Source: Spirochaetia bacterium (lineage in GTDB: Bacteria > Spirochaetota > Spirochaetia > CADAEX01). Taken from it: DNA of 64,000 bases. Positions 1 through 64,000 of this stretch are shown here, in pieces. The stretch lies in assembly GCA_045606105.1 (NCBI GenBank), contig JAZURI010000002.1:32001-96000 (forward strand), written 5' to 3'. The first letter of the stretch is position 1; the number at the start of each line of letters is the position of its first letter. The translations under genes were made by a program, and so were the position numbers. The notes under the pieces are model-generated. The model did not search any database. It saw only the letters and a program-made list of their open reading frames with translations, and was not told the DNA's origin.

Positions 1-2315
1 GCGGCTGCATGGCTCTTGTTGAAGCCGTATTTTGAGAACGGAATGAGAAGGTCGAATATGTCATTTGCCAGCTTTTCGGTATAACCCCGTTCCTTTGCAC
101 CCGGTATGAATTCATCCTTCATCCTCTCCATATCCTTGACCTTTTTCTTGGACATGAAACGTCTGAGCATGTCGGCCTTACCCAGTGAGAAGCCTCCGAT
201 CTTCTGTACTACCTGCATTACCTGCTCCTGGTATACGATAACTCCGTATGTGTTTTTCAGGATAGGCTCCAGGTCCATATGTGGATATTTTATCTTTTCC
301 TTTCCGTTCTTGCAGTTACAGAACTGAGGGATGTTATCCATAGGTCCCGGTCTGAAAAGGGCGTTGAGGGCGATAAGGTCTTCTATGCATGTTGGCTTTG
401 CATCCTTCAGGATCTTCTGCATTCCGGCACTTTCAAACTGGAATACGGCGGCACTTTTTCCAGCACTGAGCATCTCAAAGGTTTCAGGATCATCCTCAGG
501 TATGTTTTCGGCAGAGAAATTCTTATCCTTTTTCCTGATAAGAGCCTCACAGTTCTTGATGACATCAAGGGTCTTGAGTCCCAGGAAGTCCATCTTTACC
601 AGTCCGCAGTCCTCAAGCTTGTCCATGGTGAACTGGGTGGCTATGCTGTTTGCCTTGTCATCCTTGGTTCCCTTGTAGAGAGGCACATAGTCGGAAAGCT
701 CTGTCTGACCGATTACGATACCGGCCGCATGAAGCGATGTGTTCCTGCTCATGTTTTCCAGGTATTTTGCCTCATTGAAGAGTCTTTCGTAAACTCCGCC
801 CTGGTTTTTAAGCTCAATAAGCTCCTTGATACCGGCCAGCTCGGGAATCTCCTTCTTTTCGGGATCCTCCCTGAATTTCTGAACCTCGCCCAGAAGTGAG
901 GCAATCGACATGTTTCTGTCAGCCTTGTCTGGGATATGCTTTATAATATCCTGGGAATCGTTGAAGGAGAGGCCCAGAACTCTTGCCACATCCTTTATTA
1001 CAGCCTTTGGCTTAAGGGTTCCGAAGGTAATGATCTGTCCTACCTTTTCGGCACCGTATTTTCTTGTAACATAGTCAATTACTTCCTGTCTCCCTTCATT
1101 GGCGAAATCCACGTCGAAGTCTGGAAGAGATACACGCTCGGTATTGAGGAATCTTTCAAAAAGAAGCCCGTATTTCAACGGATCGATATCGGTGATTCTC
1201 ATGCAGTATGCAACTATGGAGCCGGCTCCCGAACCGCGTCCCGGTCCTACAGGAATGTCATGCTCCTTGGCATAGTTGATGAAGTCCCACACTATAAGGA
1301 AGTAGCCTACGAAATCCAGCTTGATGATTGTATTCAGCTCATATTCTATTCTTTTTTCTATTTCCGGGGTAATGACAGGATATCTTTTCTTTGCCCCTTC
1401 ATAGACAATATGCTTCATGTAGTCTGTTTTTGTTTCAAACTGAGGCGGAATCTCAAAGTCAGGCAGCTTGGGGCCCGGGAAATTGATGGTAAGATCTGCC
1501 ATCTCCTCAATAAGCTTTGTATTGGATATGGCTTCCGGAACATCTGCAAACAGGCGGCACATCTCCTCCGGCGACTTCATGTAGAATTCATTGTTGTAGA
1601 AGGTCATCCTTTTGGTATCGTTGATGGTAGTCTGTGTACCGATACAGATAAGGACCTCCTGGGCAGAGGCATGTTCCCTGTTGAGATAATGGATATCGTT
1701 TGTTGCTATCAGCGGAATTCCTGTTTTCCGTGAAATCTCTATAAGACCCCTGTTGGAAATCTTTTCCTCGGGAATACCGTGGTCCTGGAGCTCCAGGAAA
1801 TAGTTCTCCTTGCCGAAAAGATCCCTGTACATCATTGCTTTCTTCAGGGCCTCCTCCGGCTTGTTGTTTATAATGAGCCTGGGAACCGAGCCGGCAATAC
1901 AGGCGCTTGAACAGATTATCCCTTCATGATACTGCTCCAGGGCCTCGAAGTCTATTCTCGGCTTGTAATAGAAGCCGTCCACATAGGCGGTGGAGCAGAG
2001 CTTCATCAGGTTTACATAACCGGTATAGTTCTTTGCCAGAAGTATAAGATGATAATATTTGTTTCCGAATTCAGTTCCGGATTTGATTTTTCTTGAACCC
2101 TCTGCTTCGTAGAATTCACATCCTACAATAGGCTTTATTCCTGCTTTCCTGCACTTGTTGTAGAAGTTTATTGCACCGAACATGTTACCGTGGTCTGTAA
2201 TGGCTATGGATTTCATTCCGAATTCCACGGCACGGTCTACCATGTCATCAATTTTAAGGGCACCGTCCAGAAGCGAGAAGTCAGTATGGTTGTGGAGGTG
2301 TACAAAATCACTCAT
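1..2315 (-). CDS. dnaE: DNA polymerase III alpha subunit, runs off the window start
   Basis: Not in the ORF track because it has no stop in the window. Manual translation from ATG 2315 gives MSDFVHLHNHTDFSLLDGA (PHP domain), includes GPGRGSGAGS and SMPDFDVDF, and ends at FSKYGFNKSHAA at the edge. Confidence 0.97.
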   Translation of the reverse strand, partial: MSDFVHLHNHTDFSLLDGALKIDDMVDRAVEFGMKSIAITDHGNMFGAINFYNKCRKAGIKPIVGCEFYEAEGSRKIKSGTEFGNKYYHLILLAKNYTGYVNLMKLCSTAYVDGFYYKPRIDFEALEQYHEGIICSSACIAGSVPRLIINNKPEEALKKAMMYRDLFGKENYFLELQDHGIPEEKISNRGLIEISRKTGIPLIATNDIHYLNREHASAQEVLICIGTQTTINDTKRMTFYNNEFYMKSPEEMCRLFADVPEAISNTKLIEEMADLTINFPGPKLPDFEIPPQFETKTDYMKHIVYEGAKKRYPVITPEIEKRIEYELNTIIKLDFVGYFLIVWDFINYAKEHDIPVGPGRGSGAGSIVAYCMRITDIDPLKYGLLFERFLNTERVSLPDFDVDFANEGRQEVIDYVTRKYGAEKVGQIITFGTLKPKAVIKDVARVLGLSFNDSQDIIKHIPDKADRNMSIASLLGEVQKFREDPEKKEIPELAGIKELIELKNQGGVYERLFNEAKYLENMSRNTSLHAAGIVIGQTELSDYVPLYKGTKDDKANSIATQFTMDKLEDCGLVKMDFLGLKTLDVIKNCEALIRKKDKNFSAENIPEDDPETFEMLSAGKSAAVFQFESAGMQKILKDAKPTCIEDLIALNALFRPGPMDNIPQFCNCKNGKEKIKYPHMDLEPILKNTYGVIVYQEQVMQVVQKIGGFSLGKADMLRRFMSKKKVKDMERMKDEFIPGAKERGYTEKLANDIFDLLIPFSKYGFNKSHAA

Positions 2316-2321
2316 AATATT

Positions 2322-2330
2322 ATTATACCA
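2322..2330 (-). promoter_or_regulatory. Extended -10 promoter of dnaE, apparently leaderless
   Basis: Minus strand reads TGG-TATAAT-aatatt-ATG; no SD. Confidence 0.65.
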
Positions 2331-2336
2331 TAAAGA

Positions 2337-2365
2337 TTGAAAAATATAAATATTAATTGTATTAT
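2337..2365 (+). promoter_or_regulatory. sigma70 promoter of the manA operon, apparently leaderless
   Basis: TTGAAA-17nt-TATTAT-ttaagt-ATG(2372); no SD. Confidence 0.65.
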
Positions 2366-2371
2366 TTAAGT

Positions 2372-3511
2372 ATGTCACTGAATCACCTGAAATGCGCATT
2401 CAAAAACTACAATTGGGGCTCCGCTTCAAAAATTCACGGAATAATTGGAATTGAACCCGACGGAAAACCTCTTGCCGAAGTATGGATGGGCAGTCATCCC
2501 GGCGGAATGTGCTATCTCGATACCGATGACGGTACAGTGCTTTCCCTGGAGGATTATGTGGCAAGGAACCCTGAAAAGAGCCTGGGCAGCCGTACTCTCT
2601 CCGGATACGGAAACAGGCTTCCATATCTTTTCAAGCTTCTCTGTATAGAAAAACCATGCTCCGTGCAGGCCCATCCCGACAGAGCCACTGCCGAAAAGGG
2701 CTTTGAAAGGGAGAATCTGGCCGGAATACCTGCCGACAGTCCAGGCCGTATCTTCAAGGATCCCGGATGCAAGAACGAGATGGTTCTGGCCCTTACCCCC
2801 TTTTATCTGATGAACGGTTTCAAACCTGCAGACGAGATAAAAAGGAATTTTCCCGGCTTCATAGATGAGTGCGGCTCCGAAAGCGATTTCTATTCAGCTT
2901 TCCTGAAAAAATTCATCAATTCCGGTTTCGGTGATATAAAAGCAGATCTTTCTTTGCTTGACCCTGTTGAAAGATATATTTTTGACCGGCTTCAGGACTA
3001 TTTTCCCGGAGACCCCTTTGTATATGCTCCGTTTTTCCTGAACTCTGTTAGGCTGGAGCCGGGAGAGGCACTGGCTGTGGGAGAGGGCCAGCTTCATTCA
3101 TATGTGGAGGGAATGTGCTTTGAGCTTATGACCTCTTCAGACAATACCCTGAGAGGGGGGCTGACCGACAAGTACATCAACAAGGAAGAGCTTTATAATG
3201 TTATCCGTTTCAGGGAAGAAAAAAGTAGCATCATCACACCGGTGGTTTCCGGCTGCGAAAGAAGATTCATTCCAGGTTTCGGGGAATTCGCCCTTTCTGA
3301 AATAAAGCCTGGTACAGGGGAATTTGTTTCGGAAGCAGACCACGGCATGGAGATTATCTTTGTATATTCGGGCCGGGGTGTTCTGTGTGCCGGAGATGAA
3401 ACTGCGGAGCTGAACAGGGGAGAGGCCCTTGTGATTCCGGCCGATGCGGGAAGGTATACTATCCGTGGTACCGGAGATCTGGCTGTATACAAGGGAGCGG
3501 TGCAGGCTTGA
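2372..3511 (+). CDS. manA: Mannose-6-phosphate isomerase, class I
   Basis: NYNWGS, AEVWMGSHP, SVQAHP, LHSYVEG..ELMTSSDNTLRGGLT motifs. Start moved from TTG 2357 to ATG 2372. Confidence 0.92.
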   Translation: MSLNHLKCAFKNYNWGSASKIHGIIGIEPDGKPLAEVWMGSHPGGMCYLDTDDGTVLSLEDYVARNPEKSLGSRTLSGYGNRLPYLFKLLCIEKPCSVQAHPDRATAEKGFERENLAGIPADSPGRIFKDPGCKNEMVLALTPFYLMNGFKPADEIKRNFPGFIDECGSESDFYSAFLKKFINSGFGDIKADLSLLDPVERYIFDRLQDYFPGDPFVYAPFFLNSVRLEPGEALAVGEGQLHSYVEGMCFELMTSSDNTLRGGLTDKYINKEELYNVIRFREEKSSIITPVVSGCERRFIPGFGEFALSEIKPGTGEFVSEADHGMEIIFVYSGRGVLCAGDETAELNRGEALVIPADAGRYTIRGTGDLAVYKGAVQA

Positions 3512-3975
3512 GACTTTTTGTAGACTGTGATTCATGCCCGGTACAGATAAGGGAGATAATAGCCAGGGCTGCCCTCAGGACCGAAAGCCTCTGTTTTTTT
3601 GTTTCCAACAGGAAAATACCCCACGGAACCAATGCCTTTACCCATGATATAATAGTTTCAGAGGGAAAGGATAAGGCTGACGATTACATAGCAGAACATG
3701 CCCGTCAGTCCGATATTGTCATAACCAGGGATATCCTTATGGCCCAGAGACTGGTTGAAAGGAACATTGATGTTGTAAATGACAGGGGAACAAGATATAC
3801 TTATGAAAACATAAGGGAAAGGGTTTCCCTGAGAAACTATATGCAGGGACTTTTTGAAAACGGTCTGAAGCCTGAAAGTACTTCCCGTTTTTCAAAAAAG
3901 GAAATATTCGAGTTTGCAAACGCCTTTGACCGGCTTCTGTGCTTAAAGCTCAAAGGAGAAAGAAATGAAATTTAG
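3508..3975 (+). CDS. YaiI/YqxD (DUF188) family protein
   Basis: VDCDSCPV, DKADDYI, DIVITRDILMA motifs; overlaps the manA stop. Confidence 0.88.
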   Translation: MRLFVDCDSCPVQIREIIARAALRTESLCFFVSNRKIPHGTNAFTHDIIVSEGKDKADDYIAEHARQSDIVITRDILMAQRLVERNIDVVNDRGTRYTYENIRERVSLRNYMQGLFENGLKPESTSRFSKKEIFEFANAFDRLLCLKLKGERNEI

Positions 3976-4867
3976 ATATATGATTCTTATACTGGCAGTG
4001 GCTGCCGTCCTCTCTTCCTGTTCGTTCAAGAAGCTTTCCATGGATGCCAATACTGCTTTCATGGAGGACAACGATCCTGTACTGGTAGGGGATTCACTTC
4101 CTCTTGTACTGAAGATGATGGATATACTGGCCACCTCCAATCCCGGCAATACAAATATTCTTTCCTCTGCCGGAAGCCTTTTTGTCATGTATTCCAATGC
4201 CTATCTCCAGACACCTGCCGACATGCTTCCATATGAAGAGCTGGAAAAGCAGAAGGAGATGTACAGCCGTGCAAAGAAGCTTTACCGCCGTGGATATGAC
4301 TATGTGACAGCTTCCCTTGACAGGAAGTACAAAGGTTTTCTCGACAACATGGAAAAGGGTGATTTTGACAAGGCTCTGAAAAAGGTAAAGAAGAGGGATG
4401 CCGGAGATCTCTACTGGGGCGGAGCCGCAATCCTGGCCGGAGTTTCCGTGGATATACTGGACCCTTACTTTGCATCCGACAGGGATAAGGCAATTGCAAT
4501 GCTTTTCAGGGCCTGTGAGCTTGACCCTGATTTCGGGAACGGCATGCTGGATGAGATAATGATGCAGTACTATGCTTCCATGCCTCAGGGAATGGGAGGC
4601 AGCATGGAAAAGGCTGAATATCACTACAGGAGAGGAATCGAACTTTCGGAAGACAATCTCCTTTCGATTCATGTTTCCTATGCATTGACAGTATGTACAA
4701 AGGATCAGACCATGGAGGGATATTCCCGTTTTGTCTCCGTACTGGATTCCGTAATCAGCCGTGATATCGAAAACAATCCGAAGAACCGTCTTTCCAATAC
4801 CATAAGCAGGGAAAAGGCTGAATGGCTTCTTAAGAACAAGGATAATTATTTTCTTATAGGATTTTAA
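3965..4867 (+). CDS. TRAP transporter TatT-family lipoprotein (T component of a TPAT system)
   Basis: Lipobox LSSC, EDNDPVLVGDSLP, helical TPR-like body, PQGMGGSMEKAEYHY; directly upstream of dctP/dctQM. Confidence 0.85.
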   Translation: MKFRYMILILAVAAVLSSCSFKKLSMDANTAFMEDNDPVLVGDSLPLVLKMMDILATSNPGNTNILSSAGSLFVMYSNAYLQTPADMLPYEELEKQKEMYSRAKKLYRRGYDYVTASLDRKYKGFLDNMEKGDFDKALKKVKKRDAGDLYWGGAAILAGVSVDILDPYFASDRDKAIAMLFRACELDPDFGNGMLDEIMMQYYASMPQGMGGSMEKAEYHYRRGIELSEDNLLSIHVSYALTVCTKDQTMEGYSRFVSVLDSVISRDIENNPKNRLSNTISREKAEWLLKNKDNYFLIGF

Positions 4868-4876
4868 GGTGATGAT

Positions 4877-5863
4877 ATGAAAAAAAGGATACTTATACTA
4901 TTAATACTTATTTTTACAGCGGTAAATTCATATTCTGCCACAGTAATCAAGATGGGATCCATTGCCCCGGCAGGCTCCTTATGGGACATGAAGCTGAAAG
5001 AACTGGCCCTGGAATGGAAAAAGATAACCAACGGCGAGGTTGAGCTGAAGCTCTATATGGGCGGTACCGTAGGAGACGAGGACAACATGATCCGTACCAT
5101 GAAAATGGGCGGTCTCAATGCAGGTGCCATGACAGCCCAGGGGCTGAAGGGAATCTCTCCCGACTCCTTTGCACTCTGTCTTCCTTGTATCGTAAGCGAT
5201 GACGACGAATTCGAATATGTTTTTGAGAAAATGAAGCCGACCTTTGAAAAGGCTCTGGAAAAGCAGGGCTTTGTTACTTTAGGATGGGCAATGACAGGGT
5301 GGGTCAACTTCTTTTCAAAAACCCCGGTGGTTTCTCCCGACGATCTTAAGAAAACCAAGATAGCCATTGATACCGACGGAAGGATAAGCAAGATCTGGAC
5401 CGATCTGGGTTTCCATGCCATTCCTCTGGCTTTCAATGACCTGGTTGCAGGACTTTTCAGCGGTATGGCCGATTCCACATACCTTACACCTCTTGCAGCC
5501 TCCTCTATGGGGCTTACAAAGATGGCTCCCAACATGTGCGATTTCAGAATTGCCCCTGTTTACTGTGCCGTTGTAATGGAGAGAAGGGGATGGAACAGGA
5601 TTCCTGCAAAATACAGGGAGAGCCTCAAGGCCAAGACCTCCGAGATAACTTCCCAGCTTTACGATATAATCAAGGTTGATGAAGCCCGTGCCATCGAGGT
5701 AATGAAAGGGGATTCTCTGGTAATCAATGAAGTTCCTGAAGAAGCAAGGAAACAGTGGCTTGCTATCGGCAGAAACGGCAGTGAATATTTTTCAAAGGAG
5801 CTTATTTCTCCAGAAGTTTACGAAGAGATGATGCGTTACGTTGATGAATACAGAAAAAAGTAA
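4877..5863 (+). CDS. dctP: TRAP transporter substrate-binding protein (DctP/TatP family)
   Basis: Signal peptide; IKMGSIAPAGSLW, TNGEVELKLYMGGTVGDE, PVVSPDDLK motifs. Confidence 0.9.
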   Translation: MKKRILILLILIFTAVNSYSATVIKMGSIAPAGSLWDMKLKELALEWKKITNGEVELKLYMGGTVGDEDNMIRTMKMGGLNAGAMTAQGLKGISPDSFALCLPCIVSDDDEFEYVFEKMKPTFEKALEKQGFVTLGWAMTGWVNFFSKTPVVSPDDLKKTKIAIDTDGRISKIWTDLGFHAIPLAFNDLVAGLFSGMADSTYLTPLAASSMGLTKMAPNMCDFRIAPVYCAVVMERRGWNRIPAKYRESLKAKTSEITSQLYDIIKVDEARAIEVMKGDSLVINEVPEEARKQWLAIGRNGSEYFSKELISPEVYEEMMRYVDEYRKK

Positions 5864-7697
5864 AAGACTTTTTGAAATTTACATATCTGCATTTCTTCTC
5901 ATTCTCCTGGCCGGTATTCCCACCGTGGAAATCATAGTCAGGAAATTTTTCCATATCGGAATAAAGGGGGGATACGAGTATACACGGCACATCGTGCTCT
6001 GGCTGACCCTTCTGGGAGGTGCACTCAACTCCTATTCCGGAAGTCATATGAAAATCGAGTTCGGTACAAAGCTGCTTCCGGAAAAATGTATTCCGGCAGC
6101 CCGGCTCTTTTCCCTTTTTACCGTAATCTTTGTTTCGGCAACTTTTCTTCTGATATCATTTTCCTTTGTCAGCATAGGCTTTACCCCGGAGGACAGGATT
6201 GGGGTTATCAGCACCAGGCTTGCGGTAGCCATAATGCCGGCAGGATTCCTTCTCATGATTATCCGTTCCCTGCAGTCCTTCGGAAAGGACGGGGGACGGG
6301 CTGTTATAGCGGTACTGGCTTTGGCTGCCGGTCTTTACGTTTCCATGTCCCCGGTTGTAAACCTGCTTTCTTTCTATACGGAGGTTCCGTCTTGGATGTG
6401 GAACCTGTCTGACAGCTCCGTAGCTTTTGTTGCGGGAAGCAAGGCTCTTCTCATTGTGATACTTATAGCTGCCGGTCTTCTGGGAGCTCCTATTTTTTCA
6501 GTTATCGGCGGTATTGCATATCTTCTCATAACTGCCTCAGGCACCTTTGCCGAAACAGCAGCCAACGAATTCTATACAATGATCATCAGCAATACTGTAC
6601 CGGCAATTCCTCTTTTCACCCTTACAGGTTTCATTCTTTCGGAAAGCAGGGCAGGAACCCGTCTTATCAGGGCTTTCAATGCCTTCTTCGGATGGATGCC
6701 GGGCGGTATCATAATTGCAGCCGTAATTATCTGTGCCTTTTTTACAGTCTTTACAGGAGCCTCCGGTGTTACCATACTGGCCATGGGCGGTCTTCTTGCC
6801 ATAGTACTGGAAAAAAGCGGTATTGACGAGAAATACAGGACAGGTCTTCTCTGTTCAGCCGGAAGCATCGGACTTCTCTTCCCGCCGAGTCTTCCTCTCA
6901 TACTTTACGGAATCATAGCACAGCTTGATATAAAGGCCCTTTTTGTGGGAGGTATCATTCCAGGTATACTGCTGGTTATTTCCCTTATCATTACCGGTTT
7001 TATCTACATATCGAAGCACAAGATTGAAATAATCAAGCCGTCCGTGTCTGAATGTGTTATCAGCTTCCGGGACTGCTTCTGGGAGATTCTTCTTCCGTTC
7101 ATTATCATCATTTCATATTTTTCAGGCCTTACAACACTGGTTGAAACCGGAGCTGTGGCTGTAGTATACACAATGCTGGTGGAGTTCGTGATAAAGAAGG
7201 AGCTTCATCTCAGGGATCTCTTTACAATTGCAGGTAAAAGCGTTCCTATCATAGCCGGTATTCTTGTTATCCTGGGAATGTCCAAGGTTCTTTCATATTA
7301 CATGATTGATGAGATGATACCTCAGCGCTTCAGCGAATGGATTACAATGCATATCCATTCAAAGATCCTGTTTCTCTTCCTGCTGAACATTGCTCTCCTG
7401 GTGGTGGGATGCTTCATGGATATTTTCTCGGCCATCATGGTTGTGGTTCCGCTGATTATTCCGCTGGGTGAGATTTTCGGAATAAATCCGGTTCATCTCG
7501 GTATCATTTTCCTTGCAAACCTGGAGCTGGGATATATAACTCCTCCGGTGGGTCTCAATCTTTTTCTTGCCAGCTACCGGTTCAATGTTCCTCTTGAAAA
7601 AATCTACAGGGCAGTGGTACCGTTTTTCCTGATCATGCTTGTAACAGTGTTTGTCATTACCTATGTGCCGGGATTTACCACCTGCTTTCTGAAGTAA
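5841..7697 (+). CDS. TRAP transporter fused small+large permease (DctQM)
   Basis: N-terminal DctQ-like helices (HMKIE) followed by DctM motifs AIPLFTLTG, AGSIGLLFPPS, GINPVHLGII, GYITPPVGLNLF. Confidence 0.92.
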   Translation: MMNTEKSKRLFEIYISAFLLILLAGIPTVEIIVRKFFHIGIKGGYEYTRHIVLWLTLLGGALNSYSGSHMKIEFGTKLLPEKCIPAARLFSLFTVIFVSATFLLISFSFVSIGFTPEDRIGVISTRLAVAIMPAGFLLMIIRSLQSFGKDGGRAVIAVLALAAGLYVSMSPVVNLLSFYTEVPSWMWNLSDSSVAFVAGSKALLIVILIAAGLLGAPIFSVIGGIAYLLITASGTFAETAANEFYTMIISNTVPAIPLFTLTGFILSESRAGTRLIRAFNAFFGWMPGGIIIAAVIICAFFTVFTGASGVTILAMGGLLAIVLEKSGIDEKYRTGLLCSAGSIGLLFPPSLPLILYGIIAQLDIKALFVGGIIPGILLVISLIITGFIYISKHKIEIIKPSVSECVISFRDCFWEILLPFIIIISYFSGLTTLVETGAVAVVYTMLVEFVIKKELHLRDLFTIAGKSVPIIAGILVILGMSKVLSYYMIDEMIPQRFSEWITMHIHSKILFLFLLNIALLVVGCFMDIFSAIMVVVPLIIPLGEIFGINPVHLGIIFLANLELGYITPPVGLNLFLASYRFNVPLEKIYRAVVPFFLIMLVTVFVITYVPGFTTCFLK

Positions 7698-8558
7698 TCA
7701 GAGCTTTTTCAGAAAATCCACGAAAATATTGGTCAGAGCAGTCTGTGCATAAGGGGAAAGAGAGGTATATTCCGTTTCCAGCAGGTTGAACATCTGCCGT
7801 TCCAGAACCTCAAGATCCTTTTCGGAAACCGGTATTTTCTGGTCTATGAGCGAAGACTCTATTCCCTTGTCCTTGATAATGGAATCGCCCCAGTTACCTA
7901 TGGCAAACTTGCACATGGAAACGCTGTTCTTGAAGGTGTTGGCAATACCGTAGAAGCAGATTTTCTTGTCCGCATCCTTGATTTCCTTGAAGATGGTGAC
8001 ATCATAATTCTCGTACGGAATCCTGATTCTTGAGATGACCTCTCCGCTTGCAAGCTCCATCTCCCCATCCTTGAAAAACTGCTGTACCGGGATGACTTTC
8101 TTTGTTCCGGCCGCAATTGATGAGCTGATTTCCAGCTTTGCATTCAGAAGTGACAGAACGGTGAACACATTGTTCCTGATGTCAGGTTTGCATATAATCC
8201 CACCCAGGGTAACAATGTTGCGTACATTGGGAAGGGCACACCCTTTCAGGGCCTTCAGGAGAAGCACCGGCAGGGCATTCTGTCCCTTCTGTATAAGATG
8301 ATTGACAGTAACCTCCGTTCCGATATCGAAGTAGCGTTCACCCCTTTTCATCTGGAGAAGCTCTTCTATGAACCCCATATAGATATAGTGCTGAATGATA
8401 CTGTCATTGTCACCGACGTATACAGAACGAATTTCGGTAAAGTTGATATCATCAAAATAGAGACGGTAATTTTTAATGCTTTTCATTATCTTGAAAAGCT
8501 CAGGAAGGTTCTTTGGGCTGTAATAATAAATCTTGGAGTTATTTTTTACCGGAACCAT
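7698..8558 (-). CDS. XDH/CoxM-like FAD-binding subunit, divergent
   Basis: NVRNIVTLGGII resembles QIRNxATIGGNI; GEVISRIRIP; the N-terminal AGGT motif is absent. Confidence 0.72.
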   Translation of the reverse strand: MVPVKNNSKIYYYSPKNLPELFKIMKSIKNYRLYFDDINFTEIRSVYVGDNDSIIQHYIYMGFIEELLQMKRGERYFDIGTEVTVNHLIQKGQNALPVLLLKALKGCALPNVRNIVTLGGIICKPDIRNNVFTVLSLLNAKLEISSSIAAGTKKVIPVQQFFKDGEMELASGEVISRIRIPYENYDVTIFKEIKDADKKICFYGIANTFKNSVSMCKFAIGNWGDSIIKDKGIESSLIDQKIPVSEKDLEVLERQMFNLLETEYTSLSPYAQTALTNIFVDFLKKL

Positions 8559-9027
8559 TCTTACCTCTCTTTATGGCACTTGCTGCCAGCCTGATTCCCT
8601 CTGTCATGGAATTGTGATCGGTACAGCTGCAGCTGTTTCCCGACATTGCTTCCAGGATATCCTTTTTTTCCGGCTTTGTATTGCTTTTCAGGAAGGCATA
8701 GATGGTTATCATCTTGCCGTTGTGGCAGAAGTCACAGAATCTGCATCCATAGGCATCCAGCACCTTGGAAACTATTTCAAATTCGGGAGTCTCTTCTATC
8801 CATTCATAGGTAAAGATTTCTGAATTGCTGACACTGAACATGCTGATCATGCATGCAGGTACCGGCAGATTGTTCCTGAGCACGGTGCATCCTCCGCAGC
8901 GGCCGGTGTTGCAGCATTCATTTACGGAATAGTATCCGAACTCCTTTCTCAGTACATCTGAAAGCTTTTTACCGGGATCTGTATTGAGCTTTATATTTCT
9001 GTTATTGAGCTTGAATTCTATTATCAT
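8539..9027 (-). CDS. XDH/CoxS-like (2Fe-2S)-binding subunit
   Basis: CNTGRCGGC..PAC and CDFC..NSCSC cysteine sets for two 2Fe-2S clusters. Confidence 0.88.
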   Translation of the reverse strand: MIIEFKLNNRNIKLNTDPGKKLSDVLRKEFGYYSVNECCNTGRCGGCTVLRNNLPVPACMISMFSVSNSEIFTYEWIEETPEFEIVSKVLDAYGCRFCDFCHNGKMITIYAFLKSNTKPEKKDILEAMSGNSCSCTDHNSMTEGIRLAASAIKRGKNGSGKK

Positions 9028-10976
9028 GAGTTCTCCATTTTTCTGTAGATGTACTCAGGTGAAATAGGGAAAGAGGAAACCATCTTTCCTATGGCCTGGG
9101 AGACGGCACTGCTGTATGCGGCCGGTATGATGGCAAAGGGAAGATCCCCGCAGGAATGTATATCATCGGTTTTTCTGCTGTTTATGAGACTGACGGATAT
9201 GGGAACATAGAAATCCTCCCTGTTCTTTGTAGTCCAGGCAATGCTGTTTACTACCTGCTTGTAAAGGGATTTTTTCATAAGATCCTCATTGTTCTTGGCA
9301 CCGCAGTCAAAGCAGGTCCATACCGATTCTATTATCGGTGTATAAGTGGACATATCCATTGATATCTCAACTACGGCTGCACCCCATGATATGGTATTCA
9401 TAAGCTCGTTGGGGTTAATGGATTTCGAGAACTCAAAAGGAAGTGGTACATTTATTCTCTTTTCCTGTAATGTTTTACAGCATTTCTTGACAAGCTCTGT
9501 AACTCCGGTTGTCATTCCTCCCAGAAGATCCGGTGCAGAATCCCTGTTAAGATCGGTGTGGTGAGGACCTATGAAAACTTCATCAAGTCCCGTTTCCTTT
9601 TTTATTATGCTTTCCCAGAGCTCATAGCTGAGGAACTGCTGCGGTACCGTTCCGGTAGAGAAGGTGACCTGCCAGTTGTCATTCAGCTGCATATGACCGG
9701 TAAAGTCGATGCAGAGCTTTTTGTTGAAGTCGGCATCATTCTTGAAATAGGCAATGGCAAGACCGATTCCCCGATGATAGGACCTGTCCTCGATTCCCGC
9801 CTCACGGTTCTTCTTTGCCAGCTCGTAGGAATAGTATTTTCTTCTGAAGTCGGAGCTTCTGGCAACATTAGCCACGATATTGCTTACGATATGTGAATGC
9901 TCCTCATCCACATTTTCGCATCTCCATTCGTCCGGTCCCAGCTCCCTTTCCGAAATTATGGCATTTATATGGTTTTCGGTAGCTATGAAAAGCTGCATGA
10001 AATTCGGGCCTGTAATGAAGGACATTGGCGGCATGCTGGTCTTGATAAGCCGCTGGGTGATGTTGATCTTGGAGCATTTATATCCGCCCAGGATTATTTT
10101 CAGGGAATTATCCATCACCTCCTGGCTGAAAACTGGATATGCCCCTGCATTGATGTCGATATTTACATCGCATTCCACAATCCTGTCTGTTTCCTTGAGC
10201 ACGGTGGTCCTGTATTTTATCCTGAACGGATACTGGGCCGGAACACAGCTCAGGGCCTCTTCCCTGGACAGGAAGAACTTGACGGAACGACCTGTCTTTT
10301 TTGCCACTACGGCGGCAATGGCCGCATGATAGGAGGGAAACCAGAGTCTCCCTTCAAGAGGGGACGGAATATCCATGACCTTTACCACAACATTGGTCTT
10401 GTCCACACCCATGATATCGGCCACGGTATCCCTTACATGGTCGGGCCACTGGGTTGCGGCAAATACCTTTATCATGTTTCCGAAAACATTTATGACTACA
10501 CCCAGCTGGTCATTGTACTCAAGCTTGTAGGCAAGACCGTCGGTTTCAGTCTCCACGGTGTAGAGCATATCTTCGGGAAATTCCTCATCGATATATGTCC
10601 AGGTGGATTTTCTCTCCTTCAGTATCTGTTCAGGAGTATATTCTCCGTCAAAGAAAAGAGGGGTGCTGGGATGATATTCGGTATTGATGCTGTCCAGGAT
10701 ATGGTTTACATCCTTCTCGCTTTCCGCCGCCACAATGAATACAGGCTGGTTCTGGAAGCTTACATGGTTGTCGCAGAGAAGGGGAACTGAGTTTCCCATA
10801 ACATTTATCTCGTTCTTCTCAAGATCCTCGTGAGAAAAAATATAACTGTTGTCGGGAAGATTTTCCGGGAGTCCCTTTTCGGTGATTTCTCCCTTGATGA
10901 TATCTGCCCTGAAAAGAGAGACATTTAGATAATTGACCAGGTTAAGGTCGTTGATAAAGATATCCGAATTTTCCAA
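9024..10976 (-). CDS. XDH/CoxL-like molybdopterin-subunit homolog with degenerate Moco motifs
   Basis: QPVFIVAAES, ATQWPDHVRDTVA, KTGRSVKFFLSREE, RGIGLA, WGAAVVEI, FDCG. Start probably TTG 10976 given SD AAGGA spacing (track uses GTG 10982). Confidence 0.75.
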   Translation of the reverse strand: MENSDIFINDLNLVNYLNVSLFRADIIKGEITEKGLPENLPDNSYIFSHEDLEKNEINVMGNSVPLLCDNHVSFQNQPVFIVAAESEKDVNHILDSINTEYHPSTPLFFDGEYTPEQILKERKSTWTYIDEEFPEDMLYTVETETDGLAYKLEYNDQLGVVINVFGNMIKVFAATQWPDHVRDTVADIMGVDKTNVVVKVMDIPSPLEGRLWFPSYHAAIAAVVAKKTGRSVKFFLSREEALSCVPAQYPFRIKYRTTVLKETDRIVECDVNIDINAGAYPVFSQEVMDNSLKIILGGYKCSKINITQRLIKTSMPPMSFITGPNFMQLFIATENHINAIISERELGPDEWRCENVDEEHSHIVSNIVANVARSSDFRRKYYSYELAKKNREAGIEDRSYHRGIGLAIAYFKNDADFNKKLCIDFTGHMQLNDNWQVTFSTGTVPQQFLSYELWESIIKKETGLDEVFIGPHHTDLNRDSAPDLLGGMTTGVTELVKKCCKTLQEKRINVPLPFEFSKSINPNELMNTISWGAAVVEISMDMSTYTPIIESVWTCFDCGAKNNEDLMKKSLYKQVVNSIAWTTKNREDFYVPISVSLINSRKTDDIHSCGDLPFAIIPAAYSSAVSQAIGKMVSSFPISPEYIYRKMENS

Positions 10977-10987
10977 AGGCACTTCCT

Positions 10988-11491
10988 TTACTGTTTTTTG
11001 TCAATCAGCTCAAAGCTGAAATCTATGAGAAATGCATTTTTATACATGCTCAGGCTGACCTTTGCCCTTCTTTTCCTTTTGTCAACCTTGACTATAAGCC
11101 CTTCAAGCCCTTTAAGCGGACCATCCAGTACCTCTATCTTATCATTTTCATTGAAAATTACAAAGGATTTTCTTATTGTTCTTCCATATCTTGTCAGCTG
11201 GAATATTATACGCTTTTCTTCATCCGGCAAAGGGAAAATATCTGAATTGCTTCTGAGAAAATGGCAGAAAAAAGGGATTTTCCTCAATTTACAGCAGGTG
11301 TCATCGTCAATTTCCTCAGACTCCAGGAAAACATATCCGGGAAAAACCGGGACTTCGGCAGTAGTGCTTTTTCCCTGTTTCCTTATGGTGAGCTCTCTCT
11401 GAGGAACAAACAGATTCAGTCCCAGCGGTTCTGCCAGCCTGATAAACTGCTTTTCCTTTCCTGTGAGTATCTGCAAGACAAAAATATTCAT
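10988..11491 (-). CDS. Specialised NusG paralog (LoaP/UpxY-like antiterminator)
   Basis: NGN domain (FVLQILTGKE, PVFPGYVF) and KOW (IEVLDGPLKGLEGLIVKVDKRKRRAKV); not in a secE-rplK context. Start set at ATG 11491. Confidence 0.85.
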   Translation of the reverse strand: MNIFVLQILTGKEKQFIRLAEPLGLNLFVPQRELTIRKQGKSTTAEVPVFPGYVFLESEEIDDDTCCKLRKIPFFCHFLRSNSDIFPLPDEEKRIIFQLTRYGRTIRKSFVIFNENDKIEVLDGPLKGLEGLIVKVDKRKRRAKVSLSMYKNAFLIDFSFELIDKKQ

Positions 11492-11498
11492 CACTTTA

Positions 11499-11527
11499 AT
11501 AATAACCCTAAATTTGAAGCAGAACAA
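11499..11527 (-). promoter_or_regulatory. sigma70 promoter of the NusG-paralog operon, apparently leaderless
   Basis: TTGTTC-17nt-TATTAT-taaagtg-ATG. Confidence 0.55.
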
Positions 11528-11550
11528 GGTTTATTTCCCGTTTAATCAGT

Positions 11551-12828
11551 ATGTTGAGGTATATTTTTACTTTGCTGCTGCTTCTGGTCTCCATTCCCAT
11601 CCATTCCATGCCGGAGAAGGCTGAAATCAGGTCCTTCGGTTCCACTGAGGGGATAAGCAGACGAAGGCTCTATATTGAGGATGAGGATATAAAACTCTCT
11701 GTGGTCAGGTCTGAAAAGAAGGGTGAGGAGTACAGCTCGCTTTCCTTTGTCTCCCCGGTCCTTGGACTGGGAAAGCTGAAGACCAGGGGGCTGTTTACCG
11801 AAATTCTGAATCCATGCGGTTACGGACCCGATACAGATGTCTTTACGGAGGAGGGAAAGCTGGTTTTTGACAAGGGAATGACAGAAAGCGGAAAATACGG
11901 CATGTATGCAAAGCCCTTTGGAAGCCTGACTTTCTTTACCCTGGGAACATCCCAGGAGCCGGAAATCAGGGGTCTGCATGCCTGTGCCGGCAACAATTGG
12001 TTCCGTCTTGAGGCATTATATGAAAATTCCGACCCTGTACAGAATGCCGGAAGCAGCTATTATCTTAAAAACACAGTCCATAATGAAAAATGTACTCTCA
12101 GCAATTCTGCCCTGAAGCTTGATATAGCCCATGATTTCTTTATGTTTTCATCTGTTACCGCCCTGTCATCGGGGAGCTACATGAATTCAGGGCTGTATAA
12201 CCGGGAATTTGCAGCCATTTTTCTCGGAAACAGGGCAGAAATAGATATTTCCTTTTCAGGCTGTACGGAAAATTATATTGCCCCCTTGGGTAAATTGCCT
12301 GTCTCCAGGTACAGATACGGAATCAGTACCCTTGTTTATCCCTTTCCGTTCATGAGCCTTTCAGGGAAAATGTGTACCGATTTCAGACCTCCCGATTTCA
12401 AGGATGAGCTTTACAACGATTTTGTCAGGGAATGGATGCTTAAAACCGTGATAGATGTCCGGAATTTCAGACTGAAGCTGAGCTGGGAACGGGAGGATAT
12501 TTTTGAAAACACCGGCGAAGAGAATGAAAAGAGTGTTGCTGCATCAGGCTTGTCCTACGACAACGGACTTCTTTATCTTGCCTTCAGCTGTAAGCTTTAT
12601 ATGGAAAACGGCGGTGAGACAAGAAAGGGAACCGACAGTACATTGAAGCTGGACTTTGATAAGATAAGGCTTTCCGCAGGCTGGAAAAGGGATGTCCGGG
12701 AAAAAATAACAGATACATTCTCCCAGGAGCTGACTCTTGTAAACAGAAATTTTGAGCTGAAGCTTGATCATGATAAAATAACAGGGGAGTGCTCCACATT
12801 TTCTGTGACGGCAGAAATATCTTATTGA
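11551..12828 (+). CDS. Exported hypothetical protein, probable outer-membrane beta-barrel
   Basis: Signal peptide, many alternating-hydrophobic strands, C-terminal FSVTAEISY ending in an aromatic residue. Confidence 0.6.
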   Translation: MLRYIFTLLLLLVSIPIHSMPEKAEIRSFGSTEGISRRRLYIEDEDIKLSVVRSEKKGEEYSSLSFVSPVLGLGKLKTRGLFTEILNPCGYGPDTDVFTEEGKLVFDKGMTESGKYGMYAKPFGSLTFFTLGTSQEPEIRGLHACAGNNWFRLEALYENSDPVQNAGSSYYLKNTVHNEKCTLSNSALKLDIAHDFFMFSSVTALSSGSYMNSGLYNREFAAIFLGNRAEIDISFSGCTENYIAPLGKLPVSRYRYGISTLVYPFPFMSLSGKMCTDFRPPDFKDELYNDFVREWMLKTVIDVRNFRLKLSWEREDIFENTGEENEKSVAASGLSYDNGLLYLAFSCKLYMENGGETRKGTDSTLKLDFDKIRLSAGWKRDVREKITDTFSQELTLVNRNFELKLDHDKITGECSTFSVTAEISY

Positions 12829-12853
12829 ATTTTTGAATGAATGAATGTATCAT
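12825..12853 (+). promoter_or_regulatory. sigma70 promoter of pyrBI-rarA (leadered)
   Basis: TTGAAT-17nt-TATCAT, then SD GAGGT before ATG 12869. Confidence 0.5.
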
Positions 12854-12868
12854 TATTTCAGAGGTAAT

Positions 12869-14458
12869 ATGAGTAATAATACATTTAAAGGACGCAGTTT
12901 TACTGTAATTGACGATTTCTCCTTTGACGAGAAAATGTATCTTTTCAGAAAGGCCCGTGAGCTTAAGGAGCTTCTCAGGAACAATGACAAGGCTGCACTG
13001 GAAAAATTCAGAATTAATGACAGCGATTTCGGAATCTACGAGGTATTCATCGAGGACAGTACCAGAACCAAGGAATCCTTCAAGAATGCGGCAGAATTCC
13101 ACAGAGTCAAGCTTTCAAACCTTGATACCTCCCATTCTTCCATAAACAAGCAGGAAAGCTTTGCCGATACCTTCAACACCCTTTCAGGCTACGACAACAA
13201 CATCTTTATCGTAAGGAGCCGTCAGGAGGGTCTCTGCAGATGGCTGGAGGAGAACGGACGCAATTATGCCGAAAGGAACAATCTCCCCATTCCCCCTGCA
13301 TTCATAAATGCCGGCGACGGTAAGCACGAGCATCCTACCCAGGAACTGCTGGATGATTTTACCTTCCTTGAGCACAACAACTGGGATACAGCTTCCATAC
13401 ATATTGCCCTGGTGGGTGACCTTTATCACGGAAGAACGGTACATTCAAAGGCTGACGGCCTGAAAATCTTCGATAATGTAACCATAGACCTTATAGCACC
13501 GCCGGAACTGGCCATGCCGGAATTCTACTATGACAAGATGATCCAGAACGGATTCAGGCTCAATACATACAGCTCCATAGAGGAATACCTTGAAAAGGGT
13601 TCAGTGGCAAAAATCTGGTACTTTACCAGACCTCAGCTTGAAAGGATGGGAGATGCGGTACTCAAGAAGCAGGAAATACTGAGAGACAGCATCACCTTCA
13701 GAGAAGCCTTCATGGACAAGCTGCCGGAGGGAACAATATTCTATCATCCGCTTCCGAGACACAAGGTTTATCCTACAATTCCTACATTCCTGGATACCAC
13801 CCCTCTCAACGGATGGGAAAACCAGTCCATAAACGGAAAGATAGTCAGAATTATCCTTCTCGGACTTATTGCGGGAAAGATCGGAGATGATTTTACCGGA
13901 GAGGTGCAGTACAGACATGCGGCTGAGGATTCAGAGGACTTCATAGTTCCAATGCCTATACATCATAACGCACCTATCAAGGATTGCTCCGAAGGGGTTA
14001 AGCCTATTTCAAACGGTCTTGTCATCGACCACATCTTCAGGGGCAGAAGCGAAAGCGAAATCCGCGAACAGCTCGGAAGGATTATCCGTCTGCTGAAGCT
14101 TTACGGCAAGGGCGGTGAGTGGGTAACCTCATCAAGGGCTGAACCGGGAATGATGAAAGGAATCATATTCCGTCCCGATCACGGTGAATTCGGTATCAAG
14201 AACCTGAAAAGGCTTGCTTCCCTGGCACCGGGATGTACCGTCAATGTCATTGAGAACAGGAAGGTAATCAAGAAGCTGAAGCTTCATATGCCTCCTAAGA
14301 TCTATAATTTCGACGATATTGAATGCAGCAATCCTGACTGTATCAGCAACCATGAGCAGGGAGAGAATATTCCGTCCGAATTCTACAAGACTGCAGATGA
14401 CAAATTTGTCTGCAAGTACTGTGAAAAAATTCATACCTTCATGGAAATCTGGAAATAA
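12869..14458 (+). CDS. pyrB: Aspartate carbamoyltransferase, fused catalytic + regulatory chains (PyrBI)
   Basis: EDSTRT, INAGDGKHEHPTQ, GDLYHGRTVHS, YHPLP; C-terminal PyrI part LVIDHI with Zn site CSNPDC..CKYC. Confidence 0.95.
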   Translation: MSNNTFKGRSFTVIDDFSFDEKMYLFRKARELKELLRNNDKAALEKFRINDSDFGIYEVFIEDSTRTKESFKNAAEFHRVKLSNLDTSHSSINKQESFADTFNTLSGYDNNIFIVRSRQEGLCRWLEENGRNYAERNNLPIPPAFINAGDGKHEHPTQELLDDFTFLEHNNWDTASIHIALVGDLYHGRTVHSKADGLKIFDNVTIDLIAPPELAMPEFYYDKMIQNGFRLNTYSSIEEYLEKGSVAKIWYFTRPQLERMGDAVLKKQEILRDSITFREAFMDKLPEGTIFYHPLPRHKVYPTIPTFLDTTPLNGWENQSINGKIVRIILLGLIAGKIGDDFTGEVQYRHAAEDSEDFIVPMPIHHNAPIKDCSEGVKPISNGLVIDHIFRGRSESEIREQLGRIIRLLKLYGKGGEWVTSSRAEPGMMKGIIFRPDHGEFGIKNLKRLASLAPGCTVNVIENRKVIKKLKLHMPPKIYNFDDIECSNPDCISNHEQGENIPSEFYKTADDKFVCKYCEKIHTFMEIWK

Positions 14459-16647
14459 TGGAACTGTTCAGCGGAATCAACAACACCAACCGTCCGCTGG
14501 CTGATGCAATGCGGCCTGAAACCCTGGATGATTTCGTAGGGCAGGAGCATATTATCGGAAAGGGGAGACTGCTCCGCCGTGCCATCCAGGCCGACCAGCT
14601 CTCTTCCCTGATCTTCTACGGTCCTCCGGGAACCGGCAAAACCACGCTGGCCCGGATCATAGCCAATACCACCAGCAGTTATTTCATTACAATAAATGCA
14701 GTTCTCTCCGGGGTCAAGGAGATCCGGGATGCCATAGACGAGGCAAAAAAGCGGAGAGATTACTATGGTAAAAGGACCATACTTTTTGTTGATGAGGTTC
14801 ACAGGTGGAACAAGGCCCAGCAGGATGCCCTGCTTCCATGGGTTGAAAACGGGACTTTCATCTTTATCGGTGCCACTACCGAAAATCCATACTTTGAGGT
14901 CAATTCCGCCCTTGTAAGCAGAAGCCGTGTCTTTCAGCTTCTTTCTCTTACCAAAGAAGACCTTATAAAGGCGGCTGAAAATGCCATCCGTGACAAAAAC
15001 CGCGGATACGGCCGTTACGACATTGAATTCGAGCCGGGAGCACTGGAACATCTGGCTGCAATAGCCAACGGTGATGCCAGAAGCATGCTGAATGCACTTC
15101 AGCTGGCTGTGGAGACCACTCCCGCATCATTTCCTCCTGCCCAGGGGGAAAAAATAACCATAACACTGGAAATAGCTGAGGAGAGTATCCAGAAAAAGGC
15201 CCTTCTTTACGACAAGGAGGGAGATTATCATTATGATACCATCAGTGCCTTCATAAAATCACTGCGGGGAAGTGATCCTGATGCCGCCCTGTACTGGATG
15301 GCAAGAATGATTGCCGGAGGAGAGGATCCCAAGTTTCTGTTCCGGAGGATGATGATTCTTGCTTCCGAGGATGTGGGACTGGCAGAGCCGGGGGCTCTGG
15401 GTGTGGTTGTATCTGCAGCAGAGGCCTTTGACAGGGTCGGTATGCCGGAAGGGCAGTTTTTCCTTTCACAGGCAGCTTTGTATCTTGCCCTCTGCCGTAA
15501 ATCCAACTCTACTATGGGATATTTTGATGCCCTGGCTGCGGTGAAGAGTGAAAAGCAGTCGGAGGTTCCCAACCATCTCAAGGATCCTTCCAGGGATAAA
15601 GAGAGCTTCGGACACGGTGAAGGCTATAAATATCCCCATGCCTTCAGGGATCATTGGGTGGCCCAGCAGTATCTTCCGTCTGCCCTTAAAGGTAAGGTTT
15701 TCTATACACCGGGAAATCTGGGATATGAAAAGGATGGTGCAGAAAATCTGGCCAGGCGAAGAGAGGCACAGCTGGAAGCACAGCTTGATACAGAGGCTGC
15801 AGGAGAGGTTCTCACCTTTTCACCTGAAGACAAGGGACGCGATGCCTGGTTCAGGAGAACGGCAGGGGAGAAAAACATGGTTCTTTCCGCCCTCAGGGAT
15901 GAAATCATTTCATCCGTTACCATTCAGAGGCATCACAGGATTCTGATTCCGGGAAACGACAAGGGGCTGCTGGCCTGGGAAGGGGCACGGCTTGCACCGG
16001 AAGGGGGAGTAACGGTTCTGGTAGATCGACCGGAGGATACCGGCTATTTTATAAACTATCCCTCCGTGCTGCCTGAAATTGAGCGCCCTGAAGCACTGTT
16101 CTCAGATCCGGTTTCCCTCAGCAGAGGTGATAACCTTTACGATATCATCATAGGACGGAACATTTTTACCAAAGAGGATAAATCTGCCCTTTTCAATGCA
16201 CTGTACAGCCTTATGGACAAGGATGGAAAAGGGGTTTTTGCCCAGATTGTCCCATGCTATTCCACCCGCCTTTCAGACATTGTGGGAAACAGGCTTTCTG
16301 AAGAAGAGCTCTCCGGGCTGGTCTGCTGCGAGGAAAAAATCTATTCGGGTGCTGATAACCTGCTTATGAACTGGAACGAGGAGACTCTTTCCCGGACGGC
16401 CCGTCAGTGCGGCTTTGAAGTCAGATGCCGTCTCAGGAGCTTTACGGAAAAAAGGTTCATTACGGAACGGGATGCGGAAAACTGGTTTGATGTTTCCAGA
16501 AAGGATTCCTATGGCTCAGGCTTGAAGGAAATGCCACTGCTGGCTGAAAAGGTACGGAATCTCATACTTCTGAACAGGGAAGAGGGAATATCCTGGAAAA
16601 GCGTATGGGCTGTAATTGAGCTCAGAAAAGGTCAGGATCTGGACTGA
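14458..16647 (+). CDS. rarA: RarA/MgsA AAA+ ATPase fused to a C-terminal methyltransferase-like domain
   Basis: [62 protein letters not shown], plus about 290 extra residues. Confidence 0.92.
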
Positions 16648-17960
16648 AGAATCGACTCCATGGAATTATCCTCATGGAGAACCCTGAGAAAGTCCTTTCT
16701 TGTAAGAATACCCACCATATCGTTGTCATCATTGACAACCGGCATATGATTGTACTTGTTCTCAAGGAAAACCCTTTCAATATCCCTCATTGTTGCATAG
16801 AAAGGAATGGTGATTACCTTCTTGCTCATGTAGGCCTTTACAGGGGACTGCATGCAGTTTGCCTTTTCTGCGTTTTTCACATCCTTGTTACCCAGCATTC
16901 CTACGATCTTGTGATTGCCGTCCAGGACCGGAACTGCCGTATGGTTTATCTCTTCAAGATAGACAGCAGCTTCGTTCATGTTCACGGTATCTGGAATATA
17001 TTTTACCAGACGGTTCATTATGGTCTCAGCGGTAATGGCCGGAACCAGGTTTCCCAACACATCGATCAGCTTGCTGTAAACCTCATCTCCCGACGATTTC
17101 TTTATGGTAGCCGAGGCTGCCTTGTCATGTCCGCCGCCGCCGAAATCCTTCAGCAGCTCATTTACCCTGATGGAGCTTCTCTGGCTCCGGGCAATGATAT
17201 TTGTAACCTTTTCCTTCTTTGAATAAAAAACTGCAAAGAAAGCTTCCGGATTCTCTATTTCAAACACCTTTTCCACAACAGCAGCCAGACCGTTCAGTCT
17301 CTGTTCCGTCTCTATGTTGCAGAGTATGATCTCGTGACCGTTTATGTTTCTGAAAACAAGGGAATTGAGAACCCTGTGGAAATAGGAAATCTGGTAATTC
17401 TTCTTCAGAGGTTTCAGGAAATACTTCACCAGCTTTATGGAAGCTCCCATGCTGACAAAGAACCGGGCTGCCTCGAAATCCTCCGGGGCGGTCCTTTCGA
17501 TGGTGAAGTTCAGGGTGTCGGAATAGATGCCGGTAAGGGCAATGGTTGCCTCCTCCATATCCAGCGTGATACCCTTTTCTATAATCTCCATGGCCAGGTT
17601 TGTTGTATTTGAGCCGTAATTCACCAGCTTAAGCTCACTGCCGGGAATATCGTTGCTTTCACCGGGATGATGGTCGTATATGATGATTTTCCCCGTTGCT
17701 CTCTGGATTGCTGGAATGAACTCCTTTACCCTTGAAGAGGAGGAGGTATCTACTATTACGACATTCTCAATAGGCTGATCCTTCAGATCAGGGGTCGTAA
17801 GAAAATTGATCTTGTTCTTGTAATATCCGATAAGATTTCCGGCCACGGGATTTATCAGGTCGCAGAGGACAACATTGTAATCCGTATAAAGCTTTTTAGC
17901 CAGGAGCATTGATGAAAGACAGTCCAGGTCAGTATTTGAATGACCGATTATAATATTCAT
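16632..17960 (-). CDS. DHH-DHHA1 phosphoesterase with tandem CBS domains
   Basis: GHSNTDLD, VIVDTS, YDHH, GIYSDT, GGGGHDKAASA, then two CBS repeats (HTAVPVLD, NHMPVVND..VGILTRKD). Confidence 0.88.
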   Translation of the reverse strand: MNIIIGHSNTDLDCLSSMLLAKKLYTDYNVVLCDLINPVAGNLIGYYKNKINFLTTPDLKDQPIENVVIVDTSSSSRVKEFIPAIQRATGKIIIYDHHPGESNDIPGSELKLVNYGSNTTNLAMEIIEKGITLDMEEATIALTGIYSDTLNFTIERTAPEDFEAARFFVSMGASIKLVKYFLKPLKKNYQISYFHRVLNSLVFRNINGHEIILCNIETEQRLNGLAAVVEKVFEIENPEAFFAVFYSKKEKVTNIIARSQRSSIRVNELLKDFGGGGHDKAASATIKKSSGDEVYSKLIDVLGNLVPAITAETIMNRLVKYIPDTVNMNEAAVYLEEINHTAVPVLDGNHKIVGMLGNKDVKNAEKANCMQSPVKAYMSKKVITIPFYATMRDIERVFLENKYNHMPVVNDDNDMVGILTRKDFLRVLHEDNSMESILQSRS

Positions 17961-17978
17961 TTTTATAACCTTAATTTA

Positions 17979-18007
17979 AATATAAATCCGGTATACAAAC
18001 AAGTCAA
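17979..18007 (-). promoter_or_regulatory. sigma70 promoter of the DHH-CBS gene (leadered)
   Basis: TTGACT-17nt-TATATT, SD AAGGT before ATG 17960. Confidence 0.55.
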
Positions 18008-18028
18008 CATTTATTATTATTAAAAACG

Positions 18029-18391
18029 ATGAAGAAAATACATTATTTCCTTGTCATTCTGATGATTTTCTCCCTTTCCGGTTGCAGAAAGGAAGTAAAG
18101 GAAGAGTTTCCCGATATAAAGCTTCCGGTAACCTCCGAGCTTGTGACTACCTTTGCATACGGTGCCCCGGTGGGAACTTATCTCCGCATCAGGGAAAACC
18201 CGGATATAAATTCGGCTCCTGTTGACATGATCTGGAAAAATGACATTTTTGAAATCATCACCAAGACCGCAGACCCCGAAGTTGTGGACGGCAGGGAGGA
18301 TTACTGGTACAAGGTGAAGTTCGGGGATATCCAGGGATGGGTTTTCGGCTCCGGCATCAGGCTCTACGAAGATATCAAAAATATAAAATAA
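18029..18391 (+). CDS. SH3b-domain lipoprotein
   Basis: Lipobox LSGC; LRIRENP, WYKV, GWVFGS. Confidence 0.8.
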   Translation: MKKIHYFLVILMIFSLSGCRKEVKEEFPDIKLPVTSELVTTFAYGAPVGTYLRIRENPDINSAPVDMIWKNDIFEIITKTADPEVVDGREDYWYKVKFGDIQGWVFGSGIRLYEDIKNIK

Positions 18392-18394
18392 AAG

Positions 18395-18423
18395 TTGCTT
18401 TTTATATGTTAATTGTGTAAAAT
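18395..18423 (+). promoter_or_regulatory. sigma70 promoter of the murG operon, apparently leaderless
   Basis: TTGCTT-17nt-TAAAAT-tgacac-ATG(18430). Confidence 0.65.
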
Positions 18424-18429
18424 TGACAC

Positions 18430-19521
18430 ATGAAAAGAAAAATCTGCTTTACCGGCGGAGGAACTGCAGGTCACGTTTTTCCCGGTATATCTGTAATAGA
18501 AACATTGTGCTCGGACCATGGATACTGTAAGGATGACTTTATCTGGATCGGTTCATCGGGGGGAATGGAGAAAAGGCTTGTGACAGAGGCCGGTATTTCC
18601 TTTATCGGAATCCCGTCAGGCAAGCTGAGAAGATATTTTTCAATAAGGAATTTTATTGATATTTTTAAAATCGGACTTGGATTTATATATGCTTTCTGTA
18701 TACTTTTAAAAGTCAAGCCTGTAATAGTTTTCTCAAAAGGGGGATATGTAAGTGTTCCGCCCGTTGCTGCAGGAAAGCTTCTTCGTATACCGCTTCTTAC
18801 CCATGAGTCGGATTATACCCCCGGACTTGCCACAAAAATCAATGCAATGTTTGTGGACAGGATTCTTCTTTCAGTTGATGAAACCATGAATTATCTCAAG
18901 CCTGAGTACCGTAAAAAGGCTGTTGTGACAGGAAATCCGGTGAGAAAGGACTTTTTCTCGGGAAATCCTCAGAAAGGGCTTGAATTTCTCGGACTTGACA
19001 ACAAAAAGCCCCTTGTTTTTGTCGTGGGTGGAAGCCAGGGCAGCGGCGAGATAAACGATCTTGTCTATTCTGTCCGCCGTGAGCTTTCAGAAAAATACTA
19101 TATTGCCCATCAGACAGGGGCGGGTGCTTCAGTTCCTCCATCAGATATCGAAGGATATATTCAGCTTCCGTTCATCCGGAAAGAGATTGCCGATGTTATT
19201 GCGGCTGCATCCCTTGTGATTACCAGGGCAGGAGCCGGGTCTCTGTGGGAGCTTTCGGCAGAGGGAAAGGCCTCTCTTCTGATACCGCTGAGGGGAAGCG
19301 GAACCAGAGGGGACCAGGTAAAGAATGCCGCGTTCTTCAGAAACAATAATGCAGCTGCCGTACTGGACGGTGAAGTCATAGGAAGCAGGGAGCTGCTTGA
19401 TGAAATCAGGGATATCATGGAAACAGGAAGAAAGGATGAGCTTGCCGCCAACATTGCAGCCATGGCAAGAAAGGATTCTGCTTCCCTCATAGCAGCCGAA
19501 ATTGTGGAGTTGATAAAATAA
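18430..19521 (+). CDS. murG: Lipid II GlcNAc transferase MurG
   Basis: GGGTAGHVFP, GGYVSVP, HESD, TGNPVR, GGSQGS, TRAGA. Confidence 0.97.
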   Translation: MKRKICFTGGGTAGHVFPGISVIETLCSDHGYCKDDFIWIGSSGGMEKRLVTEAGISFIGIPSGKLRRYFSIRNFIDIFKIGLGFIYAFCILLKVKPVIVFSKGGYVSVPPVAAGKLLRIPLLTHESDYTPGLATKINAMFVDRILLSVDETMNYLKPEYRKKAVVTGNPVRKDFFSGNPQKGLEFLGLDNKKPLVFVVGGSQGSGEINDLVYSVRRELSEKYYIAHQTGAGASVPPSDIEGYIQLPFIRKEIADVIAAASLVITRAGAGSLWELSAEGKASLLIPLRGSGTRGDQVKNAAFFRNNNAAAVLDGEVIGSRELLDEIRDIMETGRKDELAANIAAMARKDSASLIAAEIVELIK

Positions 19522-20069
19522 TGGCAGTAGTAGATATTTTTTTCCTTATAGTTATAGCTTTCTTTATCTTCAAAGGGCTCATCATGGGCTTTGTAAGGGA
19601 ATTCATGAACATGGCAGCCCTTTTCGGAGGTATTGCGGCCGGTATCCTGGCTCAGCCTTATCTCAACGGTTTCCTTTCAAAGGTTCTGAATGTTCAGGGA
19701 ACAGTCACCTCAGTGGTGCCTGACGTTTCTGATATCGGTAACACCGTCAGATGGGTTCCGATCCTCTCTTTTCTCATAGCTTTTCTGGTTACCTACATTG
19801 TAATCAAGCTGGTGGAACTTCTGATTCTCAAAGCAGTGGATAAAATCCATCTTAACCAGCTGAATCGTATCATGGGAGTGATGTACGGTGCCCTTGAGGC
19901 CGGAATTACAATTCTTTTTATCGTATTTGTTGTAAATATTCAGTCATATGTTGATCTGTCCACGCTTTTTGATGAAAGCATAATTGCCGGCTATGCAAAG
20001 GAATTTCTTTTTGACTTGGAGCTTCAGCCATATTTTGACATGATACGGATCGGAGAAAAAGGTGTTTGA
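19521..20069 (+). CDS. cvpA: CvpA (colicin V production) family membrane protein
   Basis: KGLIMGFVRE, LNRIMGVMYG; four TM segments; follows murG. Confidence 0.85.
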   Translation: MAVVDIFFLIVIAFFIFKGLIMGFVREFMNMAALFGGIAAGILAQPYLNGFLSKVLNVQGTVTSVVPDVSDIGNTVRWVPILSFLIAFLVTYIVIKLVELLILKAVDKIHLNQLNRIMGVMYGALEAGITILFIVFVVNIQSYVDLSTLFDESIIAGYAKEFLFDLELQPYFDMIRIGEKGV

Positions 20070-21240
20070 AAACATTATCGGACATAAGGCTGTAATCAGA
20101 CAGCTTTCAGATGAGGTCTCTTCAGGGCGGCTTCCGGGTTCAATTCTCATAGAAGGGGCTCAGTATGCCGGAAAGCTTACCATTGCGCTGGAACTGGCCA
20201 GGGCTCTGACATGTACCGGGGACAGGAAATGGAACTGCCGGTGCCGGGCCTGCCGGTATCAGAAGCAGCTGGTGAATCCCGATACCATCCTTCTTGGACC
20301 TGATGATTTCATGGAAGAGATTCATCTTACAGCCTCTCTTCTCAAGGAATCCAACGAATTCTACAGCCGTTATCTTTTTCTCAGGGCTGTAAGAAAGCTG
20401 CTCCACCGTTTCAATCCTGTTTTTTTTGACGACAAGGAGAGCCGTGTAAGGAAAGCAGAGCCTTTTATAGCGGAAATCGAGGAAAAGCTTGACGGCTTCA
20501 ACCCGGACCTGGATACAGGAATTAACGAAAAATTCATTGATTCTGTGGTCAGTGCCGCAGCATCCCTTTCAAAGGAAACCAACCTTATAAACATTTCGGT
20601 TGATTATATTAGGAAAATCATATTCTGGAGCCATACCACAGGTCTTGAAAATAACAAGGTAATCATCATAGAAAACTGTGAAAAAATGAACGAGAGCGCC
20701 AGGAACAGCATGCTGAAGATACTGGAGGAGCCGCCTGAAAAATGCTTCTTCATATTTCTTTCATCAAATCCGGGTGAAATAATAGAGACCATAAGGTCAA
20801 GACTTAGGGTATACAGCCTCAGGGAAAGAAGTCCTGAGGAAAACAGGCAGGTTATAGAGCGTATTTTCAGGGAAAAGGATTCTCAGTTCAGTTCTGTATC
20901 CCGTTTCTTTGCCGAAAGGAATCCTGCCTTCGGAGAAACTGACAATGCCGCACGGATTTTTACAGACTTCTTTTTTTCCGGTGACGACGGAACTGATTCA
21001 AAAAGGGAAATCAGGGAGACACTGAAATGTGTGGAGAGCAGTAACATCAGGCTTTTTTATGAAAGGCTCCTTTTTCACAGCCGGAAATATCTTACCGGAA
21101 AAGAGGATGAATTTACTGTTTACAGGCTTGAAGCCCTGAACAGATTTCTCAGGACCAGCCGTTATAACCATGAAACCCTCAACATGAACACCGAGCTTCT
21201 TATTGAAAGCCTCATCAGCTTCAGGGAGGAGATAATATGA
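20062..21240 (+). CDS. DNA polymerase III delta-prime-like clamp-loader subunit
   Basis: MFENIIGH, GAQYAGKLTIALELAR, Zn-finger CxCxxC, SARNSMLKILEEPP, TIRSR. Confidence 0.78.
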   Translation: MFENIIGHKAVIRQLSDEVSSGRLPGSILIEGAQYAGKLTIALELARALTCTGDRKWNCRCRACRYQKQLVNPDTILLGPDDFMEEIHLTASLLKESNEFYSRYLFLRAVRKLLHRFNPVFFDDKESRVRKAEPFIAEIEEKLDGFNPDLDTGINEKFIDSVVSAAASLSKETNLINISVDYIRKIIFWSHTTGLENNKVIIIENCEKMNESARNSMLKILEEPPEKCFFIFLSSNPGEIIETIRSRLRVYSLRERSPEENRQVIERIFREKDSQFSSVSRFFAERNPAFGETDNAARIFTDFFFSGDDGTDSKREIRETLKCVESSNIRLFYERLLFHSRKYLTGKEDEFTVYRLEALNRFLRTSRYNHETLNMNTELLIESLISFREEII

Positions 21241-22433
21241 GAAATTTTGTACTTACCGCCATGAAAAAGACGGAAAAGCTGCCGGCAGAAGAAAAGGCCA
21301 GGCTCTACGAGGAGCTTCTGAAGAATGTGGCTGCCGATGATGAGATGATGGCCATGGTCCTTGATTCCCTCTCTTCCGGTGTCATGGTCTCCAACGAAGA
21401 ACACAACGTGGTGTTTGTCAACAAGTATCTCGGCAAGCTGACCAAGCTTAAAAAGACCGAACTCATGGACTGCAAGGTGTGGACCCTGTTTCACGATGCC
21501 GGTATTTCAAGCTTTATCATGGATTCCGTAACCAACAGAACAAGGAATGTTACCAAGGTTTTCAGCTTCAGGGACAACACCAGGATGACCTTCATAGAAT
21601 TCCGTGTTCTCAAGCTGAAAAGCCATATGGGAGCCTCCGGCCATATAATCACTGTTGATAATGTTACAGACAGGGAAGTGGAAAAGAAGAAGGAAAAAAG
21701 AGCCGAAAGCTACTCGGCCCTTAATGCCCTTACCGCAGGACTGGCCCATGAAATAAAGAACCCTCTGGGAAGCATCAGCATATATCTTCAGCTTATGAAA
21801 AAGCAGCTGGGAAAGGACGGTCCCATAACAGAGCCTGATGAATACAGGAAAAAACTTATGGACAAGGTGGATATAGTAAGCTCCGAAGTCGAAAGGCTGA
21901 ATACCATAGTAATGGATTTTCTTGCCACCATCCGGCCCAGAAAGCTTTCTCCTGTACCTCATTCACTCAACAAGATCATAGAAGAGGTAATCATTCTTAC
22001 AAAGCCGGAGCTGGATTCCCGTCATATAGAGCTCAAGGTGGGACTTGAGGAAAACATGCCGCTGATTCTCCTGGACAAGCAGTATATCAGGCAGGCCATA
22101 ATCAATCTTGTGGTAAATGCCAGGGATGCCATGGTAAAGAAGAAAAAGGGAATTCTTACAATCAAGACCGAAAAGAACAGCGAATCCATAATTCTGCAGG
22201 TCAGTGATACGGGAGAGGGAATACCGAATGAGAACCTCAGCAAGCTTTTCGACCCCTATTTCACCACAAAGGATTCAGGTACTGGAATCGGACTTACCAT
22301 TGTCTACAGGACCATCAAGGAGCATAAGGGAGATATTTTCGTTATTTCCAAGGTAGGAGAAGGAACCACCTTCAGGATAGTGCTTCCGAGAATCGAGAAG
22401 GAAATTCACCAGATTGCATGGGAGGAAAAATGA
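21237..22433 (+). CDS. Cytoplasmic PAS-HisKA-HATPase sensor kinase (Hk2/NtrB-like)
   Basis: GLAHEIKNPL, NLVVNARDA, SDTGEGI, FDPYFTTK, GTGIGL; no TM. Confidence 0.92.
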   Translation: MRNFVLTAMKKTEKLPAEEKARLYEELLKNVAADDEMMAMVLDSLSSGVMVSNEEHNVVFVNKYLGKLTKLKKTELMDCKVWTLFHDAGISSFIMDSVTNRTRNVTKVFSFRDNTRMTFIEFRVLKLKSHMGASGHIITVDNVTDREVEKKKEKRAESYSALNALTAGLAHEIKNPLGSISIYLQLMKKQLGKDGPITEPDEYRKKLMDKVDIVSSEVERLNTIVMDFLATIRPRKLSPVPHSLNKIIEEVIILTKPELDSRHIELKVGLEENMPLILLDKQYIRQAIINLVVNARDAMVKKKKGILTIKTEKNSESIILQVSDTGEGIPNENLSKLFDPYFTTKDSGTGIGLTIVYRTIKEHKGDIFVISKVGEGTTFRIVLPRIEKEIHQIAWEEK

Positions 22434-23758
22434 AATTCAGCATTCTTGTTGCAGATGATGAAATAAATATCAGGAACGGACTTTCAATCGGCCTTGAGGA
22501 TGAGGGGTATACCACCTATCAGGCTGCAGACGGAGCAGAGGCTCTCAGGATAATCCGTACACATAACATAGATCTTGTGATCACAGACCTCAGGATGCCT
22601 GAAATGTCGGGAGAGGAGCTGCTTAAAAGGATAAATGCCGAATACAATAACATTCCTGTCATTATCCTTACAGGGCACGGAACCATTGAAAATGCAGTTG
22701 AAACCATGCACAACGGTGCCTACGATTTCATGACCAAGCCTCTCAATCTTGACCATCTCTTTCTTATCGTGAAAAGGGCTCTGGAGCATAAGTCCCTTCA
22801 GGCAGAGGTTGAAAAGCTCAAGGGCTCCAGAAGCTTTGTGGCAGGAAAAAGCCCGAAGATGAAGAAGGTAATGGAAACTGTCGAGCATGTGGCAGCAACC
22901 AGGGCCTCGGTACTTCTAACCGGAGAAAGCGGTGTGGGAAAGGAGGTAATCGCCGATGCCATCCATTCCATGTCCGACAGAAGGAACAAGCCTTTCATAA
23001 AGGTTCACTGTGCCGCCCTTTCGGAATCGCTCCTGGAAAGTGAGCTTTTCGGCCATGAAAAGGGCTCGTTTACCGGTGCTGTTGCCAGAAAAAAGGGAAA
23101 ATTCGAGCTTGCCGACAAGGGTACCATTTTCCTGGATGAAATCGGTGAAATCAACCAGAATATACAGATCAAGCTCCTTAGGATAATCCAGGAGAGGGAA
23201 TTTGAACGGGTAGGCGGTGAAGAGACCATCAAGGTGGATGTAAGAATCATTTCCGCCACCAACAAGAACCTTCAGGAGGAGGTCGAAAAGGGAAACTTCC
23301 GCGAAGACCTTTTCTACAGGCTCAATGTGGTGAACATCAATATTCCCCCTCTCAGGGAAAGAAAGGAGGATATCCTTATCCTGGCTACAGCCTTCCTTAC
23401 CGAGCTGGCTGCAGATAACAACAAGCAGATCGAGGGCTTCGACCCCAAGGTCAGGACCATTCTTTACAATCACCGCTGGAAGGGAAACATCAGGGAACTC
23501 AGAAACTGTATAGAGAACGCTGTTGTCATGGCCCGGGGCAAGGTAATTACTGTTGACGACCTTCCTCTCCCTATGAGAAAGGATAACGGAGACAACTATA
23601 TAAAGATAAAGCTGGGCTCCACACTGGACAGTGCCGAAAAAGAGGTGATCCTGGCAACTCTGGACATGTGCCGGGGAAACAAGAGCAAAGCTGCCGAAGT
23701 TCTTGCCATAGGACGAAAGACATTACACAGAAAGATAGATGAGTACGAAAATAACTGA
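22430..23758 (+). CDS. sigma54-dependent response regulator (Rrp2/NtrC-like)
   Basis: Receiver (DLRMP), GESGVGKE, ESELFGHEKGSFTGA, FLDEIG, WKGNIRELRN, Fis-type HTH; ATG 22430 after SD GGAGG. Confidence 0.95.
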   Translation: MKFSILVADDEINIRNGLSIGLEDEGYTTYQAADGAEALRIIRTHNIDLVITDLRMPEMSGEELLKRINAEYNNIPVIILTGHGTIENAVETMHNGAYDFMTKPLNLDHLFLIVKRALEHKSLQAEVEKLKGSRSFVAGKSPKMKKVMETVEHVAATRASVLLTGESGVGKEVIADAIHSMSDRRNKPFIKVHCAALSESLLESELFGHEKGSFTGAVARKKGKFELADKGTIFLDEIGEINQNIQIKLLRIIQEREFERVGGEETIKVDVRIISATNKNLQEEVEKGNFREDLFYRLNVVNINIPPLRERKEDILILATAFLTELAADNNKQIEGFDPKVRTILYNHRWKGNIRELRNCIENAVVMARGKVITVDDLPLPMRKDNGDNYIKIKLGSTLDSAEKEVILATLDMCRGNKSKAAEVLAIGRKTLHRKIDEYENN

Positions 23759-25769
23759 ACAGGATGCAATAGATTGTCTCTACAGATGTGAAAACTTCGA
23801 GGAACGGCCTCAGCAGACAGAATTTCTTAAAACAGTCTGCAGCTCCTTCAACAATGACAGCATAACCATTTCTGAGGCCGGTACCGGGGTAGGGAAATCC
23901 TATGCCTATCTCATTCCTGCCTTCATGTGGGTCATTTCCAACAGGGAACGGGTAGTCATCTCCACCGGAACCATAAATCTTCAGCACCAGCTCATGGAAA
24001 AGGATATTCCTGCCATCAGCAGGCTTTTTGACAGGAAGGTAAAGGCGGTACTGGTCAAGGGGCGGCAGAATTATGTCTGTATGAGAAGATTCCATGACAG
24101 GATGAGGGAAGCAGAGCTTTTTGACAGGAAAGAGGATTTTGATGCAATATCGGAATGGCTCAATGTTACGGCAACAGGGGAACGAAGCGATCTTCCGTTT
24201 TATCCCACAGCTGATCTGTGGAGTGATATCTGCTCCGAAAGCGAAGGCTGTCTTGCCTCAAAATGTCCTTTTTTTGAAAGCTGCTTCATTCAGAAGGTCC
24301 GCAGGGAAGCGGCCGGTGCATCCATTCTTGTTGTAAACCATCATCTTCTTTTTTCGGATCTCAGTGTCCGTGTAGAAGGTAACGATACAGGTACCGGAAT
24401 ACTTCCGTACTATTCCAGGGTTATTTTTGACGAGGCCCATAATCTTGAAAACTCAGCCACATCCTTCTTTTCCGGAATCCTGAACAGGCACATGCTGGCA
24501 AAGACCCTGGGACAGCTTTACCGTAAGCAGGGAAGACGGGAATACGGTCTTATAAAATTCCTCCGTGTTTTTTCCTCAAAGCAGGAGTCGGTCATAAAGA
24601 TTCCGGAGCTGATAAGGGATATACTGGTATCAGCCGACAACATAGAAAAGATTTTTCCCGATTCAGGGGTTTACGGGTTTGCTCCCGACAGTGCAGCAAG
24701 GGAAAAACTTCTTGAGGTTCTGGCAGAAACGGGCCGGCAGCTCAATTCCCTCTTTACGATTGTCAACGACATACACGAGGAGCTTGCCTCATCAAAGGAT
24801 AAGGAAATAAAGGAGGACAGCCGGCTTTTCGAGACCCATGTGGTGCTTAACAAGCTGAATTCATATATTACATTCCTTTTTGAATATACCAGGGATGATG
24901 ACAGGAATATTGTATGGCTTGAAAAAAGAAAGATTTCATCCATGATGATCACCCCCATATCTGTAGCCGAGACCCTTAAGAACGAGGTTTTCTCCAAGCT
25001 GAAGAACATTATCTTTGTCTCTGCAACACTCAGCGTTTTCCGTAAGTTCGGTTATTTTACCGGAAGGACAGGGCTGGACCTTATGGAAAAGAAGGCCGAA
25101 AGCTTTATCTTTGATTCCCCATTTGATTACAGGAGAAATGTTTTGCTGACCGTACCTGACGATCTGCCGGAGCCGGGAAACGGAGAATACATACATAAGC
25201 TTTCCGACCTTATCAGAAAGGTTCTGGTTTCAACGGAAGGTAAGGGACTGGTCCTGTTTACCTCATACAGCATGCTGACTGCCGTGTACGAGCTGGTGAA
25301 GGACGATTTCGTGAATGCGGGAATCACTCTCTACAAACAGGGTGACAATGAAAACAAGAAGCTGCTGGAATCCTTCAGGTTTGACTGTAACAGTGTCCTT
25401 TTTGCCACAGATTCCTTCTGGGAAGGGGTGGATTCACCGGGCGAGACATTATCGGTCCTTATAATTTGTCGTCTTCCTTTCAAGGTTCCCACCGATCCTG
25501 TGGTAAAGGCCAGAATGGAGGCAATAGAAAAGAACGGAGGCAATTCCTTTATGCAGTATTCTCTTCCCGAGGCTGTAATAAAGCTCAGGCAGGGCTTTGG
25601 AAGGCTTATCAGAAGCTCCTCCGACAGGGGCATTGTACTGATTACCGACAGCAGGATCATCACCAAATTCTACGGAAAGACATTTCTTGCCTCTCTGCCT
25701 GAAACAAGGCGTTATTTCGGTTCATCAGGGAGAATAATCGAAAATATAGAGAACTTTCTTTATCCTTAA
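23739..25769 (+). CDS. DinG/YoaA family Fe-S DNA helicase
   Basis: EAGTGVGKS, LQHQL, KGRQNYVC, FDEAH, SATL, FWEGVD, QGFGRLIR. Confidence 0.92.
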   Translation: MSTKITEQDAIDCLYRCENFEERPQQTEFLKTVCSSFNNDSITISEAGTGVGKSYAYLIPAFMWVISNRERVVISTGTINLQHQLMEKDIPAISRLFDRKVKAVLVKGRQNYVCMRRFHDRMREAELFDRKEDFDAISEWLNVTATGERSDLPFYPTADLWSDICSESEGCLASKCPFFESCFIQKVRREAAGASILVVNHHLLFSDLSVRVEGNDTGTGILPYYSRVIFDEAHNLENSATSFFSGILNRHMLAKTLGQLYRKQGRREYGLIKFLRVFSSKQESVIKIPELIRDILVSADNIEKIFPDSGVYGFAPDSAAREKLLEVLAETGRQLNSLFTIVNDIHEELASSKDKEIKEDSRLFETHVVLNKLNSYITFLFEYTRDDDRNIVWLEKRKISSMMITPISVAETLKNEVFSKLKNIIFVSATLSVFRKFGYFTGRTGLDLMEKKAESFIFDSPFDYRRNVLLTVPDDLPEPGNGEYIHKLSDLIRKVLVSTEGKGLVLFTSYSMLTAVYELVKDDFVNAGITLYKQGDNENKKLLESFRFDCNSVLFATDSFWEGVDSPGETLSVLIICRLPFKVPTDPVVKARMEAIEKNGGNSFMQYSLPEAVIKLRQGFGRLIRSSSDRGIVLITDSRIITKFYGKTFLASLPETRRYFGSSGRIIENIENFLYP

Positions 25770-26827
25770 AGATTGTTGTTTACAAAATCTCTGTATCTGT
25801 CGGGATCTGTTTCCAGAGCTATGATATTTTCCTCATCATCAGCCTTGGAAAGGGCAGTATCTGCTTCCGAAAGAAGTCTTCCGGGAGTAAGGAGCCGTCC
25901 GTTTCTTGAGGTAATACCTGCATAGAGGATATTTTTTCCGGTTCTCATGGAAACTTCCTGAAAAAGGGTTGTGACAAGCCGGAGCGCTTCCTTCAAGGTC
26001 TTGTCAGGGAAAATGATATGGAAGCTGTCCTTTTTTCCTTCAAAAACCAGATCTGAGGAGGAGAAAATGTTTACAACAGCCTCGCCTGTGATTTTCCATA
26101 CCGATGGATCCGGCTTTTCATTGAATCTTATTTCCGCCAATGAAAGATCCCGGTCCAGGGAGGAGGCTTCGGAAAGGGTATCTGTAAGTGTCATTTCAAA
26201 ATATCTGCAGTCTGCAAATCCGTATTCAGACATTGCGGCTGCCTTGACAGGTAAAGGTCTGGACCCTTTTCTTCTGATATTGCTTCTGATACGGAACCGT
26301 TTCAGCATCTCTTCCGAGGAAATGATGAAAATTCCCGCAAAGAGGATTACCGATGCAAGAACAAAAATAATAAGGGATTTTATCATGTAGACCAGTCTTT
26401 CCCGGTCCAGGGTTCTGTATTTGACCTCAAGTTTCAGAGGGGCGCTGCCCACGAGATTTACGGGCCCCTGGAAGATGGAATTGTATCTTCCGGCCGTAAA
26501 TACAATCCTGCTGTTTTCATTTTTTACCAGGCTGTCATGTCTGAGATGGCAGTAGATAAGCCTGTCGCTGCTGTCCTTGACCATTACTCCCAGGAGCTTC
26601 CTGTCAAAGTTGAAGAATGCATTGATGTTTTTCCTGAATGCAGGGGTAAACTTATCATCGATAAGATATGTGGCCTTTACTGTATTTTCTATCTGTCCGA
26701 AGATATCATGTCCCTTGGCACTGTTTCCGGAATAGTTTCTGTATGCAATTACCGAGAAGGAAACTGCAAGGATAAGGAATACTGCCATGGCGGCACAGAT
26801 ATATATAAGTAAAAATTTCTTCTTCAT
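25766..26827 (-). CDS. Membrane protein with degenerate GGDEF-like domain
   Basis: Two TMs around a periplasmic region; C-terminal DLVFEGKKDSFHIIFP, AGITSR, LLSEADTALSKA match the GGDEF fold without the GG(D/E)EF signature. Confidence 0.65.
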   Translation of the reverse strand: MKKKFLLIYICAAMAVFLILAVSFSVIAYRNYSGNSAKGHDIFGQIENTVKATYLIDDKFTPAFRKNINAFFNFDRKLLGVMVKDSSDRLIYCHLRHDSLVKNENSRIVFTAGRYNSIFQGPVNLVGSAPLKLEVKYRTLDRERLVYMIKSLIIFVLASVILFAGIFIISSEEMLKRFRIRSNIRRKGSRPLPVKAAAMSEYGFADCRYFEMTLTDTLSEASSLDRDLSLAEIRFNEKPDPSVWKITGEAVVNIFSSSDLVFEGKKDSFHIIFPDKTLKEALRLVTTLFQEVSMRTGKNILYAGITSRNGRLLTPGRLLSEADTALSKADDEENIIALETDPDRYRDFVNNNL

Positions 26828-26848
26828 ATATTGTATATATCGGCCTGA

Positions 26849-27676
26849 TCAGAGCTTTTCTGTAATCTTTTTTATAAGTGATATAAAGCGTTTCTTGTTT
26901 TTTTCCGTGCTTTCAAGAACCTCTGTGTGGGTCAGCCTGGTTCCGGTGATTCCTGCCGCCATATTGGTGATAAAGGAGATTCCCAGAACCTTGATACCGC
27001 AGTGAACGGCAATGATGGTTTCGGGAACAGTGGACATTCCCACAGCATCTCCTCCCAGGATGGTACACATCCTGATTTCGGCCGGAGTTTCAAAGCTTGG
27101 TCCGGAAAACCATACATATACCCCCTCGTTTATCTCTATTCCCAGATCTGCTGCCGCCTCTTTTGCCTTTGACCTGAGCTCGGAATCGTAGGCATAGGTC
27201 ATATCGGGAAAACGGGGACCGAAATCCTCGTCATTCTGTCCCATAAGGGGATTTGCACCGCTGTAGTTTATATGGTCGTTGATTATCATGAGATCGCCGG
27301 CCTTGAAGGATCTGTTCACCCCTCCGGAAGCATTTGTCAGCACCAGCTTTTTTACACCCAGAAGCTTCATTGTCCTGATCGGAACTACAAGGTCCTTTCC
27401 TGTGTATCCCTCATAGAAATGAAATCTTCCCTGCATGATTATTACCGGCTTGCCGGAAAGAATACCGATGACAAAATTGCCTGCATGCCCTTTGGCCGTG
27501 GATATGGGAAAATCGGGAATATCACGATAAGGGATAACGATTTTTTCCTCTACGGAATCTGCTGTTTCCCCAAGACCTGAACCGAGAATCATGCCGATTT
27601 CGATTTCCCTGTCAAATTTCCTTTCATCAAGAATGGCTTTGATATAATTGAAAGCCTCAGTTAATCTTTTATCCAT
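26849..27676 (-). CDS. punA: Purine-nucleoside phosphorylase (trimeric PNP family)
   Basis: ILGSGLG, GHAG, QGRFHFYEG, TNASGG, GPSFETPAE, VGMSTVPE, TNMAAG. Start at ATG 27676 avoids overlap with mnmA. Confidence 0.95.
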   Translation of the reverse strand: MDKRLTEAFNYIKAILDERKFDREIEIGMILGSGLGETADSVEEKIVIPYRDIPDFPISTAKGHAGNFVIGILSGKPVIIMQGRFHFYEGYTGKDLVVPIRTMKLLGVKKLVLTNASGGVNRSFKAGDLMIINDHINYSGANPLMGQNDEDFGPRFPDMTYAYDSELRSKAKEAAADLGIEINEGVYVWFSGPSFETPAEIRMCTILGGDAVGMSTVPETIIAVHCGIKVLGISFITNMAAGITGTRLTHTEVLESTEKNKKRFISLIKKITEKL

Positions 27677-27682
27677 ATAAAT

Positions 27683-27711
27683 ATAATATTTCATTATCTT
27701 TCCAGTGTCAA
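27683..27711 (-). promoter_or_regulatory. Near-consensus sigma70 promoter of punA, apparently leaderless
   Basis: TTGACA-17nt-TATTAT-atttat-ATG. Confidence 0.72.
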
Positions 27712-27718
27712 ACAAAAC

Positions 27719-27727
27719 TGTTATAAT
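27719..27727 (+). promoter_or_regulatory. Extended -10 promoter of mnmA, apparently leaderless
   Basis: TGT-TATAAT-ggaacc-ATG(27734). Confidence 0.65.
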
Positions 27728-27733
27728 GGAACC

Positions 27734-28795
27734 ATGAAGGAAGTTGTTGCTCTGGGGATGAGCGGTGGAATTGATTCTTCCATGGCACTCAAATATCTCC
27801 TTAAAGAATATGATACTGTCGTAGGGGCCAATCATGTGGTATGGCACGGGGTTCAGTGTTCAGACCCTCAGGTTATTGCCAGAGCCAGGGAGCTTTGTGA
27901 AAGGATGTCAGTTCCGTTTTACTGCATCGATGTTTCATGCCAGTTCAGAAAACAGGTGGCAGACCGTTTCATTTCCGATTATCTGTCAGGAAAGACTCCG
28001 AATCCGTGTGTTGTATGCAATGAGACCATCAAGTTCACCTATTTTTATGACAGGCTCAGGGAAATGCTGGAAAATGACGGTATTATCACCGGCGGAGATA
28101 CTCTGCTTTACGCAACCGGACACTATGCAGGGATTGTGGAAAAGGAAGGAAAGCTTTTCATATCAAAGGCAAAGGACCTCAGAAAGGACCAGAGTTACAT
28201 GCTTTACAGGCTTCCTCAGGAGCTGCTTGGAAGAATAAGGTTTCCTCTCGGAGATTTTCTTAAGAAGGATATTACCCTGGAGGCTGAGGAAGACGGGCTT
28301 GAATATTCCAATGTGAAGGAAAGCCAGGATATATGTTTCATCGAAGGGGCATACGGTGATTTCATTTCATCATATACAGGGCGGAAATTCAGGCCTGGAA
28401 AAATAGTCGACATGCAGGGAAACTATCTGGGAAAGCACCGCGGATACATACATTACACCATCGGTCAGAGAAAAGGTCTGGGACTGGGAAACGGCCCCTG
28501 GTTTGTCACCTCCGTCAATCCCGAAACAAATATCGTTACGGTGGGCCGGGAAAACGAACAGGGGCAGAAAACCTTTGTTGTCAGCGATCTGAACTGGTTT
28601 ATTGACTTTGACGGCCGGGAAACAGAGGCTGTGGTCAGGGTACGCTACAATTCGGGAGAGCATCCCTGCAGATTCCGGGCACTGGATGAGGACAAGGTAT
28701 TGGTAACCCTGGAAAAGGATACTGTCATTACCGGAGGCCAGAGTGCTGTCTTTTATCAGGGGGATCTGGTAATAGGGGGAGGAATCATCAGCTGA
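27734..28795 (+). CDS. mnmA: tRNA 2-thiouridine(34) synthase MnmA
   Basis: MSGGIDSS, PNPCVVCN, ATGHY, KDQSY, ESQDICF, YTIGQRKGLG. Confidence 0.96.
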   Translation: MKEVVALGMSGGIDSSMALKYLLKEYDTVVGANHVVWHGVQCSDPQVIARARELCERMSVPFYCIDVSCQFRKQVADRFISDYLSGKTPNPCVVCNETIKFTYFYDRLREMLENDGIITGGDTLLYATGHYAGIVEKEGKLFISKAKDLRKDQSYMLYRLPQELLGRIRFPLGDFLKKDITLEAEEDGLEYSNVKESQDICFIEGAYGDFISSYTGRKFRPGKIVDMQGNYLGKHRGYIHYTIGQRKGLGLGNGPWFVTSVNPETNIVTVGRENEQGQKTFVVSDLNWFIDFDGRETEAVVRVRYNSGEHPCRFRALDEDKVLVTLEKDTVITGGQSAVFYQGDLVIGGGIIS

Positions 28796-29526
28796 TGTCT
28801 TTTCAGAACCCATTTCCGGGAGCAGTAACTGTTTTTCTGGAAGAAACCGAAACCACCATGAAGGATGCCGCTGAGCTGGCTCAGAAAAATGCCGGATCAG
28901 GCTCTCTTGTCTGTGCCGATTACCAGAGTGCCGGCCGGGGGCGTGTTCCCGACAGGAAATGGATAGGCATAAAAGGGGAATCCCTTCTTTTTACCGTTGT
29001 ATTCAGGATATCGGATATTCCCTTTGAGCTTTCTCTTTTTCCCTTCTTTGCAGGATATTCCCTTTCTATAGCCCTTGAGAAGCTGTACGGAATCAAAGGG
29101 AAAATCAAATGGCCCAACGATATCATTGTCAGTGGCAGAAAGCTGGCCGGAATATACTGCCGGTCCGACAGCGACTGCATACTCTGCGGTATAGGGGTCA
29201 ATCTGTTACAGGAGAACTTTGAAACCGCATCAGCCTTTCCTCCATGCTCCGTCAGGTCAGTTACCGGAAAAACTCCCTGCCGCAATACTCTTCTTGAATC
29301 AATACTTTCTGCCATGAAGGAGAGTCTGTCAGATCCGGAATGGAAGGAAAAAGGGGAGAAATCCCTTTTCAGGCTGGGAGAAGAGGTTCTGTTTGCCGAA
29401 GGAGAGGCCGGCAGCGTCATATTGTCCCGGGGGCGTGTGACAGGCCTGGGTGAATATGGTGAGCTGATTCTGGAAACAGACAGCGGTGAGCAGACTCACT
29501 TTTATTCCGGCGAGATATATTTGTAG
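28795..29526 (+). CDS. birA: Biotin-protein ligase without HTH (class I)
   Basis: QSAGRGR, KWPND, RKLAGI, GIGVN. Confidence 0.92.
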   Translation: MSFQNPFPGAVTVFLEETETTMKDAAELAQKNAGSGSLVCADYQSAGRGRVPDRKWIGIKGESLLFTVVFRISDIPFELSLFPFFAGYSLSIALEKLYGIKGKIKWPNDIIVSGRKLAGIYCRSDSDCILCGIGVNLLQENFETASAFPPCSVRSVTGKTPCRNTLLESILSAMKESLSDPEWKEKGEKSLFRLGEEVLFAEGEAGSVILSRGRVTGLGEYGELILETDSGEQTHFYSGEIYL

Positions 29527-29535
29527 CATATCGTC

Positions 29536-29564
29536 TTGAAGAAAAAGAAAAGAATTAGTATCTT
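29536..29564 (+). promoter_or_regulatory. sigma70 promoter of groEL (leadered)
   Basis: TTGAAG-17nt-TATCTT; SD AAGGGG before ATG 29613. Confidence 0.5.
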
Positions 29565-29606
29565 ATATAAAACAGAAAAATAATTAAATTAATATAAAGG
29601 GGTTAA

Positions 29607-31253
<1,647 letters not shown>

Positions 31254-31272
31254 TTTACATCCAATTATCGCT

Positions 31273-31305
31273 AAAAAGGAAGACTTAGGTCTTCCTTTTT
31301 TTTTT
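31273..31305 (+). terminator. Intrinsic terminator after groEL
   Basis: AAAAAGGAAGAC-TTAG-GTCTTCCTTTTT hairpin followed by a T run. Confidence 0.9.
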
Positions 31306-31331
31306 CAACAATATTATATTAAGACCGGAAT

Positions 31332-32426
31332 ATGAATGTTTTTATACAGATTATCCTTGCTGCGGCATCTTTTGCTTTTCTGGGAATTATTCTCGGTATT
31401 CTGTACAAGAAGATTTATTTTGGTTTTACACCTAAACAGGTTGCCTTTCTCATCGGGCAGCAGGAAATGGTGCTGGAAAACCTCAGAACCGGAATTATTT
31501 ATGTGGATAATCAGGGAAAGATTATTCTTCTCAATTCTGCCGGAAAAAAGCTGCTGCACCTGGATGACAACGCCATCGGCACAAATATAAAAAATTATTT
31601 TTTCTACGACCCGTTCCAGCTGATGCTGAAGACAGGAGAGCTAATTCCCTCCAGGGAGATAAGGATTTCTGCCTGCAACTCCATTCTCTTTCAGTTTCAT
31701 CTGGTGCACAACAAATCGGGCGACAAGCTTCTGGGTATCATTGCCAACATGGAGGATCTTTCCATAGCAAAGCAGAAAGCGGAGGAGCTTACCGGCATGA
31801 GAACCCTGATGAACGAGGTCAGGGCCCATAACCATGAGTTCCAGAACAAGCTCCATACCATTTCGGGGCTTATACAGCTGCAGGAATATCAGGAAGCCAT
31901 AGATTTCATCTCAAACGCCACAAAATACAGCCAGAGGCTTATAGGAACCCTTATTTCCAAGGTGAAGGATCCCAGTGTGGCAGGTCTACTGATGTCAAAG
32001 AATGCCAAGGCAGGCGAAAAGAAGATCAGGATGGTTATCAATGAAGAGACCTTTCTCAGCAGGATTCCCGAATACATGTACAAGGATGAATTCTGTTCCA
32101 TACTGGGAAATCTTGTGGACAATTCCCTGGATGAGCTTACCGGCCGGACCGACGGACTGGTGGAAATAGGCATCTTTCAGAGTGACAGTGAGATAAACAT
32201 TACCGTTTATGACAACGGAAAAGGCATACCCGAAACATCAATTTCAAGAATTTTTGAAAAAGGACACAGCACCAAGGGCTCCGGAAGGGGATTCGGACTC
32301 TGGCTTATCAAGGAAATAGTTGATGCATATCAGGGAAAGATAAGGATATGCTGTGTTTCGGGAACTGTGGTAAATGTCATACTGCCGATAAAACTGGAGA
32401 GAAAACATGAAAATACTTATTGTTGA
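31332..32426 (+). CDS. CitA/DcuS-family sensor kinase lacking the periplasmic sensor domain
   Basis: One [15 protein letters not shown] linker, [21 protein letters not shown]-box, GNLVDNS, DNGKGI, GRGFGL. Confidence 0.88.
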
Positions 32427-33096
32427 AGACGATCCGATGGTAACACACATCAACATAAAATTTGCAAACAAGGCCGGTTACGACGATGTGGAATCTGTGG
32501 CCGACATAGAAGGGGCAAAGGAGAGACTGAGCAGGGGAGAAATCGATCTTGTTCTTCTCGATATCTATTTTCCCGTAGGAAAAGGGATTGAAATCCTGAT
32601 ATGGATCCGTAACCGGGGGCTTAAAACCGATGTCATCCTCATAACTGCAGACCGAAGTGCCGAAACAGTGGAGACTGCCATGAACTACGGTGCTGTCGAT
32701 TATCTTATCAAGCCCTTTGATTTTGAACGCTTCAAGGCAGCCATGGATAAATATATCAGCAAGATCAACGGCATTTCAGGAAAGGTAAATGTTGAACAGA
32801 ACGATATCGATGCCCTTTTTCTTGACAATACAAAAAAGGATATTGCAGCCTTGTCAGGGGATTTCCTGGAAAAGGGAATGAGCGAGAAAACCTATATCAC
32901 CATATTTGAAGCAATGCAGAAAAGTGAAAATGCCGTTACCTCCGAGGAGCTTGGTGACAGACTGGGAATTTCCAGGGTTTCCGTAAGAAGATATCTTGAA
33001 TTCATGGAAAGCAAGGGTATCCTGGAGCTTAAGCTTATCTACGGAAAAAAGGGCAGACCTCAGCACTTATTCAAATATATTGAAAAAAGTAATTGA
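32407..33096 (+). CDS. CitB/DcuR-family response regulator
   Basis: [47 protein letters not shown]. Confidence 0.92.
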
Positions 33097-33121
33097 CCTT
33101 TATTTTTGAATTTGATAAAGT
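33093..33121 (+). promoter_or_regulatory. sigma70 promoter of tRNA-Met
   Basis: TTGACC-17nt-TAAAGT with TGn extension, 12 nt before the tRNA. Confidence 0.6.
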
Positions 33122-33133
33122 ATCGACATTGAT

Positions 33134-33206
33134 GGCGGCGTAACTCAGTCGGTAGAGTAACCGGCTCATATCCGGTCTGTCAGGGGTTCAAGTCCCTTCG
33201 CCGCTA
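33134..33206 (+). tRNA. tRNA-Met (CAT), elongator type; CCA not encoded
   Basis: Acceptor GGCGGCG/CGCCGCT with discriminator A; anticodon arm ACCGG-CTCATAT-CCGGT; T arm AGGGG-TTCAAGT-CCCTT. No C1:A72 mismatch or three G-C pairs of an initiator; Ile2(CAT) is not strictly excluded. Confidence 0.9.
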
Positions 33207-34219
33207 TTCTTTTTATATGCCAGTTGTCCGCAGGCACCTGAAATCCCGAAACCTTTCTTTTTTCTTATTGTATAGTTGATTCCTATCCTGTCCAGTTTTG
33301 CACAGAAGCTGTTTATACTTTTCACGGAAGGTGTCCTGAATGCCTTTCCTTCAACCTCATTCCACGGAATAAGATTTACAAGAACAGAAAGTCCCGATAC
33401 CATTTTCCTGAGAGCATTGATATCCTCATCACCCATGTTGAAATTTTCGATAAGAACATATTCAAAGGTAAAACGCTTGTTTTTTATTTTCTGGAATTCA
33501 CGGAGGGACTGCTTTAAATCCTGAAGGGAATATTTTCCTGTAATCGGCATTATTTCCTTTCTTTTTTCAGGAATTGCACTGTTCAGTGAAACAGCCAGCC
33601 GGATGTCATGAGGAAACTGTGACAGCTTTTCGATTCCCGGTACTATTCCGCAGGTGGAAACCGTGATCTTTCTTGAACCCAGGCCTATTCCGTTCCTATC
33701 GTTGAGAATCTCTATGGCCTTGAAAAGGTTCTCTGTATTGTCAAACGGTTCTCCCATTCCCATGAAGACGATATTTGAAAGCTTTCCCGCAATTCTTTCG
33801 CCAATCAGAAACTGCTCCAGAATCTCTCCTGCAGTAAGGTTCCTGAGAAAGCCCATATCTGCTGTCCTGCAGAACCGGCAGCCCATCTTACAGCCGCACT
33901 GAGAGGAAATACAGATGGTCTTCCTGTCGTTTCCGTCATTGAGTATGACAGCCTCGGTACAGAGCCCGTCGGAAAGCCTGAGTCTCAGCTTCTTGTTCTT
34001 CTCGTCATCAAGTACCAGATCCACCTCGGTTGTATAGACAGAGAAATTTTCTTCCAGCCTTTCACGCATGGAAAGGGGAATATCGGTCATGGAGGAAAAG
34101 CTTTCGGCACCTGAACAGAGTGCACGGTATATCTGCTTTGAACGGAACTTCTCCTTTACACCGATCAGCTCATGGATTTCATCCGGAAAAAGCCCTAAAA
34201 GACTTGTTCTTGCAGCCAA
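33188..34219 (-). CDS. rlmN: Radical SAM 23S rRNA/tRNA m2A methyltransferase RlmN
   Basis: CISSQCGCKMGCRFC, FMGMGEP, ITVSTCG, LAVSLNS, FEYVL, ISGACGQL. Start TTG 34219 just past the hisB stop. Confidence 0.95.
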   Translation of the reverse strand: MAARTSLLGLFPDEIHELIGVKEKFRSKQIYRALCSGAESFSSMTDIPLSMRERLEENFSVYTTEVDLVLDDEKNKKLRLRLSDGLCTEAVILNDGNDRKTICISSQCGCKMGCRFCRTADMGFLRNLTAGEILEQFLIGERIAGKLSNIVFMGMGEPFDNTENLFKAIEILNDRNGIGLGSRKITVSTCGIVPGIEKLSQFPHDIRLAVSLNSAIPEKRKEIMPITGKYSLQDLKQSLREFQKIKNKRFTFEYVLIENFNMGDEDINALRKMVSGLSVLVNLIPWNEVEGKAFRTPSVKSINSFCAKLDRIGINYTIRKKKGFGISGACGQLAYKKNSGEGT

Positions 34220-34221
34220 AA

Positions 34222-34797
34222 TCAGATAACACCCTTTGTGGAAAGCACGCTGCTGTGTTCCGATGGAGAATAAGCCTGCTTCAGGGCTTTTCCGAAGGCC
34301 TTGAAAAGGGCTTCTGCCATATGGTGGCTGTTTGCTCCGTACCTGCAGTTGCAGTGCAGTGAAATCTGAGCCTTGTTTGCGAATGCTATGAAGAATTCCC
34401 TTAAAAGGGACATGTCGAAGGTGCCGGACATTGCCTGAGGAAAATCGGCATTGAATACTGCATAGGGTCTTCCGCATACATCAATAACCACCTCTGAAAG
34501 GGCATCATCCATAGGGATAACCGAGAATCCGTATCTGCAGAGAGGACTGTTTTCCGCACCGAGACGGCTGAATGCATCTCCCAGGACCAGTCCGATATCC
34601 TCCACCAGGTGATGAGGATCCACATCCACATCCCCGTCAGCCTCTATACTGAAGGAAAAGCCTCCATGAAAAGCCATGGCTGTAAGCATGTGATTGAAAA
34701 AAGGGAGCGGAGTCCTGATATCAATGACCCTGCTGTCATCAATACCGACAGAAAGTGAAATATCGGTTTCTTTGGTTTTTCTTTTTACACTTATCAT
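34222..34797 (-). CDS. hisB: Imidazoleglycerol-phosphate dehydratase
   Basis: RKTKETDI, FFNHML, DPHHLVED, PMDDAL, NSHHMAEALFKA. Confidence 0.96.
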   Translation of the reverse strand: MISVKRKTKETDISLSVGIDDSRVIDIRTPLPFFNHMLTAMAFHGGFSFSIEADGDVDVDPHHLVEDIGLVLGDAFSRLGAENSPLCRYGFSVIPMDDALSEVVIDVCGRPYAVFNADFPQAMSGTFDMSLLREFFIAFANKAQISLHCNCRYGANSHHMAEALFKAFGKALKQAYSPSEHSSVLSTKGVI

Positions 34798-34858
34798 AAA
34801 GGTTTCCTTAAAATCTGGATTTATTTATTTATAATACATTTATTTTAATAAAACAATA

Positions 34859-34867
34859 TGTTATATT
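34859..34867 (+). promoter_or_regulatory. Extended -10 promoter of the queuosine-precursor transporter, apparently leaderless
   Basis: TGT-TATATT-ttcccc-ATG(34874). Confidence 0.6.
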
Positions 34868-34873
34868 TTCCCC

Positions 34874-35572
34874 ATGCAGTTTTATAATGAAATTCTCTGG
34901 CTGACAGCACTTGTTGTTACCTTTTCCATTTTTCTTGCCGTTTATCGCTTTTCGGGAAAGACAGGACTTTTTATATGGATCGGAATAGCATCTGTTCTGG
35001 CCAATATCCAGGTTATCAAGCTCATAGATTTTTTCGGATTTACGATAACATTGGGAAATGTACTCTATGCCACCACCTTCATGGCCACCGATATCCTTTC
35101 CGAAAACTATTCGAAGGAACATGCAAGGAAATCAATCTGGGTAGGTTTCATCGCAATTACATGCATGATAGTTCTCATGAAGATATCAACATTGTTCAAG
35201 CCGGCAGAAGCAGATTTTGTTTCCGGAAGCCTGAACACCATCTTCGATTTCATGCCAAGGGTCAGCCTTGCCAGCCTGGCAGCCTTTGTCGTTTCCCAGT
35301 ATCACGATGTATGGGCCTATGACTTCTGGCGGAGAAAATTTCCTGAAACAAAATTTATTTTTATAAGAAACAACCTGAGTACAATCGTAAGCCAGCTGGC
35401 CGACAGTACAATCTTCACCATTGTCGCTTTTGCAGGGGTATATGATTTTCCGGTACTTGTTTCTATTATCCTTTCAACCTGCATACTCAAGTGGATAATA
35501 GCCCTGTTTGACACCGGCTGTATCTATCTGGCGGCAGCATGGCACAGGAAAGGGAAGGTAAGGGAACTGTGA
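34874..35572 (+). CDS. Queuosine precursor transporter (YhhQ/VUT family)
   Basis: LANIQVIK, TDILSE, ASLAAFVVSQYHDV, RNNLSTIVSQLADS. Confidence 0.9.
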   Translation: MQFYNEILWLTALVVTFSIFLAVYRFSGKTGLFIWIGIASVLANIQVIKLIDFFGFTITLGNVLYATTFMATDILSENYSKEHARKSIWVGFIAITCMIVLMKISTLFKPAEADFVSGSLNTIFDFMPRVSLASLAAFVVSQYHDVWAYDFWRRKFPETKFIFIRNNLSTIVSQLADSTIFTIVAFAGVYDFPVLVSIILSTCILKWIIALFDTGCIYLAAAWHRKGKVREL

Positions 35573-36201
35573 CAGACATCAATGCATTGGAATACATGAG
35601 AAGCTTTATCGAATTTACAAATCCTGTATGCAGGGAGCTGGAATCCACAAATGCGGGAAGGGATGATCTTCAGCCCTCCATCGAGCCTGAAAGCGGCCGT
35701 TTTCTTTCATTCCTTGTCAGGATGACAGGAGCCAGGAAGGTCCTTGAAATGGGATGCGGTGTGGCAAACTCCACAATATGGCTGGCAGAGGCGGTAAAGG
35801 CCAACGGAGGAATACTCTATACAGTGGACAATCATCCGAGGACCTGGGCAGAGGCCTGCAGGAATATCGAGAATTCAGGCCTGAAGGATTATGTCCGGAT
35901 GTTTCATTCCGATGCAGAGGCCGCAGTTGAGAAATTCATGGCAGATGGCGAGGAATTCGACCTTATTTTCCAGGACTGCGGAAAATATGTATATACATTG
36001 ATCTATGACCAGGTGGCATCCCTGTGCCGGAAAGGGGGAATAATAGTTGCAGACGATACCATGTTCTCAGTCTGTGACGGTGTAAGGAAAAACCTGGGAC
36101 TCCATATGGACCGTTACAATAAGCAGATGTTTGCAGACAAGGCCTTTTTCTCAACCATGATACCCATCGGTCACGGAATCACCCTGAGCCTGAAGTTCTG
36201 A
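35569..36201 (+). CDS. SAM-dependent O-methyltransferase (TrmR/YrrM-like)
   Basis: ARKVLEMGCGVANSTIW, FDLIFQDCGK, GGIIVADD; GTG start overlaps the upstream stop (GTGA). Confidence 0.85.
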   Translation: MTDINALEYMRSFIEFTNPVCRELESTNAGRDDLQPSIEPESGRFLSFLVRMTGARKVLEMGCGVANSTIWLAEAVKANGGILYTVDNHPRTWAEACRNIENSGLKDYVRMFHSDAEAAVEKFMADGEEFDLIFQDCGKYVYTLIYDQVASLCRKGGIIVADDTMFSVCDGVRKNLGLHMDRYNKQMFADKAFFSTMIPIGHGITLSLKF

Positions 36202-36208
36202 ATCAGGT
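36193..36208 (+). repeat. Left direct repeat of the glycan island
   Basis: AAGTTCTGAATCAGGT, 15/16 identical to 44533-44548; contains the O-methyltransferase stop. Confidence 0.8.
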
Positions 36209-36225
36209 TTAACTTCAATTATGAG

Positions 36226-36254
36226 TTGTTTTTTATAAATTTTATTATTATAAT
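36226..36254 (+). promoter_or_regulatory. sigma70 promoter of the island operon (leadered)
   Basis: TTGTTT-17nt-TATAAT; SD GAGGG before TTG 36287. Confidence 0.55.
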
Positions 36255-36286
36255 GATATTCATAAGCTTGACTGAGGGTAAGTACT

Positions 36287-37411
36287 TTGGATAAAGGACA
36301 TCAGAAAAAATTATTTGTTTCCCAGCCTCTTCTGCCGTCACTGTCAGATGTAAACAGGCATCTTGAGGATATATGGAATTCCAGATGGCTTACCAATATG
36401 GGAATAAAACACAACGAATTAGAAAACAGGATAAAGGAAGTCCTTAAGGTACCTTGTGCATCACTTTTCAATAACGGAACAATTGCATTGCTGACAGCAA
36501 TCAAAGCACTTGATTTACCTTACGGAAGCGAAATTATAACTACTCCGTTTACATTTGCCGCGACTCCACATTGTATTACATGGAACGGTATGACACCCAT
36601 ATTCTGTGACATAGAAAAAGATACTTGTACCATTGATGCAGATAAGATAGAAAGACTTATCAATTCTAAAACTTCAGCTATTCTTGGAGTACATGTTTAC
36701 GGTTTTCCTTGTAATATTGAAAAAATAGGGAAAATTGCCGAAAAATATAATCTAAAAGTCATATATGATGCTGCACATGCTTTTTCTACAGAGATAGACG
36801 GCCGCGGTATCGGTACATTCGGTGATATAACTATGTTCTCTTTTCATGCGACCAAGCTTTTTAATTCAATAGAGGGAGGATGTCTTACCTACAATAATTC
36901 TGATCTGATCAAGAAAATCTATAATCTCAGAAATTTTGGTATACAGTCGGAAGAAATGGTTGAAGAGGTTGGAATCAACGGAAAACTAAATGAAGTCCAG
37001 GCATCTATAGGACTGGAAAACCTGAAACTTTTCCGGGATGAACAGTCAAAAAGGGCTGAAATAAAAAAATTTTACGACAGCAATCTTGGAAAAATCAAAG
37101 GAATATGGATTCCTGAACTTCCTGCCGGTGTTACAAATTCATATCAGTATTATCCAATTATCATTGAAGATGATTTTCCTGTTTCCAGAAACGAGCTTTA
37201 TGAAAGATTCAAAACACAAAACATCTTTACCAGAAAATATTTCTATCCGGCATGTTCAGATTATGCTTGCTATAGAAACAGTCCATCGGTAATGAATTCA
37301 GATCTTTCCACAGTCAACGATATCAAGTACAGGGTTCTTTGTCTCCCTTACTACGGTTCACTTACAGAAGAAGATCTGGAAAAAATCTGCAGAGGTTTCA
37401 GATGTCTTTAA
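36287..37411 (+). CDS. DegT/DnrJ NDP-sugar aminotransferase, VioA-like
   Basis: FVSQPLLP, NNGTIAL, TPFTFAAT, VIYDAAHAF, SFHATKLFNSIEGG, GINGKLNE, RKYFYP. Confidence 0.92.
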   Translation: MDKGHQKKLFVSQPLLPSLSDVNRHLEDIWNSRWLTNMGIKHNELENRIKEVLKVPCASLFNNGTIALLTAIKALDLPYGSEIITTPFTFAATPHCITWNGMTPIFCDIEKDTCTIDADKIERLINSKTSAILGVHVYGFPCNIEKIGKIAEKYNLKVIYDAAHAFSTEIDGRGIGTFGDITMFSFHATKLFNSIEGGCLTYNNSDLIKKIYNLRNFGIQSEEMVEEVGINGKLNEVQASIGLENLKLFRDEQSKRAEIKKFYDSNLGKIKGIWIPELPAGVTNSYQYYPIIIEDDFPVSRNELYERFKTQNIFTRKYFYPACSDYACYRNSPSVMNSDLSTVNDIKYRVLCLPYYGSLTEEDLEKICRGFRCL

Positions 37412-38127
37412 GAATTCTGAAGAATATAGTCTGGTTATTGTTCGGAAAAAAACGCCTCAGCAGAAAAATCAGGAAATGCAATGAAATTCAGATAAATAAA
37501 TCTGCATTGAAAAACATAAGTTTCAACATCAGGGGATGTAACAACACTGTTGTCATAAAGAACAATACCATCAACGGAAAAATTTTTCTTAATATTTTCG
37601 GAGATAACAACAGGATATTTATAGATGAAAATGTCAGTATTTCAGATTCTTTAAGAATATATATCGGACAGGATCATCCGTATTTCGGAAAAGTGACAGA
37701 TTCAGTCTTTTCAATAGGTAAGAATACATCGGTAGAATCCTTGAAATACATAACCTACAATTCCGGTACTTTCTGTGAAATAGGAGATGATTGTATGATC
37801 TCCTTTGGTATCACAATATATAATACAGACGGACACCCTATCCTTGATAAGGAAACCGGTAAAATTGTCAATCATGTTTCAGGTATAAGAATCGGAAGAC
37901 ACTCCTGGCTTGGAATGAATACTGTCATATTGAAAAATTCCGTAATTCCGGATAATTCAATCATAGGCTGCAGCTCGGTATTTTCAGGTAAAAAATTTAC
38001 CCGAACTTACTGTGCTTATGCTGGTAATCCGGCTGTACAGGTCAGGACAGATGTGGACTGGAATGTTGACGGCAAACGATACGGTTACATAACAAACAAC
38101 AGACAGTCGGAGAACAGCAATCAATGA
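37402..38127 (+). CDS. Hexapeptide-repeat acyltransferase
   Basis: IGDDCMIS, TDGHPI, IRIGRHSWLG, AGNPA; start ATG 37402 after SD GAGG. Confidence 0.85.
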   Translation: MSLRILKNIVWLLFGKKRLSRKIRKCNEIQINKSALKNISFNIRGCNNTVVIKNNTINGKIFLNIFGDNNRIFIDENVSISDSLRIYIGQDHPYFGKVTDSVFSIGKNTSVESLKYITYNSGTFCEIGDDCMISFGITIYNTDGHPILDKETGKIVNHVSGIRIGRHSWLGMNTVILKNSVIPDNSIIGCSSVFSGKKFTRTYCAYAGNPAVQVRTDVDWNVDGKRYGYITNNRQSENSNQ

Positions 38128-39287
38128 AGCACGAAATTAAGGGAAACAGGATTGCATATACAGTTTTCGGGAAACAGATTCTTTTTATTAATTTTGCCTA
38201 TTACAAAAACATATTTGCAGAAACTGTCAAGGCAAAAAAAATACAGGATAACTATGATCTGAAAACACTCCGTGAAGCAAAGAAGCTTATTCTGTTCGTT
38301 GTTCCGGCATCTACCAAAATCAACGGAGGAATAATGTCCATATATTCTCTCTGCGAAACATCAAGAATGCTGAATCCCGATTCACTCTGTATAATTTCCA
38401 CATATCCCAATTCAAGGTTTACATATTCATCCAACGATAAATTCCTTAATTATGAACAGATCTACAGGTTTGACCAGATAACAGAACATTGCCGCAACCT
38501 TGAAAGTCTTATTCTCCATATACCCGAATACTACTCAAAGGAATTCTATGGTTCTCTGAAACAGAAAGATAAGGATTTTTTCAGAAATTCAGGCAAGGTT
38601 CACATCAATATACTGAATCAGAACATCGAACTTATGCCGGATCCTATGAATATCAGCAGTCTGTATGAAATAACCCATAATATAACCCAGACACTTGCCC
38701 ATAACAGATATGCGACACAGGAAGTATGTGACAAATGGCAGATACCAACACATCTTTTCTCTGTCAGTATTGATTTATCAAGATATAAGATATATAATTT
38801 TGAAAATAAAGAAAAAATAATTGTATTGTCACCAGATACAAATAAATACAGGGATAGGGTAATTGCTGTCCTTAAAGAAGGGCTGCCGGAGTGGAAAATT
38901 ATTACTGTAAATAACCTTACATTTGCAGAATATATGGATCTTATTTCAAGGGCATTCTTTACAGTTACGTTCGGTGAGGGAATGGACGGGTACCTTAACC
39001 AGCCGATATATAAGAACAGTTTAGGGCTGGCTGTATATAACGAGGATTTTTTTCCGGGTAAAAGCTGGATGAATCTGAGAAACATATATCCGGACTATGA
39101 AACCATGATCAGGAATATCTGCAGCGATCTGCAAGAACTATATTCAGACAGTGATTTGTATTATAAAGTCATCGAAGAACATAGACAGATGCTTGGTTCC
39201 ATTTATGTAACGAACAATTATGTTGACAATTTAAGGCGGTTTTATCTGGGAGAATACGATTTTTTTCCAGCTATCAAAGGAGATTAA
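38124..39287 (+). CDS. Hypothetical protein, remote GT-B glycosyltransferase-like
   Basis: INGGIMSIYSL, HIPE, NILNQN, TFGEGMDGY resemble GT-B motifs; glycan-locus context. Confidence 0.5.
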   Translation: MKHEIKGNRIAYTVFGKQILFINFAYYKNIFAETVKAKKIQDNYDLKTLREAKKLILFVVPASTKINGGIMSIYSLCETSRMLNPDSLCIISTYPNSRFTYSSNDKFLNYEQIYRFDQITEHCRNLESLILHIPEYYSKEFYGSLKQKDKDFFRNSGKVHINILNQNIELMPDPMNISSLYEITHNITQTLAHNRYATQEVCDKWQIPTHLFSVSIDLSRYKIYNFENKEKIIVLSPDTNKYRDRVIAVLKEGLPEWKIITVNNLTFAEYMDLISRAFFTVTFGEGMDGYLNQPIYKNSLGLAVYNEDFFPGKSWMNLRNIYPDYETMIRNICSDLQELYSDSDLYYKVIEEHRQMLGSIYVTNNYVDNLRRFYLGEYDFFPAIKGD

Positions 39288-39289
39288 GT

Positions 39290-40462
39290 ATGAGTCTGGC
39301 AACTTTTAAACATGTTAAAATTTCAGGAATAAGTGTTGTCGTTCCAGAAAAAGAAATCAATATTTATGATGAAGCACAGTATTATGGCGGAAGTGTTAAG
39401 AAAATAGACAGAATGAGAAAAATGGTAGGCTTCTGGAAAAGAAGGGTTGCCGATCTTGAAACGACCCCTGCTGATTTAGCATATGATGCCGCAATCAATC
39501 TCATTGATGACTTAAAAATAGATAAAAATACAATAGATGCTTTGGTATTTATTGTTCAACAACCGGATGTTTTAAATCCATCTACTGCATACTTTCTTCA
39601 CGATAAATTAGGACTTTCTCAGTCTTGTTTGGCAACTGATATCAATCAAGGCTGCGTAGGATGGGTCTTCGGTCTTTATATGGCAAGCCAGATGATTGAG
39701 TCCGGAGCTCATAAAAAAATCCTTTTATTGAATGGAGATACTCCTTCTGTGGGAATTGATCCTTCTAATAGGAATTCAGCACCTATTTTCGGTGATGGGG
39801 GATGTGCAACACTGCTTGAATATAGCGATAATGAAATAAAATCATATTATAATCTTGATGTTGTTTCATCAGGTTTTGAAGCTATTGTCGCACCTTTCAG
39901 TGGTACAAGATTTAGGATGGAATGGCAGAAGGAAGGGGAATTGGAATTATACCATAAATTATTTTTGGAAAAACTTACTATGCCTACAGGAGCAACTGTT
40001 CCATTAATGGGTGGATATATGGATGGAATATCTGTTTTTGATTTTACTATCAAATATGTACCCGATAATATTAAAAAATTATTAGCTTACGCAAATCTCA
40101 CCCCGGAAGATTCAGGTGCGCTTTGTCTTCATCAAGCAAACAAACAAATTATTCAGGCTGTAGGTACAGAAGCTGGATTTGAGCTTGAAAAAGTTCCTTA
40201 TACCGCATTTGAAATTTACGGTAACAGTACAATGTGTTCTATACCAACAACAATAGCCTGTCTTGATAAATCAATAAAAAAGGATAAACTCTGCTGTTGT
40301 GGTTATGGAAACGGTCTTATAGCCCTTGGTTCGATACTGAATCTTGAAAATACTTATATATCAGAAGTCAGGACATTCAAGAGACCTGATTATGTTATGA
40401 CCAGAGAAGAATATATTAATTACTGGAGAAATAAAATTACCGGTAATATAGAAAATAATTAA
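39290..40462 (+). CDS. Ketoacyl-ACP synthase III (FabH-like)
   Basis: Catalytic triad in DINQGC, LHQAN, YGNS; IFGDGG. Confidence 0.9.
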   Translation: MSLATFKHVKISGISVVVPEKEINIYDEAQYYGGSVKKIDRMRKMVGFWKRRVADLETTPADLAYDAAINLIDDLKIDKNTIDALVFIVQQPDVLNPSTAYFLHDKLGLSQSCLATDINQGCVGWVFGLYMASQMIESGAHKKILLLNGDTPSVGIDPSNRNSAPIFGDGGCATLLEYSDNEIKSYYNLDVVSSGFEAIVAPFSGTRFRMEWQKEGELELYHKLFLEKLTMPTGATVPLMGGYMDGISVFDFTIKYVPDNIKKLLAYANLTPEDSGALCLHQANKQIIQAVGTEAGFELEKVPYTAFEIYGNSTMCSIPTTIACLDKSIKKDKLCCCGYGNGLIALGSILNLENTYISEVRTFKRPDYVMTREEYINYWRNKITGNIENN

Positions 40463-40475
40463 AAGGGAGATAATT

Positions 40476-40706
40476 ATGACAAAAGAAGATTTTTTACTTG
40501 CATTGGAGGATATCCTTCAGACCGACGATCCTATTGAAATCGATCTTCAGCTTAAAGAACTCGAAGAATGGGATTCATTAGCCATGATGGCTGTTATAGC
40601 ATATTACAAGAAGACTTTTGGAATCAATATTGTACTTAAAGAGCTTAAGGAAATTAAAACACCGGCTGATCTCATTGCTTTGGCTGGAGATAAAATAAAT
40701 GATTAA
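40476..40706 (+). CDS. Acyl carrier protein
   Basis: 76 aa, acidic, EEWDSLA phosphopantetheine site. Confidence 0.9.
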   Translation: MTKEDFLLALEDILQTDDPIEIDLQLKELEEWDSLAMMAVIAYYKKTFGINIVLKELKEIKTPADLIALAGDKIND

Positions 40707-41445
40707 GTTTAATAAGGAACAGATTTATATTGTTACAGGTGCCTCTTCCGGATTAGGAGAAGGCACTGCTTTGCTTCTTAACGAGCTTGGAGCAACAGTA
40801 GTTGCAATAGCAAGAAATTCAGACCGGCTTGAGGCAATGAGGTCAAAATGTAAATATCCTGAAAACATGCATATTGAAATCAAAGATCTGGCAGATAATA
40901 TCGATGGATTACCAGCATATATCAAAGAATTAAAAAACAAATATGGTAAGTTTTCCGGTATGGCATATTGTGCCGGAATAACAAATATTCAACCTCTGAA
41001 AATTCTTGATATTAACGAAATGAAAAAACTATTTGATATTGATTATTTTGCACCGATTGCACTTGCAAAAGGTTTTGCAGACAAAAGAAATAATATTGGA
41101 CCAGGGGCCAGTGCTGTTTTTATTTCATCATTGGCTGCTACTGCTTGTAACAGAGCTATGACAGGTTATTCAGGTGCAAAATCTGCATTAATTGCATCTG
41201 TAAGATGTATAGCTAAAGAATATGCTTCACAAAAAATCAGATTTAATTGTGTTTCACCGTCAGATATTCAGACACCGATGCAGAATTGGTTAAAAGAAAT
41301 AAAAGGTGATGAACAAACATCATGTGTCTATCCTATGGGCATAGGGGAAGTATCAGATGTGGCCAATATGATTATTTATCTTCTTTCTGATAAATCAAAA
41401 TGGATCACAGCCCAAAATTATACAATAGACTGTGGAGTAATGTAA
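40699..41445 (+). CDS. SDR oxidoreductase (FabG-like)
   Basis: TGASSGLG, YSGAK, RFNCVSP. Confidence 0.9.
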   Translation: MIKFNKEQIYIVTGASSGLGEGTALLLNELGATVVAIARNSDRLEAMRSKCKYPENMHIEIKDLADNIDGLPAYIKELKNKYGKFSGMAYCAGITNIQPLKILDINEMKKLFDIDYFAPIALAKGFADKRNNIGPGASAVFISSLAATACNRAMTGYSGAKSALIASVRCIAKEYASQKIRFNCVSPSDIQTPMQNWLKEIKGDEQTSCVYPMGIGEVSDVANMIIYLLSDKSKWITAQNYTIDCGVM

Positions 41446-41446
41446 T

Positions 41447-42082
41447 ATGAAGAAAATATACATAGTAGGTGGAAATGGTTTCGCAAGAGAATGTTATCTT
41501 TATCTTCTCTGGACCTGCCAGGCTAACCCGGAAATTCAGTTTGCAGGATTTCTTGGGCATGGCGGTTACGGACATACTGTGGATTACAAGAATCTTCAGG
41601 AGTTTTATAAAGGTGAAGTTGCAGACCATATTTTTAACATTGATGAATATGTTGTAATAGGAGCTGGTTATCCTGAATTAAGACAAAAGATTTATAATGA
41701 ACTTAAAGCACGTAATGTCCAGTTCTTTAATTTAATTCCACCATATGTATATATTAATTCTACCATTAATCTTGGAGAAGGAAATGTTTTTGTAGCTCCT
41801 TTCACAGCTACTGTTAATATTAAAATAGGGAATGGCAATGTTTTCAATGGTGGTGTTGTAGTTGGACATGATGCTGTAATAGGAGACTGTAATTTCTTCG
41901 GCCCGAGAAGCCAAATTCTCGGAGGTGTTAAAATAGGTAACAATAACCAAGTCGGGGCAGGTAGTATTCTTCTTCCTAAAGCAAAAATAGGCAACAATAA
42001 TATAATTGCACCTTTGAGTGCAGTATATAAAGGTTGTAAAGACAACTGCCACATGTTGGGAAATCCGGCATTAAAAGTATAA
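41447..42082 (+). CDS. NeuD/PglD/VioB-family sugar N-acyltransferase
   Basis: IVGGNGFARE, IGAGYPELR, VGHD catalytic His, hexapeptide repeats, GNPA. Confidence 0.88.
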   Translation: MKKIYIVGGNGFARECYLYLLWTCQANPEIQFAGFLGHGGYGHTVDYKNLQEFYKGEVADHIFNIDEYVVIGAGYPELRQKIYNELKARNVQFFNLIPPYVYINSTINLGEGNVFVAPFTATVNIKIGNGNVFNGGVVVGHDAVIGDCNFFGPRSQILGGVKIGNNNQVGAGSILLPKAKIGNNNIIAPLSAVYKGCKDNCHMLGNPALKV

Positions 42083-42092
42083 TATATTAATT

Positions 42093-44534
42093 ATGAATAA
42101 TATTAATCTAGTTACAATAAATAAAAGCAATTGCGTAGGATGTAATGCATGTTTTAACATATGCCCGCAGAATTCCATAAAAATGCTGGAAGATGAAGAG
42201 GGTTTCTTTTATCCGGTTATAAATAAACAATCGTGTATAGATTGTGGACTCTGCTTAAAAGTATGTCCATCTTTACACAAATCTCAGGTTTATGTAGATA
42301 ATTCAGAAAATCCGGATTGTTATGCTGCTATGGGAAACAATGAATTAAGAGCAATAAGTTCATCCGGCGGTGCTTTCTCTGTTATTGCGGACAGAATTTT
42401 TAATATGGGTGGTGTTGTTTGCGGAGCAGCTTTTGTCGGACAGGATGTCAGACACATAATTATTGATAATCCTTCAGAACTTCACCGACTGCGAGGGTCA
42501 AAATATCTTCAGTCTGACACAAATATAATTTTCAGCCAGATTAAGAATATTTTAGATAAAGGAAGAATATTGTTATTTACCGGTACTCCATGTCAGGTTG
42601 CCGGACTTAATCTTTTTTTGGGAAAAAAATACGATAACTTGTTTACTGTTGACCTTCTCTGTCATGGGGTACCTTCACAGAAGGTCTTTGATAAATATCT
42701 GGAAGAGACCATTAAAGAGGGAGAGTTTGTTCATACTTCATTTCGTGATAAAATAGCTGGTTGGAATGTTTATGCTACTACTACTACTACTACTACCCAA
42801 TATCATGAAACTTCATCTGTATCGACCTACCTGCAGGCTTTTTTAAAAAATATGTGTCTAAGACCTAGTTGCGGTACTTGTAAATTCACTTCAACAAAGA
42901 GGGAAGCTGATATAACTATCGGAGATTTCTGGGCAATCGAGCGTTATAAGCCAAGTCTAAATGACAAGAAAGGGACTTCTGTCATTTTATTGAACAGCGA
43001 AAAAGGAAAAGCTCTGTATAACGAAATAAAGTCTGAATTTAAGATACAGGAAAAAGTTCCTATTGAATATGCCAAATGGTTTAACATTTCTTTATACACA
43101 ACACTTAGACAACATCCCAAAAGGCATGTTTTTTTTAAAATGCTGAATGAGGGAAAAACCCTTAAGGAAATCACTGATTATTTCAACAGCAAAAGTTTTG
43201 ATGTCGGAATTATCAATTTCTGGACCTTCAAGAATATGGGAGGAGTTATTCAGACATATGCATTGCAGACAGTTATCAATCAACTTGGATATACCACCTG
43301 CAATATTAATACATTATTCTCTATTGATATTAGAAATAAATATACGGGATCATTTGTTGACAAATTTGCAAGAAAGCATCTGTCCTACACTGAACCATAT
43401 TATTCTTTGCCAGCTTTAAATAAAATTAATGAATATTTTGATACATTTGTATTTGGTTCCGACTGTATTTGGGGAAATTGGTGGACTAAACAAGAAAACT
43501 GTTTAAGATTTTTTGGAAATTTTATAGATTCAAATAAAAAAATCATTTCATATGCTCCGTCGTTTGGTAGCAGTACCTTTAACAGGGCAAATAATATTAC
43601 AAACATTATAAGATATTATCTTAAAAAGTTTGATGCTGTCTCTGTAAGAGAAAAAAGCGGAGTAGACATATTAAAAAATACTTTCGGAATTGACGGTACT
43701 CTTGTTCTTGATCCGACATTGCTTCTTAATGCAGACAAATATGATGAATTGATCAGATTTTCCAAAATGAGTAACAAAAACTATATATTCAATTATTCAA
43801 TAGGCATTAAACAAGATGATATCGCTTATCAAGAAATGATTAAAAAAATTGAAAAAGAGGATATTTTTGCACTGACACAAGATAAACTCGATAATATAAA
43901 TGTTGAAGATTGGCTTTACCTGATAAAAAATGCAAAACTTCTTATTACCAATTCATATCATGCCTGCTGCTTTGCAATAAAATTCAATGTACCATTTTAT
44001 ATTTTTTCCCCTTACGAACTTGATACCACAAGATTTGATTCCTTGCTCAGAATCCTGAATCTGGAGGATAGGATTCTTCGTTCCAAGGAAATTGTGTATA
44101 ACATAAAGGATGTTTATGTTCCTATTGATTGGAATAATGTAAATTCAATTATTAAAAAAGAAGCTGAGCGTTCGATTTCATGGCTGAAAGAAGCTTTGGA
44201 AACACCTAAGGATGTTTCAAAAATCAATCCGGCAGATGATGTGATAAATTTTCTTAACAGCAGGATTTCAATTCTGGAAGAAGAAATAAATAGAAATAAT
44301 AATATTTTAAATGTAATTGATTACAAGAAAAATTATAATCGTTATATGTTATTTCGAATTCTGAAAAAACTTTCCCGTTCTCACGAGAAGAAGCAAAAGT
44401 ATAAAACAAAACAGCAATTTTATTATGCAAAATTAAAAATTACAAAGGAAATAAGAAAAAAAAACAAGCAGAAAAGTACTATCTTTATTGAGGATGTTAT
44501 TGCAATCTTAAAAAAAATATTAAAGAGAAAATAA
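42093..44534 (+). CDS. Fusion of 2x[4Fe-4S]/FrhB-like oxidoreductase and polysaccharide pyruvyltransferase-family domain
   Basis: CVGCNACFNICP, CIDCGLCLKVCP, SSSGGAF, GSKYLQS, GTPCQ, LCHGVPS, RPSCGTC; then NMGGVIQTYAL, GSDCIW, SYAPSFG, SVRE, VLDPTLL, TNSYHA. Confidence 0.88.
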   Translation: MNNINLVTINKSNCVGCNACFNICPQNSIKMLEDEEGFFYPVINKQSCIDCGLCLKVCPSLHKSQVYVDNSENPDCYAAMGNNELRAISSSGGAFSVIADRIFNMGGVVCGAAFVGQDVRHIIIDNPSELHRLRGSKYLQSDTNIIFSQIKNILDKGRILLFTGTPCQVAGLNLFLGKKYDNLFTVDLLCHGVPSQKVFDKYLEETIKEGEFVHTSFRDKIAGWNVYATTTTTTTQYHETSSVSTYLQAFLKNMCLRPSCGTCKFTSTKREADITIGDFWAIERYKPSLNDKKGTSVILLNSEKGKALYNEIKSEFKIQEKVPIEYAKWFNISLYTTLRQHPKRHVFFKMLNEGKTLKEITDYFNSKSFDVGIINFWTFKNMGGVIQTYALQTVINQLGYTTCNINTLFSIDIRNKYTGSFVDKFARKHLSYTEPYYSLPALNKINEYFDTFVFGSDCIWGNWWTKQENCLRFFGNFIDSNKKIISYAPSFGSSTFNRANNITNIIRYYLKKFDAVSVREKSGVDILKNTFGIDGTLVLDPTLLLNADKYDELIRFSKMSNKNYIFNYSIGIKQDDIAYQEMIKKIEKEDIFALTQDKLDNINVEDWLYLIKNAKLLITNSYHACCFAIKFNVPFYIFSPYELDTTRFDSLLRILNLEDRILRSKEIVYNIKDVYVPIDWNNVNSIIKKEAERSISWLKEALETPKDVSKINPADDVINFLNSRISILEEEINRNNNILNVIDYKKNYNRYMLFRILKKLSRSHEKKQKYKTKQQFYYAKLKITKEIRKKNKQKSTIFIEDVIAILKKILKRK
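42775..42796 (+). repeat. (CTA)7 trinucleotide microsatellite encoding poly-Thr
   Basis: ctactactactactactactac; the protein reads YATTTTTTTQ. Confidence 0.9.
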
Positions 44535-44548
44535 GCTCTGAATCAGGT
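44533..44548 (+). repeat. Right direct repeat of the glycan island
   Basis: AAGCTCTGAATCAGGT; contains the minus-strand mutL stop (44543-44545). Confidence 0.8.
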
Positions 44549-46231
44549 ACGTCCTATAAGCTCGTAAAGCTTCTCCTTTGTCAGTTCCACATAGAGAGGT
44601 CTTCCGTGGGGACATCTGGGCAGCGGCATTTTAAATACCTTTCCGATAAGCTCCATAGCCTTTTCATAATCTATACTGTCGCCTGCCTTGATTGATTTTT
44701 TGCAGGCAGCCCTTGCGTAAAGCTCTGTTTTGATATTTTCTATATTTCCTTTCTGGGAAATGATAAGCTCTAGTACATCATTCTTCAGTTCGAAAAAAGA
44801 TGTGGGCAATGCATCAACATAGAGGGAACCCCCTTCATCCTTCCTGATTGATATACCTATGGTGTCGTAAAGCGGAATGTTTTTTTCTATCATTTCCAGT
44901 ATTTCATTATCTGCTTCAAGATAAAAAGGGAGAAGGAGAGGCTGGATATTGTCCTTTTCTTCAAGGAAGTTGTTATAGAAAAAACGCTCCTGGCTTGCAT
45001 GCTGGTCGATTATATAGAGGGTTCCGTCCTTTTCACAAAGGAGAAAGCAACCGAAAATCTGACCCAGATATCTGAAATCAACCGGCTCTGTTCTGTGAAT
45101 CGGTACGGCAGGTCTCTCCCGGAGCAGGGATATTTCCTTTTCGGCCGGTTTTGAGAAGCTGTAATGAAATTCGGTTTTTTTTCTTTCATTCGTTTTTTCC
45201 GCTGCAATACTTTTAATCAGCTCCGGGGCCTTGTATTCAAATTTTTTTTCAGACGGGGCATCCATGCATTTTGCCAGAGCCTCCACCACCGCATGATGAA
45301 TTGAAGGAAGATTCTTTATCTTGACCTCCTTCTTGGCCGGATGAATGTTGAAATCCACCAGAGATGGTTCTATTTCAAGATACAGGAATGCGGCCGGATA
45401 TGTTCCTCCCGGAAAAAACGGTGCCAGCCCGTAACAGATGGCCTGAACAAGCGAAAATTCCTGTATGCACCGGCGGTTTACATAAATCTTTATATATTTC
45501 CTGTCCCGTCTTGAGTATTCAACTCCCGGAAAATAGATATCAAAGCTGAATCCTTCCCCTGAACCGGCTGTCTCATGGTAAAGCTTTTCAGGCACAAGGG
45601 CAGGATATGCAGCCGCAATACGCTCCCGCATTGAACCGGCAGGAAGAAACATGCTCAGTTTTCCGTCAACAACAAGCCTGAAGCTTATATCGGGAAAAGC
45701 GGCTGCCTTTTCAATAAAGACATTTCTGCAGCCTGCACCCTCAGAAACCGTACTTTTGAGGAATTTTTTTCTTGCAGGGAGGTAGCAGAACAGATCCCGT
45801 ACCGTAACCACAGTCCCCTTGTTTGATTTTCCGGCACCGAACCTTGTTATCTTTCCGCCGTCCACGGCAATTTCATTGCCCGATTCGCCGTCAGTTGAGG
45901 TAACTATTTCCAGGCGTCCCGAAGCAGCTATGCTGGAGAGGGCTTCCCCCCTGAAACCCATTGTCCTGATGCTGAACAGGTCTTCGGCAGTTTCAAGCTT
46001 GGAGGTGGCGTGGGGAAGAAAGCAGATTTCCAGGTCTTCACGGCTCATGCCGCATCCGTTGTCGGTAACCTTTATTTCCTTTATTCCTCCGTCACGGATA
46101 TAGACTGAAATTTCGGTACTTCCCGCATCTATGGAATTATCAAGAAGCTCCCTTACTACTGATGCTGTTCTGTCAATAACCTCACCGGCAGCTATTCTGG
46201 AAGCTGTAAGTTTATCGAGTATCTTTATCAT
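44543..46231 (-). CDS. mutL: DNA mismatch repair endonuclease MutL
   Basis: IAAGEVI, ELLDNSIDAG, HATSK, GFRGEAL, DFNIHPAK, DQHASQER, ACK, CPHGRP. Confidence 0.97.
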   Translation of the reverse strand: MIKILDKLTASRIAAGEVIDRTASVVRELLDNSIDAGSTEISVYIRDGGIKEIKVTDNGCGMSREDLEICFLPHATSKLETAEDLFSIRTMGFRGEALSSIAASGRLEIVTSTDGESGNEIAVDGGKITRFGAGKSNKGTVVTVRDLFCYLPARKKFLKSTVSEGAGCRNVFIEKAAAFPDISFRLVVDGKLSMFLPAGSMRERIAAAYPALVPEKLYHETAGSGEGFSFDIYFPGVEYSRRDRKYIKIYVNRRCIQEFSLVQAICYGLAPFFPGGTYPAAFLYLEIEPSLVDFNIHPAKKEVKIKNLPSIHHAVVEALAKCMDAPSEKKFEYKAPELIKSIAAEKTNERKKTEFHYSFSKPAEKEISLLRERPAVPIHRTEPVDFRYLGQIFGCFLLCEKDGTLYIIDQHASQERFFYNNFLEEKDNIQPLLLPFYLEADNEILEMIEKNIPLYDTIGISIRKDEGGSLYVDALPTSFFELKNDVLELIISQKGNIENIKTELYARAACKKSIKAGDSIDYEKAMELIGKVFKMPLPRCPHGRPLYVELTKEKLYELIGRT

Positions 46232-46237
46232 TGATTT

Positions 46238-46266
46238 ATTTTACACCATGATTTTTTAATTTACAA
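46238..46266 (-). promoter_or_regulatory. sigma70 promoter of mutL, apparently leaderless
   Basis: TTGTAA-17nt-TAAAAT-aaatca-ATG. Confidence 0.65.
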
Positions 46267-46282
46267 CAACCATTATTGGTAA

Positions 46283-46288
46283 TATAAT
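46283..46288 (+). promoter_or_regulatory. -10 box of hydF, apparently leaderless
   Basis: TATAAT-caagcc-ATG(46295); no SD. Confidence 0.55.
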
Positions 46289-46294
46289 CAAGCC

Positions 46295-47494
46295 ATGAAC
46301 AATACACCGACCTCTGAAAGGACACATATAGCAATATTCGGCAGAAGGAATGCCGGAAAATCAAGTATAATCAATGCAGTTACAGGGCAGGATCTTGCCG
46401 TTGTCTCAGATGTGAAGGGAACTACCACCGACCCTGTTTCAAAAGCCATGGAACTTCTTCCCCTGGGACCTGTGGTCATCATCGATACTCCGGGTCTGGA
46501 TGATGTGGGGGCACTGGGAGAGCTCAGGGTAAAAAAAGCATATCAGATCCTCAACAAGACAGACATTGCACTTCTTGTTATTGACGTTCAGGAGGGCTTT
46601 TCCGGCGAGGACGAAAAAATCCTTGAAAGAATCAAGTCCAAGAATATCCCTTACATTACAGTCATGAACAAGGTCGACCTTCTGGATGAAATTCCTGCAG
46701 ATTCAGATAAAACGATATGGGTCAGCTCCGTAAGCGGCTACAATATAAACAAGCTCAAGGAGCTTATGGCGGTTCAGATGAAGCAGGATGATTCCGGAAA
46801 GAAGATAGTTGGGGACCTTGTTTCAGCCGGTGATTCGGTTATCCTGGTGGTTCCCATCGACAAGGCTGCTCCCAAGGGGCGTCTCATACTTCCGCAGCAG
46901 CAGACAATCAGGGATCTTCTGGACCACGGTGTTTCTGCTGTTGTATGCAAGGAAAACAACCTGAAGGAGACTCTGGAAAATCTCAGGAAAAAGCCTGCCA
47001 TGGTAATTACCGACAGCCAGGTCTTCAATGTGGTTTCACCTATAGTACCGAAGGATATTCCGCTGACCTCCTTTTCCATCCTTTTTGCCCGTTACAAGGG
47101 TAATCTCAGTCTGGCGGTCAAAGGGGTGGCAGCCCTGAAAAACCTTAAGGACGGGGACAAGGTTCTTATTGCAGAGGGGTGTACCCATCACAGGCAGTGC
47201 AACGATATCGGTTCGGTGAAGATTCCGGCCTGGATCAGGCAGTGTACCGGGAAGGAGATAAAATTTGAATTTACCAGCGGTACCGAATTTCCCGATTCCC
47301 TTTCGGAATACAGTCTGATAGTACACTGCGGCGGATGCATGCTGAATGAACGGGAGGTGAAGTACAGATTAAGCTGTGCCCGGGATGAAGGAATCCCTGT
47401 AACAAATTACGGTATTCTCATTGCCTATGTTACAGGTATCCTGAAAAGAAGCGTGGAGATATTTCCCGATATTGCGGCTGAAATAGCCGATTAA
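46295..47494 (+). CDS. hydF: [FeFe]-hydrogenase H-cluster maturation GTPase HydF
   Basis: GRRNAGKSS, GTTTDPV, DTPG, NKVD, APKGRLILPQ, ITDSQ, CTH...HCGGC cluster motif. Confidence 0.96.
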   Translation: MNNTPTSERTHIAIFGRRNAGKSSIINAVTGQDLAVVSDVKGTTTDPVSKAMELLPLGPVVIIDTPGLDDVGALGELRVKKAYQILNKTDIALLVIDVQEGFSGEDEKILERIKSKNIPYITVMNKVDLLDEIPADSDKTIWVSSVSGYNINKLKELMAVQMKQDDSGKKIVGDLVSAGDSVILVVPIDKAAPKGRLILPQQQTIRDLLDHGVSAVVCKENNLKETLENLRKKPAMVITDSQVFNVVSPIVPKDIPLTSFSILFARYKGNLSLAVKGVAALKNLKDGDKVLIAEGCTHHRQCNDIGSVKIPAWIRQCTGKEIKFEFTSGTEFPDSLSEYSLIVHCGGCMLNEREVKYRLSCARDEGIPVTNYGILIAYVTGILKRSVEIFPDIAAEIAD

Positions 47495-49347
47495 TCGTAG
47501 TATTTTTCCTTATATACGGCTCTCGGATAATAGTGCCTGAGTATTTCTTCAGCACTGTAGCCCTTGTCTGCCATACCGGCGGCACCGCACTGGCTCATTC
47601 CGAAGCCGTGTCCCCATCCGCCCCCTATAAAGGTGAAATAATCGGGAAGGCCGTTTTTTCCGTGTTCGTATTCACAGATAAACAGAAGGCTTTTAAGGCC
47701 GCCCAGCCTGGTTCTGGCCGATCTGCCGGGAATGATCATTTCGCCCCTGGTTCCCACCAGCTTCACATCCTGAACTCTGCCGCTGATGCTTCTTTCCAGC
47801 GGGATTATATCCTTGAGATATCCGATGGTATGCTCAGGATCTGCCAGATTCTGTATATCCTCGCGGGTTACATGGATTGCCCATCTGTAATCGGCAAAGG
47901 AGCTGTATGAATTTACGATACAGCTTGATTCAGGGGGATTTTTCAGCCAATCCTCAAGAAGGGCCGGTGAAAGGGGCTCCTTTCTCTTTTTTTCCATTAT
48001 ATCGGGAACCGGTACCATATAGCTGTTCTGTCCCCATATTCCTGAAGGCTCGTCCGAATATCCGCCGTCGTTATGTGAAAAATAGGCAATAAGAGGTCTT
48101 CCTGTAGGGGTAAGAAGAACGGTACCCCGGGTCTGGTCCACAGCTCTTGATGTCCGTACATCCTCCCAGCTGTAGCCCCTGTAGGCTGTGGCTGTAAAGG
48201 TTACATCGTAATCCCTGTTCTTTCTCTCCTGAAGCCTTGAAAGGATGAATGTCCTGGCTGCAATGGCCTGAGCCTTGAGGGATTCTGCCGGCCATGACGG
48301 AGATATTTCGCCGGGAACCACGCCGTAGAGATAATCATCGATATCCACATGGTTTACCACGGTTATCCTGCTGCTTCTTACAAGGAACTGCATGTTTCCC
48401 CGGTATATGGAACCGTCTCCCATGGTGGTAAGGACATTTCTGCTGCCGTATTCCATCATGCAGCTTTCCATAGTCGAAAATACAAGCTTATCCTTCCTGT
48501 CATAAAAAAGAAGCTGGCCCTTCCGTGTCTTTACCGTAAGGGTTGTACCTGCCTCACCTGTATATTTCTTTCCCGAAAAGATAAGCTCAAAGGGGGCACC
48601 GGACCTGAAAACCACGGATGAGCTTCCTGTGATAATGGCTGCCCGTACATTTATACCACTGGCTGCCGAGGTTTCTGCCGCAAGAACCGGCTTCTGCTGT
48701 CCCGAACCGCCTGTATGGAGAAGCTCCGGAACCCTGGTACCAGCATCTGTTTCCTTACTGAGCTCTTCAATCTTTTCCTTCAGGAAGCTGTAATCAGGTC
48801 TCTGTCCCAGGGCTTTTTTATAAAGGGTCAGTGCTTCCGGCTTCTTGTCAAGCCTTTCCTTTACCTCGGCCAGTGCAACAGCCGCTTCATAATAGGAGCG
48901 CTCAGTCTTAAGGGCACTTCCGAAATATTTTTCCGCCCCGGCCATATCCCCCGATGCCAGCGCACATCTTCCGGCACTGTAATGGCTGATTGCCTTGAAG
49001 ACATTGTTATTATCAAGCTTTGTATAAAATTCTGTAGCCTTGTCATATTCCTTGAGAAGCTCGTGGTACCGGCCGGTATAATAGGCCAGCTCCCCATCTC
49101 TTGTTTCCAATGGATAAAGCTCCCGGGCAATAAGGAGATCACCGCTTTTTACAGCTGCAATAAATCTCAGCCTGATGCTTTTTTCATCATCATAGCGTCC
49201 GAGAATACCGGCTGCCTTATGAGGGTAACCCGATTCAATGTAATATCTGGCTGTATTGTAGGTGTTTTCACGGTCGGAACCGAAAAGTACAGAGGGAAAA
49301 ACCGATAAAAGAAGGAGAAGCGGAAGAATTTTATTCTGTATTTTCAT
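47491..49347 (-). CDS. Exported TPR + SpoIID/LytB-domain protein
   Basis: Signal peptide, TPR helices, YLYGVVPGE, SLKAQAIAART, GWGHGFGMSQCGA, ILRHYY. Confidence 0.9.
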   Translation of the reverse strand: MKIQNKILPLLLLLSVFPSVLFGSDRENTYNTARYYIESGYPHKAAGILGRYDDEKSIRLRFIAAVKSGDLLIARELYPLETRDGELAYYTGRYHELLKEYDKATEFYTKLDNNNVFKAISHYSAGRCALASGDMAGAEKYFGSALKTERSYYEAAVALAEVKERLDKKPEALTLYKKALGQRPDYSFLKEKIEELSKETDAGTRVPELLHTGGSGQQKPVLAAETSAASGINVRAAIITGSSSVVFRSGAPFELIFSGKKYTGEAGTTLTVKTRKGQLLFYDRKDKLVFSTMESCMMEYGSRNVLTTMGDGSIYRGNMQFLVRSSRITVVNHVDIDDYLYGVVPGEISPSWPAESLKAQAIAARTFILSRLQERKNRDYDVTFTATAYRGYSWEDVRTSRAVDQTRGTVLLTPTGRPLIAYFSHNDGGYSDEPSGIWGQNSYMVPVPDIMEKKRKEPLSPALLEDWLKNPPESSCIVNSYSSFADYRWAIHVTREDIQNLADPEHTIGYLKDIIPLERSISGRVQDVKLVGTRGEMIIPGRSARTRLGGLKSLLFICEYEHGKNGLPDYFTFIGGGWGHGFGMSQCGAAGMADKGYSAEEILRHYYPRAVYKEKYYD

Positions 49348-50065
49348 TTTTCCTCTTTATTCCTGCAACCTTGGAGAAAATCCTGTCGATCTTGGCCGCT
49401 TCCTCCTTGCAGAGCATGGCCCTGGTGAAGATATCCCTGAAAAAAATCTGCATCTCCTCCGATCCGTCAATCTTGAAAAAGCCGATGCTTCTGAAATTTT
49501 CTATAAGATTTTTTGACACATCCTCAATTTCCTTTACGGAAACCGGGGTAAAGGCATGGACCGGCGGCAGCTTCTGGGATTCCCTGAAGATATGGTAACA
49601 GATGATCTGTACAGCATGGGAAAGGTTAAGGGAAGGAAAATCGTCCGATGTAGGGATGGCTATAACCGCATTGCACAGAGAAAGCTCCTTATCGGTAAGA
49701 CCATGCTTCTCGTTTCCGAAAACCACAGCAATCTCCCCCTCGTCGGTATGACAGAATCTCTCACACATCTCCTCCGGCAGGAAAGTACGGTATTTTCTTT
49801 TCTTTCCCTCTCTCCGGCTGGTCCCCACCGACATCACTGTTCCCTCAAGAGCCTCCTCAAGGGTAGGGGCAAAGACCGCATTCTCGAAAATATCAAAGGC
49901 ATGGACAGACATGTATTCTATGACCTTCCTGTCATATTCCTGCGGCTCGGCTATAACCAGCTTTTCTATACCCATGGTTTTCATGCTTCTGCACACGGCC
50001 CCAATATTTCCGCTTTCATCCGGATGGACAAGAACTATCCTTATCCTTTTCTTGATATCAGTCAT
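49331..50065 (-). CDS. trmJ: SPOUT tRNA methyltransferase, TrmJ/LasT family
   Basis: IVLVHP..GNIGAVCRSMKTMG, VFGNEKHGL, IPT..SLNLSHAVQI; start ATG 50065. Confidence 0.88.
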   Translation of the reverse strand: MTDIKKRIRIVLVHPDESGNIGAVCRSMKTMGIEKLVIAEPQEYDRKVIEYMSVHAFDIFENAVFAPTLEEALEGTVMSVGTSRREGKKRKYRTFLPEEMCERFCHTDEGEIAVVFGNEKHGLTDKELSLCNAVIAIPTSDDFPSLNLSHAVQIICYHIFRESQKLPPVHAFTPVSVKEIEDVSKNLIENFRSIGFFKIDGSEEMQIFFRDIFTRAMLCKEEAAKIDRIFSKVAGIKRKNENTE

Positions 50066-50072
50066 GAAATAC

Positions 50073-50101
50073 AATTTATATTAAATATTTCATTTGGGCA
50101 A
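50073..50101 (-). promoter_or_regulatory. sigma70 promoter of trmJ, apparently leaderless
   Basis: TTGCCC-17nt-TAAATT-gtatttc-ATG. Confidence 0.5.
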
Positions 50102-50127
50102 GAAATTTATGCAAAGTGATTTCCCAC

Positions 50128-50156
50128 TTGACTATCGGTGAAGTGCCTTGTAAAAT
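50128..50156 (+). promoter_or_regulatory. sigma70 promoter of the phoH operon
   Basis: TTGACT-17nt-TAAAAT, 15 nt before ATG 50172. Confidence 0.6.
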
Positions 50157-50171
50157 TCCATAAAGCCTGAG

Positions 50172-51122
50172 ATGACCGACAAATTTATCTGTGTCCTTGA
50201 TGACACGCAGCTTATACCCGAACTATGCGGCAGCAATGACCGCAACCTCAAAATCATAGAAGAGCATCTTAATGTTCCCGTATTCTGCCGCGGCAACGAG
50301 ATATTCCTGGAATCGCCCGACAGATCCAAGCAGAAGCTTTTCAGCCATGTCATCGAAAAAATGAGGGATTATGCCAGAAAGGGAATTTCCCCTGACAGCG
50401 ACATGATCACCACCATCTTTACCGAAGCGGAAACACCGGGCTCCGGACCTGAGGAAAGCGGAGACCTCTCCCTTAATGTACCGGGCAGCAGCAGAAGGAT
50501 TTTTCCAAGAAACAGGAACCAGATAAGAATGCTCAGTCTTCTTTCCGAAAAGGATCTTGTATTTGCCGTGGGTCCTGCAGGTACCGGAAAGACATATCTT
50601 GCGGTAGCAAAGGCTTTAAGCGAGATTCTCCATAAAAGGGTAAAGAAGCTGGTGATTACCAGACCTGTGGTGGAGGCAGGAGAAAGCCTGGGATTCCTTC
50701 CGGGAGACCTTGCCCAGAAAATCAGCCCGTATCTCAGACCTCTCTACGATGCCATGGAATCCATACTTTCACCGGAAGCGGTACTGAGACTCCATGAGGC
50801 AGGAGTGATAGAAATTGCTCCTCTTGCATATATGCGTGGACGAAGTCTGTCAAATTGTTATATAATACTGGATGAAGCCCAGAATACCACCCGGGAGCAG
50901 ATGAAGATGTTCCTTACCAGAATAGGGGAGAATTCAAAGGCTGTGATAACGGGAGACATAACCCAGATTGACCTTCCGGCAAAGAAAAGCTCCGGTCTGG
51001 TGGAGGCTCTGGAAATACTGAGGAATATAGAAGATATAGGCTTTGTGGAGTTTGCTTCCGGCGATATCGTCAGAAACAGGCTTGTGAAAAAGATCATTGA
51101 TGCATATGAAAAAACTAAGTGA
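50172..51122 (+). CDS. phoH: PhoH-family ATPase (YbeZ-like)
   Basis: GPAGTGKT, TRPVVEAGESLGFLPG, LAYMRGRS, ILDEAQN, GDITQID. Confidence 0.95.
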   Translation: MTDKFICVLDDTQLIPELCGSNDRNLKIIEEHLNVPVFCRGNEIFLESPDRSKQKLFSHVIEKMRDYARKGISPDSDMITTIFTEAETPGSGPEESGDLSLNVPGSSRRIFPRNRNQIRMLSLLSEKDLVFAVGPAGTGKTYLAVAKALSEILHKRVKKLVITRPVVEAGESLGFLPGDLAQKISPYLRPLYDAMESILSPEAVLRLHEAGVIEIAPLAYMRGRSLSNCYIILDEAQNTTREQMKMFLTRIGENSKAVITGDITQIDLPAKKSSGLVEALEILRNIEDIGFVEFASGDIVRNRLVKKIIDAYEKTK

Positions 51123-53310
51123 GATAATCAGGAACTTCAACTACCGCGAACATAAATTTCTCAAGATCACAATCCTTGTTTCCTTTCTGATAAATTTCCT
51201 CTTTATCGTTATTCTGGAAAGCAACAACAACTTTTCCGGCATCAAATCACAGTATCAGGCCGGTACCATAGCCCAGAAGGATATCGTAGCCGATTTTCCG
51301 TTCCAGTACATAGACAGTAAGGCCATGTCCAGGCTCAAGTATGAAGCTGAAAAGAAAACCGTCCCTGTCTACAAGGTCGATAACAGCATCTCCTCGGAAG
51401 TTCTGGAGAATTTCAATGAATTCAGCACCATCATGCAGGATTTCATCTCCGGAAATGTAAATTATGACAACTATTACACCCTTTCAGACAAGATGAAGGG
51501 GCTGGGATACAATTTCAATCCCGATTTCCTGGTTTCCATGGGAAAAAGCCCGGCGGCACTTTCTGTTCTGGAGCAGATAAGGATTATTCTCGAAGATGCC
51601 ATGAATGCCGGAATCATCGGAAACAATTCCCTTTCCTATGACAAGAACGGAACCATCGAGGTATGGAGATGGTACGATTCCGTAAGGGAGAAGGAGGATA
51701 TTGATATCGGTGATATCCTTACAGCCGACAAGCTGGCCTCCTATATCAGGTCCACCTACGGAAAATCCCTGGCTGACGAGGATCTTTCATCAGTTATCTT
51801 CTTTGTCAGTGAGTTTGCGGAGGAAAACCTTTTCTTTGACTACGATGAGACAGAGGCCAAAAAAAATGCCATCCTCGCCAATATCGAGCCGGTTTACAAA
51901 TCCGTATCGGCAGGAGACATCATAGTAAAGAAGGGCTTCCTGATTTCGGAATCTGATATCGAGAAGATCAGAATGCTCAGAAACAGCACAGGCATGAACA
52001 TAGAGAACCTTTTCGGTACATTCCTGTTCCTTCTGCTCATTTATCTTTTCAGCATTATAATTCTTTCCATGATAATGACTTCTTTGGCAAGAAAGCAGAG
52101 CTTTATCTTTCTTTTCATGATATTTGCACAGATACAGTTTGTCCTCATGCTTGTATTCCTGAAGATACCGCCTTATATCAGCACAATGAATGCAGCGCTT
52201 CTTCTTCCTACAGCCGCATTCTCCATGCTCCTTTCAATAGTCTGCAATGTAATGACCGGTACCTTCTTTTCAACTGTTTCCGCGCTTCTGCTTCTCATGC
52301 TTGACGTAAACAGCATACTTCCGCCTCTGTTTGTAGTACTTTCAGGGGTTACGGGCTCATTGGTGGTATACAAGTTCAACAAGAGGATAGATCTTATCAA
52401 ATCAGGTCTTTTCCTGAGTATAATGAACTTCATTTTTGTCCTTGTATTCAATCTTCTGCTTCCGCATACATGGAAAAATTCCCTGTTCCAGTGCATTTTC
52501 GCTTTTATCAACGGATTTGCATCAAGTATTCTCTGTCTCGGTATACTGCCTATACTGGAGCAGATCATGAATGTGCCGACCCTTTCCAGGCTGGCAGAGC
52601 TTTCAGACCTCAATACACCGATTCTTCAGAAAATGCTCCATATGGCATCGGGAACCTTCAACCATTCCATTCTGGTGGGCAACCTGGCAGAGACTGCCTG
52701 TAACGACATCAATGCCAACGGTCTTCTGGCCAGGGTAGGGGGCTACTATCACGATATCGGAAAGATTGACCAGGCAGAATTCTTTATCGAAAACCAGGAA
52801 GCCTACAACAAGCACGATTCCCTTTCACCGAGTATTTCGGTCTCCATCATAAAATCCCATGTGAAGTACGGTGTCGAAAAGGCAAAGGAGCTCAATCTCC
52901 CTCAGGAGGTTATCGATATAATTGCCCATCACCACGGAAACGGTCTTATTTCCTATTTCTACATGGAAGCCATGAAGCTTGAGGACAGGGCAAAGGTTAC
53001 CCCGGCCGCCTATTCCTACAACGACGGAAAACCGAAAAGCAAGGAGGAGGCTGTGGTTCTGCTGGCAGACAACGTGGAGGCTGCGGTAAGGGCTCTCAAG
53101 ACACCTACGGTTGATGATATCGAGAAGCGTGTGGACTCCATCATCAAAAGTAAAATCGAATCTGAACAGCTTTCCGACAGTGACCTTACATTCAGAGACT
53201 TGCAAATTATACGTGATTCCTTTATAAATACATTAAAGGGAATTCATCATTCCAGAATACAATATCCAAAACAGGAAGAGATTAATGAATTATCTGCAGA
53301 TTCAGATTGA
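51106..53310 (+). CDS. 7TM-HD phosphohydrolase (PgpH-like, putative c-di-AMP phosphodiesterase)
   Basis: Extracellular domain, seven TMs, GTFNHS, YYHDIGK, FFIENQ, HHG, LADNVEAA, RIQYP. Confidence 0.88.
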   Translation: MKKLSEIIRNFNYREHKFLKITILVSFLINFLFIVILESNNNFSGIKSQYQAGTIAQKDIVADFPFQYIDSKAMSRLKYEAEKKTVPVYKVDNSISSEVLENFNEFSTIMQDFISGNVNYDNYYTLSDKMKGLGYNFNPDFLVSMGKSPAALSVLEQIRIILEDAMNAGIIGNNSLSYDKNGTIEVWRWYDSVREKEDIDIGDILTADKLASYIRSTYGKSLADEDLSSVIFFVSEFAEENLFFDYDETEAKKNAILANIEPVYKSVSAGDIIVKKGFLISESDIEKIRMLRNSTGMNIENLFGTFLFLLLIYLFSIIILSMIMTSLARKQSFIFLFMIFAQIQFVLMLVFLKIPPYISTMNAALLLPTAAFSMLLSIVCNVMTGTFFSTVSALLLLMLDVNSILPPLFVVLSGVTGSLVVYKFNKRIDLIKSGLFLSIMNFIFVLVFNLLLPHTWKNSLFQCIFAFINGFASSILCLGILPILEQIMNVPTLSRLAELSDLNTPILQKMLHMASGTFNHSILVGNLAETACNDINANGLLARVGGYYHDIGKIDQAEFFIENQEAYNKHDSLSPSISVSIIKSHVKYGVEKAKELNLPQEVIDIIAHHHGNGLISYFYMEAMKLEDRAKVTPAAYSYNDGKPKSKEEAVVLLADNVEAAVRALKTPTVDDIEKRVDSIIKSKIESEQLSDSDLTFRDLQIIRDSFINTLKGIHHSRIQYPKQEEINELSADSD

Positions 53311-53770
53311 AAAGGGAGACCCCCCCTTACAACCCACAGTAGATGGGACGAAAATCAGGAAAACGGTAATAAAGGACTTTATTCTCAAGGTTCTTGATTA
53401 TCTCGGAAAAGACAAATGGGAATTATCCGTTCTTTTCTGCAACGACAGCTTTATACAGGAGCTGAACAGTGCCTACAGAGGCAAGGACGAACCTACAGAT
53501 GTCCTTACATTTGCCCAGGTAGACAGCGATATCCCTTTCCCGGCAAAGAATAACCGGTATTACGCAGGTGATATTGCAATTTCACTTGAAACACTTTCTA
53601 AGAATTCCAAGGCATTCGATGTATCTCCGGACGAAGAGCTTAAAAGGCTTCTTATCCACGGTATCCTCCATCTTGACGGCATGGACCATGAGGATAACGA
53701 ACCGGAAAGAGAAATGCTTGTTCTACAGGAAAAAATACTTCAGGACTTCAAAGGAGTGCAGCTGCTGTGA
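53285..53770 (+). CDS. ybeY: rRNA maturation endoribonuclease YbeY
   Basis: LNSAYRGKDEPTDVLTF, GDIAIS, HGILHLDGMDH. Confidence 0.95.
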   Translation: MNYLQIQIEKGDPPLQPTVDGTKIRKTVIKDFILKVLDYLGKDKWELSVLFCNDSFIQELNSAYRGKDEPTDVLTFAQVDSDIPFPAKNNRYYAGDIAISLETLSKNSKAFDVSPDEELKRLLIHGILHLDGMDHEDNEPEREMLVLQEKILQDFKGVQLL

Positions 53771-54555
53771 AAATCTCAGATTTTTTGAATAAAATGTTTC
53801 ACAAATCCGAATTCGACGAGGAAAGCTTCGGCAACCGTGACCTTAACCTCGAAGAAAAGGATATGATAAAAGGAATTGTGGATCTGGCCGAAAAGACAGC
53901 CAAGGATATCATGATTCCCCGCACCGATGTGGTTTTCATCCCTTCAGATGTTTCCAAGGATGAGATTCTCAAGATAATCGTGGAAAGCGGTTTCTCCAGG
54001 TTCCCTGTTTACGAGGAAACCATTGATAATGTAATCGGAATCCTTCACGTGAAGGATGTTCTCATGATGCTTGTAACAGGGCAGGATTTCTCCGTCAAGG
54101 ATCTTCTCAGAAAGCCTTATTTCATTCCGGATACAAAGAAAGTCAATTCACTTTTCCACGAAATCAGAAGAAAGAAATGTCATATTGCCATTATCGTTGA
54201 TGAATACGGCGGAGTGGCAGGAATCATCTGTCTCGAGGATATTCTTGAGGAGATAGTAGGTGAGATCCAGGATGAATTCGATGATGACGAGGAGGATATC
54301 CTTAAGGTAAGTCCTTCCGCTTATATCTGTGACACCAGGGTTTCCATTGATGACCTGAATGAAGAGCTTCATATAAATCTTCCGAATGAGGATTATGATA
54401 CTCTCGGAGGCTTTGTTTTTGAGCTTTTCGGAAAGATTCCGGTAAAATATGAGAAGAAATCCCATGACAATATGAATTTCATCATACAGGATGTGGACGG
54501 AAACAAGATCAAATCGGTCAAGATTGAATTGAACGTAAACAACAAACAAGGTTGA
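53767..54555 (+). CDS. CorC/HlyC CBS-domain protein (YbeX-like)
   Basis: IMIPRTD, GFSRFPVY, VDEYGG, EDILEEIVGEIQDEFD, YDTLGG. Confidence 0.92.
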   Translation: MKISDFLNKMFHKSEFDEESFGNRDLNLEEKDMIKGIVDLAEKTAKDIMIPRTDVVFIPSDVSKDEILKIIVESGFSRFPVYEETIDNVIGILHVKDVLMMLVTGQDFSVKDLLRKPYFIPDTKKVNSLFHEIRRKKCHIAIIVDEYGGVAGIICLEDILEEIVGEIQDEFDDDEEDILKVSPSAYICDTRVSIDDLNEELHINLPNEDYDTLGGFVFELFGKIPVKYEKKSHDNMNFIIQDVDGNKIKSVKIELNVNNKQG

Positions 54556-54580
54556 AATAAATTATTTTTAGGTTCATACT
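54552..54580 (+). promoter_or_regulatory. sigma70 promoter of the kinase-coaBC operon, apparently leaderless
   Basis: TTGAAA-17nt-CATACT-gatatt-ATG(54587). Confidence 0.55.
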
Positions 54581-54586
54581 GATATT

Positions 54587-55516
54587 ATGTTAAGAAAAGT
54601 CGGCGCATTTGCTCCCGGACATGTTTCGGGACTGTTCTACATGCAGGATAAAAGCAGCAACCCGCTTTACGCAGGCTCCCTGGGAGCCGGTTATTCGCTG
54701 CTTAAGGGTATTACAACAAACATTGAGGTAAAGAAGAGTCAGGATGAATGCGGAATCACCATCAACGGTGTCCACAGCGATGCTCCCGTAAGCCGGAAGG
54801 TCCTGGAACTTTTCTTCAATGAAATCAACGAAAAACCAATTCCTATTGACATAAAACATGTTATAGAAACACCGCAGGGTTCAGGTTTCGGTACCAGCGC
54901 AGGAGGTGCCCTGAGCCTTTCCATGGCACTGAATCATCTTTACGGTGAACCGCTGAACATGATCAATGCCTCCAAGCTGGCCCATGTGGCAGAGGTATGC
55001 TGCAAAACCGGTCTGGGAACCGTAATGGGTGAGTTCTACGGCGGATTCAGAATTCTTACCAAGGTCGGAGCTCCCGGAATAGGAGCCTCCCTTTCCATCC
55101 CTTATCCTGCCGATCTCTATTCCATGTGCGTGGTATTCGGGCCTATTTCCACAAAGGACTCCCTTTCAGACCCTGCAATCAGGGAACGGGTAATGGAGGC
55201 CGGAAAAAAATATCACAACCTTCTGAGTGAAAATCTGGATATAGATCATTTCCTTGAATATTCCAGGGCTTTTACCGAAGATACCATGCTCTATACTCCG
55301 GGAGTGCGTGCAGCTCTCGATTTCTTTACCGAAAGAAAGATAAATGCCAGCATGCTCATGTTCGGAGACGGTATATTTTCCATAATCCCAAAATCCATGC
55401 TGAAGGAAGCGATAAAGACAGCCGAGGATTTCAGCAGCCTCTGCAGCGGCATCAAGCCGGAAATATCCATATCTCGCATCGCAAAGCGCGGTGCCGGAAT
55501 AGTAAGCGAAGACTAA
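54587..55516 (+). CDS. GHMP kinase of the archaeal pantoate kinase family (COG1829-like)
   Basis: AFAPGHVSGLF, AGSLGAG, PQGSGFGTSAGGAL, AHVAEV..KTGLGTV, GAPGIG, ASMLMFGD; adjacent to coaBC. Confidence 0.85.
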   Translation: MLRKVGAFAPGHVSGLFYMQDKSSNPLYAGSLGAGYSLLKGITTNIEVKKSQDECGITINGVHSDAPVSRKVLELFFNEINEKPIPIDIKHVIETPQGSGFGTSAGGALSLSMALNHLYGEPLNMINASKLAHVAEVCCKTGLGTVMGEFYGGFRILTKVGAPGIGASLSIPYPADLYSMCVVFGPISTKDSLSDPAIRERVMEAGKKYHNLLSENLDIDHFLEYSRAFTEDTMLYTPGVRAALDFFTERKINASMLMFGDGIFSIIPKSMLKEAIKTAEDFSSLCSGIKPEISISRIAKRGAGIVSED

Positions 55517-55526
55517 GGAGAAGCCC

Positions 55527-56795
55527 ATGGCATACGGAATCCATCCTTCATTCGACATAACCGAATCCAGGGATACCACCCTCAGGGGAAAATCCATCAT
55601 TCTCTGTATAACAGGCAGTGTTGCTGCCGTACGGGCATCGGAACTGGCAAGACTTCTCATGAGAAAAGGGGCAAAGGTCTATCCTGTAATGTCTGCCGCC
55701 GCATGTTCCCTTATCGGACCCGACCTTATGGAATGGGCCTGCGGCTTCAAGCCTGTAACCACCCTTACCGGAGCTGTTGAACATGTGGCACTGGCCGGAA
55801 ACGTGGAGGGAAAAGCAGATCTGATTCTTGTGGCTCCATGTACCGCAAATACCATCGGTAAGATTGCAGGTGGAATAGACGACACTCCTGTAACCACAAT
55901 GGTTACCACAGCCCTTGGCGAAAAAATACCTCTTATAGTTGTTCCGGCAATGCACGAGCCGATGTACCGTCATCCATTCGTGATGGAAAACATAGAAAAG
56001 CTCAGAAATGCGGGTATTACCGTAATGCTTCCGAGAGTGGAAGAGGGAAAGGCAAAAATTCCCGACAACGAGCTTATTGCAGATACCGTAGTATCAGTTC
56101 TGTCAAAGGATAAGCCGCTCAAGGGTAAAAAAATACTGATAACAGCAGGAAGGACAGTGGAATATATTGATCCTGTCCGTGTAATAACAAACAACAGCAC
56201 CGGAAAAATGGGTTTTGCCATTGCCGAAGCGGCCCGTGACATGGGAGCCGAGGTTACAGTTGTTTACGGAAAGGGCTCCGTGGATTCGGTTCCTGGTGTA
56301 AAAATCATAAATGTTTCCACAGCTGAGGAAATGAAAAAGGGTGTGGAGCAGGAGCTCAGCTCTTCAGATTATGATATCATGATGGCGGCAGCGGCCGTGG
56401 GAGACTGGCAGCCGGTGGAATCATCAGAAACAAAGCTCTCAACCAGGGAGCATAAAAAACTGATTATGGAGCTTGTTCCCACACCTAAGATCATAGATGG
56501 CATAAAAAGCCGCTATCCTGAGGTATTCCTTGTTGCTTTCAGGGCTCTTCACGACCTTTCAGAGGATGAGCTGCTGGATGACGGCAGAAGAAGAATGGCG
56601 ATAGCTGATGCCGACATGATTGCCATCAATGATGTGTCAAAGGCAGGCCGGGGCTTCGGAACCGACACCAATGAAATGCTGGCAGTAAGCAAGGACGGCG
56701 AAATAAGAAAGCTGGAACTTGCATCAAAATATGAAATCGGAAAAAAACTTCTTAATATAGCTTTGGAGAAAATCAATGCAGGCAAAAATAATTAA
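55527..56795 (+). CDS. coaBC: Bifunctional CoaBC (Dfp), archaeal-type
   Basis: TGSVAA, EHVALAG, APCTANTIGK, PAMHEPMY, ITAGRTVEYIDPVRVITNNSTGKMG, AAAVGDW. Confidence 0.95.
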   Translation: MAYGIHPSFDITESRDTTLRGKSIILCITGSVAAVRASELARLLMRKGAKVYPVMSAAACSLIGPDLMEWACGFKPVTTLTGAVEHVALAGNVEGKADLILVAPCTANTIGKIAGGIDDTPVTTMVTTALGEKIPLIVVPAMHEPMYRHPFVMENIEKLRNAGITVMLPRVEEGKAKIPDNELIADTVVSVLSKDKPLKGKKILITAGRTVEYIDPVRVITNNSTGKMGFAIAEAARDMGAEVTVVYGKGSVDSVPGVKIINVSTAEEMKKGVEQELSSSDYDIMMAAAAVGDWQPVESSETKLSTREHKKLIMELVPTPKIIDGIKSRYPEVFLVAFRALHDLSEDELLDDGRRRMAIADADMIAINDVSKAGRGFGTDTNEMLAVSKDGEIRKLELASKYEIGKKLLNIALEKINAGKNN

Positions 56796-57675
56796 CGGAC
56801 TTGAAATAAGAAAGGCAATCCTTGAGGAAATCAAGGCAGAAACACAGAAAATCAAGGAAGAAAAGGGAGTGGTTCCCGGACTGGTTACAATTCTCGTAGG
56901 TGAAAATCCCGCTTCTGTTTCATATGTCACCCTCAAGGTAAAGACAGCCATAGAAATGGGCTTCAACGAGATTCAGGTAAATCTCCCTGCAGATATTTCC
57001 GAAGAGGCACTTCTGGCAGAGGTTGAAAAATACAATAAGGATGATTCCGTACACGGAATCCTGGTACAGCTTCCTCTTCCCAAGCACATTGATGAAAACA
57101 AGATCATTTATGCGATAGACCCTGACAAGGATGTGGATGGCTTCCATCCCGTAAACATCGGCCGTCTTGTACTGGGAGGAGAACATGTGAAATTCCCTCC
57201 ATGTACCCCTGCCGGAATCGTTGAGCTTCTGGAACGTTCAGGAGTGGAGACCAGCGGTGCGGAGGTGGTTATCGTAGGAAGATCAAACCTTGTGGGCAAG
57301 CCTCTTGCAAACATGCTCTGCAGAAAGGGCAGAAATGCAAATGCAACCGTAACATTGGTACATACCGGAACAAAGGATCTGGCATCCCATTGCCGGAGAG
57401 CCGATATCCTGGTTGCGGCAGCCGGTTGTCCGGACCTTATCAAGCCTGAATGGGTAAAGCCGGGAGCCTGTGTCATCGATGTTGGTGTAAACCGTGTAGG
57501 TGAAAAAATCAGCGAAAAGACAGGAAAGAAGGTGGCAATCCTGAAGGGAGATACCGATTTCGAGGCTATTTCCAAAATTGCAGGCAGTATTACCCCGGTA
57601 CCGGGAGGAGTAGGCCCGATGACTATTGCCATGCTTATGCAGAATACACTCAATTCCCTGAAATTCAGGATCTGA
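56776..57675 (+). CDS. folD: Methylenetetrahydrofolate dehydrogenase/cyclohydrolase
   Basis: HGILVQLPLP, KDVDGFHP, PCTPAG, GRSNLVGKP, IDVG, TPVPGGVGPMT. Confidence 0.97.
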   Translation: MQAKIINGLEIRKAILEEIKAETQKIKEEKGVVPGLVTILVGENPASVSYVTLKVKTAIEMGFNEIQVNLPADISEEALLAEVEKYNKDDSVHGILVQLPLPKHIDENKIIYAIDPDKDVDGFHPVNIGRLVLGGEHVKFPPCTPAGIVELLERSGVETSGAEVVIVGRSNLVGKPLANMLCRKGRNANATVTLVHTGTKDLASHCRRADILVAAAGCPDLIKPEWVKPGACVIDVGVNRVGEKISEKTGKKVAILKGDTDFEAISKIAGSITPVPGGVGPMTIAMLMQNTLNSLKFRI

Positions 57676-57687
57676 CCGGAGTTAAAA

Positions 57688-58770
57688 ATGGAAAACAACA
57701 TTGAATTAAGCGCTACATACGAAGCCTCTCTTGAGAGAAGCAGAAACATAGAAAAGGATATCCTTCTCAACCCTCAGAAATACAGGGTTCTTACAGGAGA
57801 CAGACCTACAGGACGACTTCATATCGGCCATTACTTCGGCTCTCTCCAGAACAGGGTAAGACTGGCAGACCTGGGTGTACCAACCTGTATCCTTATTGCC
57901 GATTATCAGGTTCTTACCGATCATGAGGCCTTTTCCGAAATTTCCCAGAATACAAAGCAGCTTGTAATTGATTATCTGGCTGCGGGAATCAAACCAAGCG
58001 ACAAGGTAATCATCTATCCTCACAGCTACATTCCGGAAGCAAACCAGCTTATGCTCCCGTTCCTTACATTGGTTTCCAGCGCAGAGCTTGAAAGAAACCC
58101 TACCGTAAAGGAAGAAATAACAAAATCAGAGCTTTCCTCAGTCAATGCGGGAATGCTTACATACCCGATTCATCAGGCCTGCGACATCCTCTTCTGTAAG
58201 GGAAATGTTGTTCCTGTAGGAAAGGACCAGCTTCCTCACATCGAGCTTACACAGAAGATAGCCAGAAGATTCAACAAGAAGTTCTGTAAGAATTCAGAGC
58301 CTATTTTCCCGATTCCGAATGCACTTCTCAGCAAGACACCGAGCATTCTCGGTCTGGACGGAAGCCAGAAAATGAGCAAGAGCCGTGGAAATGCAATCAT
58401 GCTCTGTGCCACAGAGGACGAGACAGCTTCTCTCATCAAGAAAGCAAAGACCGATACAGAAAGAAACATCACCTACGATCCTGTAAACAGACCTGAAGTT
58501 GCAAACCTTCTCATGCTCATATCACTCTGTACCGGAGAAGAGCCTGCGGATATAGCAGCAAGAATCGGAGAAGGGGGAGGCGGACTCCTTAAGAGAACCC
58601 TTACAGAGGCACTCAACGAAAAGCTCAGACCTCTCAGAACAGAAAGAAAGAAGCTTGAAGCTGCACCGGATTACATCTGTCAGGTACTCCATGACGGAGC
58701 AGCCAGAGCCAGGGAAATGGCTGTGGAAACCCTTACACAGGTTCGCCGTGCAATGAATATGGAAATCTGA
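57688..58770 (+). CDS. trpS: Tryptophan--tRNA ligase
   Basis: TGDRPTGRLHIGHY, YPIHQACDI, VPVGKDQLPH, KMSKS. Confidence 0.96.
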   Translation: MENNIELSATYEASLERSRNIEKDILLNPQKYRVLTGDRPTGRLHIGHYFGSLQNRVRLADLGVPTCILIADYQVLTDHEAFSEISQNTKQLVIDYLAAGIKPSDKVIIYPHSYIPEANQLMLPFLTLVSSAELERNPTVKEEITKSELSSVNAGMLTYPIHQACDILFCKGNVVPVGKDQLPHIELTQKIARRFNKKFCKNSEPIFPIPNALLSKTPSILGLDGSQKMSKSRGNAIMLCATEDETASLIKKAKTDTERNITYDPVNRPEVANLLMLISLCTGEEPADIAARIGEGGGGLLKRTLTEALNEKLRPLRTERKKLEAAPDYICQVLHDGAARAREMAVETLTQVRRAMNMEI

Positions 58771-58777
58771 CAATAAA

Positions 58778-60115
58778 ATGAGACTCGGAAAAAAAATCAT
58801 AATTCTCGGTCTCATTTTGTTTCTTATGCCGGTTTTTTCTCCCTTTTGTCAGGAGGAGAAGCATGTTAACAGGGCCGTAACCGAGGCTCTTTCCTCCAAT
58901 GTTCTCCTGTGGGGCTTCAACCGGTTTGTCACCGACCAGGAATATGCCAGGATCTCACCTGAATCCATGTGGGAAAACCTTTCAGGGGAATGGGTGTGGG
59001 ACCAGGATGAATATACCGTAAACCAGATAGGACATCCGTATCAGGGCTCTCTCTATTTTACCGCAGGAAGGGCCAACAACCTTGATTTCTGGGAATCCTC
59101 AGCTCTTACTGCCGGGGGAAGCATAATCTGGGAATACCTGATGGAAACGGAAACTCCATCCAAGAACGACCTGATCATTACAGTCATGGGAGGAGCCTCC
59201 GTAGGGGAGATGCTGCACAGGCTTTATGAAAAATCCTTTTGGTCAAAATCCCTCTGGCTCTCTTTTTTCATCAGCCCAATGGATGCTGTAAACTATGTTA
59301 TAACTGACAAAAAGCCTGACAACACCGAACACATTCCATTGGAAACCGAAACTCTTTTCTACTTCGGAAGCATATCGGCCGATACAGGCAACCTACAACA
59401 TACCATAGGCACGGGAATCAATATAGTTTACGGAAAACCCTTCGGGCTTGAAAGCAAGGTTCCTTTTGAGCATTTTGAGCTGAATCTGGATGCCTCTTTT
59501 TCAGGAGATGCGTATTATTGGATATCTTTCTTTTCCGACGGCTTGATCAGATCCTGGGCCCCCTGCGAAGACCTTAATTCCGCCACAACCTTGGGTATCG
59601 GGCTTCATTACGACTTTATCTATTCAAAGGACATAAATTATTCGGCCAATTCACTGGGATTCACCCTGAAAAGGAGAAATTTCCTGGATCACGATTTTAT
59701 TTTCGACATAAGAATGCATCTGAACTGGCTTGTTCTGGGCTGCAGCGAATACCCTTATTTCATTAACGGCGATATTCCCAGACCGGCACACCTTGATGAA
59801 CGCAGGGATTACGATATGGGCACCGGAGAAAACATCAAATTAAGCCTGGAGCTTTCTCACGACAAATTCGGCACCCTTTCCCTTTTCGGCAATGCCAGCG
59901 GAATCCATACCATAGGAAATGCAGTTCCGGAAGAGGGCTCTGACGGATTCATATTTGTGGGAACAGCCGGTTTTTCTTACGAAAGGAAATTCAAAAGCAA
60001 ATACAGGGTAGGCCTCAGGGACAATTTTTACTTCAAGCATGGCATATATGACAGTGCTTCAGATTCAGAGAACTGCCTGAATCATTTCAGCATCTATTTC
60101 AAAGTACATTCCTGA
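58778..60115 (+). CDS. DUF3943-like exported/outer-membrane protein
   Basis: Signal peptide; WVWDQDEYTVNQIGHPYQGSLYF, WEYLMETETPSKNDLI; beta-rich C-terminal half. Confidence 0.75.
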   Translation: MRLGKKIIILGLILFLMPVFSPFCQEEKHVNRAVTEALSSNVLLWGFNRFVTDQEYARISPESMWENLSGEWVWDQDEYTVNQIGHPYQGSLYFTAGRANNLDFWESSALTAGGSIIWEYLMETETPSKNDLIITVMGGASVGEMLHRLYEKSFWSKSLWLSFFISPMDAVNYVITDKKPDNTEHIPLETETLFYFGSISADTGNLQHTIGTGINIVYGKPFGLESKVPFEHFELNLDASFSGDAYYWISFFSDGLIRSWAPCEDLNSATTLGIGLHYDFIYSKDINYSANSLGFTLKRRNFLDHDFIFDIRMHLNWLVLGCSEYPYFINGDIPRPAHLDERRDYDMGTGENIKLSLELSHDKFGTLSLFGNASGIHTIGNAVPEEGSDGFIFVGTAGFSYERKFKSKYRVGLRDNFYFKHGIYDSASDSENCLNHFSIYFKVHS

Positions 60116-61052
60116 TATCACGGCAGCCTGTAAGAATCATCACCAGCCTGTCCATTCCCAAGGCAGTACCGGAGCATTCGGGAAAAGTCCTGAAAATTTC
60201 AGGATAGGAATAATCCACATCCACCTTGATTGCAGCACATTCCTCCTTGACCTTACCTTCTTCTGCATAGAAATCCCGTACAACATCGGCTCTTGTTTCC
60301 TCGGTATAACAGTTGGCAATCTCTATTCCGTCGATATAGATCTCCCATCTTTCATAGATGTTCTCTTTCCTGTTCAGTCTGGCTGTGGCAGGAATATTGG
60401 CAGGATAATCTGTCAGGACGGTAATTCCGCTGCCGCATACCACAGGCTCGGTTTCAAGAATGAATAACTTGTTGAAAACCTCTTCCCAGGTAGTATAATC
60501 ATCTCCCACCTCGTATCCCTGTTCCAGAGCAGCACTCTTTATCGATTCAAAATCGGGACACAGTGCGATATCAATTCCGGTAGTTTCAAGAAAAGCCTCC
60601 CTTACGGTAATCACTCTGAAAGGGAGATTGCTGTATTCAGGGCTGAAACGGGTGAAAAGGGTGCCGAAAAGCTCCTTGGTAAGCTCCAGGGAATCCTTGT
60701 AGTCCGCATTTACGGTATACCATTCCAGCATGGTGAATTCGGGAGAATGATTCTGACCGTTCTGCTCGTAATTGCGGAAGGACTTGCAGATCTGGAAAAT
60801 GCTGCCGCTTCCCTCAGATATAAGTTTTTTCATCCAGAGCTCAGGAGAGGGAAGAAGATAGAGATTTTTCGGATCCTCGTAAGGGGAGATAAGCTCAGTC
60901 CTGAAAATCTCGATATGGGCTTCAGGAATGACATGAGGAGCAAGAATAGGTGTGGAGACCTGAAGATAGCCCCTCTCAATAAAGAAATTTCTTACAAATT
61001 CAGTAATTTCAGCCCTTTTTCTGAGCAGTTCAAACTTTTCTGCATAATCCAT
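60099..61052 (-). CDS. epmA: EF-P lysine beta-lysylase EpmA/GenX (truncated LysRS paralog)
   Basis: LPSPELWMKKL, IFQICKSFRN, HSPEFTMLEWY, ERWEIYIDGIEIAN, SGTALGMDRL; no anticodon domain. Start ATG 61052. Confidence 0.88.
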   Translation of the reverse strand: MDYAEKFELLRKRAEITEFVRNFFIERGYLQVSTPILAPHVIPEAHIEIFRTELISPYEDPKNLYLLPSPELWMKKLISEGSGSIFQICKSFRNYEQNGQNHSPEFTMLEWYTVNADYKDSLELTKELFGTLFTRFSPEYSNLPFRVITVREAFLETTGIDIALCPDFESIKSAALEQGYEVGDDYTTWEEVFNKLFILETEPVVCGSGITVLTDYPANIPATARLNRKENIYERWEIYIDGIEIANCYTEETRADVVRDFYAEEGKVKEECAAIKVDVDYSYPEIFRTFPECSGTALGMDRLVMILTGCRDIRNVL

Positions 61053-61058
61053 AAAACA

Positions 61059-61087
61059 ATTATACACATTTTCCCATTTATTTTCTA
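61059..61087 (-). promoter_or_regulatory. sigma70 promoter of epmA, apparently leaderless
   Basis: TAGAAA-17nt-TATAAT-tgtttt-ATG. Confidence 0.62.
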
Positions 61088-61105
61088 CCAAACTGCGTTA
61101 TATGG

Positions 61106-61114
61106 TGTTATAAT
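61106..61114 (+). promoter_or_regulatory. Extended -10 promoter of the PhoBR-like operon (leadered)
   Basis: TGT-TATAAT, then SD GAGGA before ATG 61132. Confidence 0.55.
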
Positions 61115-61131
61115 TTATACAGAGGATGAAC

Positions 61132-61869
61132 ATGACAGATACAAGCAGGACAAAATCCAAGAAGAAAATCCTGGTTATTGAAGATGACGAGGATATCAGA
61201 AACCTGATACTTTTCAATCTAAGTCTGGATGAGGAATTTGAGCTTCTTGATACCGACAACGGTGAAGAGGGGCTTCTCATTGCAGAAAAGAATATACCGG
61301 ACCTTATCATACTGGACATTATGCTTCCGGGTATAGACGGCTTTGAGGTGTGCCGCATTCTCAAGGAAAACATTTCCACCAGGCGTATTCCGGTTATCAT
61401 GCTTACAGCCCGTGCCGATGACGAGGATGTGATCAGAGGATATGAGCTGGGGGTGGAGGATTATCTCAGGAAGCCTTTCAACAGCATGAAGATTCTCTCT
61501 GCAAGAATCCACAATGTCCTGCAGCGCAGGGCTGAAAATTCAAAGATAACAATCGGTTCCCTGGAAATAGACCCTCTCAGCTTTTCGGTAACTGCAGACG
61601 GAATCCCGGCCGAGCTTTCATATTCCGAATTCAAGATACTGCAGCTTCTTGCTGAAAACAGAGGTGTGGCCTTCAGCAGGGAGGCTATCATGGCAAATGT
61701 CAAGGCAGGCAAGGGCAGCGGAGAGAGCCAGGAGGAGAAGACAGGGAAGAAAAATACCCTCCGTTCCGTGGATGTACAGGTGCTTTCCCTCAGGAAGAAG
61801 CTGGGAAGCTGCGGACACCTTATCGGTACCATCAGGGGAGCGGGATATATAATCAAGACTGACATATGA
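61132..61869 (+). CDS. OmpR/PhoB-family response regulator
   Basis: IEDD, LDIMLPGIDG, MLTA, KPF, RSVDVQVLSLRKKL, TIRGAGY. Confidence 0.92.
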   Translation: MTDTSRTKSKKKILVIEDDEDIRNLILFNLSLDEEFELLDTDNGEEGLLIAEKNIPDLIILDIMLPGIDGFEVCRILKENISTRRIPVIMLTARADDEDVIRGYELGVEDYLRKPFNSMKILSARIHNVLQRRAENSKITIGSLEIDPLSFSVTADGIPAELSYSEFKILQLLAENRGVAFSREAIMANVKAGKGSGESQEEKTGKKNTLRSVDVQVLSLRKKLGSCGHLIGTIRGAGYIIKTDI

Positions 61870-63623
61870 AATTAAAGATTTTCAGAAACTTTTTTTTCCG
61901 GCTCTTCTCACTTCAGTTTGCGGCACTGCTTCTCGTTGTTTCGGTAACTCTGGTACTGACCGTCAATTCCATATCGGATCTCATGTACAGGAAAACCGCA
62001 GATGAGCTGGAAAACATATGCAAGCTGGTCTGCAACACCCTTCCTTCGGAAAAAATTATATCTCTTTATGACATAGAGGCTTATGCCCTTTATGCAACCT
62101 CCGGGACAGGAATAAGGCTTACCATTATCCAGTATTCAGGAAGCATTCTTGCCGATTCCCATGCCAATTACAGATCCATGAGCAACCATTTCAACAGGCC
62201 TGAGGTAATGGAGGCATTTACAAAAAATATAGGTAGAAGCATCCGTTACAGCGAAACCATGGGAACGGAGATGATGTTCGTGGCAGTTTCATATCCCTCC
62301 ATGGGCTTTGTCATAAGGACCTCCAAGCCGGTGGAAGAGATTACCCATTTCAGGAACTTTTTCTATAAGCAGGTAATTCCTTATACTGTTTTCGTCTTTT
62401 TCATGATTCTTATTTTTGCCTTTTTCTTTTCGGCGGGAATCCATTCAAACATAAAGTCACTGAAGGATGTAACCCACCATTATGCCACCGGAGATTTTTC
62501 CGTTTTTCTTCCCGAAAGGGACGATGAGCTGGGAGACCTGAACCACTCCATCAATGTGATGGGAAGCCATCTGAAGAACAGGATTGACCTGATAACTGCA
62601 AAAAGAGATCAGATCCAGGCTATTGTCAGCCGTATGATAAACCCTGTTGTCCTGGTTGATGACCATCTGAACGTGCTTGAAATCAATCCTGCTGCGGCAA
62701 ATCTTACCGACAACAGTCAGTATGTGGGAAAAAATATCAGTGATGTAATCCTTAATGAAGATATCAATCACATTATCCGCATAACACTGGAGAAAAAGCA
62801 GGATCAGGAGTCGGCAGTATGTTTTGACCCTGTGAAAGGTATCTACTACTTTGTCCACACCACATATATCGAAGGAATCAGCACCTTATCAGGTACCGGA
62901 ACAATTCTTGTTGTAATGAACGATATCTCAGGTATGAAACGGCTTGATGACATGAGAAGGGAATTCTCCGCCAATGCCTCCCATGAACTGAAAACCCCGG
63001 TAACCTCCATCATGGGATATGTGGATACATTGATAGAAACCTACCGGGAGCATCCCGAAAATATCGGCCGTTTCCTGGGTATCATAAAGAAGCAGTCGGA
63101 CCGGCTTGCCAGAATCATAGAGGACCTTCTTATACTTTCCAGAACCGACAGTACCTATATAAGGCTGGAGAAGGAGCACATGATGGCAGATGAGCTTATT
63201 GCGGTATCGGTTTCCAATGTATCGGAAATGGCGGCCGAGAAGAACATAACCATAGAATGCGGGGATTTTTCCCATATTTCCATGTTTGTCCATCCGGTTC
63301 TGGCAGAGCAGGCCCTGAGCAATCTTCTCAACAATGCGGTAAAATATTCGGATTCCGGCACCACTGTAACAATTACGGCTGTCGAAACAGACGGCTTCAC
63401 CGAAATATCGGTATCTGACAACGGGCCCGGCATTGAGCCTGAATATCTTCCTAGGCTCTTTGAACGCTTCTACAGGGTCAACAAGGAGATCAGCCGTACA
63501 CTGGGTGGCACTGGTCTCGGACTCTCCATCGTAAAACAGGTGGCTGTAACCCACGGAGGCAAGGTTGAAGTCGAAAGTGTGGTTGGCAAAGGGTCTGTTT
63601 TTAAAATATACTTCCCGGCATAG
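61866..63623 (+). CDS. PhoR-like sensor histidine kinase (TM-HAMP-PAS-HisKA-HATPase)
   Basis: NHFNRPEV, DELGDL, FSANASHELKTP, NLLNNAVKY, FERFYRV, GGTGLGL. Confidence 0.92.
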   Translation: MKLKIFRNFFFRLFSLQFAALLLVVSVTLVLTVNSISDLMYRKTADELENICKLVCNTLPSEKIISLYDIEAYALYATSGTGIRLTIIQYSGSILADSHANYRSMSNHFNRPEVMEAFTKNIGRSIRYSETMGTEMMFVAVSYPSMGFVIRTSKPVEEITHFRNFFYKQVIPYTVFVFFMILIFAFFFSAGIHSNIKSLKDVTHHYATGDFSVFLPERDDELGDLNHSINVMGSHLKNRIDLITAKRDQIQAIVSRMINPVVLVDDHLNVLEINPAAANLTDNSQYVGKNISDVILNEDINHIIRITLEKKQDQESAVCFDPVKGIYYFVHTTYIEGISTLSGTGTILVVMNDISGMKRLDDMRREFSANASHELKTPVTSIMGYVDTLIETYREHPENIGRFLGIIKKQSDRLARIIEDLLILSRTDSTYIRLEKEHMMADELIAVSVSNVSEMAAEKNITIECGDFSHISMFVHPVLAEQALSNLLNNAVKYSDSGTTVTITAVETDGFTEISVSDNGPGIEPEYLPRLFERFYRVNKEISRTLGGTGLGLSIVKQVAVTHGGKVEVESVVGKGSVFKIYFPA

Positions 63624-63634
63624 GATTTGTTTTT

Positions 63635-64000
63635 ATGAAAAAATTTGCAGCAATCATTGTTTTTATCCTTCTTGCAGGATTTCTTCATTCACAGGAGCTT
63701 AAACCCGATTCCTCAATAAAGATGGGGGAGCTGGATAACGGTCTATCGTACTATATCAAGGATAATTCTTTCCCAGAAAACCAGACCTTTCTCAGACTGG
63801 TGGTAGCCTCAGGCTCCATTGATGAAAACGAGAACCAGCTGGGTCTTGCACACTTTATGGAACACATGGCTTTCAACGGCACAGAAAAATATCCCGGAAA
63901 CAGAATCATAGATTTTCTGGAAAAATGCGGTGTAAGATTCGGTCCTGACCTGAATGCATATACCAGCTACGACAGAACAGTATATATGATCAATTTCCCT
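63635..64000 (+). CDS. M16 (insulinase/PqqL-like) zinc peptidase, runs off the window end
   Basis: Not in the ORF track. Manual translation MKKFAAIIVF..GELDNGLSYY..GSIDE..GLAHFMEHMAFNG..NAYTSYDRTVY contains the HXXEH motif. Confidence 0.93.
   Translation, partial: MKKFAAIIVFILLAGFLHSQELKPDSSIKMGELDNGLSYYIKDNSFPENQTFLRLVVASGSIDENENQLGLAHFMEHMAFNGTEKYPGNRIIDFLEKCGVRFGPDLNAYTSYDRTVYMINFP

Follow-up and report, generated by a model that had tools for sequence, protein, structure and literature searches.

What does a kinase of the archaeal pantoate-kinase family do in a spirochete whose genome lacks the enzyme that would consume its product? The question is raised by two adjacent genes in the window, as we call the whole stretch of 64,000 nucleotides analysed here, which comes from the genome of a Spirochaetia bacterium (GCA_045606105.1, contig JAZURI010000002.1). 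The first gene (54587..55516, + strand) encodes a GHMP kinase of 309 aa and the second (55527..56795, +) a bifunctional CoaBC of 422 aa, with the CoaC flavoprotein domain at ~55590-56084 (+) and the CoaB (DFP) domain at ~56118-56681 (+); a corC-like gene (53767..54555, +) lies upstream and folD (56776..57675, +) downstream. A preliminary description had taken the pair for a working archaeal CoA module acquired by two-gene transfer, and its reading of the letters themselves is borne out in full. The kinase gene directly precedes coaBC at a distance of 10 bp, its translation contains PGHVSG, GSLGAG, GFGTSAGGAL, AHVAEV and GAPGIG and that of coaBC contains PAMHEPMY, PRVEEGKAK and VAFRA, coaBC and folD overlap by 20 bp, and the G+C content matches the host, lying between 0.42 and 0.49 throughout 48-62 kb without any step at the two genes. 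At the junction (55511..55529, +) the TAA stop of the kinase gene is overlapped by an AAGGAG ribosome-binding site, the ATG of coaBC lying 10 nt past the stop, and the two proteins are probably co-translated. One contig assembled from gut metatranscriptome sequence spans this junction, and such contigs together with contigs from other runs cover the junctions of the locus; these are assembled contigs, RNA libraries can contain DNA, and the coverage (in which contigs of run X2 account for only 3 of 30 bins) attests to presence and bridging, not to transcription.

The kinase belongs to the pantoate-kinase (PoK) family, though it scores below the curated cut-offs, and on this point profile HMMs, PDB sequence matches, Foldseek and the tree agree with what had been proposed. 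Beyond a match to Pfam GHMP_kinases_N (PF00288, E 1.4e-8), its best NCBIfam matches are the two models of the PoK family (NF040725 and NF041122; COG1829), with 131.7 bits against an equivalog cut-off of 380 for NF040725 and 122 bits against 500 for the other, and the next family, mevalonate kinase, follows at 26.7 bits, about 100 bits lower. The top PDB sequence match is the T. kodakarensis (Tk) PoK, 6jbc (E 3e-31), which is also the best Foldseek match of the AF2 model (pLDDT 94.8; TM 0.85/0.89, rmsd 2.3, E 3.6e-28, with the second match at 7e-18). These matches, and a position in the tree among kinases linked to phosphopantothenate synthetase (PPS), led us to reject a homoserine, shikimate or mevalonate kinase. 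The residues aligned to Tk Ser28, Ser104, His131, Glu134 and Thr186 are kept, and the position of Tk Asp143 is occupied by Thr145; we considered this threonine as a marker of the clade described below and rejected it, as every one of the 20 aligned rows has it, PPS-linked and Bathyarchaeota rows included. Similarly, the Tk ‘ExR’ (153-155) reads ‘K/RxL’ in the clade and the ‘xL’ is common to its PPS-holding sisters. Substitutions specific to the clade are few (A106G, K155R, G234A/M, I236Y and D248T), and in the sequence alignment a clear specificity switch is not visible among them. Annotation pipelines label the proteins of the clade ‘GHMP kinase’ or ‘pantoate kinase’, labels by which models of rumen spirochetes would be wrongly gapped at pantothenate kinase or given an archaeal route that does not exist.

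The CoaBC is likewise of archaeal type and stands apart from the ordinary Dfp proteins of spirochetes and E. coli. It scores 370.3 bits on TIGR00521 (cut-off 219.7), with PF02441 over residues 22-186 and PF04127 over residues 198-385. In two quick trees, in which E. coli is the sole bacterium from outside the spirochetes, a branch with SH-aLRT 100 and a length of 1.33 or 0.83 separates the archaeal-type from the ordinary CoaBCs and places the window protein with the former; with the ordinary bacterial rows as root, the archaeal-type spirochetes form a clade (98) that lies inside the archaea, beside Bathyarchaeota rows. Two features that the preliminary description had named for the Dfp of the archaeon Methanocaldococcus jannaschii, an Asn-to-His change and a short clamp without cysteine, divide the rows in the same way. 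Histidine at the PAMN position (His143 of the window protein, codon 55953-55955, +) occurs in 46 of 47 archaeal rows and in all 34 archaeal-type spirochete rows, while asparagine is found in 28/28 ordinary spirochete rows and in E. coli; the clamp measures 14 residues in the archaeal type against 20 in the ordinary one, and its cysteine is present in none of 51 archaeal-type rows but in E. coli and in 23 of the 28 spirochete rows of the ordinary type. The window protein is 36.7-51.8% identical to archaeal CoaBCs, whereas its identity is 33.8% with the E. coli protein and 28.8-33.1% with spirochete CoaBCs of the ordinary type.

Both proteins being of archaeal type, the next matter is whether the route they belong to is complete. 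The genome itself (99.03% complete, 11 contigs) retains CoaBC, CoaD and CoaE, and profile searches of it for PPS, PanC, PanB, CoaA and CoaX found none, which settles in the negative the genome-wide check for COG1701, panC, coaA and coaX that had been suggested; neither a source of pantoate nor a consumer of 4-phosphopantoate is encoded. A search for type II PanK (PF03630) gave no match either and is uninformative, the control being equally silent. The same pattern holds for the ruminant-gut clade to which the genome belongs. PPS (PF02006/COG1701) is missing from all eight genomes of this clade, in a search whose control was positive in four archaea, whereas it is present in 10/10 other kinase-holding spirochete genomes tested; PanB (PF02548) was found in none of the eight and in 9/9 PPS-holding relatives. 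Across these 18 genomes PanC was not found and CoaA (TIGR00554) never rose above its cut-off, and CoaX (PF03309) was absent from the eight and present among the ten only in two sisters, G310 and G312. The kinase is thus an ‘orphan’ in this clade, and we use the word in that sense.

Gene order reveals how this came about. In the sister locus L016 the order is phoH-HD7TM-ybeY-corC-kinase-PPS-coaBC-panB-folD-trpS, and that of the orphan clade is identical apart from PPS and panB, corC being the conserved 5' neighbour of the kinase in both. In L016 and in L022-L031 the PPS gene stands between kinase and coaBC, and in the sisters panB follows directly downstream of coaBC, before folD, a position at which it is absent in the window. 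The relatives compared are all MAGs. Among 86 kinase loci PPS lies in the retrieved flank of 77, for L078 it is encoded in another part of the genome, and the only loci without PPS are the eight orphan ones. The preliminary description had called for a survey of the gene pair over Spirochaetota; in relatives it returned the longer cluster, with PPS missing at those eight loci only. The order phoH-HD7TM-ybeY-corC-kinase-coaBC-folD-trpS is seen again in goat and yak MAGs that were assembled independently; the sheep, buffalo and RUG contigs are shorter and show those parts of it for which they have room. The orphan kinases are monophyletic (SH-aLRT 97) and nested in a clade of 19 rows (SH-aLRT 100) whose other 11 members all adjoin PPS. 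The kinases of two of the eight genomes, G240 and G302, do not differ, and these two are possibly a single assembly, in which case the clade has seven distinct genomes; it is this clade that deleted exactly PPS and panB.

We propose that a branch of Spirochaetota long ago gained a cluster PoK-PPS-CoaBC-PanB-folD from Bathyarchaeia-like archaea, and that the pair in the window is what is left of this archaeal-type cluster for 4'-phosphopantothenate. The transfer of just two genes is not upheld, since relatives hold the longer cluster, while the great age claimed for the transfer is supported. The direction of transfer is resolved only by the CoaBC tree and not by the kinase tree, whose backbone is weakly supported and in which spirochete rows do not form one clade. 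The ruminant-gut clade would subsequently have given up de novo synthesis; it lost PPS from its place ahead of coaBC and panB from its place ahead of folD, and it retained the kinase, CoaBC, CoaD and CoaE.

What the retained kinase does is suggested by the enzyme that follows it. CoaBC needs 4'-phosphopantothenate, and in a genome without PPS, PanC, CoaA and CoaX we infer that the kinase phosphorylates imported pantothenate (vitamin B5) and that the product is passed to CoaBC; on this evidence from gene content the PoK-family kinase is probably now the cell's pantothenate kinase for salvage. The family and archaeal affinity of the proteins, both deletions, the missing enzymes and the purifying selection described below are observed; the switch or broadening of substrate that such a role would entail is what we infer. 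Pantoate kinase and pantothenate kinase share their target, the 4'-hydroxyl of the pantoyl group, so that the change would require accommodating only the beta-alanyl end. The T. kodakarensis PoK is said to have low pantothenate kinase activity, a result attributed to Yokooji et al. in 2009. On balance we lean towards adding the orphan kinase to the known pantothenate kinases as a fourth structural type, one with a GHMP fold that would have been recruited from an archaeal pantoate kinase once a gut spirochete lineage had ceased to make pantoate and phosphopantothenate de novo.

It is unlikely, if by no means negligible, that the kinase has remained strictly specific for pantoate or serves a purpose unrelated to CoA, with 4'-phosphopantothenate supplied by an unrecognised, non-homologous kinase or ligase. 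Our HMM searches are blind to a PanK or PPS of that kind, the signature of a specificity switch is not obvious, and the stem branch of the orphan kinases, at 0.15, is no longer than that of the sister, at 0.16; moreover the history of CoA biosynthesis, as recounted in mBio (2019, PMC6650551), includes many non-orthologous replacements. Set against this, a strict pantoate kinase would produce 4-phosphopantoate for which there is no consumer, and the gene is under strong purifying selection: it is full length in 8/8 genomes of the clade, within which its dN/dS is 0.03-0.06 (0.034-0.061), similar to that of coaBC (0.056-0.075) and corC (0.031-0.089). Its adjacency to coaBC, and with it the probable coupling of the two, was also kept even though the de novo genes on either side of coaBC were lost.

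A second alternative keeps the kinase in salvage and changes its substrate, the enzyme chiefly converting pantetheine or another pantoyl compound to 4'-phosphopantetheine with pantothenate as a minor substrate or none at all; we consider this rather improbable. Known pantothenate kinases often accept pantetheine, and breakdown products of CoA are abundant in the gut. The evidence from uptake bears on it in two ways. The pantothenate symporter PanF (TIGR02119) scores above its cut-off, at 418-453 bits, in six of the seven orphan-clade genomes tested and in none of six PPS-holding sisters; the single exception in the clade is the genome of the window, where the best match reaches 157 bits and is PutP-like. 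In that genome an ECF module that includes an S-component lies 3.2 kb from coaD, and there are a second S-component and a BioY as well; none of these is assignable to pantothenate. If pantetheine were the main substrate, however, CoaBC would be dispensable, yet it is intact in the clade, with 72-73% identity and the low dN/dS given above, and the presence of a pantothenate-specific symporter equivalog in most of the clade argues in the same sense for pantothenate salvage.

The module originally proposed, an archaeal PoK-then-PPS route in working order and transferred as kinase and CoaBC, is very improbable and is contradicted for this genome. What stands is the archaeal type of both proteins, and the full PoK-PPS pair does exist in other spirochetes; what falls is the working module, with PPS missing from a genome that is 99% complete and from all eight of the clade and with panB missing too, so that pantoate supply is absent, and also the two-gene transfer, given that the ancestral cluster had at least PoK-PPS-CoaBC-PanB. 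That the contig is a chimera of archaeal and bacterial DNA can be dismissed: nothing but the archaeal affinity of the two proteins speaks for it, whereas seven further loci of the clade show the same gene order, 11 sister loci in assemblies unrelated to these show it with PPS and panB in addition, the G+C content is uniform and the junctions are covered by other contigs.

PoK/PPS versus PS/PanK has so far been used as a dividing line between archaea and bacteria. What is new is that the archaeal route occurs, together with an archaeal-type CoaBC, in a broad range of Spirochaetota, and that in one clade the kinase has outlived its pathway partner PPS; with the ancestral state persisting in L016-like sisters, the orphan clade offers a testable case of an enzyme shifting to an adjacent step of its pathway. 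In the literature searched, Candidatus Poribacteria was the only bacterial exception found for the PoK/PPS route, no GHMP-type pantothenate kinase was described, and nothing was found on pantoate kinase in Spirochaetota, on COG1829 or on a PoK with PanK activity; a search for type IV or novel pantothenate kinases gave human PANK only, among the best 12 of 152 matches.

As described by Thomes & Lescure 2020 (PMC7883664), Poribacteria, which are sponge symbionts, combine archaeal-type PoK/PPS with bacterial CoaD/CoaE and are without PanK and PS. This pattern is matched by the spirochete sisters G307-G309 and G311 and also by G225, G030, G094 and G152; the spirochetes differ in belonging to another phylum and in having an archaeal-type CoaBC as well, and the clade of the window has gone one step further, the kinase being retained there although PPS and PanB were lost. 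The window CoaBC resembles the ordinary Dfp/CoaBC of E. coli (b3639) in being built of the same two domains and in belonging to TIGR00521 but carries His for the Asn of PAMN, AFRA for GFAAE and a clamp that is six residues shorter and devoid of Cys. To the archaeal PoK (T. kodakarensis TK2141, PDB 6jbc/6jbd) the window kinase is alike in GHMP fold, in motifs and as its best sequence and structure match, and in the tree it groups with PPS-linked PoKs from both spirochetes and archaea; it differs in its sub-cut-off score (131.7 against 380), in the replacement of Tk Asp143 by Thr and of ‘ExR155’ by ‘RxL’, in a genome without PPS partner or pantoate supply and, as we propose, in acting on pantothenate. 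With pantothenate kinases of types I (CoaA), II and III (CoaX) it would share the reaction, at the step before CoaBC, whereas their P-loop or ASKHA folds are unrelated to its GHMP fold.

The kinase is encoded on the plus strand by a 309-residue ORF (54587-55516), followed on the same strand by the 422-residue coaBC ORF (55527-56795) and then by folD (56776-57675), which shares 20 bp with coaBC. The TAA stop of the kinase and the coaBC ATG are 10 nt apart, with an AAGGAG site overlapping the stop, and the G+C content of 0.42-0.49 shows no step at the pair. The ORF pair, the folD overlap and every motif quoted in the preliminary description were recovered, confirming what it had observed at this locus. 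Contigs of one animal-gut metatranscriptome library, which contains 58% of the sampled words, cover 29 of the 30 bins into which 53700-57700 was divided, and the corC-kinase and kinase-coaBC junctions are each spanned by single contigs; such contigs are assembled and RNA libraries can carry DNA, making this only a hint of expression. A 445-residue ORF with a hydrophobic N-terminus, 3' of trpS (58778-60115), keeps its position in the ruminant clade.

The kinase belongs to the pantoate kinase (PoK) family, as had been proposed from the sequence. Pfam returns only the GHMP N-terminal domain, and relatives are named 'GHMP kinase' or 'pantoate kinase' in their source databases. Two PoK equivalogs rank first among NCBIfam models at 131.7 and 122 bits, both falling far short of their curated cut-offs (380 and 500); the models that come next, for mevalonate and homoserine kinases, score no more than 27 bits. 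Among solved structures, T. kodakarensis PoK (6jbc) is closest in sequence (E 3e-31, residues 5-277), and an AlphaFold2 model from a 70-row alignment (pLDDT 94.8, pTM 0.92) retrieves the same structure first in Foldseek (E 3.6e-28, TM 0.85/0.89), with homoserine kinase behind it (E 7e-18). Since HMM ranking, sequence and structure all point to PoK, another GHMP family is rejected, homoserine kinase coming second by sequence at E 0.0055.

CoaBC scores 370 bits on TIGR00521, above the cut-off. It is 28.8-33.1% identical to ordinary spirochete CoaBCs (n=28) and 33.8% to E. coli Dfp, 36.7-51.8% to archaeal CoaBCs (n=47), and 51-74% to those of other kinase-holding spirochetes. Two quick trees were built, with SH-aLRT as their support and E. 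coli as the sole non-spirochete bacterium. In the first (80 rows: 7 orphan-clade, 27 kinase-linked spirochete, 17 archaeal, 28 ordinary spirochete and E. coli), a branch of length 1.33 (SH-aLRT 100) parts orphan-clade, kinase-linked and archaeal rows from the ordinary spirochete rows and E. coli. The second (81 rows), to which 28 archaeal rows were added from the same phylum as a Bathyarchaeota genome, takes the ordinary bacterial rows as its root and places the archaeal-type spirochete CoaBCs as one clade (SH-aLRT 98) under a ladder of archaeal branches, beside Bathyarchaeota rows. The asparagine of PAMN is histidine in 46/47 archaeal and 34/34 archaeal-type spirochete rows and is retained in 28/28 ordinary spirochete rows and E. 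coli; the clamp has 14 residues in the archaeal type versus 20, and its cysteine occurs in 0/51 archaeal-type rows versus 23/28 ordinary spirochete rows plus E. coli. Both features, given in the preliminary description for the Methanocaldococcus jannaschii Dfp, thus do tell the two types apart, and identities, trees and motifs together rule out an ordinary bacterial Dfp. An archaeal origin of both kinase and coaBC is supported.

In the CoaBC of MAG RUG13243 (L020:1716-3026), about 10 residues surrounding the CoaB-domain motif AFRALHD are duplicated in tandem and in frame. Two closed spirochete genomes of 2.5-2.6 Mb with PoK-PPS and PanB (G030 and G094, loci L008 and L009) give the window's CoaBC only a CoaC-like match (~150 residues, E ~1e-17); CoaB in these genomes may be encoded separately or belong to a different type. 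The 724-residue P0187 combines CoaC, CoaB and PPS (phosphopantothenate synthetase) Pfam domains in an apparent CoaBC-PPS fusion, which may be genuine or may reflect read-through in gene calling; its contig, at 4692 bp, is as long as that of kinase P0015.

A scan of species-representative genomes yielded 80 named kinase loci, with identities of 67-68% in ruminant-gut 'Spirochaetia bacterium' MAGs, 62% in a horse-faeces MAG, ~52% in termite-gut and other spirochete MAGs and ~40-45% in many Spirochaetales and Sediminispirochaeta MAGs; relatives also occur in Bathyarchaeota, Thorarchaeota and Nitrososphaerota. With neighbours labelled by phmmer, PPS lies within the fetched flank at 77/86 loci, nearly always immediately downstream, and at L078 (Bathyarchaeia) elsewhere in the same genome. 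At the remaining eight, the window, its congener G240 and six ruminant MAGs, the kinase abuts coaBC and there is no PPS. The horse-faeces sister L016 has the order phoH-HD7TM-ybeY-corC-kinase-PPS-coaBC-(293-aa ORF at the panB position)-folD-trpS, and the ten ~52%-identity sisters have kinase-PPS-coaBC-panB-folD wherever the contig allows. The orphan-clade order is that of L016 minus PPS and panB: the de novo genes flanking coaBC were deleted and the kinase retained. In 9/11 sister loci (L016, L022-L031) folD lies directly 3' of panB, the contigs of L024 and L025 ending earlier. PanB uses methylene-tetrahydrofolate, the product of FolD, so the five genes of the ancestral cluster may have worked together as a unit. 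Many Bathyarchaeota MAGs (L045, L052, L055-L057, L061, L063-L068 and others) have PoK next to PPS, and CoaBC is often close by; a passage of mBio 2019 (PMC6650551) places this lineage among those without PoK/PPS homologues.

The window's genome (1.46 Mb, 11 contigs, 99.03% complete) encodes bacterial-type CoaE and CoaD. Whole-genome searches found no PPS (PF02006), PanC, CoaX or CoaA, and a type II PanK search gave no match, its control being silent as well. The absence of PPS counts against an archaeal route, and the archaeal-module function proposed earlier is not supported for this genome. Only 6 genomes of a 301-genome phylum sample hold the kinase; PPS is directly downstream in four (G225, G030, G094, G152) and absent from the window's genome and G240. 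PPS, PanB, PanC, CoaX and CoaA over cut-off were each found in 0/8 orphan-clade handles; in the other kinase-holding spirochete genomes tested the counts were PPS 10/10, PanB 9/9, CoaX 2/10, PanC 0/10 and CoaA 0/10. G240 and G302 have identical kinases and are probably one assembly, leaving seven distinct orphan-clade genomes. The two CoaX holders, spirochete MAGs of 3.8-3.9 Mb (G310, locus L027; G312, locus L029), combine the PoK-PPS pair with type III CoaX (213 bits) and lack PanC; coexistence of PoK/PPS and PanK routes is stated in part of Thomes & Lescure 2020 (PMC7883664) as not described.

That the kinase is a relic is rejected: it is full length at 8/8 orphan loci and its dN/dS within the ruminant subclade (NG86) is 0.034-0.061, compared with 0.056-0.075 for coaBC, 0.031-0.089 for corC and 0.032-0.040 for folD, dS being saturated in comparisons with the window's copy. 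In the 86-row kinase tree the orphan clade is monophyletic (support 97) and sister to L016 (97) within a clade of 19 rows (100). The stem of the orphan clade (0.15) does not exceed the L016 branch (0.16) in length. Clade-specific substitutions (A106G, K155R, T150S/F, N203M, G234A/M, I236Y, D248T) are candidate specificity determinants.

CoaBC, CoaD and CoaE have been kept under constraint, so 4'-phosphopantothenate must be made, and with PPS, PanC, PanB, CoaA and CoaX missing its simplest source is the kinase acting on imported pantothenate. As the only pantoyl-directed kinase left, it would phosphorylate imported pantothenate to 4'-phosphopantothenate; with moderate confidence, we infer salvage to be its likeliest function. 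The T. kodakarensis PoK reportedly showed low pantothenate kinase activity in work by Yokooji in 2009. That both PoK and PanK add phosphate to one and the same pantoyl hydroxyl is established for these pathways, and PMC6650551 touches on it. Independent support comes from the sodium/pantothenate symporter equivalog PanF (cut-off 328 bits), found at 418-453 bits in 6/7 orphan-clade genomes tested and over cut-off in 0/6 PPS-holding sisters tested. The exception is the window's genome, whose best match is PutP-like at 157 bits, and this absence counts against salvage; ECF S-components are its only uptake candidates. One of these lies 3.2 kb from coaD in an operon (G000:C9:37915-38382; L168:4377-5015, minus strand) of fused ATPase, T component and S component (PF07155, 116 bits).

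Should salvage indeed be its role, the kinase would represent a structurally new type of PanK that arose from PoK. In the literature collection searched, neither spirochetes with PoK/PPS nor a GHMP-type pantothenate kinase came up. Bacterial use of PoK/PPS as such is already published for sponge-symbiotic Poribacteria (PMC7883664).
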